In this document: one piece after another, positions 1-40,619 of the stretch
How positions within the stretch are numbered: the stretch's first letter is position 1
How the letters are laid out: each line of letters starts with the position of its first letter
Virus record (IMG/VR): IMGVR_UViG_3300045988_070645
Location: 1 to 40,619 of that record
Origin: a virus
Length of the DNA: 40,619 nucleotides
Reading direction: 5' to 3' (one strand)
Program-made: the position numbers and the translations under genes
The notes under the pieces: generated by a model
What the model was told of the DNA's origin: nothing
Database searches by the model: none
What the model saw: only the letters and a program-made list of their open reading frames with translations

Positions 1-70
1 AGGCCGCGGAACTGAAGGCCGCGGAACTGAAGGCCGCGGAACTGAAGGCCGCGGAACTGAAGGCCGCGGA
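1..70 (+). repeat. Perfect 15-bp tandem array (4.7 units). It is an in-frame coding repeat (KAAEL)n and the same array as 40541..40619.
   Basis: Read directly. Units start at 1, 16, 31, 46 and 61, and the array diverges at nt 71. Each unit contains CCGCGG. Confidence 0.95.
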
Positions 71-131
71 GGATGTGACCGTGTGGCCCCTCAACGATAA
101 AGAAAAACAGATCATCGGAAAACTCGGTTAA
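1..131 (+). CDS. C-terminal end of the methyltransferase-like ORF that starts at 39860 and wraps across the window ends.
   Basis: Frame 3 continues the AAELK repeats, then EDVTVWPLNDKEKQIIGKLG, with TAA at 129-131. Confidence 0.7.
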   Translation, partial: AAELKAAELKAAELKAAELKAAEDVTVWPLNDKEKQIIGKLG

Positions 132-136
132 ACATC

Positions 137-173
137 GCCCCTCTTTCAGCTATGGCTGGGGGAGGGGCTTTTT
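137..173 (+). terminator. Rho-independent terminator
   Basis: GCCCCTC(137-143) pairs with GAGGGGC(162-168). The inner CAGC/GCTG extends the stem, and TTTTT follows at 169-173. Confidence 0.7.
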
Positions 174-199
174 GTGTTTCGCACGGTAGAATCATCATC

Positions 200-361
200 A
201 TGACCAAGAAAGAGCATGATGATTTTTGGACGAAGTGGAAGCGCGAGCTCACGAAGGATGTGAAGGCCGACAGGATACACGGCGGTGAAGCTGATTTCAG
301 CCGAATGCATGGCGTGACATTGGACACTCAAAAACTGTATGACATGCTACCGCGAGTCTGA
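200..361 (+). CDS. Hypothetical 53-aa protein, a moron lying between two terminators.
   Basis: Internal ATG of ORF 152..361. TAGAAT at 187-192 lies 7 nt upstream, which suggests a leaderless transcript. Confidence 0.4.
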   Translation: MTKKEHDDFWTKWKRELTKDVKADRIHGGEADFSRMHGVTLDTQKLYDMLPRV

Positions 362-364
362 ATT

Positions 365-402
365 GCCCCTCTCTTAGCTTCCGTGCTGTGGGAGGGGCTT
401 TT
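365..402 (+). terminator. Rho-independent terminator between convergent genes
   Basis: GCCCCTCTC(365-373) pairs with GGGAGGGGC(390-398), followed by TTTT at 399-402. Confidence 0.65.
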
Positions 403-417
403 CTGCGTTGCCGGTGG

Positions 418-714
418 TCACAATGCCGGGTATGCGCTCCGGTCGAGTTCCGTCACATCCACGAACGTATTCGGCTGCGGGCCGCATTCGGCGAAGTCGC
501 CGATACCGGCCACCATGTCGTTCGCCTGTTCGATGCAGTAATCGACGTCATCCACGATGTAGGCGGGCTCCATGCTGTCGTCGGCGAAGCAGGTCTCCAG
601 GTTTCCGACCTCGAAGAAGTCGGCCGACCAGTCGGGGCCGTAACCCGGATTCTCCTCGTCCCACTCGCGGATGCTGATTTCCACTGCCTTGTTGTTGTCG
701 ATGAGCGTGACCAT
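418..714 (-). CDS. Small, highly acidic 98-aa protein (acidic protein 1)
   Basis: ATG at 714 is preceded by AAGGAC within the 77-bp repeat. The protein is rich in D/E (WDEENPGYGPDWSADFFEV). Confidence 0.6.
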   Translation of the reverse strand: MVTLIDNNKAVEISIREWDEENPGYGPDWSADFFEVGNLETCFADDSMEPAYIVDDVDYCIEQANDMVAGIGDFAECGPQPNTFVDVTELDRSAYPAL

Positions 715-788
715 TTGGTTTGTCCTTTCTTTTGCTGACATGATTAATATTACTACTACAGTGGTAATAATCAAGTTGGGCGTGTCGC
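712..788 (-). repeat. 77-bp direct repeat, copy 1, carrying a promoter/5'UTR/ATG
   Basis: Identical base for base to 2952..3028. On the minus strand it reads TTGATT..TAGTAATATT..AAGGAC..ATG. Confidence 0.95.
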
Positions 789-789
789 A

Positions 790-1017
790 TCACTCACTCA
801 ATCCGGCCCAGAAATCATCCAACGTCACACCCAATTCGTCCGCCAGCACCTTGGCCGTGGCAAACCCCATCAAATGCGGGTCACGCGCCGACTTCGGACG
901 TGGACTGTCGGACCACGCCTCCCACGCCCACACGCGCCCCACGGTGCTGCTCCCAATCGCCCGGCACAGATCCTGCTGCGACAATCCGGCACGCTCGCGC
1001 ATCGACCTCAAACCCAT
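790..1017 (-). CDS. XRE-family helix-turn-helix protein (75 aa)
   Basis: GLSQQDLCRAIGSSTVGRVWAWE helix-turn-helix. The ATG at 1017 lies 1 nt after the recombinase stop. Confidence 0.6.
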   Translation of the reverse strand: MGLRSMRERAGLSQQDLCRAIGSSTVGRVWAWEAWSDSPRPKSARDPHLMGFATAKVLADELGVTLDDFWAGLSE

Positions 1018-1018
1018 A

Positions 1019-1882
1019 TCAATCCTCCTTGCCCAGGTAATCCTGCAATCCGTCGCCAGCCTTGCCATTCAGCCCGCGACGGGACATGTCGTAATAGTCG
1101 AGCATCTGCGGACTGTTCCACCCGCCTGCGGCCATGATGTCCCTGTCCGGCACTCCCGCGTCGCGGGAGAGTGTGCAGAAGGTGCGCCGCAATGAGTGCG
1201 GAGATATACTTGGCACGCCGATCCGCAGGGCCACCGACGAGACGATGCCGACAGCCCGCTGATGCCGTAGCCGCACGCCGGAAGAATCACGGAACACCGG
1301 CCCATGCTTGCGGCGTCCGAGATGCCGGGCAAGCGCTTTGGCCGCATCGGACGGGACTGCCACGCGCTGAGACCAGTCGCCCTTGCGGTCGAACCGCACC
1401 CACGGGCGCCCGTCATCCAGGTGGCAGTCCTCGACGTCCAATCCGAGCACCTCGCCTATCCTCGCTCCGGTCAGCAGCAGCAGACTGCACAAGGCGTCCG
1501 TCTGCGCGTCCATGTGGCGCGCCTCGGCCAGGAAGGCCACGGCTTGGTCGCGTGTGAGGTATGTTCCGTCGGAATGGCCGTAGAGCCTCGGTCTGCGCAC
1601 GTGCTCGCCGGGGTCGGAGTCGATGTACCCCTCCTCGCAGAGGTAGCGGTAGAGGCAGCACACGACGCTCAGATTCTTGCACACCGTGTTTTTCGCTGCT
1701 GGCCGCATGCCGCCGTCATAGGCGGCGAACACCTCGATATGGGTGCGCTTCGCCCGCAGCATATCGATGCCATTATCCGCACACCAGCGGAGCCATCGCG
1801 ATACGACGCTCCGATACACGGCCCTCGTACCCGGCGACAACCCGGCGAGAAAACCGGCGATCATGTCGGTCAACGTCTCCAT
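1019..1882 (-). CDS. Second tyrosine recombinase (XerC/D-like)
   Basis: ARIGEVLGL (R), HSLRRTFCT (HxxR) and GGWNSPQMLDYYD (catalytic Y). The ATG at 1882 follows AAGGAGA and overlaps the upstream gene by 13 nt. Confidence 0.8.
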   Translation of the reverse strand: METLTDMIAGFLAGLSPGTRAVYRSVVSRWLRWCADNGIDMLRAKRTHIEVFAAYDGGMRPAAKNTVCKNLSVVCCLYRYLCEEGYIDSDPGEHVRRPRLYGHSDGTYLTRDQAVAFLAEARHMDAQTDALCSLLLLTGARIGEVLGLDVEDCHLDDGRPWVRFDRKGDWSQRVAVPSDAAKALARHLGRRKHGPVFRDSSGVRLRHQRAVGIVSSVALRIGVPSISPHSLRRTFCTLSRDAGVPDRDIMAAGGWNSPQMLDYYDMSRRGLNGKAGDGLQDYLGKED

Positions 1883-2739
1883 ATGCGCACCGTCTCCTTG
1901 CAGACAAGCGGCTTGTCGGCCGGACCCTTGACAAACGGTGGTATCCACTGGCGTCGGCGGAGCGAATGATTCGGCCCATACGCCTGATCGCGCCAGAAAC
2001 CACGCACGATGAAACGATGCGAATACTCACGCCGCACCCGCTCGTCATCATCGGCGCTTCCACCCGGACGATGCAGATTCTCACGCAACACCAGCATCTT
2101 GACCTTGCGGATCTCCGGCTCGAAGCGCGACGGCAACGGGTATCTCATGCTGGGTTCGGCGGGCTTGGTGTCGCAGATCCGCGGCTCGCCGCTCAACGCC
2201 CAGACGGCTTGCAGATAGTCAATCCATGCTTTTTGAAACACGGCATCCGCATCGTGGATGGATTTTGCCCTAGCTGCCGTCAAGTCAAGCCAATCGATAG
2301 GCAGACCGATGGAGTCCGCACCACTCTTCCGCAGCGATTCAGGATCATCGGTAAATGCCATGACGGAGGTCTCGCCATCGCCAATCCGATCCCAGAAGAA
2401 CCCCGCGACATTGCTGGTGATGCCAATCGACGACGTGTCTACCGGAACCCCACCCTCAATGAACATCACTCCGCTTGCGGCCGGGGCCTGCATCCGCGGG
2501 AAGTCGCCCTGCGCGGCGGTGTCGGCGGCAAGCTTGGCCATGTCGCGGCTGACCCACCACAATTGCGCGACGGACATCTGATCGATTTCGCTCCACATTC
2601 CATCCAAGATGCGCCGGTATTGCGGCTTGGCTTCGTACTGCCTCATCGCCCGTTCCCGCCAGACGGTGACGAATTTGTCTCGGATGAGCGGCAGGTGCGA
2701 TGGGGTTAGGCGGAGGCGCTTGTTTTTTCTGCGCGTCAT
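1870..2739 (-). CDS. Hypothetical 289-aa protein with no motif I recognise
   Basis: ATG at 2739 lies inside ORF 1870..3129. The gene is translationally coupled to the recombinase and has coding-like composition. Confidence 0.6.
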   Translation of the reverse strand: MTRRKNKRLRLTPSHLPLIRDKFVTVWRERAMRQYEAKPQYRRILDGMWSEIDQMSVAQLWWVSRDMAKLAADTAAQGDFPRMQAPAASGVMFIEGGVPVDTSSIGITSNVAGFFWDRIGDGETSVMAFTDDPESLRKSGADSIGLPIDWLDLTAARAKSIHDADAVFQKAWIDYLQAVWALSGEPRICDTKPAEPSMRYPLPSRFEPEIRKVKMLVLRENLHRPGGSADDDERVRREYSHRFIVRGFWRDQAYGPNHSLRRRQWIPPFVKGPADKPLVCKETVRIWRR

Positions 2740-2750
2740 GTCAGCCTCGG

Positions 2751-2954
2751 TCAGTTCGCGTTGTTTTCGAGGATTTCGGTGAACGTGTCGGCCGGCACGT
2801 CGTCGTAATCTTCGATGTTGTTGGCGGTCATGAAGTCGATCATGTCGGATGCCGCCCAATAGACGTCCCAATCGGACGGGTTCATGGAGGAGTTGGTGAG
2901 ATAGTCGTTGATGTAGTCTTGGGCGGTGGCCATGTTGATTTCCATGATGTTCAT
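2751..2954 (-). CDS. Small, highly acidic 67-aa protein (acidic protein 2)
   Basis: The ATG at 2954 sits at the same position within the 77-bp repeat as that of acidic protein 1. Sequence: MNIMEINMATAQDYINDY..DYDDVPADTFTEILENNAN. Confidence 0.6.
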   Translation of the reverse strand: MNIMEINMATAQDYINDYLTNSSMNPSDWDVYWAASDMIDFMTANNIEDYDDVPADTFTEILENNAN

Positions 2955-3028
2955 TTGGTTTGTCCTTTCTTTTGCTGACATGATTAATATTACTACTACA
3001 GTGGTAATAATCAAGTTGGGCGTGTCGC
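2952..3028 (-). repeat. 77-bp direct repeat, copy 2
   Basis: Identical to 712..788. The flanking sequence is unrelated. Confidence 0.95.
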
Positions 3029-3051
3029 GTATTAGACTGTGAAACGTCCTT

Positions 3052-3130
3052 TTTGCTGACACAAACGGACAAGAGGCGGAGCCGGGCAATGTAAAGCTCC
3101 GCCTCTCTTATAATTGGCCATGTCAGCAAA
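3052..3130. promoter_or_regulatory. Divergent control region: inverted TGTCAGCAAA motifs flank an 11-bp-stem hairpin and a TATAAT box.
   Basis: TTTGCTGACA at 3052-3061 and TGTCAGCAAA at 3121-3130. AGAGGCGGAGC(3072-3082) pairs with GCTCCGCCTCT(3096-3106). TATAAT at 3108-3113. Confidence 0.5.
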
Positions 3131-3140
3131 GGAGACCATC

Positions 3141-4310
3141 ATGGCCTACACGATCCGCCAATACGCGACGAAATCCGGCAAACGCTACGAAGTCAGATAC
3201 CGCAAGCCGGACGGCACGACCACAGGCAAAAGAGGCTTCCGGCGCAAGATGGACGCCGACGCATGGGGTGCGGCCAACGTGACCACCGCGAAAAGCGTCG
3301 GAGCATACATCGACCCGCAAGCCGGAAGACGCTTGGTCGAGGATTTTTGGGAGCCGTGGATAGCGGCCAAAAAGACCAAAGCCAAGCCAAGCTACGTCAA
3401 GTCGCTGGAAGACGCTTGGCGCGTGCATGTGGAGCCGCAGTGGGGCATGAGGGAAGTGCAGTCGATCGCGCGAGGCGAGGTGCAGGGGTGGGTCACCGAT
3501 CTGGCCGGACGGCGCAGTGCGTCCGTGACGATTCGCGCCGAGAATCTGCTTCGCAGTCTCATGGAGAGGGCGAAGGCCGATCGGTGCATCCATGACAATC
3601 CATGCGACGGCATCGAGCTGCCGCGCAAGCAGGTGCGGAAGCACGTCTATCTCTCGGCTGACGAATTGTCTCGTGTGGCGATGCAGTGCGGGTGGCGTGA
3701 GCCGATCGTGCTGACCTTGGGCCTGTGCGGCATGAGGTGGGGTGAGCTTGTGGCGCTCCGTGTCGAGGATGTCGATCTGCAACGCTGTCGGCTGCATATA
3801 TATAGGAGCATCACGCGTCTTTCCAGCAGGATGGTGGAGACCGACCCGAAAACCCATGATGGACGTTCGGTGATGTTTCCCCTGGTGTTGCGTCCACTGC
3901 TCGCCAGGCAATGCGAGGGGCGCAGGCCGTCCGATTTTCTTTTCACCGCTCCCGGCGAGCCTTTGGACGAGCCGATGGGGAATGGCTGGAATCCGACGCG
4001 AAGCGATGGGTGGTTCGCGGTGGCTCTTCGTCGCGCGGGCGTGGATCGTGGCCACATGACGATTCACGATCTGCGCCATACGGCCGCTTCGCTCATGGTG
4101 CAGTCAGGCGCGAACGTCAAGACCGTGCAAAGGCAGCTGGGGCACAAGTCGGCCGCCATGACATTGGATGTTTACGCCGATCTCTTCGATGATGATCTGG
4201 ACGAGTTGTCGGAGAGGATGGGTGGTTTGCTTTTTTCGCGGAATGTGGGCAAAATGTGGGCAAACGTGACGCAAGGTGTCGATGGAACCGTTGAAACGGT
4301 TGGTGTCTGA
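3141..4310 (+). CDS. int: Phage integrase (tyrosine recombinase)
   Basis: AAGGAGA RBS before the ATG at 3141. N-terminal arm-binding-like MAYTIRQYATKSGKRYEVRYRKPDG, plus MRWGEL (R), HDLRHTAAS (HxxR) and LDVYADL (Y). It lies next to the attP-like site. Confidence 0.9.
   Translation: MAYTIRQYATKSGKRYEVRYRKPDGTTTGKRGFRRKMDADAWGAANVTTAKSVGAYIDPQAGRRLVEDFWEPWIAAKKTKAKPSYVKSLEDAWRVHVEPQWGMREVQSIARGEVQGWVTDLAGRRSASVTIRAENLLRSLMERAKADRCIHDNPCDGIELPRKQVRKHVYLSADELSRVAMQCGWREPIVLTLGLCGMRWGELVALRVEDVDLQRCRLHIYRSITRLSSRMVETDPKTHDGRSVMFPLVLRPLLARQCEGRRPSDFLFTAPGEPLDEPMGNGWNPTRSDGWFAVALRRAGVDRGHMTIHDLRHTAASLMVQSGANVKTVQRQLGHKSAAMTLDVYADLFDDDLDELSERMGGLLFSRNVGKMWANVTQGVDGTVETVGV
4245..4262 (+). repeat. Putative arm-type site (GTGGGCAAAATGTGGGCA), copy 1, inside the int 3' end
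   Basis: 18-bp exact direct repeat of 4455..4472. Confidence 0.6.
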
Positions 4311-4322
4311 GGCTTTTTGCCG

Positions 4323-4347
4323 GTGGGTTCGAGTCCCGCTGGAGGCA
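4323..4347 (+). other. attP core candidate: the 3' end of a tRNA gene (T-arm, acceptor 3' strand and discriminator)
   Basis: GTGGG-TTCGAGT-CCCGC, then TGGAGGC-A. It lies immediately downstream of int. Confidence 0.65.
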
Positions 4348-4354
4348 CTTTTGG

Positions 4355-4385
4355 AAACCGCCAGAGATGGCGGTTTTCCTTTATT
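4355..4385 (+). terminator. Terminator following the tRNA 3' fragment
   Basis: AAACCGCCA-GAGA-TGGCGGTTT, followed by a T-rich run. Confidence 0.65.
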
Positions 4386-4416
4386 CTCCAACGGTTTTCA
4401 AGCTTTCCTATTTCAC

Positions 4417-4447
4417 TCTGATTCACGCTATTTCACGCTATTTCACG
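4417..4447 (+). repeat. 10-bp phased tandem repeat (ATTTCACGCT-like, x3), with a further CTATTTCAC at 4408
   Basis: Read directly. Units are spaced exactly 10 bp apart. Confidence 0.7.
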
Positions 4448-4454
4448 GAAAAAC

Positions 4455-4472
4455 GTGGGCAAAATGTGGGCA
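4455..4472 (+). repeat. Putative arm-type site, copy 2
   Basis: Exact repeat of 4245..4262 on the other side of the core. Confidence 0.6.
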
Positions 4473-4477
4473 CGGAA

Positions 4478-4984
4478 TCACCAGATCATCGGCAGTCCGA
4501 GGCATTGGCGCGCCCACTGTTCCACGGCACGATTCTCCTCATCGTCACCGAGCATGAGGAGATAACCGGCGTTCTTTCCGAGGGTGGCGGGCTGTAGACA
4601 TTTGATGAGTCCTTGGTCGCGGAGGAATTTCCATGCTTGGACGATTCGGACCTTGGCGGTGCCCTCACGTGCTTTCATCGCGGCCTCCACCTCCTCTTCC
4701 GACTTGCCGATGACTTGCTCGGGGGAGAGCGCCATCATTCCGTGGTCTTCGGCAAGCGTCTTCCAGCCCTTCGTGTAGTAGCGGCATGGATAGCCCTTGG
4801 ATTTAGCGTCACGGCTCGGCTCCTTGTGCTCGCTGTCCCAGTCGTAGCTTGAGAGCGCCATATCGAGGAGCACAAGCTCCGCCATCGTGTTCACCGTGAT
4901 CTTGCTGCCTCGCGGCTTGAGCAGTTTTCCTGCGCGGCTGAGCTCGTAGACTGCTCCAGCGTTGCGGTATCCCATCTTTTCCAT
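4478..4984 (-). CDS. Hypothetical 168-aa protein with a possible winged-helix C-terminus
   Basis: GGAGAGG RBS before the ATG at 4984. The longer 5062 start would run through a 12-bp perfect inverted repeat. Confidence 0.5.
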   Translation of the reverse strand: MEKMGYRNAGAVYELSRAGKLLKPRGSKITVNTMAELVLLDMALSSYDWDSEHKEPSRDAKSKGYPCRYYTKGWKTLAEDHGMMALSPEQVIGKSEEEVEAAMKAREGTAKVRIVQAWKFLRDQGLIKCLQPATLGKNAGYLLMLGDDEENRAVEQWARQCLGLPMIW

Positions 4985-5042
4985 CGCTTTCCTCTCCACG
5001 CCTAGAGGTAAAATCTTGCGTGGAGACGCTAGTCCGTTTCCT

Positions 5043-5082
5043 GCCCTTGGCGTGCTCTTCAAACCTCACGCCAAGGGCTTTT
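5043..5082 (+). promoter_or_regulatory. Perfect 12-bp inverted repeat followed by TTTT. It could be a plus-strand terminator or a 5'UTR hairpin of the minus-strand gene.
   Basis: GCCCTTGGCGTG(5043-5054) pairs with CACGCCAAGGGC(5067-5078). Confidence 0.55.
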
Positions 5083-5298
5083 CCTTATGTGGAATACTAT
5101 ACCACATGAGGTGTATTAAACACATCCACAGAGATATATTCTTTTAAAACTCATAGGGGTATTTAAATATACTATATACATGTAATACATGTGTTTATAT
5201 ATTTTTTTACAAGAGCGCCAATGCGCTGAAAAACGAAGAATCGGCACGTCCAATCCCCATCTGCGGTAGCTTGAAGCGGAGAGAAGGAAGGGGAAGCA
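5083..5298. promoter_or_regulatory. Markedly AT-rich divergent intergenic islet
   Basis: Runs such as TATTTAAATATACTATATACATGTAATACATGTGTTTATATATTTTTTT. Inverted repeat ATGTGG-N9-CCACAT at 5087-5107. Confidence 0.5.
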
Positions 5299-6084
5299 AT
5301 GAAGAAACTGATTTACCTCGTGCTATCCGTGCTGTGCGCAATCTCCGGCATCTACGGCATCTACGACACCATCACCACACCGCAGGATGATCTGGCCACA
5401 AGCATCATAACGATTCTGCTCCTCGCCTTCCTTGCATGGCTTTTCATGCATCTCTTCCTCAATCCGGAGCCGCGCCATAAGCATCAAGCGACGAATACGC
5501 CTGAATCGTCGCCGGAAGCACCCTCAGACGCTCCAACAGCGGAAACGGCACCAATCACCCACAGCAACGCGAATAGTGGCGTGGAGGACGATTACGTGGC
5601 TGTGGATATTGAGACCACCGGCCTAGGTCGTGACGCTCGAATCATCGAGCTGGGAGCCGTGAGAATCAGGCACGGACGCAAAGTCGCGTCATACAGCCAG
5701 CTCGTCAACCCCCAGATCCCAATACCAGCCAAGGTCACGCAGATCACCGGCATCGCCGACCGGGACGTCAAAGGCAAACCCACCATCGACAAAGCGCTAC
5801 CCAAATTCTACGCTTTCTGCGGGCGTGATACGTGGATAGGACACAATATTCGCCGCTTCGACATTCCGGTGATTGCCAGGGAAGCGCAGAGGGTCGGTGC
5901 CGGGATGCCGGACGTGAGCTTCTATGACACTTTGGAAGTCTCTCAGACGCTCTTGCCGCAGCTTGACCGCCATAGACTGCTCGACCTCATCCGCTATTTC
6001 GGCATCGCCAAGACCGAGCGTCATAGGGCCGCCGACGATGCTGCACAGACAGCGCAAATCTTCGAGCATTTGAAGCAGATATAA
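5299..6084 (+). CDS. Membrane-anchored DnaQ-like DEDDh 3'-5' exonuclease
   Basis: Two N-terminal hydrophobic helices (LIYLVLSVLCAISGIYGIY and IITILLLAFLAWLFMHLFL). Exo I is VAVDIETTG, Exo II is GHNIRRFDIPVI, Exo III is HRAADDAAQTAQIF. Confidence 0.75.
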   Translation: MKKLIYLVLSVLCAISGIYGIYDTITTPQDDLATSIITILLLAFLAWLFMHLFLNPEPRHKHQATNTPESSPEAPSDAPTAETAPITHSNANSGVEDDYVAVDIETTGLGRDARIIELGAVRIRHGRKVASYSQLVNPQIPIPAKVTQITGIADRDVKGKPTIDKALPKFYAFCGRDTWIGHNIRRFDIPVIAREAQRVGAGMPDVSFYDTLEVSQTLLPQLDRHRLLDLIRYFGIAKTERHRAADDAAQTAQIFEHLKQI

Positions 6085-6123
6085 GCTTTATAAAGACTTA
6101 TAAAGGCTTATAAGGCAATATAA

Positions 6124-6145
6124 AAGCCCCACGATTGTGGGGCTT
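6124..6145. terminator. Bidirectional terminator hairpin
   Basis: AAGCCCCAC-GATT-GTGGGGCTT, with A/T runs on both sides. Confidence 0.65.
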
Positions 6146-6152
6146 CATGCTA

Positions 6153-6443
6153 TCAGAGGCTGTTCACGGCATTGTAGAATTCCTGCGCGTCCTCGGCCTT
6201 CTTGAATTTCAGGGGCAAGGAGCGCAGCGCGCTGTACCTCCATGTGACGGTGCGCTTCTTGATCGTCACCCCTTGCAGATCGGTCACCTTGTAGGCTTCG
6301 GTCTTCTTATACCGGTGCAGATACGTGGTGCCCCTGTCCAATTCCAGCCGGTTCGCATACAGACGAATCGCCAGAAACATCGGGTCGTCAAGCCTATCGC
6401 ACTCGTAAACCGCTCCTGGTGCGGGCTGTGGTCGCTTTGCCAT
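6153..6443 (-). CDS. Hypothetical 96-aa protein, the last gene of the repressor operon
   Basis: ORF track. Same strand as ImmA and directly downstream of it. Confidence 0.5.
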   Translation of the reverse strand: MAKRPQPAPGAVYECDRLDDPMFLAIRLYANRLELDRGTTYLHRYKKTEAYKVTDLQGVTIKKRTVTWRYSALRSLPLKFKKAEDAQEFYNAVNSL

Positions 6444-6482
6444 GATTACTTCCTTCTCATTTTTTCCTTGATTTTATCTCGC

Positions 6483-6935
6483 TCAGACGATGCAGACATG
6501 CTCGGCCATGATTTGCCGGAAGTCACCCAGCACCTGCTGGGTAACCTCCAATTCCTGGGCGATATTCCACGAATTGCCGTCGTACATCTGTTCGAGCAGT
6601 CCGTAATGGAGCGGGTCTATCAGCGTGAGTGCCGTCTCGCGTCTGGCCCGATGTTCCTCGCGACTGCGTGCCACGTGCTCGCATGACGCATCACCGTGCC
6701 GCCAGTGAGTCAATTCATGCACCAGAGTGCATCGCTTGGCCGCATACGTGAGCCGACGATCGATGAGGATGACATGATTCTCGTCGTCGTAGCAGCCCCA
6801 TAGTCCGTCCGGCAGGATGGCGCTGGACACGGTAACGGGCAGGCCGACAATGGCGCGGCGCATGGCACCGTAGGTCATGCGCCGGTCGATCGGCAGGTCA
6901 GGCAGGCTCGTCGTAATCCGGCCCAGCCTCTCCAT
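6483..6935 (-). CDS. ImmA/IrrE-family zinc metallopeptidase
   Basis: HELTHWRHGD (HExxH). AGGAGG lies 7 nt before the ATG at 6935. The gene overlaps the repressor 3' end. Confidence 0.75.
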   Translation of the reverse strand: MERLGRITTSLPDLPIDRRMTYGAMRRAIVGLPVTVSSAILPDGLWGCYDDENHVILIDRRLTYAAKRCTLVHELTHWRHGDASCEHVARSREEHRARRETALTLIDPLHYGLLEQMYDGNSWNIAQELEVTQQVLGDFRQIMAEHVCIV

Positions 6936-7269
6936 TGATGGCCTCCTGCTTGCCCTGGGCGTCATAGGCGGCAAGACCGTAGCCGCCTGCCTGCGCCTTC
7001 CTCTCGGCGTCTTCGATCGCATGACGCTGCGAATCCATCACGATGTCGCCGACCGATACGCCGGTCACCTCGCTGATGCGTTCCAGGTCGCTCAGGTTGA
7101 GAGGTCTTGTGAAGTTCTGGCGCTTGTACCAGTAATCCTCGCCGAAGCCGCAGGCCTTGGCGAATTCCTTGATGGTCATGCCGCTGTTCTTCTGGAGTCT
7201 GACGCATTCGCGCATGACCTGCTTGGCGAACTGCGTGACTTCGTTTGCTTTCATTCCCATGGCTCTCAT
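6898..7269 (-). CDS. cI-like XRE-family repressor
   Basis: HTH GMTIKEFAKACGFGEDYWYKRQN. It pairs with ImmA and faces the cro-like gene. Start is ATG 7269 or TTG 7278, with no RBS, so the transcript may be leaderless. Confidence 0.7.
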   Translation of the reverse strand: MRAMGMKANEVTQFAKQVMRECVRLQKNSGMTIKEFAKACGFGEDYWYKRQNFTRPLNLSDLERISEVTGVSVGDIVMDSQRHAIEDAERKAQAGGYGLAAYDAQGKQEAINGEAGPDYDEPA

Positions 7270-7278
7270 TATAGCCAA

Positions 7279-7377
7279 TTACGTAGCCAATGTGTGCAAA
7301 TTGTGAAGAACTATGAAAATACATAGATGTGGACTACGAAATTGCGTAGATTAAGAACTGTCGAAAGGAAAACAGAG
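7279..7377. promoter_or_regulatory. Lysis-lysogeny switch region with operator-like palindromes
   Basis: CTACGAAATTGCGTAG at 7334-7349 (7 of 8 pairs) and TACGTA at 7280-7285. Confidence 0.5.
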
Positions 7378-7506
7378 ATGAAGACCACAGCCAAGACCAA
7401 GACCCCCGACCACTACCCGTGCGGCCACATGCGCGGCCCCGGCTGGCACGACTGGCGCGCCTGCCTCACCAAGCAGGGAATCGAGGAGGATGAATGGCCG
7501 GTCTGA
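7378..7506 (+). CDS. 42-aa Cys/His-containing micro-protein, first gene of the early operon
   Basis: GAAAGGAAAACAGAG RBS region. MKTTAKTKTPDHYPCGHMRGPGWHDWRACL... The gene overlaps the next ATG. Confidence 0.4.
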   Translation: MKTTAKTKTPDHYPCGHMRGPGWHDWRACLTKQGIEEDEWPV

Positions 7507-7742
7507 CCGAAACCGCCAGCTGCAACCTCGCGGGCGAACTGGCCCGCCATCGCAAAACACGCGAAGACCTCGCCAAAGCGTGGGGATGCGCGCCGAAAAC
7601 AGTGGACACGCGACTCCGCGGCCAAACACCACTCACGACCGACGAAATCGAAAAAGCCGCCCACCTACTCGGCCTCGAAGCCTCCACCCTCACCATGGTC
7701 CTCATCCAACCAATCGACGCCGCGAGCCAATTCAAAGCCTGA
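7494..7742 (+). CDS. Cro-like/XRE helix-turn-helix protein
   Basis: GAGGAGGA RBS. HTH REDLAKAWGCAPKTVDTRLRGQ. Confidence 0.6.
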   Translation: MAGLTETASCNLAGELARHRKTREDLAKAWGCAPKTVDTRLRGQTPLTTDEIEKAAHLLGLEASTLTMVLIQPIDAASQFKA

Positions 7743-7766
7743 AAGCCACACCAAAAGGAGTGTCCG

Positions 7767-7991
7767 ATGAACAGCAAGACCTACAACAAAGACCTGCGCA
7801 AGGCCTGCGTGAAAGCCGTCTTCGACGAATTCGCCGAGCATGGCGACATGATTCGCCCGCAATACGCGGGACAGTGGGATGAAATCGACGCTAGCCGATT
7901 CCTGGGCCACATCACCGGACCGATGGACATCGACGTGACCGACCTCGTGGACGTCATCGTCGACACGATCGTCAAGGAAGCACAGAAATGA
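7767..7991 (+). CDS. Hypothetical early protein (74 aa)
   Basis: ORF track. Part of the overlap-coupled gene chain. Confidence 0.5.
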   Translation: MNSKTYNKDLRKACVKAVFDEFAEHGDMIRPQYAGQWDEIDASRFLGHITGPMDIDVTDLVDVIVDTIVKEAQK

Positions 7992-8221
7992 GCGGACAAC
8001 TACTCGACCCGCCAGCACCGCCCGAACAACGGAAGACGCTCTTCGACCCGCGGACGATCATGCTCGGCCTGACCGGCTACGCCATCCGCATCCATGAGGA
8101 CAAGAGTGGCCAACTCATCGAACTCCACGCGGACGGCGAGGAAGTCCTTGCGGACATCCCCGAAAGCACCCTCGACAACTTCGCCTACACGCTCAACGAC
8201 GACCTAGGGAACATGCGATGA
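7988..8221 (+). CDS. Hypothetical early protein (77 aa)
   Basis: ATGA overlap with the upstream gene. Confidence 0.5.
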   Translation: MSGQLLDPPAPPEQRKTLFDPRTIMLGLTGYAIRIHEDKSGQLIELHADGEEVLADIPESTLDNFAYTLNDDLGNMR

Positions 8222-8412
8222 GCCAATCATTCGAACTGCGAATCATCGAGGACGGCACGCACAGCAGTGACCACAGCTGCCTCATCGGACTCAGATTCGA
8301 CATGGCAGACGGATACCAGGAACACATGCTCAACAAAACCGACCTCATGAACCTCCGTCGCGAAATCGGACGAACACTCAAAGAACTCAACCAGAAGAAG
8401 GACAAGAAATGA
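8218..8412 (+). CDS. Hypothetical early protein (64 aa)
   Basis: ATGA overlap with the upstream gene. Confidence 0.5.
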   Translation: MSQSFELRIIEDGTHSSDHSCLIGLRFDMADGYQEHMLNKTDLMNLRREIGRTLKELNQKKDKK

Positions 8413-8771
8413 ACATCTTCCAACAACGAGAACAAATCCTCGCGAACCTCATCGAAGCATGCAAGGACCACGACGAAGAGAAAACCAACCACCTGCTCAA
8501 CCAACTCACGGAACTCGACAAGTCAGCCGAACAGAAGCCACTGCCTGAAGAACCGAAGGAGCGGGGCTTCTATATCACCGCGAATGATGGTCGGCTCCTG
8601 CTTAAGGACATCGATGATGACTGGTCGGCGCGCACATGGGATGACTGCTCGGCTAATCACATGTGGAATGGCAATAGACAGTATGCGAAGTGGCCGACTG
8701 TCTGCGAAACGCTCCCGCCTGAAGCCTTCCCGTTAAAGCGAGTGAACACGGGAGACGGTAACGATGACTGA
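8409..8771 (+). CDS. Hypothetical early protein (120 aa)
   Basis: ATGA overlap with the upstream gene. Confidence 0.5.
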   Translation: MNIFQQREQILANLIEACKDHDEEKTNHLLNQLTELDKSAEQKPLPEEPKERGFYITANDGRLLLKDIDDDWSARTWDDCSANHMWNGNRQYAKWPTVCETLPPEAFPLKRVNTGDGNDD

Positions 8772-8994
8772 CCATGATTACTGGCTTGAAGACATGCAAG
8801 CAATGAAGAAGCGGCAGAAGCCGAACTACCCGCTCCGACGCGTCAAATTCGCCCTCGCGGTGGTCGCCCTCATCGTCACATCCACACTCATGCTCACCTG
8901 GCATGGAGGCAGCATGAACGCCGCGCTCATGGTGGAAGGCGTGTACATCGCCACCGCATTGTGGCTGATCGTCAGATTCGCGCCACGCGACTAA
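8764..8994 (+). CDS. Small membrane protein with two hydrophobic helices
   Basis: FALAVVALIVTSTLMLTW and GVYIATALWLIVRF. Confidence 0.5.
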   Translation: MTDHDYWLEDMQAMKKRQKPNYPLRRVKFALAVVALIVTSTLMLTWHGGSMNAALMVEGVYIATALWLIVRFAPRD

Positions 8995-9155
8995 AAGACT
9001 TCCCACTGGCCGGCAGTCCCAACAAACAACCAAAAACGGATTGTTCCGTAGGACACCCACGTTCACTCATTCGTCGGCCAGCGGGGACACATAACTGAAA
9101 ACAGATATTATCCACGCGCCGACCATACCTGCCTTACATGCACTGTCGGCGCATT

Positions 9156-9374
9156 GGCTGGGCGACGGTTCGCCCGTCCACGGATTCCAATCTCTTCTCT
9201 CTCTATCAAAAAACGCAGGCGCTCCGGTGCCCGCAAACCCTTTCAAGTCCGCCTGACGGCTTTCAGTCACCGTCGGCCACGCCACCGGCCGTGAACACGT
9301 TCAGGTCGTGTCCCAACAGTCAAAGGGGCGTTCGGAATCCACGGACGGCATCGGTTCGACTCCGATACCAGCCA
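9156..9374 (+). ncRNA. Candidate structured RNA: a tRNA-like scaffold (acceptor, D-like arm, T-arm) enclosing about 145 nt
   Basis: T-arm ATCGG-TTCGACT-CCGAT at 9350-9366. Acceptor GGCTGGG(9156-62) pairs with ACCAGCC(9367-73) at 6 of 7 positions. ACGG(9165-68) pairs with CCGT(9174-77). GGATTCC(9182-88) pairs with GGAATCC(9334-40). No credible ORF in the gap. Confidence 0.35.
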
Positions 9375-9436
9375 CTCAGCCCCATCCACTCGTCAGGACG
9401 GGGCACACAACGCCAAACAAGCAAAGGAAACACACC

Positions 9437-9742
9437 ATGAACGAAAACAAACCACAGGCGGCAACATGGGTGCTCTGCGTCGACATCGACCCCGACAACC
9501 CGAAATCCGACCCAATACTCATCGCCACACTTGACATGCCGCTGGACGGCGGCCTGATCAGCGTCACCCTGCCCGGCAACAGACTCGGCGAGGGCACCGC
9601 GCTTGCCGCCCGAACCGCATGCCAGGCCATCGACAAGGCGCTCAAAAGGCACATCGAACGCGGCGGCGACAGCGACACCCCGGAAATGCTCACCGGCCTC
9701 CACATCAACCCGATGAGCGACATTCGGGATGGCAGGCCATGA
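9437..9742 (+). CDS. Hypothetical protein (101 aa)
   Basis: Internal ATG of ORF 9308..9742, preceded by AAAGGAAA. Confidence 0.5.
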   Translation: MNENKPQAATWVLCVDIDPDNPKSDPILIATLDMPLDGGLISVTLPGNRLGEGTALAARTACQAIDKALKRHIERGGDSDTPEMLTGLHINPMSDIRDGRP

Positions 9743-9957
9743 CTGACCTGCTTCGGCCGGAGGAGTTCGCGGCGATGATCGGCATGAGTCCCCGCACTCT
9801 CGCCAATTGGCGGAGCAATGGCAAAGGGCCGAAATATTTGAAGATTGGCGACGAGCCGCCGGAAGGCAAGCAGGACAGGCGTGAAGTGCGTTATCCGCGT
9901 GACGTGGCCGAAAGGTGGGCCTTGGCTCACGAATTCACGAGGACGGTAGCGAGATGA
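9739..9957 (+). CDS. Excisionase-family/MerR-like HTH DNA-binding protein
   Basis: LLRPEEFAAMIGMSPRTLANWRSNGKGPKYLKIG...RYPRDVAERW pattern. ATGA overlap with the upstream gene. Confidence 0.55.
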   Translation: MTDLLRPEEFAAMIGMSPRTLANWRSNGKGPKYLKIGDEPPEGKQDRREVRYPRDVAERWALAHEFTRTVAR

Positions 9958-10157
9958 AACCCCACAATGATGGCCACTACTTCGTACCTGGAAGCCGTCA
10001 GACCGGCAGATATGAGCCGCGAGGCTTCATGGTCGGCTCCTATGCCAAGCCGACTTTGACGGAGCAGGGCATCGACGTGGACGAATTCATCAGGCAAACC
10101 ATCGGCTCATTGAAAGACTCAGGAAAGGAAACCATTGAAACACGAATACAGCAGTGA
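9954..10157 (+). CDS. Hypothetical protein (67 aa)
   Basis: ATGA overlap with the upstream gene. Confidence 0.45.
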   Translation: MKPHNDGHYFVPGSRQTGRYEPRGFMVGSYAKPTLTEQGIDVDEFIRQTIGSLKDSGKETIETRIQQ

Positions 10158-10809
10158 CGAGCTCCGAGAGCTCAAAAGCATTTACAACGAGTCAGGAGAA
10201 GCGGGATTGAGCCGTGACGAAATGCGGGCCCTGCGCAAGGCCGGACTCGTCAAGCAAGACCTACCGCCAGAGCCGGAGAAGCCGCATGAGGATACTCTGG
10301 CCGACTATCAGGCCATCAGCGTTCCCAAGCCGAAGCCGGAACCGGTGAAATTGGAGTCCACCAACACGAACCGCAATCCGGAAATGCGTCAGGCAGTCTA
10401 CGACACCATCGCCAGTTTCTGCGATTCGGACCACGTGCCGACCATCCAGAAAATCGCGGACGCAATGCACAAGAGCAAAAGCACGGTAGCCAACCACGTG
10501 CTCGCCCTCGCGAAGGAAGGCCGCATCAGCAAAGACCCAGAAACGGGACGCTACCGCATCGCAAACCAAACCATCGAACAGAAGGAGCCCATCATGACCA
10601 CCACCACAGTCCAGGAACAGCCGGAAGCCAAGCCGGAAGAGCCGCGCACCATCATCGCAAACGCCTTGGTCGGCATCTTCGACGCCGTATCAGCCTTGCA
10701 GCGCACCGCATTCCAAGCCAACGACAAGGTGGTCTACGGCTTCGCCACGAAACTGCTCACCGGCGAATTGATGGACATCAAAGCCAACTACAGCAAGGAC
10801 GCAAAATGA
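10135..10809 (+). CDS. Winged-helix DNA-binding protein (224 aa)
   Basis: TTG start after AGGAAAGGAA. VPTIQKIADAMHKSKSTVANHVLALAKEGRI resembles a LexA-N/MarR-type wHTH. Confidence 0.5.
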   Translation: MKHEYSSDELRELKSIYNESGEAGLSRDEMRALRKAGLVKQDLPPEPEKPHEDTLADYQAISVPKPKPEPVKLESTNTNRNPEMRQAVYDTIASFCDSDHVPTIQKIADAMHKSKSTVANHVLALAKEGRISKDPETGRYRIANQTIEQKEPIMTTTTVQEQPEAKPEEPRTIIANALVGIFDAVSALQRTAFQANDKVVYGFATKLLTGELMDIKANYSKDAK

Positions 10810-10982
10810 GACTCAAATTCGATAGCGAGAGTGGCGTTTTCACCATCAAGCCAGAGTCCGAGGCGGAGATCACCAAGCTCAGGACGTCCGCGTTGGATAT
10901 CGCCAATCTGCTGGTCGATTATTTCGACGCCGACATCATCAAAGCAGACATAAACAAGCCAAGCAATCAGCAGGGAGCCTGA
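10806..10982 (+). CDS. Hypothetical 58-aa protein
   Basis: ATGA overlap. It fills the gap before 10984 and is too short for the ORF track. Confidence 0.4.
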   Translation: MRLKFDSESGVFTIKPESEAEITKLRTSALDIANLLVDYFDADIIKADINKPSNQQGA

Positions 10983-10983
10983 A

Positions 10984-11529
10984 ATGGACAAACAGTCAGA
11001 AAACAGCATCAGAGACCAATACAGCCAAATGCGGCCGGACGAGCAGAACAAATACATCGGCGGTATTGCCGGAATCGTCAAAAGAGCCACAGACGTCTTC
11101 AAAATCGTGAAGGATGAGTGGGCACACGACCATGACGGCGGAGACAAGGAGACGGTCAACATCGGCAGCCTCGAAGCCGGGGAAATCAGCCTCAGCAAAG
11201 GCACCGAAGGAAAATACGTGGTCACCGACCCCAAAAAATACGGTGCGCTCCTCCATGATTGCGGCTTCACCATTCCAGGAGGCCAGCCCGCAGCCGAACA
11301 GGCATGGATGCCACGTCCGGAAGCCATGGACCAGCAGTACATCGAAGACATGGTGGCCGACCACGGCGGCGAACTCCCGGACGGCGTAGAATACAAGGCC
11401 GGACGGCCAGCCACAGTCACATTCCGAGCCGCAAAAGGCTTTGTGGACAAAATGTTCAGCACCGAACTCGCAGCCGAAACCATGCGCATGCTACTCACCG
11501 CCACGCCAGAAAAAGGAGAAGACAAATGA
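10984..11529 (+). CDS. Hypothetical protein upstream of recT (181 aa)
   Basis: ORF track plus its position in the recombination module. Confidence 0.5.
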   Translation: MDKQSENSIRDQYSQMRPDEQNKYIGGIAGIVKRATDVFKIVKDEWAHDHDGGDKETVNIGSLEAGEISLSKGTEGKYVVTDPKKYGALLHDCGFTIPGGQPAAEQAWMPRPEAMDQQYIEDMVADHGGELPDGVEYKAGRPATVTFRAAKGFVDKMFSTELAAETMRMLLTATPEKGEDK

Positions 11530-12506
11530 GCAACGAACTCACCCTCACCGACACACAAGACACTTTCACCCAACGCCAATTGGCCGCATTGACGCAGATC
11601 GGCGTTCAGGACGCCACCCCGGCAGACCTTGCCGTGTTCCTGCATCAATGCCAGCGCACCGGCCTTGACCCATTCGCGAAACAGATCTACATGATCGCCC
11701 GTCGAAGCAAGGACTCGCGCGGCAATTACGTGATGAAGCAGACCATCCAAACCGGCATCGACGGCTTTCGTCTCATCGCCCGCCGAGTCGCTGACCGCAA
11801 TCACGAAAAGCTTGAAGAGCAGGACGTGCTCTGGTGCGGCGATGACGGCGAATGGCATGACGTGTGGCTCAAGAAAGTGCCGCCGACCGCAGCGAAAGCC
11901 ACCATCATCCGTGGAGACTCGAAATTCAGCGCTGTCGCACTCTTCTCGGAATACTGTCCGACACGTCTCGACCGTGGCAGCGGCCAGCAGGTGCCGACCG
12001 GCGTCTGGGGCACGAAACCCGCCTTGATGATCGCGAAATGCGCCGAAGCATTGGCCTTGCGCAAGGCTTTCCCGCAAGACCTCTCAGGCGTCTACACCAG
12101 CGATGAGACGTCGATGGATGACGTGCAGGCCGAAGTCGTGGAAGAAGAGGAAACCAAGCGGAAAAGCTATGGCACTCGTGCCAGGCAAATGCCGGACAAG
12201 GCACCATGCCGACGCGAACAGGCCGAACGAATCTACCAGATTCTTCGTGAATGCGGCGTCTCATCCAAGGAGGAGGCCGAAGCCGTCATGTTCGCCCACA
12301 CCGGCGCCCACGGATTGACAGACCCGACACACATCAGCGCATTGGATGCAGACAATCTCCTCGCCAATGAGGACTTCCTGCGCCGCAGGACCACTCAGGC
12401 ATTGGACGAATACCGCAAGCAGCAGGAGCCCGAAGAGGAACCAGCCGAGGTCATCGAACCGGACACCGAGGCCGAGGCTGATACCGATGTGAAGGATGGT
12501 GAGTGA
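11526..12506 (+). CDS. recT: RecT-family single-strand annealing protein
   Basis: [28 protein letters not shown] and [24 protein letters not shown] overlap with the upstream gene. Confidence 0.8.
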
Positions 12507-13006
12507 TGGCCGGAGAAACCGTAATCACCGTGGTGGGCAATCTGACCGCCGACCCGGAATTGCGCACGACACGCAATGGCGGCGCGGTGGCGAACTTCAC
12601 CATCGCGGCCACGCCACGCGTATACAACAGCCAGGCCAACCAGTGGGAGGACGGCGACGCTTTGTTCATGCGCTGCACCGCTTGGCGCGACCTCGCCACG
12701 CATTGCGCCCAATCGCTCCGCAAGGGCATGCGCGTCATCGCGCAGGGCCGTTTGCAGCAGCGTTCCTATCAGGCGCAGGACGGTTCCAACCGTACTGTCA
12801 TCGAAATGACCGTGGACGAGATAGGACCATCGCTCAAATATGCGACCGCGCAGGTGCAGCGTCAGCAGCATGGCAACGGTGGTGGCTTCCAGGGCAATAA
12901 TGCGGGTGGTTTCGCCGGTGGCGCTAAGGATCAGCAGCCCCAGCAGCAGGCGCAGGCTCCGTCCGATGACCCGTGGGGCGCTCCGGCAGGAGAACCGGAC
13001 TTCTGA
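12503..13006 (+). CDS. ssb: Single-stranded DNA-binding protein
   Basis: [25 protein letters not shown]-fold N-terminus, a Gly/Gln-rich linker and an acidic DDPWG...EPDF tail. Confidence 0.9.
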
Positions 13007-13134
13007 TGGCACGGGAGTGGATTGAGCCGCCGGACGTGCTGCCGGTCTGTCCCAAACATGGGTGCGCGCTGTATCCGGCGCGCCCCATCCCATGCCCAAT
13101 ATGCGAGGAAGAAGCCGAGGAAGAGGAGGAATGA
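13006..13134 (+). CDS. 42-aa zinc-ribbon micro-protein with an acidic tail
   Basis: CPKHGC...CPIC, then EEEAEEEEE. It is coupled at both ends (TGATG and ATGA). Confidence 0.4.
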   Translation: MAREWIEPPDVLPVCPKHGCALYPARPIPCPICEEEAEEEEE

Positions 13135-13523
13135 TGATGCAGGAATTCGTCGTGGACATTCCACGGGACGAATGGTGGACCCAGAACCGTCGCGGCCACT
13201 GGTGGGTGAAATTCGCGCACACGAGCGCAGTCAAACAGCGTGCCATGGCATTCGCCAGATTCTGGCTCCAAAACGGCCACCACCGTCCACAACACTTCCC
13301 GGTGCACGTCACCGCGACCATCCACCCATTGACGCACGGACGCTTCGACCCGGAGAACGCGGCACCCATGGTCAAAGCCATCCTTGACGCGCTCACCGAT
13401 ACCGGCTTCTGGCCCGACGATGACTCAAAACACATCATCGGCCCCGACTACCGCGGCGGAGAGCCAAGCACCCGAAAAGGCTGGTACCGAATCACAATCC
13501 GAATCGAAGAAGAGGAACACTAA
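13131..13523 (+). CDS. rusA: RusA-like Holliday junction resolvase
   Basis: DPENAAPMVKAILDALTDTGFWPDDDSKHI motif. AGGAAGAGGAGGA RBS. Confidence 0.7.
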   Translation: MMMQEFVVDIPRDEWWTQNRRGHWWVKFAHTSAVKQRAMAFARFWLQNGHHRPQHFPVHVTATIHPLTHGRFDPENAAPMVKAILDALTDTGFWPDDDSKHIIGPDYRGGEPSTRKGWYRITIRIEEEEH

Positions 13524-13525
13524 TC

Positions 13526-13762
13526 ATGGCTACGAACGTGACCGAAAAAGACAAGACGCTCAACGAGATCATCGACTGGGCGAAAAGTCGCTGTCATGAA
13601 GCCGCACTTTCCAGATTCGACGTTCGCAGAAAGAGCGACCGAGACTTCTATGACGGCCAAGTTAACGCATTCCATGAAATTCTAGAGCTTTGCCGTTCCA
13701 TGCTCGGCTACAGCGGTTCCATGCCTTCAGAGGTGCCGAATCAAAGCGAGGACGCGAAATGA
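13526..13762 (+). CDS. Hypothetical protein (78 aa)
   Basis: ORF track. Confidence 0.5.
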   Translation: MATNVTEKDKTLNEIIDWAKSRCHEAALSRFDVRRKSDRDFYDGQVNAFHEILELCRSMLGYSGSMPSEVPNQSEDAK

Positions 13763-14244
13763 GCGCGTATCAGCCTGTTCTTGACCCCGCCTGCGGCGGC
13801 CGAATGTTCTGGTTCGACAAGTCGGATGATCGAGTGCTTTTTGGTGATGTGCGGGATGAAAGCTGGGAATTGTGCGATGGGCGTAGGTTCGATGTCAGGC
13901 CGGACATGCTGATGGACTATCGCGACCTGCCGTTCCCTGATGAGACGTTCCGCATGGTCGTGCTCGACCCGCCCCACCTGCGCAATGCGGGCGATACGAG
14001 CTACATGGTGCGGAAGTACGGATGCCTCGACCAAGAGACATGGAGGACTGACCTCAAGACCATGTTCGACGAGTGTTTCCGCGTCTTGAAGCCTTACGGG
14101 ACATTGATTTTCAAGTGGAATGAGACGCAGATACCCGTCTCGCAGATTCTCAAGCTCACAGCGCACAAGCCACTCTTCGGCAACAAGCAGCCGAACCGCA
14201 CGGGAACACACTGGATTGTCTTCATGAAGGAGGACGCGAAATGA
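13759..14244 (+). CDS. Small SAM-dependent DNA methyltransferase
   Basis: LDPACGGR (motif I-like) and VVLDPPH (motif IV-like). ATGA overlap with the upstream gene. Confidence 0.65.
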   Translation: MSAYQPVLDPACGGRMFWFDKSDDRVLFGDVRDESWELCDGRRFDVRPDMLMDYRDLPFPDETFRMVVLDPPHLRNAGDTSYMVRKYGCLDQETWRTDLKTMFDECFRVLKPYGTLIFKWNETQIPVSQILKLTAHKPLFGNKQPNRTGTHWIVFMKEDAK

Positions 14245-14447
14245 ATAAACGGTACAAGGTTTGCCCACTTTTTTGGAGTGATTACGGCTGTAAACGCACC
14301 TTGATGAATATGGGTGTGTTTGAAAAGTTGCTGAACGAGGGTTGGAAGATTCTGCGGGTGGATACCATGCCGCCAACGGAATTGCGTCATAACGCCGTCA
14401 CCGCGACGAACGTCTACATCCTTGAGAGGGAGGCTAATGATGATTAG
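14241..14447 (+). CDS. Hypothetical protein (68 aa)
   Basis: ORF track, with start/stop overlap. Confidence 0.45.
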   Translation: MNKRYKVCPLFWSDYGCKRTLMNMGVFEKLLNEGWKILRVDTMPPTELRHNAVTATNVYILEREANDD

Positions 14448-14691
14448 CCAATACGACAAGGACATGTGTTGCCTGTATATCGCTGAGGGAATGAGCCGCA
14501 TCTGGAGCCAGCAAGGGGGGAACCAAGAGGTTCCCCGAATGCTTGAATCATTGGCCGATAGGAAGCTCATGAAGCGTGTCCATGGCGGGTATGCGATCAC
14601 GCTCAAGGGCCTGTTGGCAGTCAAGGTGTGGAGACTTCACCTGTTCCTGTTCCATCACGGTGAATACAAGTACTTCAGGAGGAAGAAATGA
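14437..14691 (+). CDS. Hypothetical protein (84 aa)
   Basis: GGGAGG RBS before the ATG at 14437. Confidence 0.45.
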   Translation: MMISQYDKDMCCLYIAEGMSRIWSQQGGNQEVPRMLESLADRKLMKRVHGGYAITLKGLLAVKVWRLHLFLFHHGEYKYFRRKK

Positions 14692-15167
14692 GCAGGGCTG
14701 AGACCACCGCCATGCTGTCCAAGCTGGTGGAGAAGAGGTTGAGGAATCAGACCGCTTTTTGGGCGAGCGAGGTCAATTTCGACCGTAACACGTCCGACGA
14801 AAGGCGCGTGGACTACGTGGGCTTCAAGCCATGGAACATCAACGGCGAGCCGGTGCCCGCAAGCGTTGAAAAAGGCTGCTTCGAATTCTTCGAGATTAAA
14901 AGCTGCATGGCTGATTTTCGAAGTGGCAACGGATTGACATTCTACGGCGACAAGAACTATCTGGTCTGCACGAAGGAGCTGTGCGACGAGATCGTATGGC
15001 AGAAGATGGTGCCGCCGCGTGTGAACGCGATCCTGACACCGGATTCGACCGGCTCGAAACTGATTCTCAACTATGTGCAGTCCTACAACGACCTGTCATA
15101 CCGGCGACGGCCCGCAAGCGAAATTCTCTGGGCCATGGTCAAAGCAAACGGAAAGAGGACGAATTGA
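14688..15167 (+). CDS. PD-(D/E)XK nuclease-like protein (MmcB-like)
   Basis: RVDYVGF ... FFEIKSCMADF ... DKNYLV pattern. Confidence 0.5.
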   Translation: MSRAETTAMLSKLVEKRLRNQTAFWASEVNFDRNTSDERRVDYVGFKPWNINGEPVPASVEKGCFEFFEIKSCMADFRSGNGLTFYGDKNYLVCTKELCDEIVWQKMVPPRVNAILTPDSTGSKLILNYVQSYNDLSYRRRPASEILWAMVKANGKRTN

Positions 15168-15298
15168 GCAAGACGATCAGATACGTGGAATGCGGCCACT
15201 GCGGTGAGACCGTCGGCACATATTACGTCACCTGCCCTTACTGCGGATACCGCCTGGTGTCCGCTCAGCAGGCGGTCATGGATGGCTTGGCATGGTGA
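15164..15298 (+). CDS. 44-aa zinc-ribbon micro-protein
   Basis: TTG start overlapping the upstream stop. CGHC...CPYC. Confidence 0.35.
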   Translation: MSKTIRYVECGHCGETVGTYYVTCPYCGYRLVSAQQAVMDGLAW

Positions 15299-15471
15299 CG
15301 CTCGACCCGCCACCGGACTTGTTGGAGATCGCCGAAGCCCTGGACGCGATGGCGAAACCACACGTGGGAAGCGGCTGGGCGAACACCAACTACACCGACC
15401 TGCCCTGCACCACGCCACGGCAGGAGGCCATCTGGATGGAATACAACGGAATCACAAGAGGGGAGGATTGA
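15292..15471 (+). CDS. Hypothetical 59-aa protein
   Basis: Fills the gap. ATG at 15292 overlaps the upstream stop, and its own stop overlaps the ATG at 15471. Confidence 0.35.
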   Translation: MVTLDPPPDLLEIAEALDAMAKPHVGSGWANTNYTDLPCTTPRQEAIWMEYNGITRGED

Positions 15472-16262
15472 TGGCAAGGCGCGGATACGTGCAATTGGCC
15501 AATGGCTTCTATCTCAACCGGAAGGTACGCCGGTTGCGTCGCACCATGCCATCGGCCATCAGCGCCTTCGTCATCATGCTTTCCTACTGCGGCGACAACC
15601 TCACGGACGGTTATGTGGACTCGGACACGGCGGAATTCGTGCTCGACATCACCACACAGGAGCTTGACGCTTTGCAGCAGGTCGGATTGATCGAGGCCGT
15701 GGATGGCGGCTATGTCATCCACGATTACCTTGAGCATAATCGGAGCCGTCAGCAGGTGATGGCCAAGCGCAAGCGTGAGCATGACCGTTATTCTGCTGGC
15801 AGTCTGCCGGCAGAAAGTGCGCAGACTGCCGGCAGAATCGAAACAGAATCGGGACAAACACCAGAACACCAGAACCCCAGAACCCAAAAGAAAGATGAAG
15901 AAGAATATTCTTCTTCTTCATCCAAAGAAATCGGGCTGAACGACTTCGAGCTGGTCAGGGAGAAATCGCACGCCAATGCCGATATCATCCGCGATTATCC
16001 GAATCTCGACCTGTCGGACGCGTGGAACGCATTCTTAAGCCGACATTATGGCGAGACACGCACCGTCAACGACTGGTGCCGCCAATGGAAAGGCTGGTGC
16101 CAGCGCAGGGCCAAAATGAGCGGCATACCACCCAGCAAACCACACGTGCACACGTGGAAATGCTCTCACGTGCTCGAAGCGCTCGGACGCGACGAAGAAA
16201 CAGCACAGGCAGACGAAAATGCCTGCGAATTAGCCGACAGACTCAACAAGGAGAAATCATGA
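15471..16262 (+). CDS. Replication-organiser-like DNA-binding protein (263 aa)
   Basis: Internal ATG of ORF 15204..16262 after GGGGAGGA. MARRGYVQLANGFYLNRKVRRL... has a wHTH-like N-terminus. The function is inferred from position. Confidence 0.4.
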   Translation: MARRGYVQLANGFYLNRKVRRLRRTMPSAISAFVIMLSYCGDNLTDGYVDSDTAEFVLDITTQELDALQQVGLIEAVDGGYVIHDYLEHNRSRQQVMAKRKREHDRYSAGSLPAESAQTAGRIETESGQTPEHQNPRTQKKDEEEYSSSSSKEIGLNDFELVREKSHANADIIRDYPNLDLSDAWNAFLSRHYGETRTVNDWCRQWKGWCQRRAKMSGIPPSKPHVHTWKCSHVLEALGRDEETAQADENACELADRLNKEKS

Positions 16263-16417
16263 AACACGACGAATCGGAAACAATGTACAGCCTGGAATGG
16301 TTGAGACACGAACGCCGCAAGGCATGGCAGGAAGGCTACGCGGCCGGATGGAAAGACCAGGAATGCGATTTTCCGCCACACACCACAGAAAACCCATATC
16401 TGGAGGCCACAAAATGA
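16259..16417 (+). CDS. Hypothetical 52-aa protein
   Basis: ATGA overlap with the upstream gene. Confidence 0.4.
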   Translation: MKHDESETMYSLEWLRHERRKAWQEGYAAGWKDQECDFPPHTTENPYLEATK

Positions 16418-16557
16418 AGAAAATCCTCGAAGACATGATCATCAAATGGCACCAGGCCGGCTATGCGCTCGACGAGATCGCGCCGCTCGTGCCGCAAGTG
16501 CCGAAAGCCGAAATCGCCGCACTCATCCGCCAGCACGACAAGGAGACCAGACTTTGA
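16414..16557 (+). CDS. Hypothetical 47-aa HTH-like protein
   Basis: ATGA overlap. AGYALDEIAPLV... Confidence 0.4.
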   Translation: MKKILEDMIIKWHQAGYALDEIAPLVPQVPKAEIAALIRQHDKETRL

Positions 16558-17309
16558 CCGACTGCCAGCACTGCCACAAGCCAATGAAACCGGTGGCCGC
16601 GAATCTACTCTGCGCCAGCTGCCGAGAAAACTACTGGGCGCTCATCTGCCAACTCGGCCACGTCCAACTGCCCGCACTGCGAAGCATCATGCTCAAACAG
16701 GCCCACATCGGCCCCACAGGCCACACGCCAAACAAAGGCAACGCGCCAATACCCATCGACACGAGAGCGCAAGCCCTCATCACCGATTCCGAAGCATGGC
16801 TCGCCGAACACGCAGGCAAAATCAACGCACGCTACAGCAATCTTCCGTGGGACAAGGCATGGAAGAAGATCACAGCCAACAAACACACCATCCTCAGCAT
16901 GAGCACCGCAGCAGACGATTACGCAGCCCTGGGACACATCAGCCGACGCAACGAGACGGCCTTGACCCCAGAAGACGAATTGATAATCCTCGGCACCTGC
17001 CCCAACTGCCATCGTCAACTCACCGGCACGCCAGACGCCGAAACCGTCACCTGCCAACACTGCCGCACCGAATGGCCTGCACCAGCCATCAAAGCAGCAC
17101 GAGACGAACGACTATGGCAAGTGCAAATCACCGGCACGCCAAGCGACGCAGCCAAAGAACTCAAACGCTACGGATTATCCGTCTCACGCAACTTGATAAG
17201 CCAATGGCTCAGACGCGGCAAACTCACCCACGCCACGCCGACAAACACCAAGCGACAGTACGTGTTCAACCTAGGAGAACTCGCCGCCTTGCTTGACTGT
17301 CACCGTTGA
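16554..17309 (+). CDS. Zinc-ribbon plus C-terminal HTH protein, a possible late-gene regulator
   Basis: CQHC..CASC and CPNC..CQHC pairs, plus SDAAKELKRYGLSVSRNLISQWLRRGKL. TTG start overlaps the upstream stop. It is the last gene before the late operon. Confidence 0.45.
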   Translation: MTDCQHCHKPMKPVAANLLCASCRENYWALICQLGHVQLPALRSIMLKQAHIGPTGHTPNKGNAPIPIDTRAQALITDSEAWLAEHAGKINARYSNLPWDKAWKKITANKHTILSMSTAADDYAALGHISRRNETALTPEDELIILGTCPNCHRQLTGTPDAETVTCQHCRTEWPAPAIKAARDERLWQVQITGTPSDAAKELKRYGLSVSRNLISQWLRRGKLTHATPTNTKRQYVFNLGELAALLDCHR

Positions 17310-17376
17310 AATGCTATACTGTCGTACAGTAGTAAAATGGTTCAGCCTGAAAGGGCTGGGCCATTATTCATATCAA

Positions 17377-17535
17377 GCTTCGGTAGCTCAGTGGCAGAGC
17401 ACAAGGGATAGCACAGATACCTAGGACGGATACCAAACCGGTCATGGCTTCCTGCTTCTTTAAATCGAATGCCTGTGATGACAAAGACAGTGCATCCCAC
17501 ACCATGCGCTGGTTCGACTCCAGCCCGAAGCACCA
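17377..17535 (+). tRNA. tRNA-derived gene with canonical acceptor, D and T arms and an encoded CCA, but with a 94-nt extended helix in place of the anticodon arm
   Basis: GCTTCGG(17377-83) pairs with CCGAAGC(17525-31), 7 of 7. D arm is GCTC-AGTGGCA-GAGC. T arm is GCTGG-TTCGACT-CCAGC. A-CCA at 17532-35. GGGAT.GCAC(17405-14) pairs with GTGC.ATCCC(17490-98). Confidence 0.6.
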
Positions 17536-17549
17536 AAGGCGGTGAATCA

Positions 17550-17858
17550 ATGCCAGGAAGAGTCCGCAAGACCAGCCGCCAATTCGAAAAAGACAAGGCA
17601 AGCTTCTTCAACCAATGCAAGGCAAGCCATGCAGTCTGCTGGTTGTGTGGCATGCCAATCGACTATGCGGCACCGAAGAACACAAGCGATGACAGCTTCA
17701 ACCTCGACCACATGTTCCCAGTCAGCAAGCATCCAGAACTCCAATTCGACCCGGCAGGCTTCAAACCGAGCCACACCAGCTGCAACCGCTTGAGAGGCAA
17801 CCAAGATCCGCCGGCGCCAATCGGAACACTCTCAAGACAATGGATAACAACAGCATGA
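17550..17858 (+). CDS. HNH endonuclease
   Basis: CWLCG...NLDHMFPVSKHP...HTSCNRLRG. It lies next to the terminase genes. Confidence 0.8.
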   Translation: MPGRVRKTSRQFEKDKASFFNQCKASHAVCWLCGMPIDYAAPKNTSDDSFNLDHMFPVSKHPELQFDPAGFKPSHTSCNRLRGNQDPPAPIGTLSRQWITTA

Positions 17859-18001
17859 ACCCCACACGAGGGGTAGGGGCGGTGAAATCGTAAAACCAAC
17901 GCGAGGGTGCAAGACGTCCCGCGTGGTTGGTCTCCCTCTCCCCGATGAGTGAAATTGTTGGCGGGTCGCGCGCGCGATGGCAGATTAGGGGGTGTTTTTC
18001 G

Positions 18002-18340
18002 ATGAGTGCGAAGTTTCCGAGTCGGAATGTGGCGGAGGCGTTGGAGCGTTCGTTGAAGAACGCTGACCTCAAGGCTGTGAATTCTGCTGTTGTCGCTGCG
18101 GCTCGCGTGTTGGCTGAGCGTATCGATTATCTGACGTTCTCCGGTTTTGTCGATGAGAACGGAAAGCTCGATAACGTGTCGCTTCCGACTTTCCTGAAGT
18201 ATTGTCAGTCGCTTGGCCTGACCTTGGACGCTCCTGCGAAGGTCGGTCGTCCGTCGAAGCCGAAGCCTGAGCCGAAGGCGGAGGAGTCAAAGAGCGGCAA
18301 GGTTATCGCGATGGACGAGTTCATGAAGCGTTTCGGCTGA
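18002..18340 (+). CDS. terS: Terminase small subunit
   Basis: AGGGGG RBS before the ATG at 18002. Called from its position before terL and its small basic/helical character. Confidence 0.6.
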   Translation: MSAKFPSRNVAEALERSLKNADLKAVNSAVVAAARVLAERIDYLTFSGFVDENGKLDNVSLPTFLKYCQSLGLTLDAPAKVGRPSKPKPEPKAEESKSGKVIAMDEFMKRFG

Positions 18341-18350
18341 GGAGGTTGTG

Positions 18351-19964
18351 ATGGCGTCTGAGAATCTTACGGTTTTCGGTGCCATCGACGATGAGAGGCA
18401 TGGCGTGACCTTGCCGCGCATCTTCACGCCGCCGTTGCGTCCGTTGACGAGGGAGACGAGCAATGGTTTCGCGGTGATCGCGTTCGCGGAGATCATGCTT
18501 CACGTGCATTTGTATCCGTGGCAGCAATGGTTATTGGTGCACGCCTTGGAGCTGCTTGAGGATGGCAGCTACCGTTTCCGCAAGGTGATTGTGCTCGTGG
18601 CTCGCCAGAACGGCAAGACCACGCTGATGGGCGTGCTTGCCGCATGGTGGCTTTTCGTGGACTCGAACAAGCATCCTGACAGAGTACCGCCGGTGAAGTT
18701 TCTTGTGGTCGGTGCGGCTCAGACGTTGGACAATGCGAAAGGGCCTTACAATCAGGTCAAGGAATGGTGCAATCCTCAGCCTTCCACCGACGAGGAAGCG
18801 GATCTGGTGATTCCTGATCTCGCCGCGATGACACAGAAATTCGTCAATACGAACGGCGAGGAAGCGATCATCACCCGCTCGAAGGCGCGGTATATCGTCC
18901 GCGCCGACAAGAACATTCGAGCCAAGTCGGCGGCGCGTGTCGTGTTCGATGAGTTGCGTGAGCAACATACCGACGATGGTTGGAATGCCGTCAGCCAGAC
19001 CACTAAGGCCGTATGGTCGAGCCAATTATGGGGTATTTCGAACGCCGGTGACTATCGGTCTGTGGCGTTGCGCAAGCAGGTGGACAAGGGCCGTAAGCTT
19101 GTTGACGAGTGGGCGCGTCTGAGCGCCGACGGTGGCAATCCGTCCGACGTGTTCCTGTCCGGCGAGCAGGACGGCAGCTTCGGATATTTCGAATGGTCGG
19201 CTCCGGACAAGTGTCCGGTGGATGATGCCGACGCTATCCGGCAGGCGAATCCGTCGCTCGGCTATGGGCCGATGACCGTGCCGAGCGTCCGTTCGGATAT
19301 TGACGGCATGACCGAGGCCGCATTCCGAACCGAAGTGCTTTGCCAGTGGGTGACCGCCGACATCGTGCCATACATTCACCCGAAGCTCTGGGCCGCCGGT
19401 ATCGACGGCAAGTCGAGCATTCCCGCCGAGAATCGTGTGGTGCTCGCTGTGGACACTTCCGCCGACAGGCAGACCACGTATGTCGCTGCTGCTGGCCTTC
19501 GTGCCGATGGTTTGCCGCACGTGGAGCTGATCGCCCGTCGTGACGGAATGCTGTGGGTGCCGCATTTCCTCGACTTGCTTCGTGAGAGCTGGCCGTCGAT
19601 TTGCGAGATTGCCGTGCAGTCGAAGGGTTGTCCGGCTGTCGATTTCATCGACCCGCTCACCGAAAAAGGCTGGAATGTGCATTTGATTGAGGGCTTCCGT
19701 CTTGGCGCGTGCTGTGGCCGATTCCTAGACCGCGTGCGCGAAGGCAAGCTCAGGCATTTGCCCCAGCCGGCCATCGAACAGCAGGTTTCCGTGGCAGTGA
19801 CCCGCCGATTAGGCGAGGTCGAGGTGTGGGATCGTGGCAAGAGCGCCTTGCAGATCAGCGGCCTCATCGCCGAATCGGAAGCATTGTACGCGCTTGAGAC
19901 CATGCAGGTCGAAGCGGAAACACCGAAATACGCGCCGAGCGTGACGCATTTCGCCGTTGTCTGA
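18351..19964 (+). CDS. terL: Terminase large subunit
   Basis: Walker A VARQNGKTT. Size and position fit. GAGGAGG RBS. Confidence 0.85.
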   Translation: MASENLTVFGAIDDERHGVTLPRIFTPPLRPLTRETSNGFAVIAFAEIMLHVHLYPWQQWLLVHALELLEDGSYRFRKVIVLVARQNGKTTLMGVLAAWWLFVDSNKHPDRVPPVKFLVVGAAQTLDNAKGPYNQVKEWCNPQPSTDEEADLVIPDLAAMTQKFVNTNGEEAIITRSKARYIVRADKNIRAKSAARVVFDELREQHTDDGWNAVSQTTKAVWSSQLWGISNAGDYRSVALRKQVDKGRKLVDEWARLSADGGNPSDVFLSGEQDGSFGYFEWSAPDKCPVDDADAIRQANPSLGYGPMTVPSVRSDIDGMTEAAFRTEVLCQWVTADIVPYIHPKLWAAGIDGKSSIPAENRVVLAVDTSADRQTTYVAAAGLRADGLPHVELIARRDGMLWVPHFLDLLRESWPSICEIAVQSKGCPAVDFIDPLTEKGWNVHLIEGFRLGACCGRFLDRVREGKLRHLPQPAIEQQVSVAVTRRLGEVEVWDRGKSALQISGLIAESEALYALETMQVEAETPKYAPSVTHFAVV

Positions 19965-19982
19965 ACCCAGTGAGGAGGTTTC

Positions 19983-21266
19983 ATGGGTTTCTTTTCCAGA
20001 TGGCTCAAGAAAAGCCCCGTATCCGTGGCCCAGAAGTTCTCCGAATCACCAGTGAACATTTCACAGGTGGCGCAGATTCCAATCGACTGGTTCGGCGCTG
20101 GCGTTTACGAGCGTGAGGCTGCGGTGCGTACCGTCATCGACCATATCGCGCGGAACATCGCCAGCATGCCATTCAAGGTCTACACTCGACAGTCTGACGG
20201 CGATCGCGTGGAGGACACCACAAGCCCATTGGCGCAATTGATGGCCAAGCCGAGCGTGCTTCCGGGCATGACGCGCTACAGATTTTTCTACTCTTTGCTG
20301 TGTGATGGCCTGCTGAATGACCGGTGGCTTTGCCTGCTCGATGCCGACAAGCAGTCTGGTCGATTATGGTTGCGGCGTATTCCGGTGCAGAATTTCACGC
20401 TTTCCGGCAACACTCTTGATGAGATCACCGGCGTGCAGATCAGTACCGGCCAGCCGGAAGGCAGCCAGTATTTCAAGCTTCCCGACCCGCAGATTCTGCT
20501 GGACGTGGGCTACAGCACGTCCGGCATCGGCGGTTCTCCGGTGTCCGGCACTCTCGCCCCGCTTCTGGCGGAGGCTCGTGAGATGGCCGAATACCGCCGT
20601 GCGATCGCCAAGAACGGCGGTCAGATTCCGGCGTACATCTCGCGTCCGAAGGAGATGCCGTGGCCTTCGCAGGAGGCTCAGGACGAATTCGTGCAGGGCA
20701 TGAGGAATTACAAGGCTGGAGGCAATCTCGCCGGTGGCTGGCCCCTGCTCAACGACGGCATGGAAATCAAGACCGTGGACGCCTTCAAGCCGATCGACAT
20801 GCAGGACATCGACGCGAGGGACAAGATTCGCATAGACGTGGCCAACGCATTCCACATCGCGCCGGAGAATCTAGGCTTCCGCAGCGGCACGAATTCCAAC
20901 ATCAGCGCGTTCAAGGAGCAGATGTGGAATGTGGAGCTCATGCCTTACATCGTGGCTTTCGAGCAGTCGCTCAATCTGCTTCTGCCTGACGCGCTCGGCC
21001 AGCCGGACGCCTACATCGAGGCCAACGTGGACGCCAAGCTTCGCGGAACGTTCAGCGAACAGTATCAGGCGCTCAGCACGGCCACGGGACGCAGCTTCAT
21101 GACCACGAACGAGGCGCGCCGCATCCTGAACTATCCGAAGCTCGCAGGCGGTGACGATCTGGTGACGCCATTGAACGTCGCAACAGGCGGCCAGCCCAGC
21201 CCGCAGGACGGCGGCAGGACGCAGAACGCGCAACAGAACAATCCAGTGAACGGAGAAGACCAGTGA
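19983..21266 (+). CDS. Portal protein (HK97-type)
   Basis: Called from size, its position after terL and a portal-like sequence pattern. Confidence 0.8.
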   Translation: MGFFSRWLKKSPVSVAQKFSESPVNISQVAQIPIDWFGAGVYEREAAVRTVIDHIARNIASMPFKVYTRQSDGDRVEDTTSPLAQLMAKPSVLPGMTRYRFFYSLLCDGLLNDRWLCLLDADKQSGRLWLRRIPVQNFTLSGNTLDEITGVQISTGQPEGSQYFKLPDPQILLDVGYSTSGIGGSPVSGTLAPLLAEAREMAEYRRAIAKNGGQIPAYISRPKEMPWPSQEAQDEFVQGMRNYKAGGNLAGGWPLLNDGMEIKTVDAFKPIDMQDIDARDKIRIDVANAFHIAPENLGFRSGTNSNISAFKEQMWNVELMPYIVAFEQSLNLLLPDALGQPDAYIEANVDAKLRGTFSEQYQALSTATGRSFMTTNEARRILNYPKLAGGDDLVTPLNVATGGQPSPQDGGRTQNAQQNNPVNGEDQ

Positions 21267-22033
21267 ATCTCAAACAGCTCAGATTCAACGTGAAGTCCTT
21301 GGATGATTCGGCTGGCGAAGGTGTTTTCAGCGGCTACGCCAGCACTTTCGGCAACAAGGATCTGCAGGGTGATGTGATCGCCAAGGGCGCTTTCGCGGAG
21401 ACCTTGGAGAAGGATTACGACGGCGGAGCCGGCATCCCGATCCATTGGAACCATCAGGACGGCAGGCCGACCGACATCATCGGACGCACCTTGAGTGCCG
21501 TCGAGGACGAGAAGGGCCTGCTCATCTCGGCACAGCTTGATATCGAGGATAATCCGACCGCACAGCAGGCTTACGACCTGCTCAAGGATGGCAGGGTTCA
21601 TCAGATGAGCATCGGCTTCGTGCCGACGAAGACCGCTTGGATCACGGAAAAGGGCGACGGCCCGTGGGGTGGCCATTCCGAATTCCAGCAGATCAAGCTT
21701 TTCGAGATCAGCGTGGTGCCGGTGGCCGCGAACCAGCAGGCCGAGATTCTGGCCGTGAAGTCAGGTCGCGCCATCAGCTCCGCCAATGAGGAGAAGCTTC
21801 GTGCCGCATTGGCGTCGCTGAACGAGGTGTTGGAAGGCATTGATTCCGACAATTCCAGCGCTTCCGACGAAGATAAGCCGGATGATTCCAAGACCGGCGA
21901 GAAAAAGGATGATAAGAAGCTTGCCCCTGATAAGGGTAGGGACGCGGAGGCCGAGAAGGCCGAGCGTCTGAATGTAATCAAATCCGCCCGTGAACTGGTC
22001 ACTGGCGGCAAGGACAACAAGGAGACCAAATGA
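21263..22033 (+). CDS. Prohead protease (HK97 family)
   Basis: FSGYASTFGNKDLQGDVIAKGAF ... HQMSIGF ... EISVVPVAAN. GTG start overlaps the portal stop. Confidence 0.8.
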   Translation: MNLKQLRFNVKSLDDSAGEGVFSGYASTFGNKDLQGDVIAKGAFAETLEKDYDGGAGIPIHWNHQDGRPTDIIGRTLSAVEDEKGLLISAQLDIEDNPTAQQAYDLLKDGRVHQMSIGFVPTKTAWITEKGDGPWGGHSEFQQIKLFEISVVPVAANQQAEILAVKSGRAISSANEEKLRAALASLNEVLEGIDSDNSSASDEDKPDDSKTGEKKDDKKLAPDKGRDAEAEKAERLNVIKSARELVTGGKDNKETK

Positions 22034-23235
22034 GTTTCAATGATCGTCTCGCCAAGACCAAGGCCGCCATCGAAGCGGTGCTTGCCAAGGGCGAGGATAA
22101 TCTCGACGCTTCCGACATCGAGAAGCTGAAGGGTCTGAACGCCGAGGCGCACGAATTGCAGGATTCCATCGAAACGGTGGATGCGGTGCATAAGCGTTTC
22201 GCGGGATTGACCGACAATCTGGCGGACACCCAGAAGAGCGGAGCCGTATCCGGCGAGTCTCTTGGCGATTTCGTCGTGAAGAACATCGGCGAACAGCTGG
22301 CGAAGATAAAGGGAGTTTCGGGAGCGTCAATCGCAGCACCGGAATGGGCTCCGCGCCGCAAGGCCAACACTGACACGCAGGTTACCGGCGGACCGTCCGG
22401 CGTGTACGGCTCCCTGTTGACCTACGTGGACCCGAACTTCGTCCAGGCTTACCGTCGTCCGACCATCACCGACCTATTCGGTATCGGCGCTATCAGCGGA
22501 CAGGCCATCATCTACTACGTGGAAGGCGAAAAGGAAGGCGATTTCGACACAGTCGGCGAAGGCGAGAAATTCAGCCAGATCCATTACGCGGACGCGACAG
22601 AGCACACCGACGCTTTGTCCACAATCGCTGGATTCATCAAGGAATCCAACGACATGATCACCGACCTCGAATTCCTGAAGTCCGACATCGATGGACGCCT
22701 GCTCTACGATCTGAGCATCGTCGAGGAGAAGCAGCTGCTCAACGGCGACGGCACCAGCAAGAACATCAAGGGCCTGCTGAATCGTGAAGGAATCCAGTCA
22801 TACACCGCTACCGACGCTGGCAATGACGTTGCCATCCTGCACGCGCAGTCAATGATCTCCATCACGACCGGCATGATGCCGGATGCCCTTGTCATCAATC
22901 CGACAGACTATGAGGCCATTCGATTGAAGAAGGACAATGATGGCAATTTCATCGGCGGTGGACCGTTCTACGGCGCGAATGGTGGAGCGCTGACCCTCGC
23001 TCCACGCCTCTGGGGTCTGGACACCGTGGTGACTCCAGCTGTCGACGCCGGCACAGCCATCGTCGGCTCCTTTAAGGGCGCTGCCACCTTCTACCGCAAG
23101 GGCGGCGTGACGGTCGAGGCCACCAATTCCAATGACACCGACTTCATCTCCGATCTGGTGACCATCCGCGCCAAGGAGCGTGTGGCTTTGGCCGTACGCA
23201 AGCCGAAGGCTTTCGTCAAGCTGACCCTCAAGTAA
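22030..23235 (+). CDS. Major capsid protein (HK97 fold)
   Basis: Called from its position after the protease, a coiled-coil N-terminal delta-like region and a typical C-terminal pattern. Confidence 0.85.
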   Translation: MSFNDRLAKTKAAIEAVLAKGEDNLDASDIEKLKGLNAEAHELQDSIETVDAVHKRFAGLTDNLADTQKSGAVSGESLGDFVVKNIGEQLAKIKGVSGASIAAPEWAPRRKANTDTQVTGGPSGVYGSLLTYVDPNFVQAYRRPTITDLFGIGAISGQAIIYYVEGEKEGDFDTVGEGEKFSQIHYADATEHTDALSTIAGFIKESNDMITDLEFLKSDIDGRLLYDLSIVEEKQLLNGDGTSKNIKGLLNREGIQSYTATDAGNDVAILHAQSMISITTGMMPDALVINPTDYEAIRLKKDNDGNFIGGGPFYGANGGALTLAPRLWGLDTVVTPAVDAGTAIVGSFKGAATFYRKGGVTVEATNSNDTDFISDLVTIRAKERVALAVRKPKAFVKLTLK

Positions 23236-23244
23236 GGAGACGAT

Positions 23245-23481
23245 ATGGCTCGACAGTTTCGAGTGATTCCCGCTTCCTCCGCGAAGCTGGACCCGAACGC
23301 CACGGTATCGGACGTGGTTTTCGTTGATTCCAAAGGCAAGCCGACCGATATTGGCGGCGGATCTGCGACCGTGAAACCGGCCGCCAATGTGCCCAAGGCT
23401 GCCGGCGAGACACCGACTAAAAGCGAGTTTGATGCTCTCATCGATTCGCTGGTGGCCGCTGGCCTGATGGCTGCAGAGTAA
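23245..23481 (+). CDS. Hypothetical head-associated protein (78 aa)
   Basis: ORF track and position. Confidence 0.45.
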   Translation: MARQFRVIPASSAKLDPNATVSDVVFVDSKGKPTDIGGGSATVKPAANVPKAAGETPTKSEFDALIDSLVAAGLMAAE

Positions 23482-23495
23482 GAGTGGAGGTCGGC

Positions 23496-24011
23496 ATGAG
23501 TGATGTGAATGTGGTTCCTGATATGATTGCCGACCCTTCGGCTTTCGAGGATGACGCCGACTTCCGGCTCGGGGCCGCGCAGGCGGCCATCCGCCGCGAG
23601 TGTGGCTGGCATGTCATGCCGAACGCGGCATTGTCCGGCGTCATCAACTCGCGTGGCGGCACGGTGATCCGACTGCCAGCACGTCACGTGACGAGCATCG
23701 AATCCCTGACAGACCGCGACGGCAACAAGCTGGCTTACGCCTATGACCCGGAGACGGGTCTTGTGGAGTCGCTTTCCGGTGGCTTCCCGGTCGGCGTTGC
23801 GGCCATCCGCTACGCGATCCATGCCGGATATGATGACGCGCCGGACGTGCAGCAGGTGCTCATCAGCGCCGCGAAGCGCGCCGGCATGAGCCCGATCGGG
23901 CTCGTCACCTCGCAGTCCACCAACGGCTCCAGCGCGTCATATGATGCGGTATCGCTCATGCAGGATGAGAAGGACAAGCTCAAACCCTACAAACTGGGAG
24001 GCTTGCCATGA
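23496..24011 (+). CDS. Head-tail connector/adaptor
   Basis: Called from position. GTGGAGG RBS before the ATG at 23496. Confidence 0.55.
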   Translation: MSDVNVVPDMIADPSAFEDDADFRLGAAQAAIRRECGWHVMPNAALSGVINSRGGTVIRLPARHVTSIESLTDRDGNKLAYAYDPETGLVESLSGGFPVGVAAIRYAIHAGYDDAPDVQQVLISAAKRAGMSPIGLVTSQSTNGSSASYDAVSLMQDEKDKLKPYKLGGLP

Positions 24012-24400
24012 GCCTGCTTGACGATCTGAACGCCGGTGGCGGATGGCGTATGCCGGGCGCCACCAAGTGGCGGCGATTGCGTGCGAGGAAGGTCGATGAC
24101 CCGTATTCCGGCGAGCAGACCGGCGAGGACTGGTCCAATCCGGAGACTTTGGATTTCACTGGCTCGCTCGCCAGTTCCAGCAGCACGCGCACGCCAGACG
24201 GTCTGCGCGAGCAGACCACGAGCACGGCTTACCTCACCTCGACCGACCCGTCACTCGATATCATGCCAGGCGACCGCATCAGGGCCATGCCGGATGACGG
24301 CAGGTGCTGGGAGGTGTCCGGCTATCCGAGTCGCGACGCGAATGCTTTCACCAGCTGGCAGCCGACGATTGAGATTCCACTATCCGCATATCGGGGGTGA
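24008..24400 (+). CDS. Head-tail joining (head closure) protein
   Basis: Called from position and size. ATGA overlap. Confidence 0.5.
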   Translation: MSLLDDLNAGGGWRMPGATKWRRLRARKVDDPYSGEQTGEDWSNPETLDFTGSLASSSSTRTPDGLREQTTSTAYLTSTDPSLDIMPGDRIRAMPDDGRCWEVSGYPSRDANAFTSWQPTIEIPLSAYRG

Positions 24401-24684
24401 TGGTTTTGGGAGTGATGGTCAAATTCAACGACAGATATTTTGACGAGCTGATGAATTCGGCTGGCGTCAAGGCCCTGACCCGCCGGTCCGCCGAGAAGGT
24501 CCTGGAATCCGCGAAGGCCAACGCACCCGTGGACACGGGCGCGTATCGCGATGGCCTCCAAATCGAAGAGGTAAAGCATGCGCATCGAACCACATGCATG
24601 GTGGTCGGCACCGACCCGAAGACCCTGCTCGTGGAATCGAAGACGGGCAATCTCCGCAAGGCGTTGAAGGCAGGCAAAACATGA
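24397..24684 (+). CDS. HK97 gp10-like tail component
   Basis: NAPVDTGAYRDGL motif. Start is GTG 24397 or ATG 24400. Confidence 0.55.
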   Translation: MMVLGVMVKFNDRYFDELMNSAGVKALTRRSAEKVLESAKANAPVDTGAYRDGLQIEEVKHAHRTTCMVVGTDPKTLLVESKTGNLRKALKAGKT

Positions 24685-25100
24685 CAACAGTCCTGCCGCC
24701 AGACATTGAATTGTGGATCTGCTCTTTTCTACGTGCCAGGCTTAAGCCGTCTTTTCCGACGCTCATCGTCTCGAATCGTGAGCCGGACGATTACGACGGC
24801 TCACGGCCACTCGTCGTGGTGCGTGACGATGGCGGCTCGCAGTCGAATCGCGTGCTCTTCGACCGGAGCGTTGGCGTGACCGTGCGCTACGGTTCTCGTG
24901 CCGCTCCGAAACCCTGCCGTGACTTGGCGGCACGGATCTACGGCATGCTCACCGACCCTGATATTTGCTCGCTTGACAGTTCACCGATTGCGGGCATTGA
25001 TGAGGACGGGTGCAATGGCCCGTATTTCGTGGCCGAGGACGCGAACATCGCCAGATGCTATCTGACTCTCGAATTCTCCGCCATCGGGGAATTCCAATAA
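24681..25100 (+). CDS. Tail terminator-like protein
   Basis: Called from its position before the major tail gene. ATGA overlap. Confidence 0.5.
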   Translation: MTTVLPPDIELWICSFLRARLKPSFPTLIVSNREPDDYDGSRPLVVVRDDGGSQSNRVLFDRSVGVTVRYGSRAAPKPCRDLAARIYGMLTDPDICSLDSSPIAGIDEDGCNGPYFVAEDANIARCYLTLEFSAIGEFQ

Positions 25101-25121
25101 TTTAAGTTTTTCTGAATTTTC

Positions 25122-25156
25122 AAGGCGTTGAAACGTTGTGTTTCAGCGCCTTTTTG
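25122..25156 (+). terminator. Strong hairpin plus T-tract upstream of the major tail gene
   Basis: GGCGTTGAAAC(25124-34) pairs with GTTTCAGCGCC(25140-50), followed by TTTTT. Confidence 0.6.
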
Positions 25157-25172
25157 TTTGAAAGGACAAAAT

Positions 25173-25826
25173 ATGGCAGCTGATTCAGCAGGCAATGACC
25201 TGAGCGCCGCGAAAATCGTGGTGACAAGCGCCTTCCGCTTCGCACCCTATGACGCGACTCAGAAGCTGACCGCTGATCTCATCGCGCCGACCGTGGCCGA
25301 TGTGAAGACCGGCTTGGACAAGATTTTCACCAAGGGTGGTTTCGTCGGCCTTATCACCGAGGATGGTGCCCCGCAGGACAGCCGTGACGCCGATGATGCG
25401 ATCAAATTCCACCAGCCTGGATATTCGATTAATGGCAAGGCGTCGCTGACCGCGCAGTTCACGGTGGCCGAGGATAACGACATCACGCGCCAGATGACCA
25501 TCGGCAAGCCGGACTCCAGTGGCGTGTATCACGTGACCGATGTGATTCAGGATGGCAAGTGGTTCTGTTATCAGGAGACGGTGTTCAAGAATGGCACGCA
25601 TCGCCGTCGTCTTGGTGTCGTGAATCTGACCGGCAACGAGCAGGGGCAGGAGACCTCCGGCAAGAACACCGGTGACGCTTGGACCATCGAATGGATTCAG
25701 GACGACGCCTGCGATTCCGGCAACAGCAAGTATTTGGAGTCCTTCGTGACTCCGACTGTTTCGTCCGGGTCTCACGCCACCGATCATCAGGCTGATGATT
25801 CCGAGTCTCAGACGGTGGCTGACTGA
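25173..25826 (+). CDS. Major tail protein
   Basis: AAAGGA RBS before the ATG at 25173. Position before the G/GT chaperones. Confidence 0.7.
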   Translation: MAADSAGNDLSAAKIVVTSAFRFAPYDATQKLTADLIAPTVADVKTGLDKIFTKGGFVGLITEDGAPQDSRDADDAIKFHQPGYSINGKASLTAQFTVAEDNDITRQMTIGKPDSSGVYHVTDVIQDGKWFCYQETVFKNGTHRRRLGVVNLTGNEQGQETSGKNTGDAWTIEWIQDDACDSGNSKYLESFVTPTVSSGSHATDHQADDSESQTVAD

Positions 25827-25940
25827 TTCAACTCTTCCCAGCATGTGTTTCTTTCTTCCTTTCTTCGCATGTGCTGGGATTCTTCCTCTTCATCCAGCGG
25901 AGTAAAGGAATTTTTCATAGTCGTTTGAAAGAAGGAAGAA

Positions 25941-26363
25941 ATGACCAAGAACACCGTGATGCCGTGCGCCGCCGATTTCGAATCCTGGACTCAGGAGGAC
26001 GAGGAGAAGGCGCTTGAAGCGTCCGCCGAGCAGATGAAGGTGAAGCACCTAATCAAGGGCGATGGCGTATGGTTCATGGCTCCCAAGGGCCATATTTACA
26101 AGCTGCCGCTGAACTTGAGCATTGATGATTTCGTGCGTCTGAGCGACCTGCAGTCGAACACTGAGCAGATTCAGGCGTTGAAGGACATTCTCGCGGCTTT
26201 CGCTGGCGAGGATGCGGCCAAGGAGTTGGCGAAGGAGCCGGCAATGGTCCCATTCAACATCCTCAACGATTACGGCGAGCTGCTTGCGAAGATTCAGGGC
26301 GTCGAATTGGGAAAATCGTCGGCTTCTGCCAACTCCTCCAAGGAGACGGTGGAGACCGAATAA
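25941..26363 (+). CDS. Tail assembly chaperone (gpG-like)
   Basis: Position before the tape measure gene. Acidic protein. Confidence 0.75.
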   Translation: MTKNTVMPCAADFESWTQEDEEKALEASAEQMKVKHLIKGDGVWFMAPKGHIYKLPLNLSIDDFVRLSDLQSNTEQIQALKDILAAFAGEDAAKELAKEPAMVPFNILNDYGELLAKIQGVELGKSSASANSSKETVETE

Positions 26364-26677
26364 GGGCCGATTTCGCTGCTCGCGGGTGGAGTCTGCAGGC
26401 CGACTTGGGCGGCAGGCTCCGCTACCGCGACGCGATCGCATTGTGGGAAAACCTCTCGGCAGATCCGAACAGTTACACCGGCATGACTGCGGCGCATATG
26501 GTGCTGCCGATGGATGCGACGGCAATCATCACCGCGATTCAGGCTGGCGGCACGTCGATTCTTGGCGACCTCGCGCCCGAAAAGGCGGGAAAGAAGCACG
26601 TCGAAGTGTCTGACGAGGAACGTCGTGAGGCGTTGGAGTCGATGAGCAGCATCTTCGGCTTCAAAAAAAGTGAATAG
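25941..26677 (+). CDS. Tail assembly chaperone G-T fusion, made by a -1 frameshift at GGGAAAA (26309..26315)
   Basis: G GGA AAA lies in the zero frame. The -1 frame is open from the slip site to 26677. Confidence 0.7.
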
Positions 26678-26688
26678 AGGAGGCTGTC

Positions 26689-29658
26689 ATGGCTGGCGGT
26701 AGCGAGCTTGGATCCGCGCATGTGAGCATTTTCCCGCAGATGAATGGCTTCCGCCAGAATGTGGCCAAGGAGACCGGCAAGGCCGTCTCCGACATGAAAA
26801 ACTCCTTCACGAAGGGCTTCAATGGCGCGCAGCAGGGCAAGCAGATCGGCAGCGCCTTCAAAAGCGGTTTCAACAGTGGTGCGGCCGAGCTGAATTCCGA
26901 AGCCCTGAAGTCCTTTAAAAAGGACGTGGCGCAAGCCTCGCAAAAGAATACGGACGCCTTGCTGAAATTCAAGGCGGCTGGAGTGCAGGTGCAGGCAGCT
27001 CAGGAAAAGCTGAACGCAGCCACACAGAAATATGGCGCGGACAGCACGCAGGCTCAGGCTGCGGCCATCAAACTCGAACAAGCTCAAATCAAACAGAAGA
27101 CGGCGGCTGACAATCTCAAGGCGGCGTCCGACAATCTCAAGGCGGCGCAGGGACGGCTCAAGGACCTCGAAACGCAATTGGCGGACGAATCCGACAAGTC
27201 CAAGAATGCGTTCAGCCGTCTGGCGTCCGGCTTCACCTCAACGGCACAGCAGATCGTCGGCAAGATTCCAGGCGTGAACGCGGCGGTGCAGAAGATCAGT
27301 TCGACGGCTGGCGATGTCACGTCCAACATCAAAAGCAAGTTTTCGGCTGCTTGGAATGCTTTGCCGGAGGGTGCGCGTAATGCGGCCGCGAAGGCCGGTA
27401 ATGCGTTGCATTCGGGTTTGAGCAAGGCTTCCGGGTTCGCTTCGAAGGCGGTGTCCGGCATCGGCAAGGCGGCTAAGGGTATGGCCACCGTCGTGTCCGG
27501 CGCCGCTGCCGCCGCTGGCGGATATCTGGTGAATTTCGGCAAGCAGGCCGTGGATGCGGCCCTCAAGGCCGGTGAGGTGACCGCGAAATTCCAGCAGGTC
27601 GCCAAAAACAACAATTGGACCGAGGAAGAGCAGAAGTCCCTGCTCAGCCTGAATAAGACGCTTGGCCAGACTGGCGTCGTGTCCGGTGGTACGCTGAAGG
27701 CCGCTCAGGCACAGCTGGGTACCTTCGCATTGACTGCCGATCAGGTCAAGACTTTGACGCCAGCTTTGGCCGACATGATCGCCAATAACAAAGGCTACAA
27801 TGCCACCGCTCAGGATGGCGTGCAGATCGCGAATCTGCTTGGCAAGGTCATGACCGGCAGCGCTACCGCACTGAGCAAATATGGCGTGACCATGACCGAC
27901 GCTCAAAAGAAGGTCTTGCAGGAGGGTAGCGCGTCCGAGAAGGCCGCCATGGCCGCGCAGGTGCTGGAAGCGAATTTCGGTGGCATCAACAAAGCTCTCG
28001 CGGAGACTCCGCAAGGCAAGATGACCATTCTCCAGCATGAGATCGCTGGCTTGAAGACTTCGGTCGGCAATGATCTCATCGCGGCGTTCGGCGGGGTCGG
28101 TGGCGCGGTCATCAAGATGGTGCAGGCCGTCGAACCGCTCATCACCGCGTTTTTCGACAAGGTGGCGTCGCTGGCGGAGAAGATTGGCCCGCCGCTTGAG
28201 AAGGTGTTCGGTGCTGTCGCTGACAAGATCAGCAAAATCAATTTCAGCGGTTTCACGGGCCAATTGTCCGGCTTGTCTGGCCCTATCGCCGCCGTGACCG
28301 GTCTGCTTGGTGCGGCTGGTCTTGGTGGCGCGCTGAGCGGCTTGAGTGGCGTTCCGGTGATTGGCGGGCTGTTGTCTAAGTTCGGCGGTGTGCTTTCCGG
28401 TCTTGGCGGGCCTATCACGCTGGTGATCGGCGCTCTGGCTGGACTGATAGCCACGAGCCCGCAATTGCGCAGCGAATTCGGCACCATGCTGCAAAACGTC
28501 TTCACGAGCTTGCAGCAGGCATTCCAAATGTTGCAGCCATCGATTCAGGCGCTCATGAGCGCTTTGAACCAATTGGCTGCCGCCGTCATGCCGGTAATCA
28601 CGAATGTGATTGGCCAGATAATTCCGCTGCTGACGCCGATCATTTCAACGCTTGTGGGTGCTTTGGTACCGGCCATTCAGGGCATTCTGACTGTGGTGAC
28701 AGCTGTGGTACAGGCATTGATCCCAGTGGTGCAGGGCGTCGAGCCGATTGTGTCTGCTGTCCTGTCAGACATTGGTAACGGCATTCAGCTGCTTATGCCC
28801 ATCATCTCGCAGATCAGTGGTCTTGTGACTGATGTGGTGACGGCGCTTACTCCGATTATCCAGGGGCTTGAGCCTCTGGTGACGGAGGTGGTGCAGGCGA
28901 TTGTGAGCGTCGTGCAGGCGCTCATGCCGGTAGTGCAGGCCCTTCAACCTCTTGTCGCTGGCGTGATTTCCGCGATCATCGGCTTCATCAGCTCGACGCT
29001 GCTGCCGACAATCCAAGCGATGCTGCCATTCATCCAGGGCATTATTAATGGCATCACGATGGTGGTTAAGGGCATCGTCAATGTCATTCAAGGCGTCATC
29101 AATCTGGTGACCGGTCTGATCCATGGCAATTGGAGTCAGGCGTGGAACGGTTTTAGCCAGATCGTGCATGGTGTCGTGCAGGGCGTGCTCGGCTTCTTGG
29201 GCGGCATCGGTAGCGCCATTATCGGCATCTTCGCTGGTGCTGGCACGTGGCTGTGGAATGCCGGCGCGAGCATCATCAATGGTCTGCTCAATGGTCTGAG
29301 GGCGGCTTTCGGCAAAGTTAAGAGCTTTGTGAGTGGCATCGGCGATTGGATCGTCAAACATAAGGGTCCGCTCAGCTACGACAGGGTGATGCTTAAGCCT
29401 GCTGGTCAGGCGATCATGCAGGGCTTTGACAAGAGCCTTAAGGCTGGCTGGAAGGACGTGCAGCGCACTGTCAATGGCATGAATGCCGAGATTCACGGCG
29501 GCTTCGATGGTGACATGTCGAAGACCGGACGCGCGAATCTCAGCAATGGCGGCGGTAGCACCACATACGTCCAGCAGACATTCAACTATCCCGCGATCGC
29601 TCCGACGAGCATTAGCACGCAGCAGAAGCTGCAGACGGCGGCGATGCCGCAATGGTGA
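26689..29658 (+). CDS. Tape measure protein
   Basis: 989 aa, with coiled-coil and Gly/Ala-rich transmembrane-like repeats, in the expected position. Confidence 0.9.
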   Translation: MAGGSELGSAHVSIFPQMNGFRQNVAKETGKAVSDMKNSFTKGFNGAQQGKQIGSAFKSGFNSGAAELNSEALKSFKKDVAQASQKNTDALLKFKAAGVQVQAAQEKLNAATQKYGADSTQAQAAAIKLEQAQIKQKTAADNLKAASDNLKAAQGRLKDLETQLADESDKSKNAFSRLASGFTSTAQQIVGKIPGVNAAVQKISSTAGDVTSNIKSKFSAAWNALPEGARNAAAKAGNALHSGLSKASGFASKAVSGIGKAAKGMATVVSGAAAAAGGYLVNFGKQAVDAALKAGEVTAKFQQVAKNNNWTEEEQKSLLSLNKTLGQTGVVSGGTLKAAQAQLGTFALTADQVKTLTPALADMIANNKGYNATAQDGVQIANLLGKVMTGSATALSKYGVTMTDAQKKVLQEGSASEKAAMAAQVLEANFGGINKALAETPQGKMTILQHEIAGLKTSVGNDLIAAFGGVGGAVIKMVQAVEPLITAFFDKVASLAEKIGPPLEKVFGAVADKISKINFSGFTGQLSGLSGPIAAVTGLLGAAGLGGALSGLSGVPVIGGLLSKFGGVLSGLGGPITLVIGALAGLIATSPQLRSEFGTMLQNVFTSLQQAFQMLQPSIQALMSALNQLAAAVMPVITNVIGQIIPLLTPIISTLVGALVPAIQGILTVVTAVVQALIPVVQGVEPIVSAVLSDIGNGIQLLMPIISQISGLVTDVVTALTPIIQGLEPLVTEVVQAIVSVVQALMPVVQALQPLVAGVISAIIGFISSTLLPTIQAMLPFIQGIINGITMVVKGIVNVIQGVINLVTGLIHGNWSQAWNGFSQIVHGVVQGVLGFLGGIGSAIIGIFAGAGTWLWNAGASIINGLLNGLRAAFGKVKSFVSGIGDWIVKHKGPLSYDRVMLKPAGQAIMQGFDKSLKAGWKDVQRTVNGMNAEIHGGFDGDMSKTGRANLSNGGGSTTYVQQTFNYPAIAPTSISTQQKLQTAAMPQW

Positions 29659-29680
29659 CAAGTGAAAAGGGTGGTAGCCG

Positions 29681-30586
29681 ATGATTCTCACGGATTATCT
29701 CATCAACGGTCAGGCTTTGACTGGTGAGCATGCGAGCCTGATTGTCGGCACCACCCATTTCACGAGCATTTCACCACGCATTAATTCCGTCACGGTGAAT
29801 GGTCGGAGTGGTGTGATGCTTCCTGCTGGCCCACTGGCTTTCGACGCGCCGGAAATCACGCTGAAATTCATTACGGACGGGCCTGATGCGGATACTCTGA
29901 TGCACCGCTTCTACCGCTTGTGCCGTTTGGCTTCCAAGCTGACTCGCGTGGAGCGTGACACGGTATCCGGCTGGACTCGACGCATGACCGCCAGCGCGGT
30001 ATGCACGTCATGTCAGCCGGACGGTGACGAGATTCCGTGGGATGACCACCGCGCGGCCACCGCCGTCTTCCAATTGCCGGACGTTTATTGGCAGGGGGAG
30101 CAGTGGCAGGAGCGCACCTTGGACGCGACTGGCGGGCGCCTCATGGCCGGTAGTGTCGCCAAGCCCAGCGACAAGGGGTATTGGACGCGCTGGGCTGGAT
30201 TGCCGAACGCCTCGCCCTCGCAGCTGTTCGACACCATCCCCGAGGGATGGCTTTCCAATGCGCCAATCGGCACGCTGATATTGTGTTTCGGCGGCGTGAC
30301 CGGTGTGACCATTTCAGATCCGGTGAGTGGCACGAATCTGCTGTGGGGTGGCAAACGCGACGCCTCACGACCTTATCTTTTCGTCGATGCCGCCAATCGC
30401 AAGGCGTGGACGGCGGCCAATGCCGACGCATGGTCCGGTGGTACGGATGCGTCGAATGGCGTCGACTGGACCACGGAGCCACTGCAAGTGTGGCCTGACA
30501 TTTCGTCCGGCGATTATCGCCTCGCAATCAAACAGACCGGCAGCACTGACAAGGTGACCTGCCGGTTTTTGCAATCTTGGGAGTGA
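29681..30586 (+). CDS. Distal tail protein (Dit-like)
   Basis: Position directly after the tape measure gene. Confidence 0.6.
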   Translation: MILTDYLINGQALTGEHASLIVGTTHFTSISPRINSVTVNGRSGVMLPAGPLAFDAPEITLKFITDGPDADTLMHRFYRLCRLASKLTRVERDTVSGWTRRMTASAVCTSCQPDGDEIPWDDHRAATAVFQLPDVYWQGEQWQERTLDATGGRLMAGSVAKPSDKGYWTRWAGLPNASPSQLFDTIPEGWLSNAPIGTLILCFGGVTGVTISDPVSGTNLLWGGKRDASRPYLFVDAANRKAWTAANADAWSGGTDASNGVDWTTEPLQVWPDISSGDYRLAIKQTGSTDKVTCRFLQSWE

Positions 30587-30589
30587 TTC

Positions 30590-33500
30590 ATGGCAAAGAC
30601 TTTGCACGCTCGACTCGTGGCCTATCGGCCTTTCGGTGACCGACTTGGTGTGCTGGCGGAGCCGGTGAGCTTCAGCGCGTCCATGCTCCACAATGATGAC
30701 GGCGCAATCAGCATCGAATACTCTCTGCTGTCCGGTGACGCGCAGGCTTTCGACCGTGAGCTGACCGATGGTCTCGAAGTGGCCGTGGAAGTGTCGGACG
30801 GTAGTGGCTTCAGGGAGCCGGATAATGCGCGATTCGTCATCACGGGCCGCTCCGGTAAGACGGATGACCGCACCAAGACCATCACCTACAGCGGCCAGTC
30901 GATTGGCTGGCTGCTGTCCAAGGCCGAAAACAACGATTCGTCGCATCTCATCACTGACGGGGACAACAAGGGTAAGCGGCCCTTCTATAGCTCCAATCCG
31001 GGCACGATTCTCAAGACGCTGCTGGACGAAAACCGTCAGCGTGGTGGCGTGGCCACCGGCCTGACCTTGGGCTTCGACACCGCCAAGGACGCGGCTGGCA
31101 GTAATTGGGCAAAAAAGTACACTCTGTACTATTCGCTCGGCACTGATTTGCAGACCATCCTGGACGCCCTGGTCAATGGTGGCGGCTGCGACTGGCGCAC
31201 CAGTGGCCGCGCCTTGAAGCTGTGGAATGCGGATAGCACCGCATTGAGCCGTGACTTGAGCAAGAGTATTGTGCTGCAGCTTGCGCGTGACATCAGCGAG
31301 GCACCCTTCGAGGAGTCCATCGCTGACCTCGCGTCCACCATCCTTGTCGAGGGTGACAATAATCTGCTCTTCCGCATGGATAATCCGGCCGCGCCGACGC
31401 CTTGGGGCAAGTGGGAGTCCTACAGCTCGCAGGGCGGCGTGTCCGACAAGGACACCGCGCAAGCATTCATGGCATCGACGCTGGCCGACGCCGCTAGAGT
31501 GCGTGGCCAGTACACGCGCGACCTGGTGACTTCCGGTGTGGACAGTCTGCCGCTCATTGACTATCACGCCGGTGACTGGATTACCGCACCAACCGTGGCT
31601 CACGGCGAGAAGGTCCGCGTGCAGGAAATCGACCTGAGCATGCGCCAGAATGAGGGACTGACTGCCTCAATCGCCCTGAATGATATTAAGTATGACGCTT
31701 CGGTACGTCAGGCGAAGAAAATCAAGGGCATCACCGGTGGCGCGGCATTGGCTGGCAGTGAGAGCGGCACCACCGTCTCCACTGACCATGATCATCGCGT
31801 GCCGGAGGCGCCGCAGGGTCTGGTCGTGCAGACCGACGCCTACATTGGCTCGGACGGTTTCGCACATGGTCTGGCCACCGCCATGTGGTCCGCCGTGACC
31901 GAAGCGACCGACAACACTGCTATCGAAATCTCGAATTATGCCGTCGAATGGAAACAGCATAAGGATGGCGCTCCGTGGCATTCGGCAGGCACGACGGACA
32001 AGACGCAGCTCGGATTCGGCAACCTGGACTGCGGCACTCAGATCGAGGTCAGGGTACGCGCCGTGCCGACATATTCCGACAAGCTGGGTGATTGGTCGGC
32101 TGTCGTGGTGGCCACCGTCGAATCCGACACCACGCCATGCTCAGTGCCCTCCAAGCCGACAGTCTTATCCAAGCTAGGCGTGGTCACCGTCCATTGGGAC
32201 GGCAAGACCGCTGCCGGCGCGCGGATGGAGCCTGACTTCGACCATATCGAGGTGGGCGAGGGCATCAATGCGGCTGGAATGCAGGTCATCAGCGCTACCC
32301 AATCTGGTCAGGGCGCTTACGTCATCACCGGTTTGACGGGCGGCTCACAGCATAGCTATGCCTTGCGCTCCGTCGATCATGCGGGCAATCGCTCCGACTG
32401 GTCGGCCATCGCCACGGTCACGGTGGCTTCCGCCGTCTCGCCGGATGAGGTCAAACAGATCCAAAAAGACCTGGCTGACAATCAGACGGCGTTGAAGGAT
32501 AATACGGCGAAGCTGACGCAGGCGCAGAAGGACATCCAAGCCAACAAGACAGGCCTTGATTCGGCGTCCAAGTCGCTCGCGCAGGCGCAGACCGATCTGT
32601 CTCAGGCCCGGAAGGACATCGCGCAGACCAAGAGCGACCTGACCACGGCGAACGGCGAGATCAGCAAGGCGAAGGAATCCGCGGCTCAGGCGTATGCCGA
32701 AGCGCACAGCAAGAACCATACGTTTCGTGGGCCGGACGAGCCGAAGGACAATCTGATTGTCGGTGACTTGTGGCTCAAGACCCAAAAGTATTGGACGAGG
32801 TGGAAAGGCGAGAAGAACAACAGCCCTAGCCTTCTGGCCGACTTCTACACCTACTGGCAGGGAACACCCAACAACAGCCCCTCCGTGCTCGTGCCGCTCT
32901 CCGATCGCGTGATCGACACGCTGGTGTGGGATGGCTCCTCGTGGAACCATCTCGGCTATGCCGATGTGGAGCGCAATGCCGACGAAATCGCTCAGGCGAA
33001 GTCCGACATCGCGGATAACGCCGCGAAGACCACCGACGCCAAGAAGACCGCCGAGAATGCCGCTGCCGCAGCGAAAAACGCGCAGGGCACGGCTGACACG
33101 GCCAATGGTGCGGCCAGGACCGCGCAGGATACCGCCAATGCGGCCAACGCTGCCGCGAAGAGTGCGACCACCACCGCCGGTCAGGCCAAGGACGCGGCCA
33201 ATGCCGCCCAGACCGCCGCCGAGAGCGCGAAGAAGACCGCTGGCAATGCGGAGACACTGGCTAACACTGCCAATGAGTCCGCCAAGTCCGCCAAGTCCGA
33301 CGCTTCCACCGCCAAGACGGATGCGGCCAATGCGAAGACCGCCGCTGCCAATGCGTCGAGCGTGGCGACTCAGGCCAAGGCCACCGCCGATAGTGCGGCC
33401 CAGTCCGCCACCGATGCGGCCAATGCCGCGCAGAAGGCCAATACCGCTGCTGCCGCCGCCGCTGGCGTGGCTAACGGCAAGGCCGACGTGCTTATCCAGA

Positions 33501-35545
33501 GCACGGCACCGGACGCTTCGATGCGCAAGGCTTCGACCTTGTGGATTGACACCACGAATGGCGCGAACACGCCGAAAAGGTGGAATGGGTCGGCTTGGGT
33601 TGCTGTGACCGACAAGGCCGCGACCGACGCCGCCAATGCGGCTGTCAAGGCGAATGATGCGGCCAAGACCGCTCAATCCACCGCTGACAAGGCGCAGACG
33701 GCTGCGGCCAATGCCGCGTCTCAGGCGAATCAGGCTCAGGCCGCAGCGCAGAAGGCGCAGACCACTGCGGACGGTAAGAATCTGATTTACCGTGGCCCCG
33801 ACGAGCCGAATCATGATGGCTTGAAGCCGGGGGACATGTGGTGGCGCACTCAAAAATATTGGACTCGCTGGAAGGGGGAGAAGAATAATTCTCCGAGCCT
33901 CTTGGCTGACTTCTACACGTATTGGCAGGGTGCGCCCAACGCCAGCCCCTCCGTGCTGGTGCCATTGTCTGATCGCGTGGTGGAAGTCCTCACGTGGGAT
34001 GGTACGCGCTTCGAGCCATTCGACCTCGTGGCGAACAACATCCTCGCTGCTGGCACGGTGGCCGCGAAGCATCTCGCCGCCGATAGCGTGACCGCCGAGA
34101 AGGTCAAGGCCAATGCCATCACGGTGGACAAGCTCGCGGCCAATTCGGTCACGACTGAAAAGCTGGTGACTGATGCGGTGACCGCCGCGAAACTCGCCGC
34201 CAACTCGGTGCAGGCTCGGAACATCGTCGCACTGTCCATCACGTCCGACAAGATTGCCGCCAATTCGGTGACCACGGGCAAGCTCAAGGTCACGGAAGAT
34301 ATGACCGTGGCGCTGCTCAACGTCCACAAGATTCAGGCGTCCGACATTGCGGCTAATGCCGTGACCACTGCCGCTTTGGCTGCTGGCGCGGTAAACGCCG
34401 ACAATCTGGCCGCTAATTCGGTCAATGCGTCCAAGATTGTGACTGGTGCCATCACCGCCGACAAGCTGGCGGCAAACAGTGTGACGGCCGTCAAGATCGC
34501 GGCTGGCACCATCACGTCCGACAAGGTGGCGGCGGGCCAATTCAAAGGCTACGTGTTCACCGGCGCCGTCTTCCAAAGCTCCGAGGCCGAGAACACCGGC
34601 ATGAAGCTCAACTCGACCGCATTGCAAATGTGGGATTCGGCTCATAACCAGACCGTCTACCTGGACGGCGAGGGGAAGAGCAATGTGCTGACCGGCACCT
34701 TCCAGACCCGCACGAGCGGGCACAGGGTGCGTATCAGTCCGGATTACAAGTCGCACGCGATTGCCGGGTCGGAGACTTTTACCGGTGACGGATTGGAGTT
34801 TTTGGCGTACAAGGATTCGATCGCATATTACAACTATCCTACGGTCGCGTCGCTCATCGAATCGAATCAGGTCGGCTTGATGAGCGAATTGGACTTGTGG
34901 AGCGGATACGTGAGCAAGAACGACCCCGCTGCTTTCATGAGTCTCAAATCGAAGCCTCGTGCGAAAGGCGGCACCGGCAGCGGCGTCACGTCACAAGTGT
35001 ATCTGCACGCCGACACGAATTATGACGAGTCCGACTTGTCGAAAAAAAGCTCCTCATGGCTCACCATGCATGGTGTCGGCGGATCGGGTGCAAGCGCGTA
35101 TCTCAACGTGCGCAGTGATTCCGGCAGCTTGTGCGAGGTCGGCGTGCACTCGCAGGGCGCGAAGGCCCGCGCGTACTGCACCGCATCCGACGCGAACGGC
35201 GAAATCGGCATGGTGTCCGACGTCAGCGCAGGCTATCTCTACCTCGGCGGCTATCTCGGCGGCATCACAAACCGTCACACTTTTCAAAGCACCAATTGGC
35301 GCATCTACCAGAACGCGACGCTGCCTGCCGATTTCACGATCCAGCAGACCACGTGGTCATGGACGCCGGCGAAATACGGCAGATACTACGGCGTGTGCAA
35401 TGCCGACCTCAACTTTGGATCGATCTCCATGCACGTGTGCAACACCGGCGGCGCTGGATCGATGCAGGTCATGGGATACAACGCCGGAAACGGCACCTAC
35501 AAGGGCGACATGTACGTCAACGCGTTCGCGTGGCTCGTCAAATAA
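30590..35545 (+). CDS. Tail-associated/minor tail fibre protein (1651 aa)
   Basis: Position after Dit. FN3-like segments, an Ala-rich coiled coil, ANSVTxxKL repeats and an internal 81-aa duplication. Confidence 0.8.
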   Translation: MAKTLHARLVAYRPFGDRLGVLAEPVSFSASMLHNDDGAISIEYSLLSGDAQAFDRELTDGLEVAVEVSDGSGFREPDNARFVITGRSGKTDDRTKTITYSGQSIGWLLSKAENNDSSHLITDGDNKGKRPFYSSNPGTILKTLLDENRQRGGVATGLTLGFDTAKDAAGSNWAKKYTLYYSLGTDLQTILDALVNGGGCDWRTSGRALKLWNADSTALSRDLSKSIVLQLARDISEAPFEESIADLASTILVEGDNNLLFRMDNPAAPTPWGKWESYSSQGGVSDKDTAQAFMASTLADAARVRGQYTRDLVTSGVDSLPLIDYHAGDWITAPTVAHGEKVRVQEIDLSMRQNEGLTASIALNDIKYDASVRQAKKIKGITGGAALAGSESGTTVSTDHDHRVPEAPQGLVVQTDAYIGSDGFAHGLATAMWSAVTEATDNTAIEISNYAVEWKQHKDGAPWHSAGTTDKTQLGFGNLDCGTQIEVRVRAVPTYSDKLGDWSAVVVATVESDTTPCSVPSKPTVLSKLGVVTVHWDGKTAAGARMEPDFDHIEVGEGINAAGMQVISATQSGQGAYVITGLTGGSQHSYALRSVDHAGNRSDWSAIATVTVASAVSPDEVKQIQKDLADNQTALKDNTAKLTQAQKDIQANKTGLDSASKSLAQAQTDLSQARKDIAQTKSDLTTANGEISKAKESAAQAYAEAHSKNHTFRGPDEPKDNLIVGDLWLKTQKYWTRWKGEKNNSPSLLADFYTYWQGTPNNSPSVLVPLSDRVIDTLVWDGSSWNHLGYADVERNADEIAQAKSDIADNAAKTTDAKKTAENAAAAAKNAQGTADTANGAARTAQDTANAANAAAKSATTTAGQAKDAANAAQTAAESAKKTAGNAETLANTANESAKSAKSDASTAKTDAANAKTAAANASSVATQAKATADSAAQSATDAANAAQKANTAAAAAAGVANGKADVLIQSTAPDASMRKASTLWIDTTNGANTPKRWNGSAWVAVTDKAATDAANAAVKANDAAKTAQSTADKAQTAAANAASQANQAQAAAQKAQTTADGKNLIYRGPDEPNHDGLKPGDMWWRTQKYWTRWKGEKNNSPSLLADFYTYWQGAPNASPSVLVPLSDRVVEVLTWDGTRFEPFDLVANNILAAGTVAAKHLAADSVTAEKVKANAITVDKLAANSVTTEKLVTDAVTAAKLAANSVQARNIVALSITSDKIAANSVTTGKLKVTEDMTVALLNVHKIQASDIAANAVTTAALAAGAVNADNLAANSVNASKIVTGAITADKLAANSVTAVKIAAGTITSDKVAAGQFKGYVFTGAVFQSSEAENTGMKLNSTALQMWDSAHNQTVYLDGEGKSNVLTGTFQTRTSGHRVRISPDYKSHAIAGSETFTGDGLEFLAYKDSIAYYNYPTVASLIESNQVGLMSELDLWSGYVSKNDPAAFMSLKSKPRAKGGTGSGVTSQVYLHADTNYDESDLSKKSSSWLTMHGVGGSGASAYLNVRSDSGSLCEVGVHSQGAKARAYCTASDANGEIGMVSDVSAGYLYLGGYLGGITNRHTFQSTNWRIYQNATLPADFTIQQTTWSWTPAKYGRYYGVCNADLNFGSISMHVCNTGGAGSMQVMGYNAGNGTYKGDMYVNAFAWLVK

Positions 35546-35556
35546 GGAGGCATGTT

Positions 35557-36108
35557 TTGCAAACTGTTTTCGAAGGCGGGAACCTCGTCATCAGAGCGGA
35601 AACGGAAGGCGAGCGGGGGCTTGTGTGCGGCATGGACGCTATCGCCGCATGGCGGGCCCTGCTCGGCACGACGAGCGTCGCGGAGACGTGCGCGGCCATG
35701 ATACAGGCGCGCGAAACGGCCGGCTCGTACGATCCGCAGACCGGACGCAACGCGTACACGACAGCCTACGAGGGCTTGGAGGCTGCTTTGTCAGATACCG
35801 CGTCTGAAATCTCGATGCTTTCCACGGACGGCGAGGTGCAGGACGATCCGATGACGGCCGCACGCAACATGACGCGCGCGGCATTGGGACTGCCCACGAT
35901 CACCAACGATGCGGACGCGGCCGTCCAGACGGCCATGCTGTCTGGTGAAACGGCCGGTGCGACGCCGACCACCGGCATCGACACGGATTGCGTGGACGCC
36001 AAGGCCATCGGAAGGCTTTTCGCCACCGACGACATGCGTTCGGATTTGGATGCGGCCGAGGACCGCTTCTATGAGTCCCTCATGCCAAGACAAAACCAAC
36101 AGAATTAA
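35557..36108 (+). CDS. Hypothetical tail-region protein (183 aa)
   Basis: TTG start 6 nt after AAGGAGG at 35544-50. The longer annotated ORF would overlap the fibre gene. Confidence 0.5.
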   Translation: MQTVFEGGNLVIRAETEGERGLVCGMDAIAAWRALLGTTSVAETCAAMIQARETAGSYDPQTGRNAYTTAYEGLEAALSDTASEISMLSTDGEVQDDPMTAARNMTRAALGLPTITNDADAAVQTAMLSGETAGATPTTGIDTDCVDAKAIGRLFATDDMRSDLDAAEDRFYESLMPRQNQQN

Positions 36109-36119
36109 GGAGATTGATT

Positions 36120-36434
36120 ATGGCCGATGAGACCACTGAAACCACTACCGATACCACTACTGCCGTGACGCCCTCTGAGCCGTCCGGCGTGCTTGACTTG
36201 CGCCCGCCGCAGGAGTCGGTGCGTGCGGAATTGTGTCGATTGGGATTGGAGTTCTCCAGCACTGACGGCACTACCGAATCGTGGCGCGACTACCAGCGTG
36301 GCGTGCTCGCCACCTTCGATGATTCCGGCGCGTCCGTCACTTTGACGGACGTGAAGACGAATCTCGGCCGCACCCTCACCTTGGACGAATTGAAGGCGGT
36401 TACTCGTATCGACACGATGACCGCCGCCGACTAA
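36120..36434 (+). CDS. Hypothetical Thr-rich protein (104 aa)
   Basis: AAGGAG lies 7 nt before the ATG at 36120. Confidence 0.5.
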   Translation: MADETTETTTDTTTAVTPSEPSGVLDLRPPQESVRAELCRLGLEFSSTDGTTESWRDYQRGVLATFDDSGASVTLTDVKTNLGRTLTLDELKAVTRIDTMTAAD

Positions 36435-36454
36435 TCCAGCATTCCAATTTTTTC

Positions 36455-36490
36455 AACCCCTGCAATCCACACGGATTGCGGGGGTTTCGT
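36455..36490 (+). terminator. Strong hairpin plus T-rich tail after the fibre operon
   Basis: CCCCTGCAATCC(36457-68) pairs with GGATTGCGGGGG(36473-84), followed by TTTCGTATTT. Confidence 0.65.
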
Positions 36491-36505
36491 ATTTAAGGAG
36501 ACATT

Positions 36506-36676
36506 TTGACTCAGATTCCAGCCGACGCGAACGAGGTCATCGACTCTCTTTCCGCGCAAATCGGCACTCTCACCAAGCAAATCGCAATCCTGACCAGTCA
36601 GCTCAACGCGGCCATGAAATTGATTCCCGCCGACGTGCTCGAAAGCGTGAAGGGAGACGAGAATGCAGAGGATTAA
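36506..36676 (+). CDS. 56-aa coiled-coil micro-protein
   Basis: TTG start after AAGGAGA. IDSLSAQIGTLTKQIAILTSQLNAAM. The gene overlaps the next ATG. Confidence 0.4.
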   Translation: MTQIPADANEVIDSLSAQIGTLTKQIAILTSQLNAAMKLIPADVLESVKGDENAED

Positions 36677-37092
36677 CCTGTGGCCGAACCCAAAGTTCGA
36701 CCCCACCGGCTTCCATGTCGTCAAAAAGGGCGGCGACATATCGAAGTACATGACCGGTGGCACGCTGGCCAACACCAGAGGCGAATACATCGACCTGCCT
36801 TTCGCGTGCGAGGTCGGCGTGGAATACGTGTGCACGTACAGGATCGTCAGCAACAATACGACGAATAAAAGTATCGGCATCTTTTTCGGCGGCACGGCCG
36901 AATACCCAAGTGCCCAGACGGTCGGGAAATATACGATCCGCTTCACCCCGACCGCCAATGACACGCGCCTGGCCATCCCCTCCGGTATGGCCATCAGCGA
37001 ATTGAGCGTGGAAGCCGCCGACACGTATGACGCGGCGCTCGGGGGGGGGGCTTCCGGGCTTCTTCTCGGGGGACACGATGCCACGCGATTAA
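36663..37092 (+). pseudogene. CBM-like cassette A, frame-disrupted at a G10 tract as assembled. With 9 G it would give a 142-aa protein ending LPGFFSGDTMPRD.
   Basis: N-terminal INLWPNPKF. After the G-run, the frame shifted by one nt encodes the family's C-terminal motif and ends at TAA 37090-92. The in-frame read-through to 37511 looks out-of-frame (rich in R, H and D). Confidence 0.65.
37041..37050 (+). repeat. Homopolymeric G10 tract
   Basis: Read directly. Confidence 0.95.
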
Positions 37093-37119
37093 GACGATTC
37101 GTCGGGCGGGTGATGTCCG

Positions 37120-37488
37120 ATGATGGTCACGAACCTATGCACGAGCCCATCCTCGACCATCACCCTGAAAGCCGACAAGTGGGTGAATATCACGACCCTT
37201 CCGAGCGTGAATGGGGCGACATATCAGATCAGCGTCGAGGTGAACGTCACAGGCGGCACTATCTCGATAATCGGAGCGGATGGCGACATCAACGCAAGAC
37301 AACGTGTCAGCTACAAGATGATCATCAACAATTCCCATCCGATATCAATGAGTTATCACGTCAAGTCAGGCAGTCCGACCGTCACAGTGACGAACATGCT
37401 CATCTGCACGTGGGGCGAATACCAGGCGAACAAGGCATTGCTCGACGGCCTTTACTTTTTCGACGGGGATACGATGCCACGCGCCTAA
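37120..37488 (+). CDS. CBM-like cassette B (122 aa)
   Basis: Ends in YFFDGDTMPRA. Same size class as cassettes A and C. Confidence 0.6.
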   Translation: MMVTNLCTSPSSTITLKADKWVNITTLPSVNGATYQISVEVNVTGGTISIIGADGDINARQRVSYKMIINNSHPISMSYHVKSGSPTVTVTNMLICTWGEYQANKALLDGLYFFDGDTMPRA

Positions 37489-37507
37489 CCCTTTTGGGGG
37501 TGGTGGC

Positions 37508-37900
37508 ATGAGTCTCATCGTTAATCACTGCGTCATGCCGAAAGACGGTGTGAGCGTCAAGACGACGAACACGACACCATCGGACATCACCTTCACGGGG
37601 TTGACGGCGGGCGTGAAATACCATGCGAGCGTCGTCTGTTACATGCTGTCCACGAGTGGCGACAATCCGCGCTTGCGTCTCACCACCAATGGCAGCAATA
37701 GTGGGCTGGTCACTTCGAATGGTCGCGTGGATTACGTCTTCACCGCCGCCAGCACCACTCACGGCATTCTCGTCGGTCTGAACAATTGCACGGTCAATCT
37801 GAGCAAGGGCTTGTGCGTGCCTCAAGACCAGTGGCAGCAGCTCGTCTCGTTGGGATTGCCGGGCAATTATTTCGATGGCGACACCATGCCAAAAGATTAA
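37508..37900 (+). CDS. CBM-like cassette C (130 aa)
   Basis: Ends in GLPGNYFDGDTMPKD. GGGGGTGG RBS. Confidence 0.6.
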   Translation: MSLIVNHCVMPKDGVSVKTTNTTPSDITFTGLTAGVKYHASVVCYMLSTSGDNPRLRLTTNGSNSGLVTSNGRVDYVFTAASTTHGILVGLNNCTVNLSKGLCVPQDQWQQLVSLGLPGNYFDGDTMPKD

Positions 37901-37921
37901 ACGATTTCAAGGAGATGTGAT

Positions 37922-38311
37922 GTGTTTCAAACGTTTTTAGCGGGGTTTGGTGGTGTGGGCGGCGCGTGCGCCCTCATCACGCTCGGCCTGAAAGTCTGGC
38001 CGGGCGCTTTGGACGCGCTGGCGACCGGCCTGTACTCGCACGTGCAGCCGGAACGATTGCCCTACGATTCGCCGCTTTCCCAGCATTTCGCCAAGACCCG
38101 GACTTTGGGAGAGCGGACATCGAAAATCGACGACCGCATGGACGAATTGTGCCGCGACACGATCAAAAACACGATCATCAGCCTGATCTACGGCGACCAG
38201 TCGCACGATCACAGCGAGGCCGTCAGCTACGAGTTGTCGAAGCTTGAGAAATTGGACGCGCAATGCTGGGTCGTCAACGCCGCCGAAAAATATTTGGAGG
38301 ACCGGCAATGA
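37922..38311 (+). CDS. Membrane protein with an N-terminal TM helix, a possible lysis accessory or holin-like protein
   Basis: FLAGFGGVGGACALITLGLKVW. GTG start after AAGGAGA. Confidence 0.45.
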   Translation: MFQTFLAGFGGVGGACALITLGLKVWPGALDALATGLYSHVQPERLPYDSPLSQHFAKTRTLGERTSKIDDRMDELCRDTIKNTIISLIYGDQSHDHSEAVSYELSKLEKLDAQCWVVNAAEKYLEDRQ

Positions 38312-38394
38312 CACGACTGCTCATCGCGGGCGGAGCCTACATCATCCTCCTCGCGCTCATCTTCATGTTCAACCATGGCGCGCACATGCGCTGA
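38308..38394 (+). CDS. 28-aa hydrophobic peptide
   Basis: MTRLLIAGGAYIILLALIFMFNHGAHMR. ATGA overlap with the upstream gene. Confidence 0.35.
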   Translation: MTRLLIAGGAYIILLALIFMFNHGAHMR

Positions 38395-38413
38395 CATCGA
38401 TTTTCACAACCGC

Positions 38414-38445
38414 AAGGCCATCTCTTCGGAGGTGGCCTTTTTATT
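38414..38445 (+). terminator. Strong terminator with a UUCG tetraloop
   Basis: AAGGCCATCTC-TTCG-GAGGTGGCCTT, an 11-bp stem, followed by TTTTATT. Confidence 0.7.
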
Positions 38446-38476
38446 GCCCCCTATTGGGGGTGGGAAGGAGGCCGTC

Positions 38477-38596
38477 ATGGACGAAGTGACCATGACGCCG
38501 GAAATGACACCGCAGGGCGACAGCATGCCGCCCACTGACATCCCGGTCGTGTCCGAAACGGATGCTGCCAAGGCCGTAGAGGGATTGGAGGACTGA
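38477..38596 (+). CDS. 39-aa acidic micro-protein upstream of the endolysin
   Basis: GGGAAGGAGG RBS before the ATG at 38477. Confidence 0.35.
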   Translation: MDEVTMTPEMTPQGDSMPPTDIPVVSETDAAKAVEGLED

Positions 38597-38597
38597 T

Positions 38598-39386
38598 ATG
38601 GCAAGCGTAAGCACTTTCATCAATCGTATGCGCTACTGGTGCGCCGTCGCCAATCTCGGCTACAGCCAGTCCGACCGCTGGAACTTCAACCCATCGGGGG
38701 GTAATTGCGACTGCTCCAGTCTGGTGATCCACTGTCTCAAGGAGGCTGGTTTCGATACCGGCTCGGCCACCTACACCGGCAACTTGTCCGACAATCTGAC
38801 CAAGCGTGGCTGGAAGCGCCTGCCCGTCAACGGCAATCCGCAGCCGGGTGACATCCTGCTTAACGACGTGCACCACGTCGCGGTCTATCTGGGTGGCGGC
38901 AGGCTCGCACAGGCAAGCATCTCGGAGCGCGGCACCGCCTACGGGAAGGCCGGAGATCAGACCGCCCGCGAGACAAATATCAGGGGCTACTACAACTACC
39001 CGTGGAACTGCTACCTCCGCTACGGCGGCGGCTCTTCGGCTTCCGCCGGCGCTCTCGCGGTTGACGGCAATGTCGGTCCGGCCACGGTGCGCCGTTGGCA
39101 GCAGGTCATGGGCACTGCGGTGGATGGCATCATCAGCGGCCAGCAGGTGCCTGACGGCAGGACCTACGCGCGTCCGGCCATCGATTCGAGCGTGGTCCGC
39201 TACGGCAATGGCGGCAGTGACCTGATCCGTGCCGTGCAGCGTCGCCTAGGCTGTGGCACTGACGGTCTGCTAGGACCGGCCACCATTCGCGCCATCCAAG
39301 CGCATTACGGGTTGGCTCAGGACGCGAGCTTCGGCCCCGCGACCGCACGCGCCTTGCAGACGGCACTCAATCAAAACCGATTCTAA
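38598..39386 (+). CDS. Endolysin: NlpC/P60- or CHAP-like peptidase plus PG_binding_1-type repeats
   Basis: GNCDCSSLV ... VHHVAVYLGGG (Cys/His pair). C-terminal LAVDGNVGPATVRRWQ, TDGLLGPATIRAIQ and ASFGPATARALQ. Confidence 0.8.
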   Translation: MASVSTFINRMRYWCAVANLGYSQSDRWNFNPSGGNCDCSSLVIHCLKEAGFDTGSATYTGNLSDNLTKRGWKRLPVNGNPQPGDILLNDVHHVAVYLGGGRLAQASISERGTAYGKAGDQTARETNIRGYYNYPWNCYLRYGGGSSASAGALAVDGNVGPATVRRWQQVMGTAVDGIISGQQVPDGRTYARPAIDSSVVRYGNGGSDLIRAVQRRLGCGTDGLLGPATIRAIQAHYGLAQDASFGPATARALQTALNQNRF

Positions 39387-39397
39387 GGGGGTTTAAT

Positions 39398-39676
39398 ATG
39401 GCTCAACATGCAGCGCCGACGACTTTGGAGACCACAGTCAATAATCTGACCAACGAGCGTGAGGACGGTCAGGACAACCAGCAGCCGGACGCTTACACGC
39501 CCGTCTTTTCCAAGGGCGTGCGCACCGTGGTCTACGTGCTCGGTCTGATCGCTTCGTGCGTTGGCCTTGGTTTCATGACCTTTGGTGACGCGGCCATCGG
39601 CGGATACATCAGCACTGTGGCCGGCTTCATCGCCAGCGGTCTTGGCGTCGCCTACAATCCGCTGCGCAACACCTGA
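39398..39676 (+). CDS. Holin-like protein with two TM helices
   Basis: VVYVLGLIASCVGLGFMTF and GGYISTVAGFIASGLGVAY. It lies next to the endolysin. Confidence 0.6.
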   Translation: MAQHAAPTTLETTVNNLTNEREDGQDNQQPDAYTPVFSKGVRTVVYVLGLIASCVGLGFMTFGDAAIGGYISTVAGFIASGLGVAYNPLRNT

Positions 39677-39707
39677 CAGTGATTAATTTTCTGGCGTGAG
39701 ACTCAGA

Positions 39708-39757
39708 CTCGCGTCGGAAACTCAACCTCGCGTCGGAAACTCAACCTCGGCGTGGGA
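39708..39757 (+). repeat. 19-bp tandem repeat (CTCGCGTCGGAAACTCAAC x2, plus a degenerate third unit)
   Basis: Read directly at 39708-26 and 39727-45. Confidence 0.85.
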
Positions 39758-39773
39758 GAAAATTCCCGCATTC

Positions 39774-39847
39774 GGGTGCTTGTGGAAATTCTTGCACCCT
39801 GTTTTTAAATCTGCCCCTTCTCCGCTTGGAGGAGGGGCTTTATTTTT
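39774..39847 (+). terminator. Twin terminators after the lysis cassette
   Basis: GGGTGC...GCACCC followed by GTTTTT. Then GCCCCTTCTCC-GCTT-GGAGGAGGGGC(39813-38) followed by TTTATTTTT. Confidence 0.65.
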
Positions 39848-39859
39848 AGGACTTTTCAA

Positions 39860-40619
39860 ATGGGCATTAGACAGCAGACGATTGACGATTACGGTGCGTT
39901 CGTGGAGAAATTCAAGCCGAAGAAGACCACGGACGACTGCTATACCCCCCCCGCGGTATATGAGGCGATAAAGGATTGGGCATGCCGTGAGTATGGCATC
40001 GACCACAGCAAGGTGGTGCGTCCCTTCTATCCGGGCGGCGACTACGAGAGTTTCGACTATTCGGACGGCAAGGTGGTGGTGGATAATCCGCCGTTCTCGA
40101 TTCTGTCGAAGATATGCGCGTTCTACCGCGACCGTGATATTCCTTTCTTCTTGTTCGCTCCGAACCTCACGATTTTCAGCAGCACGTCGCGCAACGGCGC
40201 GCATATGCTGGTCACTGATTGCGCGATCGAATACGCCAACGGCGCTATCGTCAACACCAGCTTCGTGACGAGTTTCGGCGATGACCTGATTCGCACCGCA
40301 CCGGATCTGACGAAGCTGATTAACGATGCGGTGAAACGAGTCAGGCGCGAAAGCAAGAAACATCTGCCGAAGTATGCGTATCCGCCGGAATTGTTGACCG
40401 TCACACGACTGAATAAGGTCGGCAATGCTGGCGTGGATTTCCGCGTCAAGGCTTCGGATGTGGCGTTCACGCGGGCACTCGATTCGCAGAAGGCGGTAAG
40501 GAAGGCCATCTTCGGCGGCGGCTATCTGATGAGCGAGAACAAGGCCGCGGAACTGAAGGCCGCGGAACTGAAGGCCGCGGAACTGAAGGCCGCGGAACTG
40601 AAGGCCGCGGAACTGAAGG
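39860..40619 (+). CDS. N6-adenine DNA methyltransferase-like protein, first 253 codons. The ORF has no stop before the window end and continues at 1..131.
   Basis: DDCYTPP near the N-terminus and VVVDNPPFS (motif IV-like). A C8 run lies at 39945-52. The ORF ends in KAAEL repeats. Confidence 0.6.
   Translation, partial: MGIRQQTIDDYGAFVEKFKPKKTTDDCYTPPAVYEAIKDWACREYGIDHSKVVRPFYPGGDYESFDYSDGKVVVDNPPFSILSKICAFYRDRDIPFFLFAPNLTIFSSTSRNGAHMLVTDCAIEYANGAIVNTSFVTSFGDDLIRTAPDLTKLINDAVKRVRRESKKHLPKYAYPPELLTVTRLNKVGNAGVDFRVKASDVAFTRALDSQKAVRKAIFGGGYLMSENKAAELKAAELKAAELKAAELKAAELK
40541..40619 (+). repeat. 15-bp perfect tandem array (5.3 units), the same array as 1..70
   Basis: Read directly. The last 63 nt equal the first 63 nt of the window. 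Confidence 0.95.

Follow-up and report, generated by a model that had tools for sequence, protein, structure and literature searches.

Direct repeats around a recombinase gene pair in a phage genome most likely represent a duplicated, repressor-controlled promoter

The window, the whole 40,619-nucleotide stretch of IMG/VR virus record IMGVR_UViG_3300045988_070645 that was analyzed, carries a block of leftward genes next to its integrase gene, and two copies of a 77-bp sequence lie in this block. The features are given below; promoter and leader elements were read from the sequence, and all positions are plus-strand coordinates.

365..397, no strand assigned: terminator, a GC-rich hairpin and T run at which the leftward unit and the converging late genes end
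418..714, minus strand: gene 1, a 98-aa protein, the second acidic protein of the locus
712..788, minus strand: P1 cassette, the identical second copy of the repeat and putative promoter of gene 1
779-788, 769-774, 750-767 and 747-752: box, -35, palindrome and -10 of P1
731-740, 724-729 and 712-714: leader, Shine-Dalgarno sequence and ATG of P1
790..1017, minus strand: XRE-type HTH protein of 75 aa (Pfam HTH_3, 24.2 bits), a putative autorepressor
1019..1882, minus strand: armless tyrosine recombinase of 287 aa, catalytic residues present
1870..2739, minus strand: p289, a 289-aa protein of PHROG 15934 (E = 2e-32)
2751..2954, minus strand: acid67, a strongly acidic 67-aa protein without a family match, first gene of the operon
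2952..3028, minus strand: P2 cassette, putative promoter of acid67-p289-recombinase-XRE
3019-3028: GCGACACGCC box of P2
3009-3014: -35 of P2, TTGATT
2990-3007: palindrome of P2
2987-2992: -10 of P2, TAATAT
2971-2980: leader of P2, TGTCAGCAAA
2964-2969 and 2952-2954: Shine-Dalgarno sequence (AAAGGA) and ATG of P2
750..767 and 2990-3007: predicted operator, the 18-bp palindrome TTACYAC-N4-GTRGTAA, at its only two occurrences in the genome
3029..3140, no strand assigned: spacer between P2 and int, with an 11-bp GC hairpin at 3072-3106 (z = -4.5)
3141..4310, plus strand: int, a canonical arm-type phage integrase of 389 aa
4311..4480, no strand assigned: attP region, with the prophage junction at about 4472

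The repeats at 712-788 and 2952-3028 agree at 77 of 77 positions and lie 2240 bp apart from start to start, and the sequence flanking one copy differs on both sides from that flanking the other. A perfect 77-mer repeat cannot have arisen by chance within 40.6 kb. The first-pass annotation had described this pair with its unlike flanks, as well as four tightly packed minus-strand genes between the copies, and the coordinates (790-2954) bear it out. Its view that the recombinase among these genes is additional to the phage's own integrase also holds, since a canonical int with its own attP is present. It had placed both int and attP about 100 bp from the repeat, which is right for the start of int (3141, about 110 bp away) and wrong for attP, which lies downstream of int at about 4311-4480. 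Arm-like repeats occur there as AATGTGGGCA (4242-4273 and 4452-4472) and as three copies of CTATTTCACG (4408-4447), and position 4472 is where the integrated relative L004, like several provirus contigs, ceases to be homologous to the window. The hairpin in the spacer upstream of int is flanked by inverted TGTCAGCAAA motifs at 3052-3061 (minus strand) and 3121-3130 (plus strand), and the spacer also contains the -10 of int, TATAAT, at 3108-3113. The terminator at 365..397 is at the same time the left breakpoint of a variable slot. An Rfam scan of positions 1-5400 gave nothing relevant.

Each repeat has the same order of elements on the minus strand: the GCGACACGCC box, a -35, the 18-bp palindrome, a -10, a leader, a Shine-Dalgarno sequence, and the start codon (ATG) of a small acidic protein. 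The putative promoter is of the sigma-70 type, with TTGATT and TAATAT separated by 16 nt and the palindrome lying within this spacer. It matches the promoter consensus at 8 of 12 positions, and is absent from the list of a simple promoter scanner. The conserved leader of each copy starts with ATGTCAGCAAA. The ATG, preceded by AAAGGA, is the exact end of both copies, and the unit starts at the stop codon of the upstream gene, so that P1 directly abuts the stop codon of the XRE gene. From the order of these elements, together with the covariation described below, we infer that the repeats function as promoter and operator. The suggestion in the first-pass annotation that the 77-bp unit bears a promoter agrees with this complete arrangement of putative promoter, operator, leader and ATG. 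The operator sequence occurs twice in the whole genome, both times in P1 and P2, versus 0.04 occurrences expected by chance.

It had also been proposed that different small genes stand behind the unit, and this is true across relatives, where the small acidic gene that follows varies by phage (acid67, MTTAIDI..., MSTIIDQ..., MFTATN..., or a 166-aa protein). Copies of acid67 that are identical or 97-99% alike are found in L004-L006, L025, L028 and L029, and in other lineages (L019, L020) p289 has a homologue of gene 1 immediately upstream. The small acidic proteins have no match in Pfam, PHROGs, NCBIfam or PADLOC, and the predicted structure of gene 1 (pLDDT 84) has none in the PDB.

The XRE gene begins 1 nt past the recombinase stop. 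In about 25 family members from at least five lineages, the box, -35, -10, leader, Shine-Dalgarno sequence and ATG are all in register, and the inner bases of the palindrome vary symmetrically (CCAC/GTGG, CTACG/CGTGG, CTCC/GGAG, CCGCA/TGCGG). The operator type tracks the recognition helix of the XRE protein, with SSTVGRVWAWE, SRTVSRVWAWE, CSAVGRVWSWE and INSVSYFWALE each having its own type. The covariation partner of the palindrome is the XRE protein, not the recombinase, and we propose that the palindrome in P1 and P2 is bound by the 75-aa XRE autorepressor.

Two repeat copies are present in all 12 loci that have p289, the recombinase and XRE together. These copies are 93.5-100% alike within a genome versus 90% between genomes, and one locus (L078) has its own 77/77 pair, distinct from that of the window. 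The likeness of the copies reaches beyond the functionally constrained bases, which shows that they have recombined with each other. The perfect identity seen in the window is not conserved across relatives. Direct repeats around the p289-recombinase block occur in three lineages (the window type, L012 and phage phi16), as a site-specific model would also predict.

p289 has variable N-terminal and middle parts and a basic, nearly invariant C-terminal stretch of 75 aa (residues 215-289). The profile and structure searches that had been suggested for this protein were productive in part, with the match to PHROG 15934 on one side and no match to a function (Pfam, NCBIfam, PADLOC, PDB profile search) or to a PDB fold (AlphaFold model, pLDDT 74.5) on the other. 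At best the model resembles uncharacterized phage proteins weakly (TM 0.3-0.4). More distant relatives of p289 are found only as unnamed proteins, not always adjacent to a recombinase.

The start of the recombinase gene overlaps the p289 stop by 13 nt. The protein scores 76.7 bits against Pfam PF00589 (Phage_integrase; cut-off 27.1), and the ARIGEV, HSLRRT and LDYYD motifs by which it was originally recognized as a tyrosine recombinase are all found in it and line up with the catalytic Arg and His-x-x-Arg residues of XerD. The XerD alignment spans TGARIGEV, RKGD and SPHSLRRT, and GGW and LDYYD were read off the translation. With both this domain score and the catalytic series Arg...Lys...His-x-x-Arg...His/Trp...Tyr, it belongs to the tyrosine recombinase superfamily. 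It falls short of the NCBIfam equivalog cut-offs for the dimer resolvases XerD (75 versus 330 bits) and XerC (65 versus 335 bits). Among annotated proteins it is closest (30-34% identity) to armless tyrosine integrases from phages of Arthrobacter, Gordonia and Mycobacterium. The overlapping p289-recombinase pair is present at more than 100 actinobacterial phage loci, and only nine GenBank phage records have any match to p289; gene maps of the high-GC loci were made with tblastn and precomputed gene calls.

The pair belongs to a module that is conserved among temperate phages of actinobacteria and is typified by gp29-gp28 of phi16. ORF29-ORF28 of phi16 (KY250482) likewise encode a PHROG 15934 protein (gp29, E = 3e-112) followed by an overlapping armless tyrosine recombinase, and in both phages the pair separates the lysis cassette from the canonical integrase, which in phi16 (gp33) has been experimentally proven. 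Small genes lie upstream and repeated promoter/leader units flank the block in phi16 as well. These repeats, before ORF31 and ORF27, are 138 nt long, 81% alike, and unrelated in sequence to those of the window. Identity between the two phages is 24% for p289 and 34% for the recombinase, and phi16 lacks an XRE gene after the recombinase. gp28, published as a "second putative integrase", is reported to be unable to use the phi16 attP, and no attP was found near ORF28 (PMC5506516). The phi16 recombinase has thus been tried experimentally and failed on the phage attP, whereas the pair in the window is known from sequence.

Two other groups of phage recombinases resemble that of the window. Armless integrases of the Brujita type share its size and domain layout, and are its best annotated BLAST relatives. 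They differ in that they act alone, beside a repressor and attP, and a p289 partner was not found in these phages. The tyrosine invertase of the Rin shufflon in Bifidobacterium prophages (PMC6109161) is also a second armless XerD-like recombinase in a temperate phage that has a canonical integrase as well. The shufflon was rejected as a model: the window contains neither the rix site TTCCCTAACCC nor the CAGGGTTA inversion site, the search for inverted repeats gave nothing convincing, no inverted segments were found, and the recombinase is not beside receptor-binding-protein cassettes.

The first-pass annotation regarded the repeats as candidate attL and attR of this recombinase, with excision releasing a 2240-bp circle and leaving gene 1 under a single repeat. 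Such a nested element, excised by the recombinase with p289, would reinsert at the promoter/leader of small acidic genes and carry its own promoter, much as tRNA-targeting elements carry a tRNA end. It is true that direct repeats surround a recombinase that retains its catalytic residues, that L012 and phi16 (the latter with unrelated sequence) show the same arrangement, that the pair is patchy in close relatives and occurs in at least three genomic contexts, and that many contigs of 2.2-2.7 kb are bounded by the repeats. The reading is nonetheless very improbable. The check named beforehand was presence/absence polymorphism exactly at the repeat, and this never appeared among 80 relatives of the main integrase: the module and the repeat are both absent in 68 of the 80, none has int, one repeat and gene 1 in succession, and the points at which homology is lost, about 179-407 and 3012-3140, lie outside the repeats. 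The XRE gene and the cassette assort independently of the recombinase pair. The cassette occurs without the recombinase in at least six loci (L153, L163, L148-L151, L165), of which L153, L163, L148, L150, L151 and L165 have cassette and XRE but neither p289 nor the recombinase. L001 has only a recombinase remnant, about 70 IMG/VR loci have the pair without cassette or XRE, and L013 has it without the cassette. The block common to the window and the L025-type context starts at the stop codon of the recombinase (1015) and ends within the leader (2972), so that XRE and most of the repeat are left out of it, and in BigBern1 the 76-nt repeats enclose two other genes rather than the recombinase. Patterns for the empty-site and circle junctions were absent from IMG/VR and JGI metagenome contigs, with the caveat that assemblies rarely capture rare circles; in the normal arrangement, the same flank patterns matched 10 and 3 of the loci under comparison. 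The cores of tyrosine recombinases have an asymmetric overlap of 6-8 bp, unlike the palindrome, which reaches a 2-4-bp center. One contig of 2238 bp (L006) was considered as an excised circle and discarded, since its ends, 37 nt into each repeat copy, lack the mutual overlap expected in a closed circle; this and several other 2.2-2.7-kb contigs ending inside the repeats are read as probable assembly breaks at the repeat. Integrons offer a related model, in which the 77-bp unit would be a promoter-bearing attI/attC-type site for small gene cassettes. The unit does appear to supply a promoter, and the genes behind it do differ between phages, yet this idea is scarcely credible. The recombinase scores 26 bits against the integron integrase model TIGR02249 (cut-off 265) and 15.6 bits against NF011946 (cut-off 435), the 77-nt unit has no stable single-strand hairpin of the attC kind (-6 kcal/mol, z = -1.23), and no arrays of unit-separated cassettes were seen. 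Genes are also swapped in recombinase-free loci (L153, L163), and the swapped segments terminate within the p289 coding region (window position 2214), not at the cassette boundary. Like attL/attR elements and integron attI/attC sites, the window has direct repeats around a tyrosine recombinase gene; unlike them, its repeat is an expression cassette independent of the recombinase.

It could also be that the repeats are promoters and that the p289-recombinase pair truly serves as an alternative integrase with a second chromosomal attachment site, being the sole integrase in some prophages. This is unlikely, although the relatedness to armless integrases noted above speaks for it, and in the prophages L012 (B. 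moukalabense, BJEZ01000001, around 320-337 kb) and L013 (B. animalis, AWFN01000003, around 811-828 kb) the pair lies at the prophage end with host genes adjoining and no canonical integrase within 8 kb. Against it, the pair in the isolate genomes L185-L187 lies between early genes and the terminase, is flanked on each side by over 10 kb of phage DNA, and so is not at a prophage end, and the phi16 results on gp28 and attP weigh in the same direction. A bolder version, which we consider quite improbable, would combine the acidic protein, p289 and the armless recombinase into a self-contained new recombination system in which p289 chooses the target. Such a system would spread between actinobacterial phages or mediate a second integration pathway, recombining at the promoter/leader, and the repeats of the window, L012 and phi16 would be its footprints.

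Rather than marking the ends of a small mobile element, the repeats most likely represent one repressor-controlled promoter in two copies. Aca repressors control the promoters of anti-CRISPR operons, and these operons, like the window, combine a strong promoter and an inverted-repeat operator with leading genes for small, hypervariable, acidic proteins and, at the end, a small gene for an HTH protein, the presumed repressor. In the window the inverted repeat lies inside the promoter, a small HTH gene is in the operon, and the operator covaries with the HTH protein in a way that suggests a comparable role. The window differs in having the 289-aa protein and the recombinase between the small gene and the HTH gene, and in having the promoter twice, and neither a family match nor a sign of anti-defence activity turned up for its small proteins. 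P2 would drive the acid67-p289-recombinase-XRE operon, and P1, starting at the XRE stop codon, would drive gene 1. A dimer of the XRE protein may bind both operators, regulating its own operon and co-regulating gene 1, with Aca control as the model. Occasional gene conversion or homologous exchange would keep the copies alike.

The block from about 407 to 3012-3140 appears to be one of several alternative cargoes that can occupy the variable slot separating the lysis genes from int. Phages may exchange such cargo by homologous recombination, crossing over at conserved sequence, be it a promoter box, leader, terminator or coding stretch. p289 and the armless recombinase most likely form a two-protein site-specific recombination system, in which p289 would be the accessory or specificity partner. 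This system may act on a site other than the phage attP and the 77-bp repeat, which is the weakest part of the explanation. Taken as a whole, with duplicated regulatory cassettes, an exchanged cargo block and a two-protein recombination module, the explanation is given a probability of roughly three in four.

The locus is most likely an ordinary regulatory duplication around a real recombinase module, and a false lead is removed, as the perfect direct repeats here probably reflect promoter duplication and gene conversion rather than a nested element. The cassette family appears to be a clean natural case in which an operator has changed in concert with the recognition helix of its repressor. 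The "second integrase" of phi16 turns out to belong to a gene pair that is widespread among temperate phages of Bifidobacterium and its relatives, and the p289 family comprises thousands of unannotated sequences. Once worked out, the recombination target of the pair would fill a gap in the biology of gut Bifidobacterium phages.

The 77-bp repeat occurs at 712-788 (copy P1) and at 2952-3028 (copy P2), 2240 bp apart; the copies match at 77 of 77 positions and their flanking sequences are unrelated, as described in the first-pass annotation. The genes in this region are as follows.

418-714, minus strand: gene 1, a 98-aa acidic protein behind the second repeat copy
790-1017, minus strand: XRE-type HTH protein (XRE), 75 aa, starting 1 nt after the recombinase stop
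1019-1882, minus strand: tyrosine recombinase, 287 aa, with a 13-nt overlap with p289
1870-2739, minus strand: p289, a 289-aa protein
2751-2954, minus strand: 67-aa acidic protein
3141-4310: canonical integrase, int

The annotated XerC/D-like recombinase and XRE protein among the minus-strand genes both have Pfam matches, and the XerD alignment of the recombinase spans the catalytic Arg, Lys and His-x-x-Arg motifs.

The repeat appears to be an operator-bearing promoter. On the minus strand, both copies read GCGACACGCC-CAAC-TTGATT-(16 nt)-TAATAT-TAATC-ATGTCAGCAAAAG-AAAGGA-CAAACCAA-ATG; they begin where the preceding gene has its stop codon, and their final ATG starts a small acidic protein. Within the promoter spacer is an 18-bp palindrome, TTACCAC-TGTA-GTAGTAA, whose only two occurrences in the genome are in the repeats (0.04 expected). 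No terminator was found between XRE and P1, and the leftward unit terminates at a hairpin at 365-397. The sequence TGTCAGCAAA has four perfect copies, all within a 2.4-kb region: two in the repeats (731-740 and 2971-2980), an orphan leader-like relic upstream of P2 (3052-3061, minus strand) and one in the int leader (3121-3130, plus strand). These latter two copies stand in inverted orientation on either side of an 11-bp GC hairpin (3072-3106). The TGTCAGCAAA leader also precedes the p289 operon in the other phage type (L025), and possibly serves as a common signal for the transcript start or the 5'UTR.

Many Bifidobacterium phages and prophages have the same framework of box, -35, palindrome, -10, TGTCAGCAAA leader, AAGGA and ATG in front of the opening gene of a transcription unit. 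Its palindrome keeps the outer half-sites TTAC...GTAA, and the inner bases vary symmetrically. Comparison of the loci pairs every operator type with its own XRE recognition helix.

Inner operator bases, carriers, XRE identity to the window protein, and recognition helix
CCAC/GTGG: window type, 90-97%, SSTVGRVWAWE
CTACG/CGTGG: locus L012, 72%, SRTVSRVWAWE
CTCC/GGAG: locus L071, 68-69%, CSAVGRVWSWE
CCGCA/TGCGG: loci L148-L151, 58%, INS(V/I)SYFWALE

Some loci that lack the recombinase still carry cassette and XRE: the order is promoter, 166-aa gene and XRE in L153, L163, L148, L150 and L151, and L165 has this layout with a different first gene. Conversely, about 70 IMG/VR loci have p289 and the recombinase but neither XRE nor the cassette's promoter/operator part; one copy of the leader part is retained in 18 of these. 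The palindrome therefore tracks the HTH protein and not the recombinase.

P1 and P2 would be two copies of one XRE-repressed promoter. P2 would transcribe the genes from the 67-aa protein through p289, the recombinase and XRE, reading through into gene 1, and P1 would add independent, equally regulated expression of gene 1. XRE would close a negative feedback loop on both. The layout would work like an Aca-controlled operon, which it resembles in its small, acidic, fast-evolving first genes and predicted HTH control.

The likeness of the two copies reflects partial concerted evolution. In seven genomes with the same layout, copies from one genome match at 93.5-100%, and copies from different genomes at 90%. 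The pair in L078 is likewise a perfect 77/77 match but differs from that of the window at several positions, and L012 has a 74-nt pair with one difference (99%) and a different operator. This likeness would be explained by gene conversion, or by a recent exchange, between promoters that lie 2.2 kb from each other. Perfect identity is a state of the pair, not a conserved feature.

The repeats had been proposed as attL and attR of a nested element, with presence or absence exactly at the repeat. This reading fails the refuting test proposed along with it, on the 80 relatives of int that were fetched (60-99% identity). Module and repeat are both absent in 68, and the module is present in loci from three contigs, each time with two repeat copies. 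XRE occurs alone in eight, five of them with a single full or partial cassette copy, and one relative has a partial copy and nothing else. The arrangement int - one repeat - gene 1 occurs in none of the 80. In block-less relatives, homology to the window ends at about 179-407 (terminator) and is regained at either the GCGACACGCC box (3012) or the start of int (3140), with other cargo in between. The presence/absence polymorphism is thus real, but it is bounded at these breakpoints and not at the repeats. Degenerate patterns for the circle junction and the empty site had no match in IMG/VR or JGI metagenome contigs; the same flank patterns in normal arrangement matched 10 and 3 known loci. Many public short contigs of 2.2-2.7 kb hold just this module, and their ends fall within the repeat copies (L006, covering 751-2988, and the contigs behind proteins P0121-P0144); they are taken to be assembly breaks at the repeat.

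The block shared with the other phage type (L025) extends from the stop of the recombinase gene (1015) up to 2972, a point 21 nt inside the repeat, and leaves out XRE and the promoter part of the repeat. The segment differing from L003 (2215-2932) ends within p289. Such limits are signatures of homologous mosaic exchange. The other early suggestion, an integron-like, promoter-bearing swap site, survives in part: the promoter and the swapping of small genes stand, and the integron does not, since the 77-nt unit forms no attC-like single-strand fold and the recombinase scores far under integron-integrase cut-offs.

The attP had been placed about 100 bp from the repeat. Homology to the integrated relative L004 and several provirus contigs ends at about 4472, beside arm-like repeats, which places attP downstream of int and not in the 112-bp gap adjoining the repeat. 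Arm-type-like repeats (AATGTGGGCA, and CTATTTCACG three times) lie at 4242-4273, 4408-4447 and 4452-4472 around this prophage junction, and a terminator-like hairpin (4353-4378) directly follows int.

The window comes from a Bifidobacterium temperate phage. Its ends, 1-70 and 40542-40611, are exactly equal, which makes it a circular assembly some 40.54 kb long. This overlap lies within a 15-nt tandem repeat encoding (AAELK)n, in a late gene ending at about 130. A 1651-aa tail protein (30590-35545) has extensive internal Ala/Asn/Thr-rich repeats at 33.0-34.5 kb, and its gene a 173-nt duplication (32762-32934 versus 33830-34002, 74% identical). Three tandem paralogous small ORFs at 36663-37900 have a conserved 34-nt 3' end (37059-37092, 37455-37488, 37867-37900) encoding ...F(S/D)GDTMP(R/K)(D/A)*, which in the first ORF does not share the reading frame of the sequence before it. 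The set of these cassettes varies between relatives, with breakpoints at the conserved ends, and the region may be a cassette-type receptor-binding region.

The whole block would be accessory cargo of the slot between the lysis genes and int. In 61 of the 80 integrase relatives (loci L105-L183; compare window 407-3140), the slot upstream of int encodes one or two tiny membrane proteins and a 67-85-aa HTH protein (PHROG 597), by position a candidate excisionase. Among the 80, the PHROG 597 and XRE cassettes never occur together. No part of the window encodes a homologue of the PHROG 597 protein, and XRE could double as the directionality factor of this phage.

The p289 and recombinase genes, which overlap, were found together in 80 loci from IMG/VR and 11 from Bifidobacteriaceae genomes. 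In p289 the last 75 residues hardly vary; its N-terminal part is variable and tends to change together with the upstream acidic gene. The pair is found in at least three contexts. In the window type and L019 it stands between lysis and canonical integrase; in L012 and L013 it is at one end of the prophage, next to host genes; in the isolate genomes L185-L187 it lies between early genes and terminase, flanked on each side by over 10 kb of phage DNA. The recombinase gene is reduced to a 19-codon remnant in L001 (3779-3883), is split into two ORFs in L186 (10762-11626) and gives two-piece matches in L042 and L087, and is therefore dispensable for those phages.

GenBank phages with the pair are Bifidobacterium phage BigBern1 and corynephage phi16 (gp29/gp28). 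In phi16 the pair again lies between the lysis genes and a proven integrase, gp33, and gp29 and p289 belong to the same PHROG, 15934. The phi16 paper (PMC5506516) describes gp28 as a second putative integrase and reports that it failed to act on the phi16 attP and that the search for a further attP near its gene found none. Both phages reuse one promoter/leader unit at least twice per gene array. Phi16 has 138-nt promoter-leader repeats before ORF31 and ORF27 (3787-3924 and 6673-6812 of locus L189, 81% alike). BigBern1 has a repeated promoter with the GCGACACGCC box (3580-3655 and 4518-4593 of locus L188, 97% alike) that flanks two other genes and not the recombinase.

Site-specific recombination is the most likely task of the recombinase, probably in partnership with p289, on a site that would be neither the phage attP nor the 77-bp repeat. 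A second integration pathway is the leading guess for the role of the pair and is itself rather unlikely; it is contradicted by L185-L187, in which the pair is internal. At E <= 0.001 the p289 family comprises 6709 representative clusters, and at E <= 1e-10 it comprises 2718 (proteins P0241-P0381 among the members). It has no Pfam model or relative, no PDB relative and no name, and its distant members do not always adjoin a recombinase. Among phage and mobile-element protein families that lack annotation, it ranks with the larger ones. The window module adds a new, well-populated member to the phi16-type "second integrase" modules, and its remaining interest lies in this membership and in the very large unannotated family of the partner.

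Follow-up and report, generated by a model that had tools for sequence, protein, structure and literature searches.

The analysed stretch of DNA (the window, 40,619 nucleotides) is a circularly assembled temperate Bifidobacterium phage. An open reading frame at 5299..6084 on the plus strand begins with an ATG codon, 5 nt upstream of which lies a Shine-Dalgarno-like GGAAGGGGAAG run, and encodes a predicted exonuclease of 261 amino acids. The interval preceding it, 5083-5298, has a GC content of 38%, compared with 58% for the whole window (z = -4.4), and a scan of the whole window showed that the only 216-bp segments as GC-poor are those overlapping this spot. This bears out the approximately 215 bp of AT-rich DNA reported before the gene in a preliminary description. 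However, that description had placed the gene itself within the AT-rich islet. The AT-rich core spans only 5083..5211 (26% GC), whereas the leader of the gene and the gene have GC contents of 55% and 56%, respectively; therefore, the islet precedes the gene but does not contain it. A recent foreign origin of the gene was rejected on account of its composition (56% GC, GC3 69%), which is near that of other phage genes.

The AT-rich core is a putative divergent promoter/operator region. It contains palindromes at 5083-5111 (14-nt arms) and 5173-5197, and sigma-70-like matches at 5144-5173 and 5175-5203 were not above chance expectation. Its sequence co-varies with the allele of the divergent gene orf194 (4478..5062, minus strand; probable start ATG 4984, ~168 amino acids), which had no match in Pfam, PHROG, PADLOC, or NCBIfam. 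A homologue of orf194 lies upstream in nearly every close relative whose contig extends that far, and at least three allele classes (~34%, 50-54%, and 93-95% identity) were distinguished, each accompanied by its own AT-rich intergenic sequence. A perfect 12-bp hairpin (an inverted repeat, 100% complementary) followed by TTTTCC (5043..5078, plus strand) is terminator-like on the plus strand and may function as such. The 87-nt leader (5212..5298, plus strand), which includes the ribosome-binding site, is conserved: its identity among the aligned close relatives is approximately 77-92%, regardless of the upstream allele. The possibility that the leader (5205-5310) forms an RNA element was rejected, as no Rfam match was found in the window and its folding was no better than that of shuffled sequences (z = 0.35).

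Immediately after the stop codon, a 10-bp tandem repeat, TTATAAAGAC, occupies 6088..6113 (2.6 copies by TRF). Its copy number is three in locus L102 and six in L100, and gene content diverges immediately downstream of it. A GC-rich hairpin between the convergent genes (6124..6145), read from the sequence, has a T-run on the minus strand and is kept in L001 and L139 with compensatory changes in the loop; it is probably a bidirectional terminator. The next gene, orf96 (6153..6443, minus strand), is a small, facultative neighbour with a weak resemblance to bacterial PH domains, the bPH_3 match (E = 0.045) being obtained for the homologue in L098 only. Homologues of orf96 (30-36% identity) lie directly upstream of and co-oriented with the gene for the transmembrane (TM)-DEDDh protein in L097 and L098, and downstream of it in L096. 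Because roughly every second close relative lacks orf96, it was dismissed as an obligate partner. Beyond it lie the immunity genes (6483..7278, minus strand), encoding an ImmA-like metalloprotease (6483-7022; Peptidase_M78, E = 1e-5) and an HTH repressor (6898-7278; HTH_26, E = 8e-5), with further matches to phrog_87 and repressor PHROGs.

Architecture, predicted topology, and evolution of the protein

Residues 97-261 together with the stop codon (5587..6084, plus strand) constitute a DEDDh (DnaQ/PolC-like) 3'-5' exonuclease domain. The whole Pfam RNase_T profile (PF00929, positions 1-164 of 164) was matched by residues 100-255 (E = 5.6e-33; 115.2 bits vs a cutoff of 24). All three motifs are present (DIETTG at 103, HNIRRFD at 182, and HRAADD at 242), and the catalytic residues D103, E105, D188, H242, and D247 are invariant in alignments down to 28% overall identity. 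These results confirm the complete DnaQ-like domain with an intact active site and assign the protein by sequence to the DEDDh superfamily (PF00929), with predicted exonuclease activity.

The nearest relatives by sequence and fold were the 3'-overhang-trimming Cas2-DnaQ domain, the exonucleases of PolC and DinG, and the epsilon subunit of Pol III. A profile search of genome contigs yielded little besides PolC genes and short soluble DEDDh proteins and shed no light on the context of the TM fusion; because mainly PolC was returned, PolC is the nearest cellular relative. PF00929 also includes RNase T, oligoribonuclease, and ERI, and weak matches to the Rv2179c-like exoribonuclease family were obtained (E = 2.5e-6; 27.7 bits vs a cutoff of 27). 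The substrate might accordingly be RNA or short oligonucleotides (nanoRNAs, pGpG-type products) degraded at the membrane rather than DNA, and the enzyme might tune host signalling or counter nucleotide-based host defence. However, every one of the best matches, by sequence and by fold, is a DNA exonuclease, a cyclic nucleotide offers no free 3' end, and the neighbourhood holds no pointer to nucleotide signalling. We consider both a substrate other than DNA and such a signalling role very improbable.

The N-terminal residues 1-54 (5299..5460, plus strand) form a membrane hairpin, with TM1 at ~4-22 and TM2 at ~35-54. Kyte-Doolittle hydropathy showed two hydrophobic segments, at ~4-22 and 35-54, and AlphaFold2 modelled helices at 2-26 and 32-54, disorder at 58-93 (pLDDT <50), and, with high confidence, the DEDDh fold at 98-260 (pLDDT >93). 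The disordered linker (residues 55-96, 42 amino acids; 5461..5586, plus strand) consists of Pro, Ser, Thr, and Ala to 55%, and its length differs among relatives. Thus, hydropathy, structure prediction, and composition agree on the two TM helices and Pro/Ser/Thr/Ala-rich linker described previously.

The positive-inside pattern places the nuclease in the cytoplasm in all 153 of the 153 two-TM relatives. Mean charges were 2.5 K/R in the N-terminal tail, 0.46 K/R and 2.2 D/E in the loop, and 3.2 K/R in the first 15 residues past TM2. The predicted orientation is an N-in/C-in hairpin with the exonuclease on the cytoplasmic side, in agreement with the topology proposed earlier. No lipobox could be read in the protein sequence, and the hydrophobic segments do not resemble a cleaved signal peptide that exports the domain. 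As a second TM segment follows TM1, the C-terminus would be cytoplasmic even if TM1 were cleaved, and both a lipoprotein and signal-peptide export were rejected.

Located on the cytoplasmic side of the membrane, a 3'-5' exonuclease would be well placed to meet a leading 3' end. Transforming single-stranded DNA enters Gram-positive bacteria 3' end first, and nucleases of mobile elements are known to block transformation in Vibrio and Campylobacter. The enzyme could therefore exclude non-phage DNA, either transforming single strands or conjugative DNA, and thereby limit gene flow that could displace the prophage. Nevertheless, Bifidobacterium is not known to be naturally competent, DNA transferred by conjugation arrives 5' end first and capped by relaxase, and the neighbours of the gene are anti-phage systems. 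Plasmid transformation is not blocked by the membrane nuclease SNIPE (PMC13190303). On balance, we regard the exclusion of non-phage DNA as improbable.

The three parts of the protein evolve differently. Strong purifying selection acts on the exonuclease domain (dN/dS 0.12); dN/dS is 0.31-0.35 for the membrane module and ~0.7 for the linker. The identity of the membrane module is 88, 60-65, or 22-25% while that of the exonuclease domain holds at 88-93%, indicating exchange of the membrane module between alleles. Positive selection on this module was considered, and the gross dN/dS of 0.31-0.35 gave no support for it; being below 1, this value gives no evidence of an arms race there.

Position in the phage and in related prophages

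A tyrosine integrase gene (3114..4310, plus strand; Pfam Phage_integrase, E = 6e-20) is followed by a terminator-like hairpin at 4353-4378, just ahead of the attachment site. The approximate attP, or left prophage boundary, was located at 4387..4410: similarity to integrated prophages begins at 4387 (L001 and L003) or 4410 (L002), and host genes lie to the left of the boundary in all three. The attachment site thus falls between int and the divergent gene upstream of the exonuclease gene, and int lies upstream of the site only in the circular form. It follows from this boundary that, in the integrated prophage, int occupies the opposite end, with the exonuclease gene ~1 kb from attL. The location between int and the repressor given in the preliminary description therefore holds for the circular form but not for integrated prophages.

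Sequenced phages contained no megablast match to the region, and tblastn gave domain-level matches only, none of the records reaching 80% coverage of the protein. Relatives were collected by profile searches; because close relatives swamped the second search, a third was run with distant members only. A survey of the TM-exonuclease fusion, as had been proposed, placed the gene in a prophage lysogeny module in every context examined: this was the case for relatives at 36-93% identity, including eight close contexts with the membrane-bearing gene and seven distant Bifidobacterium-type loci (36-58% identity). In ~44 IMG/VR proviruses, the gene usually lies 0.8-1.3 kb from the provirus end. In Firmicutes prophages, TM-DEDDh(-BRCT) genes are co-oriented with the neighbouring HTH gene and int, as in L152 (HTH-orf70-X-int) and L176 (HTH-ImmA-X...int); in L146, the strand opposite to the TM-DEDDh gene carries the HTH and ImmA genes. 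Membrane-bearing homologues are thus not restricted to replication modules, and the assignment to the lysogeny module stands.

These contexts bear on whether the exonuclease might serve the life cycle of the phage itself and not defence, for example by processing the 3' termini of the phage genome during entry or circularisation, by repair or proofreading at a membrane replication site, or in integration or excision, the last being considered because of the recurrent adjacency to int. PHROG and NCBI names group the protein with the 'DNA polymerase exonuclease subunit' and PolC-type proteins, and DEDDh genes adjoin int in many unrelated temperate phages, both of which would fit such a role. However, the gene lies outside the replication module, and the immunity genes, which run in the opposite orientation, stand between it and the early lytic genes. 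It also has its own putative promoter region and terminator. Nothing follows the ExoIII helix in the protein, which hence lacks a polymerase-binding C-terminus. Moreover, in the prophage remnant L003, everything from ImmA to the portal gene has been lost, leaving it incapable of replication or packaging, and yet the exonuclease gene is intact. A protein made only after entry also could not act on the entering genome of its own phage. Taken together, these observations make a role in the phage's own cycle unlikely.

The neighbours in the slot vary among relatives. They include Rosmer RmrT/RmrA (2.9e-77), AbiD with a small DEDDh protein, a SocA-Fic toxin-antitoxin pair, and an HSDR_N nuclease; DEDDh proteins of 515-520 amino acids resembling PDC-S48 adjoin the TM-DEDDh gene in two prophages. 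The gene accordingly occupies a location of the defence class, namely a slot with variable accessory genes in the lysogeny module at the prophage end, and this neighbourhood supports the earlier statement that it lies in the usual place of prophage defence genes.

The Abi-type neighbours AbiD and Fic in the same slot could also suggest an abortive-infection effector that is held inactive at the membrane until infection, by way of membrane damage or of cleavage of the linker by, for example, the neighbouring ImmA-type protease, frees the exonuclease. Being long, disordered, and nearly neutrally evolving, the linker can be read as an accessible tether, and SNIPE without its TM segment is toxic (PMC13190303). 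Yet no sensor or protease site was identified in the protein, soluble homologues occur in prophages without evident antitoxins, and the membrane nucleases that have been tested, SNIPE and Mpr, act directly and not by abortive infection. Such release at the membrane seems improbable to us, and we place equally little weight on the further step in which the freed domain degrades replicating phage and host DNA, as circular host DNA offers an exonuclease few targets.

Proposed function and significance

Our preferred reading, for which we judge the case about evenly balanced, is that the gene encodes a prophage-encoded, membrane-tethered, Mg-dependent DEDDh 3'-5' DNA exonuclease that attacks the ends of incoming DNA. 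We infer that it is expressed in the lysogen, that DNA is its substrate, that it acts on DNA as this enters, and that it protects the cell. Expressed from its own AT-rich promoter, the exonuclease would meet the free 3' end of linear DNA entering at the membrane, chiefly the genomes of superinfecting siphophages. Trimming of this end would erase the cohesive end and prevent circularisation, leaving a blunt end open to host helicase-nucleases, while the flexible tether of ~40 residues and the hairpin would keep the enzyme away from 3' ends at host replication forks. The preliminary description had interpreted the gene in a similar way, and its architecture, predicted orientation, location, and neighbourhood hold, although the absence of precedent does not.

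Cos-type actinobacteriophages have 3' single-stranded ends of 8-13 nt, which is why 3' trimming would erase cohesive ends; such ends are documented for that group. A report on Bifidobacterium prophages (PMC6109161) mentions neither the exonuclease gene nor the type of overhang, PMC4569894 gives no information on the ends of phiSASD1, and Pfam searches of the terminase region were uninformative on genome end type. The protein contains no DNA-binding or tail-protein-binding module comparable to DUF4041 of SNIPE or DUF4352 of Mpr. Many soluble DEDDh homologues occupy similar prophage positions, so membrane anchoring is not essential to the role of the wider family. A point against the defence reading is that proofreading-type DEDDh domains are usually distributive; killing a 40-kb genome would therefore need the cohesive-end argument or a partner enzyme.

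More tentatively, and with clearly less confidence than in the function of the single protein, we suggest that TM-DEDDh proteins form an unrecognised, widespread family of single-gene superinfection-exclusion nucleases of prophages in Gram-positive gut bacteria that erases 3' cohesive ends where phage DNA enters, with the exchangeable hairpin, and perhaps orf96, determining which entry apparatus is targeted. This family would take in the two-TM forms of Bifidobacterium and the one-TM-DEDDh-BRCT forms of Firmicutes. If our preferred reading of the protein is right, hundreds of entries named 'DNA polymerase III epsilon / PolC-type' would call for re-annotation, and the exonuclease gene would help to explain competition among prophages of the Bifidobacterium adolescentis group; it would also be the first such nuclease in prophages of a dominant human-gut genus. 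Bifidobacterial phage biology is poorly known, and the slot, with its Rosmer, AbiD, Fic, and other DEDDh genes, is a place to seek more bifidobacterial defence genes. The proposed removal of 3' cohesive ends is a concrete mechanism that can be checked biochemically.

Comparison with known systems

With PolC, Pol III epsilon, Cas2-DEDDh, and DinG, the protein has only the DEDDh domain of ~165 amino acids in common; it lacks polymerase, Cas2, and helicase parts and a clamp- or alpha-binding tail. Scores against the NCBIfam models of proofreading subunits were far below or under their cutoffs (PolC, 133 bits vs 873; epsilon models, 54-94 bits vs 186-373; TIGR00573, 66.3 vs 71.5), and its gene lies in a lysogeny module. 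Of Cas2-DEDDh, only the DEDDh model was matched, and no cas genes were found among the neighbours. The PADLOC candidate PDC-S48 has an N-terminal DEDDh domain in common with the protein (E = 1.3e-28); however, the match was limited to positions 4-166 of 411 and 16-179 of 512 in the profiles, and the protein carries a membrane anchor instead of the C-terminal two thirds of PDC-S48. A literature search for the TM-DEDDh fusion, its relatives, or PDC-S48 found nothing.

TREX1, a distant relative by fold (E ~1e-7, ~20% identity), is a mammalian ER-anchored DEDDh 3'-5' DNA exonuclease that faces the cytosol and clears stray and viral DNA. Its anchor is a C-terminal tail and it is eukaryotic, and the likeness is one of analogy only. 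The superinfection-exclusion proteins Sie2009 (Tuc2009), Ltp (TP-J34), and orf203 (Sfi21) of temperate siphophages of Gram-positive bacteria are encoded in the slot flanked by int on one side and the repressor or metalloprotease gene on the other; these membrane-associated proteins are expressed from the prophage and block DNA entry. They have no enzymatic domain, Ltp being a lipoprotein, and the present protein shares their genomic slot but no sequence relationship.

The preliminary description had known of no established defence family with this fusion. The concept has experimentally established precedents in SNIPE (PMC13190303) and Mpr (PMC12596739); as neither has a DEDDh domain, the exact TM-DEDDh fusion still appears to be undescribed. 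Mpr, the multicopy phage resistance protein of Mycobacterium smegmatis, is a membrane-anchored 3'-5' exonuclease whose non-abortive defence against D29 and L5 requires both membrane localisation and nuclease activity; phages escape it through mutations in a minor tail protein (PMC12596739). The present protein resembles it in being a membrane-anchored 3'-5' exonuclease of an actinobacterium, here as predicted from sequence. However, the nuclease region of Mpr resembles no known nuclease (PMC12596739) and is therefore not DEDDh; Mpr requires a C-terminal DUF4352, for which Pfam gave no match in the present protein, and is a chromosomal host gene rather than a gene of a prophage lysogeny module. 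SNIPE (PD-lambda-1) of E. coli joins a TM segment to a GIY-YIG nuclease, is constitutively membrane-located, faces the cytoplasm, and cuts lambda DNA during injection, targeting siphophage DNA; the N-terminal membrane region of its homologues is poorly conserved, and some have two TM segments (PMC13190303). Only the logic of a membrane anchor plus a nuclease is common to SNIPE and the present protein. SNIPE has one TM segment, is N-out, belongs to a Gram-negative host, and carries DUF4041, which binds DNA and the tape-measure protein, whereas the present protein is predicted to be two-TM and N-in, and neither DUF4041 nor GIY-YIG/T5orf172 was found in it by Pfam and PADLOC. Hence, a membrane-anchored nuclease acting against entering phage DNA is not itself a new concept. 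If our reading is true, DEDDh would be a third independent solution beside the GIY-YIG nuclease of SNIPE and the orphan nuclease of Mpr, all three of which would tell self from non-self by place, not by sequence.

Architecture, topology and selection of the exonuclease

The exonuclease gene (5299–6084, + strand) encodes a protein of 261 aa, in which residues 100–255 matched the entire Pfam RNase_T model (E=5.6e-33) and the PADLOC DEDDh model (2e-36); phrog_192 was matched as well. The motifs DIETTG, HNIRRFD and HRAADD are located at residues 103, 182 and 242, respectively, and two hydrophobic stretches (residues 4–22 and 35–54) precede the exonuclease domain. An AlphaFold2 model built from a 26-sequence alignment contained helices at residues 2–26 and 32–54, a disordered segment at residues 58–93 (pLDDT below 50), and a confident DEDDh fold at residues 98–260. 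These data confirmed the fusion proposed in the preliminary description, namely two transmembrane (TM) segments and a linker joined to a complete DnaQ-like exonuclease. Judged by its sequence, the protein belongs to the DEDDh superfamily, as every defining feature open to such a test is present.

Residues D103, E105, D188, H242, and D247 did not vary among relatives, even at an overall identity as low as 28%. Pairwise Nei-Gojobori comparison of 26 distinct 261-codon alleles gave dN/dS values of 0.12 for the exonuclease domain, 0.31–0.35 for the membrane module, and about 0.7 for the linker, values that describe an enzyme under selection, an anchor under constraint, and a tether almost free to vary. 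All 153 relatives having two hydrophobic segments obeyed the positive-inside rule, with means of 2.5 K/R in the 5-residue N-tail, 0.46 K/R and 2.2 D/E in the loop of ~12 residues, and 3.2 K/R in the 15 residues C-terminal to TM2. Hydropathy, this charge bias and the AlphaFold2 helices predict that the nuclease domain should be cytoplasmic, as previously supposed; because the second TM segment comes after TM1, this orientation would survive cleavage of TM1 as a signal peptide. The exposed tether would also fit a latent abortive effector that is released from the membrane, but no trigger was identified and we regard this explanation as quite improbable.

While the exonuclease domains were 88–93% identical, residues 1–58 showed 88%, 60–65% or only 22–25% identity, and the aligned sequences indicate that the membrane module is either swapped or far quicker to diverge than the enzyme. 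A juxtamembrane motif, (T/A)DPEARF, is common to distant members after TM2; therefore, the anchor is more than a generic greasy helix.

Position of the gene in the phage and the prophage

The window was assembled as a circle, as its first and last 63 nt are identical. The assembly break lies inside a 15-nt tandem repeat, AGGCCGCGGAACTGA, of at least five copies (1–75 and 40542–40619), which codes for a KAAEL pentapeptide repeat in an ORF spanning the window ends. The gene content is that of a complete temperate siphophage, with an integrase (3114–4310), an ImmA-like protease, HTH repressor and cro-like gene (6483–7742), a RecT/SSB-type early region, and genes for the small terminase, portal, S78 protease, HK97-type capsid, tape measure, endolysin, and holin. 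The genes most closely related to the exonuclease gene come from Bifidobacterium adolescentis and other allied bifidobacteria of the gut. When the longest ORFs are taken, the ImmA-like protease and repressor genes (6483–7278) overlap by 125 nt; in relatives, the protease is called at 131 aa, so ImmA probably starts within its longest ORF. Elsewhere (418–3129), two perfect 77-nt direct repeats (712–788 and 2952–3028, spaced by 2240 bp) enclose a XerC/D-like tyrosine recombinase (1019–1948, − strand) and a 419-aa ORF, and each repeat forms the common 5′ end of a different small, very acidic ORF (418–774; 2751–3089). The arrangement is possibly of the cassette-switching or shufflon type; it recalls the Rin shufflon of bifidoprophages, although the repeats here are direct.

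The similarity of integrated copies to the window starts at 4387–4410, with host genes on the left, which places attP between int and the divergent orf194 (4478–5062, − strand). Integration sites were of two kinds, downstream of either a DUF3052 gene or an MFS transporter gene. The resulting prophage order is attL, orf194(−), exonuclease(+), [orf96(−)], ImmA(−), repressor(−), cro(+) … lysis, int, attR; about 44 IMG/VR proviruses agreed with it, and the gene was mostly 0.8–1.3 kb from the provirus end. Thus, the location between int and the repressor stated in the preliminary description applies to the circular form, whereas in the lysogen the gene occupies the extreme left end. Both arrangements keep it within the lysogeny region and away from the strings of lytic genes.

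A deletion running from ImmA to the portal gene has left the exonuclease gene intact in one integrated copy (L003), a possible sign of domestication. At the deletion (9565–9850 of that locus), the ImmA gene is fused to the portal gene (window 6869 joined to 19703); the early region and terminase are gone, and the exonuclease gene, orf96 and orf165 are all intact. Service in the phage's own replication or integration is unlikely, as the gene's position, its separate transcription unit, the lack of polymerase-binding parts and the retention of the gene in this dead prophage all argue against it.

Upstream of the gene, 5083–5298 is the lowest-GC stretch in the whole window (38% versus 58%, z=−4.4), in line with the AT-rich islet reported initially, but only the core (5083–5211, 26% GC) is truly AT-rich; the 87-nt leader and the gene are normal in composition. 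The core holds near-perfect palindromes (5083–5111; 5173–5197) and two sigma-70-like promoter matches, the latter no more numerous than in shuffled sequence. At least three classes of orf194 allele (34%, 50–54%, and 93–95% identity) were found, each with its own AT-rich, palindrome-bearing intergenic sequence (4478–5211). The core, which aligned only in relatives with the 93–95% allele, is swapped along with orf194; the leader is not, and ~90–145 bp adjoining the start codon were common to the relatives aligned. Beside these varying alleles, the exonuclease gene remains 78–93% identical. As orf194 had no match in any family library searched, it is by inference that we consider orf194 and the AT-rich tract a single exchangeable unit, in which orf194 is possibly a regulator and the tract supplies its operators. 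A + strand hairpin within the 5′ end of orf194 or immediately upstream of it (5043–5078; perfect 12-bp stem, 12-nt loop, then TTTTCC) could stop read-through from host genes at attL ahead of the putative exonuclease promoter.

Directly after the stop codon lies a 10-bp tandem repeat, CTTATAAAGA (6088–6113), with a copy number of 2.6, 3 or 6 among relatives (for example, about 6745–6810 in locus L100 and about 1731–1760 in L102). Variants that carry orf96 and variants that lack it diverge in downstream gene content exactly at this repeat, which may be a recombination junction. Further downstream, a GC-rich hairpin (6124–6145) probably terminates both convergent transcripts.

Relatives and their neighbourhoods

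A search covering 1.84 billion cluster representatives was performed, and the 150 best clusters were inspected. About 25–30 of these combined one or two N-terminal hydrophobic helices, a linker and a DEDDh domain, some with extra C-terminal domains. The distant Bifidobacterium-type members looked up (36–58% identity; B. animalis and others) were all in a prophage lysogeny region, between int and the immunity switch wherever the contig extended far enough, and the surrounding genes differed in each context. Neighbours identified by PADLOC and Pfam included a complete Rosmer pair (RmrA 2.9e-77, RmrT 5e-12) between int and the TM-DEDDh gene of a Bifidobacterium-type prophage (L096, 1357–3119), AbiD with a small soluble DEDDh protein, DEDDh proteins of 515–520 aa matching only the N-terminal third of the PADLOC candidate system PDC-S48, a SocA(Panacea)-Fic pair, and an HSDR_N nuclease. 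Exclusion of transforming or conjugative DNA would fit the polarity of ssDNA uptake; it is at odds with these anti-phage neighbours and with knowledge of bifidobacteria, and has a low probability. Up to three different DEDDh genes can share one prophage lysogeny region (L098, 1690–3383 and 5514–7061; L093, 8759–10321): a 178-aa gene after an AbiD-like gene, the TM-DEDDh gene, and the PDC-S48-like protein of 515–520 aa.

Firmicutes-like viral contigs (37–44% GC; L152, L154, L156, L176) encode single-TM DEDDh proteins of 413–462 aa, some with a BRCT domain, in the same orientation as the neighbouring HTH gene and int. The order is HTH-orf70-X-int in L152 (5251–8533) and HTH-ImmA-X…int in L176 (4750–10703); L146 differs in that its HTH and ImmA genes lie on the opposite strand. 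These proteins are probably part of phrog_192, annotated 'DNA polymerase exonuclease subunit'. Soluble homologues also occur at prophage ends, such as phiCT9441A gp78 adjoining attR, and others, in large lytic phages, are ordinary replication genes. Homologues are thus not confined to replication modules.

Small orf96-like proteins (89–96 aa) recur beside TM-DEDDh genes in varying orientation (window 6153–6443; L097 1574–1843; L098 4059–4328; L096 4490–4762). At 30–36% identity, homologues were directly upstream and co-oriented in two distant prophages, 3–14 bp away, and downstream in a third; one weakly matched a bacterial PH domain (E=0.045). About half of the close relatives lack orf96, which can therefore be an optional partner at most.

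Proposed action and comparison with membrane-anchored nucleases

In sequence and fold, the protein is nearest to DNA 3′–5′ exonucleases, namely the Cas2-fused DnaQ domain, by which 3′ overhangs of prespacers are trimmed, the proofreading domains of PolC and epsilon, the N-terminal exonuclease of DinG, ExoX, and TREX1/2. These relatives do not favour an RNA or oligonucleotide substrate, which we consider very unlikely. Such an enzyme requires a free 3′ end, and free DNA ends beside the membrane would arise where linear phage genomes enter. We give roughly even chances to the tethered exonuclease blunting the leading end of entering genomes. Cos-type actinobacteriophages carry 3′ single-stranded extensions of 8–13 nt (PMC7302621, PMC5513430), and 3′–5′ exonuclease activity would be exactly what erases them, blocking circularisation. 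Beyond the architecture, predicted topology, selection and context observed here, we infer expression, a DNA substrate and protection. For an under-studied gut genus, the gene is a good defence candidate that lends itself to direct testing, on a basis that is so far guilt by association.

Full-text literature searches found no account of a prophage DEDDh exonuclease with a membrane anchor, and public records name such proteins 'PolC-type DNA polymerase III', '3′-5′ exonuclease' or 'DNA polymerase III epsilon subunit'. The protein does not belong to the SNIPE, Mpr, PDC-S48, Cas2-DEDDh, or replicative epsilon/PolC families, as for each of them a defining domain was absent or a defining score was not reached. 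The earlier statement that no established defence family has this exact fusion holds for the fusion and its prophage setting, which appear to be new, but the principle is already established by SNIPE and Mpr. SNIPE, a GIY-YIG nuclease bound constitutively to the membrane, cuts lambda DNA in the course of injection; conservation is poor in its N-terminal region, and removal of its TM segment renders it toxic (PMC13190303). Mpr of M. smegmatis is a membrane-anchored, metal-dependent 3′–5′ exonuclease whose defence against D29 is non-abortive and requires both anchoring and nuclease activity, and phages escape through a minor tail protein (PMC12596739). The exonuclease described here probably works like SNIPE and Mpr.

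What the first reader, a model, noticed from the sequence alone, without database searches (positions are those of the whole stretch)
17377..17535. tRNA-derived gene with perfect acceptor, D and T arms and CCA, but a 94-nt extended helix instead of an anticodon arm
Every tRNA hallmark outside the anticodon arm is present. These are a 7 of 7 acceptor stem, U8-A9, GCTC-AGTGGCA-GAGC, GCTGG-TTCGACT-CCAGC, discriminator A and an encoded CCA. Between D and T arms, where about 17 nt should be, lie about 107 nt. They begin with a 9-bp helix with one bulge (GGGAT-a-GCAC at 17405-14 pairing with GTGC-ATCCC at 17490-98). I could not find any 5-bp stem plus 7-nt loop that would give a normal anticodon arm, with or without removing an insert. 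The insert is too short for a typical bacterial group I tRNA intron. The element lies between a promoter-like region containing a TACTGT-N3-ACAGTA palindrome (17317-31) and the HNH/terminase late operon. Together with the 9156-9374 element, this means both large plus-strand gaps ahead of operons hold a tRNA-like scaffold. Possible roles are RNase P/Z punctuation of polycistronic RNA, a decoy for host tRNA-targeting defences, or a new intron-containing or expanded tRNA class.
Basis: seen in the sequence. Interest (0 to 1): 0.72.

Follow-up and report, generated by a model that had tools for sequence, protein, structure and literature searches.

The report
Phage tRNA scaffold carrying an RNA cargo
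A family of Bifidobacterium gut prophages starts its late (DNA-packaging and virion) operon with a conserved RNA that keeps every part of a tRNA except the anticodon loop, which is replaced by a folded domain of about 85 nucleotides, so it looks like a natural version of the laboratory 'tRNA scaffold' and cannot decode codons.

Summary
It is far beyond chance: the Rfam tRNA model scores 40.4 bits (E 6e-7) with the anticodon arm skipped. The same element sits at the same place in at least 110 viral contigs, at least 119 human-gut metagenome contigs and a Bifidobacterium ruminantium genome, giving 128 distinct variants of 144-163 nt.

Compensatory changes keep the T stem and the long helix. The acceptor stem and the nucleotides that build the tRNA core and elbow do not vary. 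The insert folds as a closing helix plus two hairpins, a three-way junction.

It is not an ordinary intron-containing tRNA. No homologous excision gives a canonical anticodon arm in more than 6 of 27 diverse members. There is no group I signal and no tmRNA features.

It lies behind a conserved sigma-70-type promoter and a covarying leader hairpin, ahead of the HNH-terminase operon. Streptomyces phage phiC31 has a normal tRNA-Thr at that position.

Best reading, not shown: a natural tRNA scaffold. Host tRNA enzymes would excise and stabilise the RNA, and the tRNA body would display a cargo domain of unknown partner. Some close relatives lack the element, so it is accessory. It is a new variant of the known kind 'tRNA-like RNAs'.

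The parts
17293..17320 (+). Sigma-70-type promoter: TTGACT, 16-nt spacer, TATACT, with TG upstream of the -10 hexamer
   Evidence: scores it 10 of 12 consensus positions. Both hexamers stay the same in almost all of 104 relatives while the spacer varies. Promoter function is inferred from consensus and conservation only.
17317..17331 (.). TACTGT-N3-ACAGTA palindrome overlapping the -10 hexamer and the transcription start region
   Evidence: It is present in the window. About 60% of relatives carry TACTGTCGTATGTTCGTAG instead, so it is not a defining part of the element.
17336..17365 (+). Leader hairpin of about 13 bp, followed by the A/U-rich stretch AUUAUUCAUAUCAA
   Evidence: the scan flags it as terminator-like. 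The stem sequence differs between relatives with pairing kept, for example UUCAGCC/GGCUGGG versus GGCCCAGC/GCUGGGCC.
17377..17535 (+). The whole tRNA-like RNA, 159 nt including CCA
17377..17383 (+). Acceptor stem, 5' strand. It pairs with 17525-17531. A73 is at 17532 and CCA at 17533-17535.
   Evidence: Pairs 1-6 are identical in all 27 diverse members. Pair 7 is G-C in 21 members and A.A in type D.
17386..17400 (+). D arm GCTC-AGTGGCA-GAGC
   Evidence: 98% of cells paired. U8, A14, the D-loop GG and A21 are invariant or nearly so.
17405..17498 (+). Cargo domain in place of the anticodon loop. P1 closing helix: 17405-09/17494-98 and 17411-14/17490-93. Junction strand AGAUACCUA: 17415-23. P2 hairpin: 17424-42. 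P3 hairpin: 17443-77. Junction strand AUGACAAAGACA: 17478-89.
   Evidence: RNAalifold predicts P1, P2 and P3 independently. P1 shows G-C to A-U (6 sequences) and A-U to G-C (3 sequences). The P3 base changes U.G to U-A. The apical loops vary in length.
17499..17507 (+). Linker of 6-9 nt in the place of the variable loop; variable in sequence
17508..17524 (+). T arm GCTGG-TTCGACT-CCAGC
   Evidence: 100% of cells paired. Two pairs change on both sides, and one of them shows three pair types: U-A, C-G and G-C.
17537..17545 (+). Shine-Dalgarno-like AAGGCGGTG of the HNH gene, starting 2 nt after the CCA
   Evidence: conserved in relatives.
17550..17858 (+). HNH endonuclease gene, first gene of the late operon. 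TerS follows at 17927, TerL at 18348 and portal at 19983.
   Evidence: PHROG 338, E 1.4e-25. Homologues in other actinophages begin at about this start.

Best explanation
The element is a phage-encoded, tRNA-derived RNA that does not decode. I read it as a natural tRNA scaffold.

Proposed mechanism. It is transcribed from a conserved sigma-70-type promoter as the first structured part of the late (HNH, terminase, head, tail) transcript of temperate siphophages of the Bifidobacterium adolescentis group. It folds into the tRNA L-shape, with the acceptor and T arms stacked and the D/T elbow intact. The anticodon stem continues into a closing helix that carries a three-way-junction domain of about 85 nt. 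Because all features read by the tRNA maturation machinery are kept, RNase P would cut at G17377 and the 3' end would be trimmed to, or completed with, CCA. This would release a stable RNA of about 155-160 nt and, in the same step, set the 5' end of the late mRNA. The tRNA body serves as processing handle and nuclease shield. The conserved junction domain is the working part and most likely binds a phage or host factor that is still unknown.

Shown here: the sequence features, their conservation and covariation, the genomic position, and the absence of an anticodon arm.

Inferred: transcription, processing, stability, and any partner of the cargo domain.
For: tRNA body:
- The Rfam tRNA model scores 40.4 bits with the anticodon arm skipped.
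- The nucleotides of the tRNA core and elbow are invariant in 27 diverse members: U8, A14, the D-loop GG, A21, G53, U54, C56, A58 and C61.

Structure under selection:
- 91% of cells are paired in the proposed structure, against 28-38% when the partners are slid. No shuffle of 500 reaches the observed covariation score.
- The T stem has two pairs with changes on both sides, and P1 has two.
- RNAalifold finds the same architecture on its own.

Spread and non-coding nature:
- At least 110 viral contigs, at least 119 gut metagenome contigs including contigs over 300 kb, and a B. ruminantium genome carry it.
- The 128 variants have lengths in all three classes modulo 3, so the region is not coding.

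The cargo is conserved in its own right:
- Types A and D share AUACC, ACGG, CCAUGG and AUGAUGA/GUGAU around the junction, while the loops vary.

Position:
- The promoter hexamers and a covarying leader hairpin lie upstream.
- The module is kept ahead of the first late gene even where that gene is a different HNH type.
- phiC31 has a canonical tRNA-Thr 2 nt before gp29, then gp30 (HNH), then TerS.

Established knowledge:
- Engineered tRNA scaffolds keep the acceptor, T and D arms and replace the anticodon stem-loop with an insert. Bacteria recognise them, process them precisely and let them accumulate (PMC3753655).
- An acceptor/T-arm minihelix is enough for RNase P (from memory: McClain, Guerrier-Takada and Altman 1987).
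Against: - There are no expression or processing data of any kind.
- 12 of 80 close TerL relatives lack the element and carry another module upstream of HNH. Several contigs hold an internal-deletion derivative. The element is therefore dispensable for the phage life cycle.
- If only processing mattered, a plain tRNA or a minihelix would do. If the cargo matters, its partner is unknown.
- One variant, L051, lacks the apical part of P3.
- Covariation comes from only four or five clades, so much of the statistical signal reflects shared ancestry.
- The G.U versus A.C strand test was inconclusive, 31 against 42 cells.
- Other actinophage HNH relatives have no tRNA-like RNA upstream.
Confidence: 0.5

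Rival explanations
1. It is a trans-acting tRNA mimic or decoy. The released RNA, possibly aminoacylated through its strictly conserved acceptor stem and A73, would occupy or mislead a factor that reads the acceptor/T-arm/elbow. Candidates are a tRNA-targeting defence toxin, a tRNA-dependent transferase, EF-Tu or a tRNA-modifying enzyme. This overlaps with the best explanation: it names the purpose of the cargo and body rather than denying the scaffold idea.
For: Acceptor pairs 1-6 and A73 do not vary at all, while the T stem and P1 change with compensation. This hints at sequence-specific reading of the acceptor end. CCA is encoded in most members. Phage tRNAs are known counter-defence tools (for example bioRxiv 10.1101/2023.03.15.532788, listed).
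Against: There is no G3.U70, no G-1 and no long variable arm, so the synthetases known to ignore the anticodon are not obviously served. Only A73 would fit LeuRS. Without an anticodon loop it cannot decoy anticodon nucleases. Some members have G73 or lack CCA. No defence or anti-defence protein is linked to it.
Confidence: 0.2
2. It is a cis-acting leader that regulates late genes by attenuation, antitermination or control of HNH translation or mRNA stability. In this reading the tRNA-like fold stays attached to the mRNA as a 5' protective structure or as a platform for a regulator.
For: It lies in the 5' untranslated region, behind a strong consensus promoter, a -10-like TAAAAT/TAGAAT at 17333-38 and a terminator-like hairpin. 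This resembles lambdoid late-promoter regions. The Shine-Dalgarno sequence begins 2 nt after CCA. A Zn-ribbon gene of 251 aa with unknown function (PHROG 908) lies directly upstream in 60 of 60 loci that have the element. An encoded CCA is an anti-determinant for RNase Z (established knowledge), which could keep the RNA fused to the mRNA.
Against: The predicted fold does not sequester the Shine-Dalgarno sequence within the element. The distance to the start codon and the identity of the first gene differ in some members. A full tRNA core with an invariant elbow is more than a stabiliser needs. The hairpin has no proper U tract.
Confidence: 0.17
3. It is a real tRNA gene interrupted by an unrecognised kind of intron that is removed to give a decoding tRNA.
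For: The insert sits where the anticodon loop would be. ARAGORN in intron mode proposes models. In type B members GAGGG/CCCUC could form a 5-bp anticodon stem.
Against: The ARAGORN models disagree between homologues: Ala-TGC in the window, Thr-AGT in MT836208. With the other arms perfect, ARAGORN accepts almost any middle segment. With strict criteria (5 pairs, U33, purine 37), the best homologous excision works in only 6 of 27 members. No group I intron hit appears at E up to 10. The insert is 77-94 nt, well below the roughly 200 nt of the smallest known group I introns (memory). There is no bulge-helix-bulge motif, and the host is a bacterium.
Confidence: 0.04
4. It is a decaying tRNA pseudogene, or a DNA-level signal such as a packaging site or an attachment site, with no RNA function.
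For: Some relatives have lost it or carry deletion derivatives. L130 and L175 keep only the 3' remnant GCACGAAGCACCA. It is close to the packaging genes.
Against: Compensatory substitutions keep four helices. The tertiary-interaction nucleotides are invariant. It persists across at least 128 variants. The integrase-linked att fragment lies elsewhere, at 4326-36. By analogy with HK97 and phiC31, the cos site is expected after HNH, not before it (memory).
Confidence: 0.05

Closest known systems
Engineered 'tRNA scaffold' for recombinant RNA (Ponchon and Dardel; described in PMC3753655)
   Same: The acceptor stem, T arm and D arm are kept. The anticodon stem-loop is replaced by an insert closed by a helix. 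The design works because the cell's tRNA machinery recognises, processes and spares the chimera.
   Different: That scaffold is man-made, and its cargo is chosen by the experimenter. This one is natural, conserved in a phage lineage, embedded at the head of an operon, and carries a cargo of unknown function.
Leader tRNA of the late operon in Streptomyces phage phiC31 (tRNA-Thr, AJ006589 40702-40777)
   Same: Both are temperate actinophages with the same gene order: tRNA or tRNA-like, then HNH, then cos, then TerS, then TerL, then portal. The RNA lies a few nucleotides before the first late ORF.
   Different: phiC31 has a canonical 76-nt decoding tRNA without encoded CCA. The element here has no anticodon arm. 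There is no sequence relationship beyond general tRNA features.
Phage T4 stable RNAs, species 1 (rnaC, 139 nt) and species 2 (rnaD)
   Same: Both are phage-encoded stable RNAs of about 120-140 nt with tRNA-like ends and a T arm, and their function is still unknown. rnaC gives only a weak tRNA-family hit of 17.5 bits. RNase P processing of these RNAs is from memory.
   Different: rnaC has no recognisable D arm or full tRNA core. It lies in a tRNA gene cluster, not at the head of the late operon. There is no sequence similarity. The window's second element (9156-9374) resembles rnaC more than the finding does.
tmRNA tRNA-like domain
   Same: Acceptor stem, T arm and ACCA end, with a long helix leaving from where the anticodon stem would be and enclosing an internal domain.
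   Different: tmRNA has G3.U70, no D stem, a tag reading frame, pseudoknots and 250-400 nt. Here the pair is U3-A70, the D arm is full, there is no tag ORF, the length is 159 nt, and the ARAGORN tmRNA search is negative.
Bacterial Y RNA-like YrlA (PMC4201824), and viral or eukaryotic tRNA-like RNAs (mascRNA; the MHV68 tRNA-like/miRNA units, from memory)
   Same: A tRNA-shaped module is joined to a second functional module. The tRNA-like part is used for recognition by tRNA enzymes rather than for decoding.
   Different: In YrlA the RNA ends lie in the Ro-binding stem and the acceptor-like stem is capped, which is a permuted topology. No Rfam hit to these families appears at E up to 10.

Membership tests
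Canonical tRNA (Rfam RF00005) | 7-bp acceptor stem, discriminator base and a 3' CCA (encoded or added) | tested here: met
   7/7 pairs in the window. Pairs 1-6 are invariant in 27 members. A73 and CCA are present in most.
Canonical tRNA (Rfam RF00005) | D arm and T arm with the conserved nucleotides of the core and elbow | tested here: met
   U8, A14, GG, A21, G53, U54, C56, A58 and C61 are invariant. Type D members have C55 instead of U55.
Canonical tRNA (Rfam RF00005) | Anticodon arm: 5-bp stem and a 7-nt loop with U33 and purine 37, giving an anticodon | tested here: not met
   the model's anticodon-arm positions are skipped. ARAGORN finds nothing; at most 6 of 27 members could form one after any homologous excision.
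Canonical tRNA (Rfam RF00005) | Length of about 70-95 nt | tested here: not met
   144-163 nt in 128 variants.
Bacterial tRNA with a group I intron | Group I catalytic core in the insert | tested here: not met
   No Intron_gpI match at E up to 10 in 17000-17900. The insert is 77-94 nt.
Bacterial tRNA with a group I intron | Joining the exons restores a standard anticodon arm | tested here: not met
tmRNA | G3.U70 alanine identity pair, tag reading frame, pseudoknots, no D stem | tested here: not met
   The pair is U3-A70 and the D arm is full. The ARAGORN tmRNA search is negative. The length is 159 nt.
Y RNA-like (YrlA) and other described tRNA-like families in Rfam | Match to the family covariance model | tested here: not met
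   The only match in the region that reaches a family's gathering score is RF00005. None is found at gathering threshold over the whole window.
tRNA-scaffold architecture (works-like comparison, not a phylogenetic family) | Acceptor, T and D arms kept; anticodon stem-loop replaced by an insert closed by a helix | tested here: met
   definition taken from PMC3753655.
tRNA-scaffold architecture (works-like comparison, not a phylogenetic family) | Precise processing by RNase P and 3' enzymes, and accumulation as a stable RNA | not testable with these tools
   Needs Northern blots, RACE and in-vitro RNase P assays.

The most novel reading that the evidence does not exclude
The RNA is a new functional class: a chargeable or CCA-bearing tRNA body whose anticodon loop has been exchanged for a dedicated binding domain. 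Bifidobacterium prophages would use it in trans, for example to neutralise a host factor or defence that reads tRNA acceptor/elbow features, or to bring a tRNA-handling enzyme to a specific partner. The second tRNA-ended RNA at 9156-9374 would then make this a general strategy of these phages.
Probability: 0.15. Interest if true: 0.85.

Novelty: new variant of a known kind. Interest (0 to 1): 0.6.

Why it matters
tRNA-shaped RNAs that do not decode are known: tmRNA, YrlA, mascRNA and the T4 stable RNAs. I found no natural bacterial or phage RNA in Rfam or in the searched literature that keeps the complete tRNA core and carries a conserved structured domain exactly where the anticodon loop should be.

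The element is common in prophages of a dominant human-gut genus. Standard tRNA and RNA-family annotation misses it.

If it is processed as predicted, it would show that phages found the 'tRNA scaffold' trick long before it was engineered. It would also supply a compact, naturally optimised scaffold for expressing RNA in Bifidobacterium. Finally, it gives a handle on how late operons of actinophages are started and matured. Finding the partner of the cargo domain could uncover a new phage-host interaction.

Tried and rejected
1. ARAGORN in intron mode gives models that disagree between homologues. It also produces an obvious false positive inside the terminase gene at 18935-19155.

2. I enumerated all single excisions and rescored them with ARAGORN. 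This was uninformative, because ARAGORN calls a tRNA for almost any middle segment. I replaced it with a strict, column-homologous test.

3. I searched for a normal-sized ancestor with the same acceptor, D and T sequences. The acceptor sequence occurs in Thr, Phe, Lys, Asn and Ile tRNAs of unrelated phages, so no isotype of origin can be named. The only family-related hits were internal-deletion derivatives.

4. The strand test by G.U versus A.C cells was inconclusive. The strand rests on the tRNA features, the promoter and the gene orientation.

5. All-against-all column covariation is swamped by clade structure, so no tertiary or pseudoknot pairs can be claimed. A possible P3-loop/3'-junction pairing (UCUUU with AAAGA/AGAGA) was seen by eye but is not established.

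6. I considered hammerhead, box C/D or k-turn readings of GUGAUGA. The motif is not conserved: other members carry GUGAUAAG, GUGAUCAG or GUCAUGAG.

7. A complementarity between the leader hairpin and the T arm is not conserved in type D.

8. The two tRNA-like elements of the window share only the T loop.

9. HNH relatives in Corynebacterium, Propionibacterium, Arthrobacter and Gordonia phages have no tRNA-like RNA upstream.

10. Pfam, PHROGs, NCBIfam, PADLOC and PDB searches of neighbouring proteins found no tRNA-processing or RNA-binding enzyme linked to the element.

11. Literature searches found no description of this element.

Full report
**1. The observation**

- The acceptor stem GCTTCGG (17377-83) pairs 7/7 with CCGAAGC (17525-31).
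- T8 and A9 are present.
- The D arm is GCTC-AGTGGCA-GAGC (17386-17400).
- The T arm is GCTGG-TTCGACT-CCAGC (17508-24).
- A73 is at 17532 and CCA at 17533-35.
- 107 nt lie between the D and T stems.
- They begin with GGGAT-a-GCAC (17405-14), which pairs with GTGC-ATCCC (17490-98).

Default ARAGORN finds no tRNA or tmRNA in the window. The whole-window Rfam scan at gathering threshold finds nothing either. A sensitive Rfam scan of 17000-17900 gives a full-length tRNA match on the + strand: 40.4 bits against a gathering score of 29, E 6.2e-07. The anticodon-arm positions of the model are skipped over a 90-nt insert. No other family, including group I introns, small ribozymes and Y RNA-like RNAs, appears at E up to 10.

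The single-sequence fold gives the cloverleaf plus the long helix, but its z-score is modest at -1.86. The case therefore rests on comparison with relatives.

**2. A conserved family**

One GenBank record matches, an unannotated human-faecal phage scaffold (MT836208). It is 84% identical over the region and carries the element with a T stem changed on both strands, GUGGG/CCCAC.

An exact 17-mer from the insert occurs in 110 IMG/VR contigs. It also occurs in two genome assemblies, Bifidobacterium ruminantium DSM 6489 and a MAG binned as Collinsella.

All are from human gut, all belong to this family, and some contigs exceed 300 kb, which indicates integrated prophages.

Together there are 128 distinct sequences of 144-163 nt. 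Their lengths fall in all three classes modulo 3, so the region does not code for protein on either strand.

The window itself is a temperate siphophage. It carries an integrase at 3114-4310, RecT, SSB, RusA, a methyltransferase, HNH, TerS, TerL, portal, tape measure and endolysin. The neighbouring protein has near-identical copies in B. adolescentis and B. catenulatum.

**3. Structure**

Relatives found through the terminase brought in a divergent 'type D' element and intermediates. I aligned 27 diverse members (A2) and scored the proposed structure.
- 91% of cells are paired, against 28-38% when the partners are slid.
- No shuffle of 500 reaches the observed covariation score.
- The T stem is 100% paired. 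Two of its pairs change on both sides, and one shows U-A, C-G and G-C.
- The long helix P1 changes G-C to A-U in 6 sequences and A-U to G-C in 3.
- Acceptor pairs 1-6 never vary.

RNAalifold recovers the same architecture on its own: acceptor, D, P1 in two segments, a P2 hairpin, a P3 hairpin and the T arm.

The nucleotides that build the tRNA core and elbow are invariant: U8, A14, the D-loop GG, A21, G53, U54, C56, A58 and C61. Type D members have C55 instead of U55.

The insert is therefore not a simple long helix. It is a closing helix that continues the anticodon stem and carries a three-way junction. The strands around the junction are conserved between the types (AUACC, ACGG, CCAUGG, GUGAU or AUGAUGA). 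The apical loops vary in sequence and length.

There is a caveat. The diversity comes from four or five clades, so all-against-all covariation is dominated by shared ancestry, and I claim no tertiary pairs.

**4. What it is not**

It is not an ordinary intron-containing tRNA.
- ARAGORN's intron mode gives Ala-TGC for the window and Thr-AGT for MT836208. These rest on a 3-bp stem and a 5-bp stem respectively.
- ARAGORN accepts almost any middle segment once the other arms are perfect.
- I applied strict criteria (5 pairs, U33, purine 37) and required homologous splice columns. The best excision then works in only 6 of 27 members.
- The insert has no group I signal and is far too short for one.

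It is not a tmRNA. The third acceptor pair is U3-A70, the D arm is complete and there is no tag frame.

It is not a recent mobile insertion into a tRNA. No 'empty' version exists. The only short versions are internal deletions that also damage the T arm.

It is not a decaying remnant, given the compensatory changes.

**5. Context**

A sigma-70-type promoter lies upstream: TTGACT, 16 nt, TATACT, at 17293-17320. Its hexamers are kept in almost all of 104 relatives while the spacer varies.

A hairpin of about 13 bp follows at 17336-65. Its stem differs between relatives with pairing kept.

The HNH Shine-Dalgarno sequence starts 2 nt after CCA, and the ATG is at 17550. In some relatives the first late gene is a different HNH type, the spacing is 32 nt and the 3' end reads G-CUA instead of A-CCA. 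The promoter-hairpin-RNA module is nevertheless kept.

Among 80 close terminase relatives:

| State of the element | Loci |
|---|---|
| Intact | 61 |
| Internal deletion | 1 |
| Absent, with another module upstream of HNH | 12 |
| Could not be judged | 6 |

Two of the 12 loci without the element keep a 3' remnant. The element is therefore accessory.

A Zn-ribbon gene of 251 aa with unknown function (PHROG 908) lies directly upstream in all 60 intact loci checked. That may be mere linkage.

Streptomyces phage phiC31 has a canonical tRNA-Thr 2 nt before gp29, followed by gp30 (HNH) and gp31 (TerS). This is the same position in the same kind of late operon. Six other actinophages with related HNH genes have nothing tRNA-like there.

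**6. How it most likely works**

Several things are shown. The RNA keeps everything that tRNA-processing enzymes read: a 12-bp acceptor/T stack, the elbow, the discriminator and usually CCA. It lacks the anticodon loop, the only part needed for decoding. Instead it carries a conserved folded domain. It also sits first in the late transcript.

From established knowledge, an acceptor/T-arm minihelix suffices for RNase P. Engineered tRNA scaffolds have exactly this layout, with acceptor, T and D arms kept and the anticodon stem-loop replaced by an insert. Bacteria recognise them, process them precisely and let them accumulate (PMC3753655).

I therefore infer that the element is a natural tRNA scaffold. 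RNase P would cut at G17377, the 3' end would be matured at CCA, and a stable RNA of about 155-160 nt would be released. The late mRNA would gain a defined 5' end in the same step.

The conservation of the junction domain argues that the cargo, not just the processing event, is under selection. Its partner is unknown.

My confidence that this is a real, structured, tRNA-derived non-decoding RNA is about 0.9. Confidence in RNase P processing is about 0.6. Confidence in the full scaffold-plus-cargo reading is about 0.5.

**7. Rivals**

- A trans-acting mimic or decoy, possibly charged, is the most interesting alternative. The invariant acceptor stem fits it, but no known anticodon-independent identity set is present.
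- A cis-regulatory leader is possible. The strong promoter, the -10-like TAAAAT/TAGAAT just downstream and the terminator-like hairpin recall lambdoid late regions, and CCA would block RNase Z.
- An unknown kind of intron and a functionless remnant are both unlikely.

**8. Comparison and novelty**

The closest things by function are:
- the engineered tRNA scaffold;
- the leader tRNA of phiC31;
- the T4 species 1 and 2 stable RNAs, where rnaC has a T arm and tRNA-like ends but only 17.5 bits to a tRNA-family model;
- the tRNA-like domain of tmRNA;
- YrlA.

The element fails the defining tests of canonical tRNA (anticodon arm, length), of group I intron-containing tRNA and of tmRNA, and it matches no other described Rfam family. 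I found no description of it in papers on Bifidobacterium prophages or on tRNA-like RNAs. I rate it a new variant of a known kind, namely tRNA-like non-coding RNAs.

**9. The second element**

That gap contains a conserved RNA of about 219 nt with these features:
- an acceptor stem GGCUGG/CCAGCC;
- a T arm AUCGG-UUCGACU-CCGAU;
- discriminator A and no CCA;
- a long-range helix GGAUUCC/GGAAUCC;
- several internal hairpins with compensatory changes;
- a pyrimidine-rich single strand.

It shares only the T loop with the finding. It scores 17.8 bits against tRNA-Sec, much as T4 rnaC does. Two tRNA-ended RNAs at the heads of two operons strengthen the idea that these phages use the host tRNA-processing machinery for their own RNAs.

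Noticed in passing
window 9156-9374 (+): A second conserved structured RNA of about 219 nt with tmRNA-like topology. It has an acceptor stem GGCUGG/CCAGCC, a T arm AUCGG-UUCGACU-CCGAU, discriminator A, no CCA, a long-range helix GGAUUCC/GGAAUCC, internal hairpins with compensatory changes and a CU-rich single strand. There are 15 distinct variants in relatives. Its -10 region shares TAYACTGTCG with the late promoter. It is not a tmRNA: the third acceptor pair is C3-G70, no tag frame is conserved, and ARAGORN is negative. Rfam gives only 17.8 bits to tRNA-Sec.
   Followed up: partly
window 4318-4352 (+), just after the integrase gene 3114-4310: The 3' part of a tRNA: a T arm GTGGG-TTCGAGT-CCCGC followed by TGGAGGCA. 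This is most likely the attachment-site copy of the host tRNA end used by the integrase. It is a third T-loop match in the window and is unrelated to the finding.
   Followed up: partly
window 5299-6084 (+): A gene in the lysogeny region encodes a hydrophobic N-terminal segment followed by a DEDDh/RNase T-type 3'-5' exonuclease domain (Pfam RNase_T E 5.6e-33; PADLOC DEDDh E 2e-36 and PDC-S48). It may be a prophage-borne defence or exclusion gene. Any link to the CCA-ended RNAs is pure speculation.
   Followed up: partly
window 17333-17365 (+): A -10-like hexamer (TAAAAT here, TAGAAT in many relatives) lies a few bases after the predicted start site and just before the terminator-like leader hairpin. 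The layout recalls lambdoid late promoters, which have a sigma-dependent pause and a downstream terminator. No Q-like protein was identified.
   Followed up: no
window 16554-17309 (+) (ORF listed as 16446-17309): A Zn-ribbon protein of 251 aa with unknown function (PHROG 908; some sources name it 'PhnA protein'). It ends inside the -35 region and lies directly upstream of the element in 60 of 60 intact loci. It is absent from that position in relatives without the element.
   Followed up: partly
L185, L209 and L228 (internal deletions); L130 and L175 (3' remnant): Some contigs carry a 74-nt derivative made by deletion between two ACGGTC repeats. The deletion removes the cargo and damages the T stem. 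Other contigs have replaced the promoter and the 5' part with minus-strand small genes and keep only ...GCACGAAGCACCA before the HNH Shine-Dalgarno sequence.
   Followed up: partly
type D members, e.g. L118 around 1290-1436: The T loop reads UCCGACU, with C55 in place of the almost universal U55. Acceptor pair 7-66 is A.A. About half of these members end in ACUU rather than ACCA.
   Followed up: no
L004, L031, L032, L070 and L025, downstream of the element: The first late gene is a different, Cys-rich HNH-type protein of 131 aa (MYKVCSTSGCPHLV...) instead of the 102-aa HNH of the window. The upstream RNA module is kept, so the first late gene has been replaced by a non-orthologous one behind the same leader.
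   Followed up: partly
window 18935-19155 (+): ARAGORN in intron mode reports a 'tRNA-Leu(aag) with a 125-nt intron' inside the terminase large-subunit gene. The acceptor stem is rich in G.U pairs and the call lies within coding sequence, so it is an artefact of the permissive mode.
   Followed up: no

Follow-up and report, generated by a model that had tools for sequence, protein, structure and literature searches.

In the Campylobacter Fletchervirus, polyG tracts are said to give rise to phenotypic diversity and to evasion of bacterial resistance, as the title of their description has it. Hypermutable polyG tracts of Campylobacter phages are referred to in a passage of PMC10877375, which cites the original work (Sorensen et al. 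2021, Cell Rep 35:109214). The locus described here, a run of G in the first of three tandem cassette genes (A, B and C) of a Bifidobacterium prophage, resembles that case in being a phage-encoded G homopolymer. It differs in that Fletcherviruses are lytic myophages whereas the present phage is a temperate actinobacterial siphophage with a host from another phylum, and there is no sign of protein kinship, the cassette family being without a Pfam or PHROG match. Set against the Fletchervirus system as known from its title, the tract described here removes only a 13-residue C-terminal motif.

G tracts are also known from the host genus. In Bifidobacterium breve, sortase-dependent pilus operons are subject to replication slippage at G tracts, and an early translation stop in these operons has polar effects on the downstream genes (Penno et al. 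2022, PMC9187656); phages are not mentioned in that study. Both systems have an intragenic G tract of about 9–12 nt that sets the reading frame. The pilus loci, however, are chromosomal and two-state, with an upstream ORF that either is or is not fused to the pilin ORF, whereas the present locus lies on a prophage, has three defined outcomes and appears to be built against polarity, by means of ATGA junctions and an alternative frame that is open.

Bifidobacteria are key commensals of the gut. Their phages are difficult to propagate, and unexplained host-range behavior of these phages has been linked to variable receptor-binding genes (PMC6109161). In the Rin shufflon of Bifidobacterium prophages, receptor-binding genes are varied by inversion, by a tyrosine invertase with 11-bp rix sites, and C-terminal cassettes are fused to an N-terminal gene that stays constant (Mavrich et al. 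2018, PMC6109161). Rin is one of several inversion switches of phage receptor-binding genes, others being Gin, Cin and Min. The present locus is likewise a tail-region array of small, tandem, highly diverged cassettes, which we tentatively read as host-recognition variation, but its cassettes have their own start codons and conserved termini, and the variable element is a homopolymer. An invertible shufflon, of Rin type or otherwise, was considered and rejected, as all cassettes lie on the + strand and there is neither an adjacent invertase or other recombinase nor a rix-like site.

Overlapping stop and start codons (ATGA, TGATG) provide translational coupling in bacterial and phage operons. 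A similar arrangement is present here, where both out-of-frame paths put the terminating ribosome on the start codon of a following cassette. In an ordinary operon, the upstream gene makes use of such an overlap in its normal frame, whereas the overlaps at this locus serve solely two frameshifted readings, and the normal frame (tract length 3n) stops 27 nt upstream of the ATGA overlap. No G tract of a Bifidobacterium phage is described in the literature that we searched. PolyG tracts of phages and G-tract switches of Bifidobacterium are already known; the new element is the three-frame landing architecture, with an overlapping frame that is purged of stop codons.

The cassette operon and its products

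The window, i.e., the whole stretch of DNA analyzed (40.6 kb, 58% GC), has the appearance of a complete temperate siphophage, with portal and capsid genes and a tape measure protein of 989 aa, and the Bifidobacterium hosts named by source records are B. adolescentis and B. ruminantium. The features that bear on the locus are as follows.

3114-4310: integrase, the only recombinase found in the window
30590-35545: tail fiber, 1651 aa
36455-36486, + strand: terminator-like hairpin of 14 pairs followed by a T-rich tail, between the tail-fiber block and the cassette operon
36506-36676, + strand: 56-aa ORF, its last 14 nt shared with the 5' end of cassette A
36663-37040, + strand: cassette A, variable domain predicted to be a beta-sandwich (residues 1-126), with the ATG at 36663
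37041-37050, + strand: hypermutable G tract, G10 (3n+1 state), read as Gly-Gly-Gly when in frame
37051-37092, + strand: conserved C-terminal motif LPGFFSGDTMPRD and TAA (37090-37092), read solely at tract length 3n
37051-37511, + strand: open 3n+1 frame of about 150 codons over the motif region, the spacer and the whole of cassette B, ending at TGA 37509-37511
37109-37123, + strand: A-B junction, SD-like GGTGAT (37109-37114), then ATGA (37120-37123)
37120-37488, + strand: cassette B, 122 aa, C-terminus FFDGDTMPRA
37496-37511, + strand: B-C junction, SD-like GGGGGTGGTGG (37496-37506), then ATGA (37508-37511)
37508-37900, + strand: cassette C, 130 aa, C-terminus YFDGDTMPKD, alternative frames not purged of stops
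38598-39386: endolysin, ELLD/NlpC-P60-type

A strong SD (AAGGGAGA) lies upstream of the cassette A start, and the short gene ahead of the cassettes (56–57 aa) is called in nine of ten related prophage loci. At the A-B junction, the ATG of the ATGA is the start of cassette B and its TGA (37121-37123) is the stop of the 3n+2 reading (G8 or G11), while at the B-C junction, the ATG is the start of cassette C and the TGA is the stop of the 3n+1 reading. Behind the same cassette array, two unrelated lysis modules alternate in the related prophages L110-L119, one with a GH25 + CW_7 endolysin and a Dp1-type holin, the other with an ELLD/NlpC-P60-type endolysin, which is the type found in the window. 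The tail fiber contains a long Ala/Thr/Lys-rich low-complexity stretch, and a block of about 45 residues within it is duplicated (KYWTRWKGEKNNSPSLLADFYTYWQG.PN.SPSVLVPLSDRV).

The G10 run reported in the first-pass annotation is real, is bounded by C on both sides (37040 and 37051) and is the longest homopolymer of the window, followed by C8 at 39945-39952; the count of ten comes from the assembled sequence and could be off by one. In dinucleotide-preserving shuffles, 0.36 runs of at least nine G are expected per window, so that one such run is, taken alone, no more than mildly unusual. The weight of the finding rests on the comparative data given below. With ten G, the ORF extends from 36663 to 37511 (282 aa), passes through B in another frame and ends at the TGA shared with the start of C. 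With nine or twelve G, it specifies 142 or 143 aa and ends in LPGFFSGDTMPRD at the TAA. Both readings had been given in the annotation, and both are borne out. With eight or eleven G, the product is 152 or 153 aa long and has the C-terminus RRAGDVR. One point is to be corrected: regaining the motif frame from G10 takes a +1 (or −2) shift, equivalent to the loss of one G, and not a −1 shift. The ending of A in the 3n frame had been taken as the conserved C-terminus of the family, and it indeed matches the ends of B and C. The tract sits between the predicted beta-sandwich domain and this motif, so that A has or lacks the motif according to the length of the tract modulo 3; a frame switch takes away just these 13 residues, and the domain is still encoded.

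Searches of Pfam and PHROGs with A (repaired), B, C and their neighbors gave no meaningful match, and neither did a profile search of PDB sequences. In a set of 1.84 billion representatives, chosen one for each 50%-identity cluster from about 15 billion proteins, the family amounts to 41 clusters at 50% identity, all of them small, stand-alone proteins. A, B and C have a common N-terminal pattern, M..(I/V)N...P, and the conserved C-terminal motif can be written LPGFFxGDTMPxx. The AF2 model of A is of moderate confidence (pLDDT 62, rising to 72–83 in the core, residues 33-127), and in it, the C-terminal motif is a disordered tail that follows a beta-sandwich core. Foldseek returned weak similarities of this model (E 5e-4 to 1e-2, TM 0.4–0.47) to CBM-type beta-sandwiches and to phage tail or minor tail domains, and the core may be a generic CBM-like beta-sandwich. 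The cassettes are sited between the tail fiber and the lysis genes, a position which, along with the weak fold similarity, is the sole basis of a putative receptor-binding role. For both A and B, pN/pS is close to 1, and this ratio, the gene position and the swapping of A alleles would fit exchangeable host-recognition modules that dock via their conserved termini. The 13-residue motif probably serves to dock A to a partner protein.

In the window (36663-37120) and in the related prophages L110-L119, differing A alleles, of 142 aa (MQRINLW...) and 165 aa (MQRINWFPDPLI...), precede an identical B, and the junction of about 75 nt between them (tract, motif, spacer and B start) is nearly invariant. 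Because differing A alleles are joined to an identical B through a near-invariant junction, these sequences suggest that cassettes are exchanged through recombination at conserved junctions. In another sequence (P0076), B has been deleted between conserved 3' ends.

Tract length and conservation among relatives

In viral, metagenome and isolate records, 90 distinct related tracts were found, with runs of 5–12 G, and their distribution over the three frames (37/30/23) shows no departure from uniform (p=0.2). Exact-flank scans of IMG/VR and of metagenome contigs gave 44 sequences, which together with GenBank record MT836445 and the window make a set of 46 with identical flanks. Tract length in this set ranges from G6 to G12, with 1, 2, 9, 14, 16, 2 and 2 sequences for the seven successive lengths. 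Several metagenome contigs of the survey have a coverage of just 1–4x, but different lengths are also found at high coverage (107x, 30x and 26x for G9, 42x and 37x for G10, and 11x for G8). Where sequences are identical over ±1000 nt, two of the four groups differ solely at the tract (G9 vs. G8 in one, G9 vs. G7 in the other). No variation is seen in homopolymers of 5–6 nt at the same loci (n up to 39), a control that covers runs of this length only, the C8 run at 39945 having no exact-flank matches. The nearest GenBank record, MT836445 (96% identical), carries a tract of 9 nt that is in frame and interrupted (GGGGGGCGG); interrupted tracts are rare, the others being in P0052 and P0115.

The same length classes are seen in protein databases, where many clusters fall into each of the 141–143 aa and 151–154 aa classes, several of them with hundreds of members. 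Members of the 282-aa class likewise number in the hundreds, and one 50% identity cluster is represented by a 282-aa form. Ten prophages, on host contigs of 61–543 kb, encode exactly the B protein of the window, and three of these are in frame, three in the 3n+1 state and four in the 3n+2 state. The locus is widespread: in a public assembly collection, 470 blocks are indexed as containing this very B protein. A genome scan by DNA pattern gave two true matches and one chance match (L109). The tract is also present in an isolate, B. ruminantium DSM 6489, whose genome carries it in the 3n+2 state. The same cassette junction with G10, which is in frame there, is present on a contig binned as an uncultured Collinsella MAG (L108, CALBBA010000007.1); either the contig was wrongly binned or the phage group extends to Coriobacteriia.

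The tract is a heritable length polymorphism that decides whether A bears its 13 C-terminal residues, and probably a fast-mutating switch; plain sequencing or assembly error cannot account for the length differences among otherwise identical sequences and at high coverage, the invariance of short runs and the conservation described below. Sequence features by which contingency loci are recognized are found at this site: an uninterrupted homopolymer of at least about 7 nt in a coding region (G10, inside the ORF at 36663-37511), a repeat number that varies between constant flanks (G6–G12 in the 46 sequences), and changes in length that alter frame and product (142/143, 152/153 and 282 aa).

A profile-guided scan recovered cassettes that are just 26–36% identical to A, and in these, a run of 5–12 G again lies directly before the motif, with all three frames represented. 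The codons flanking the tract differ in the diverged cassettes (e.g., GCCGTT-Gn-CTTCCG and GCGCTC-Gn-TATCCT). GGG makes up 6.5% of the Gly codons in the genes of the window, and since Gly-Gly-Gly has been kept as GGGGGGGGG across this divergence although GGG is rare, selection appears to act on the homopolymer itself. This conservation, the rarity of GGG and the rarity of interrupted tracts imply that the tract is upheld by selection rather than by chance. In three IMG/VR loci (L078, L079 and L084, at about 3440-4440), two tract-bearing A-type cassettes occur in tandem, in the order A1-B1-A2-B2-C, and each A cassette has its own G run and the same landing layout, giving up to nine frame combinations.

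Landing sites in the three frames

Downstream of the tract, each frame ends at a particular place. In nearly all loci, those of the diverged cassettes among them, the in-frame (3n) reading meets a stop 39 nt past the tract, the 3n+2 reading terminates at 70 nt, at the TGA within the ATGA of the next cassette's start, and the 3n+1 reading is open for about 440–533 nt, through the whole of the next cassette, to the TGA in the ATGA of the following one. ATGA is present at both junctions in 73 of 85 loci. In each of the 46 distinct junction sequences, the third cassette has AGY (Ser), AGA (Arg), ACN or ATG as its second codon; in the window at large, A is the next base after about 30% of ATGs. As each frame ends at a defined place in the downstream genes, the arrangement suggests that all three frame states are used by the phage.

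In B cassettes, the −1 (3-1-2) frame contains two stops in 8158 codons, and 65 of 66 distinct sequences are open throughout, whereas the same frame of the paralogous C cassettes has 2.9 stops per 100 codons and is open in 2 of 58. Other genes of the window have 3.15 stops per 100 codons, and 2% of control windows of 122 codons are open. The depletion is also seen at the level of codon choice, as T at codon position 3 before codons starting with AA, AG or GA is found in 2 of 1800 cases in B (0.1%, vs. 17% elsewhere); the corresponding values for C are 12.4% and 21.9%. When B sequences are clustered at 70% identity, nine of ten clusters are open, and the exception (L100) is a C-type cassette placed at the B position. 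Shuffling of synonymous codons gives a P(open) of 0.004–0.15 for each cluster, values whose joint probability would be optimistic because the loci are not phylogenetically independent. The openness of B's −1 frame is not a composition effect. The G10 form had been described in the first-pass annotation as an aberrant read-through, and it does run out of frame, but it is not merely aberrant, since conservation and statistical evidence of selection are seen both for the openness over B and for the stop on C's start codon.

What seems to be preserved is the absence of stops. The peptide encoded by the −1 frame of B is not conserved, its amino acid identity, at matched nucleotide identity, not exceeding that of the +1 frame or those of the corresponding A and C frames, and the synonymous diversity of B is not lowered (pS 0.15, vs. 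0.135 in A). From these comparisons, it appears that uninterrupted ribosome transit, and not a second protein, is under selection in this frame.

Both B and C have SD-like sequences of their own (GGTGAT and GGGGGTG, respectively). At the B-C junction, a hairpin is predicted (z=−1.9), in which the ATGCCACGCGCC codons at the end of B pair with the SD and start of C; it is conserved, and zero covarying pairs were detected in it. A 17-nt inverted repeat (16 of 17 positions complementary) links the SD and start of B (37109-37125) with a site 67 nt into C (37575-37591). It occurs with the 'IVNHC' type of C allele only and is absent from other C types, and as it is tied to one allele type, it was rejected as a crossover site.

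Mechanism and alternative explanations

We consider it likely that the G run is an evolved contingency tract of a temperate Bifidobacterium siphophage, altered by slipped-strand mispairing and having three usable states. The first-pass annotation had offered three explanations (a slipped-strand switch in DNA, slippage in transcription or translation, and a homopolymer sequencing error), of which the DNA switch is favored, while plain sequencing or assembly error is contradicted by the pattern of lengths among relatives. Slipped-strand mispairing would alter the tract when DNA is replicated, be it phage DNA or the prophage as part of the host chromosome. By analogy with the G tracts of B. breve, replication slippage is the probable source of the length changes, and it may take place inside a single population. 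To our knowledge, actinobacteria are without MutS/MutL-type repair of indel loops.

In the 3n state, translation would end past the motif and A would be complete. In the 3n+2 state, ribosomes would terminate on the ATGA start of B, and in the 3n+1 state, which is that of G10 in the window, they would traverse B out of frame and terminate on the ATGA start of C. With these three landing sites, in no state would the remaining cassettes and the lysis genes be preceded by a long region without translation, and the layout may thereby avert translational polarity on them, of the kind described for the pilus operons. The cassettes produced would probably be A, B and C in the 3n state and B and C, with a tail-less A, in the 3n+2 state. 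The 3n+1 state would probably yield mainly C, as ribosomes coming from the strong SD of A would overrun the start of B. Having SD-like sequences of their own, B and C may depend on upstream ribosomes or may be translated independently of them.

A bolder reading, possible but doubtful in our view, is that the homopolymer is a three-position selector among three paralogous host-recognition cassettes, with A, B and C lying in frames 0, +1 and +2, so that the outcome would depend on tract length modulo 3. Ribosomes from the SD of A would finish A (3n), reach the start of B (3n+2), or overrun B to the start of C (3n+1). If this were true, a slip of a single base would re-target the phage among three receptor specificities, and the loci with tandem tracts (L078, L079 and L084) would have up to nine states.

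Programmed recoding of a fixed DNA sequence, by RNA polymerase or by +1/−1 ribosomal slippage, would yield all three frame products from each template. A run of 8–12 G would allow tRNA-Gly to re-pair in any frame, the nascent RNA could slip as well, and the three-frame architecture is equally compatible with simultaneous production of the products. The commonest length, G10, is out of frame, which would be sensible if it were partly corrected at the level of RNA or ribosome. We nevertheless think recoding unlikely, as length polymorphism is seen directly in DNA and is sufficient alone. Transcriptional slippage in bacteria is best documented on A/T runs, which counts against recoding at the RNA level, and the switching of Bifidobacterium pili has been ascribed to replication slippage (PMC9187656). 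A programmed ribosomal frameshift site was also rejected, given that the DNA is not fixed, that A could be made from G10 only by a +1 shift, and that the predicted RNA fold at the A-B junction is no better than that of shuffled sequences (z=+0.7), with no conserved stimulatory structure found. RNA-level or ribosomal slippage could still form an extra layer over slippage in DNA.

If the 3n+1 frame were an overlapping gene, it would encode a functional fusion of the A domain with a 150-residue extension from the −1 frame of B. The frame is open for about 130–150 codons in nearly all distinct B cassettes (65/66), and the 282-aa form stands for a protein cluster of its own, but we judge such a gene improbable in view of the unremarkable amino acid identity of this frame and the undepressed synonymous diversity of B. 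The extension is, moreover, rich in R, H, D and E, variable in length, and lost where B is deleted (P0076).

More improbable still is neutral decay, by which A would be dispensable and the tract no adaptive switch but a mutational hotspot causing its inactivation. Out-of-frame tracts make up about 60%, near the two thirds that would be expected if frame were not selected, and prophage tail genes escape selection during integration. Against this, an uninterrupted tract is retained down to 26–36% identity despite the rarity of GGG codons, A-type domain ORFs are intact 5' of the tract in all states, and the downstream frames are specifically adapted, which would require long-term selection acting in the shifted states.

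A true tract of G9 everywhere, with all variation technical, can be dismissed as scarcely credible: G runs are hard to sequence, lengths in databases can depart from the truth (PMC9187656) and some contigs are of 1–4x coverage, yet different lengths recur at high coverage, the three frames are equally common over more than 100 independent assemblies from different pipelines, and the stop purge in B and the ATGA landing sites would be left unexplained, although an error limited to the exact count in this window could have occurred.

As a contingency tract, the locus would give Bifidobacterium prophages a second, recombinase-free route to virion diversity. Its signature, a stop-free overlapping frame without a conserved peptide, combined with stop/start overlaps that serve frameshifted readings only, shows a genome adapted to its own hypermutable tract, and can be searched for elsewhere. 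Gene callers are inconsistent at such sites, giving either the 282-aa fusion ORF or a B without a gene at the A position (as in L114, L115 and L117), and assemblies give one tract length only, where the population is probably mixed.

Other repeats are present toward the right end of the window. The ORF that runs off this end (39860-40619) resembles an N6-adenine DNA methyltransferase (DDCYTPP...VVDNPPFS) and contains the C8 run at 39945-39952, which encodes T-P-P, and at its end (40541-40619) are 5.3 perfect copies of a 15-nt repeat, specifying (AAELK)n. Both the C8 run and the 15-nt repeat could vary in length. Directly downstream of the lysis genes, at 39708-39749, is a perfect 19-nt direct repeat of 2.2 copies (CTCGCGTCGGAAACTCAAC), which might be an attachment-site or regulatory repeat.
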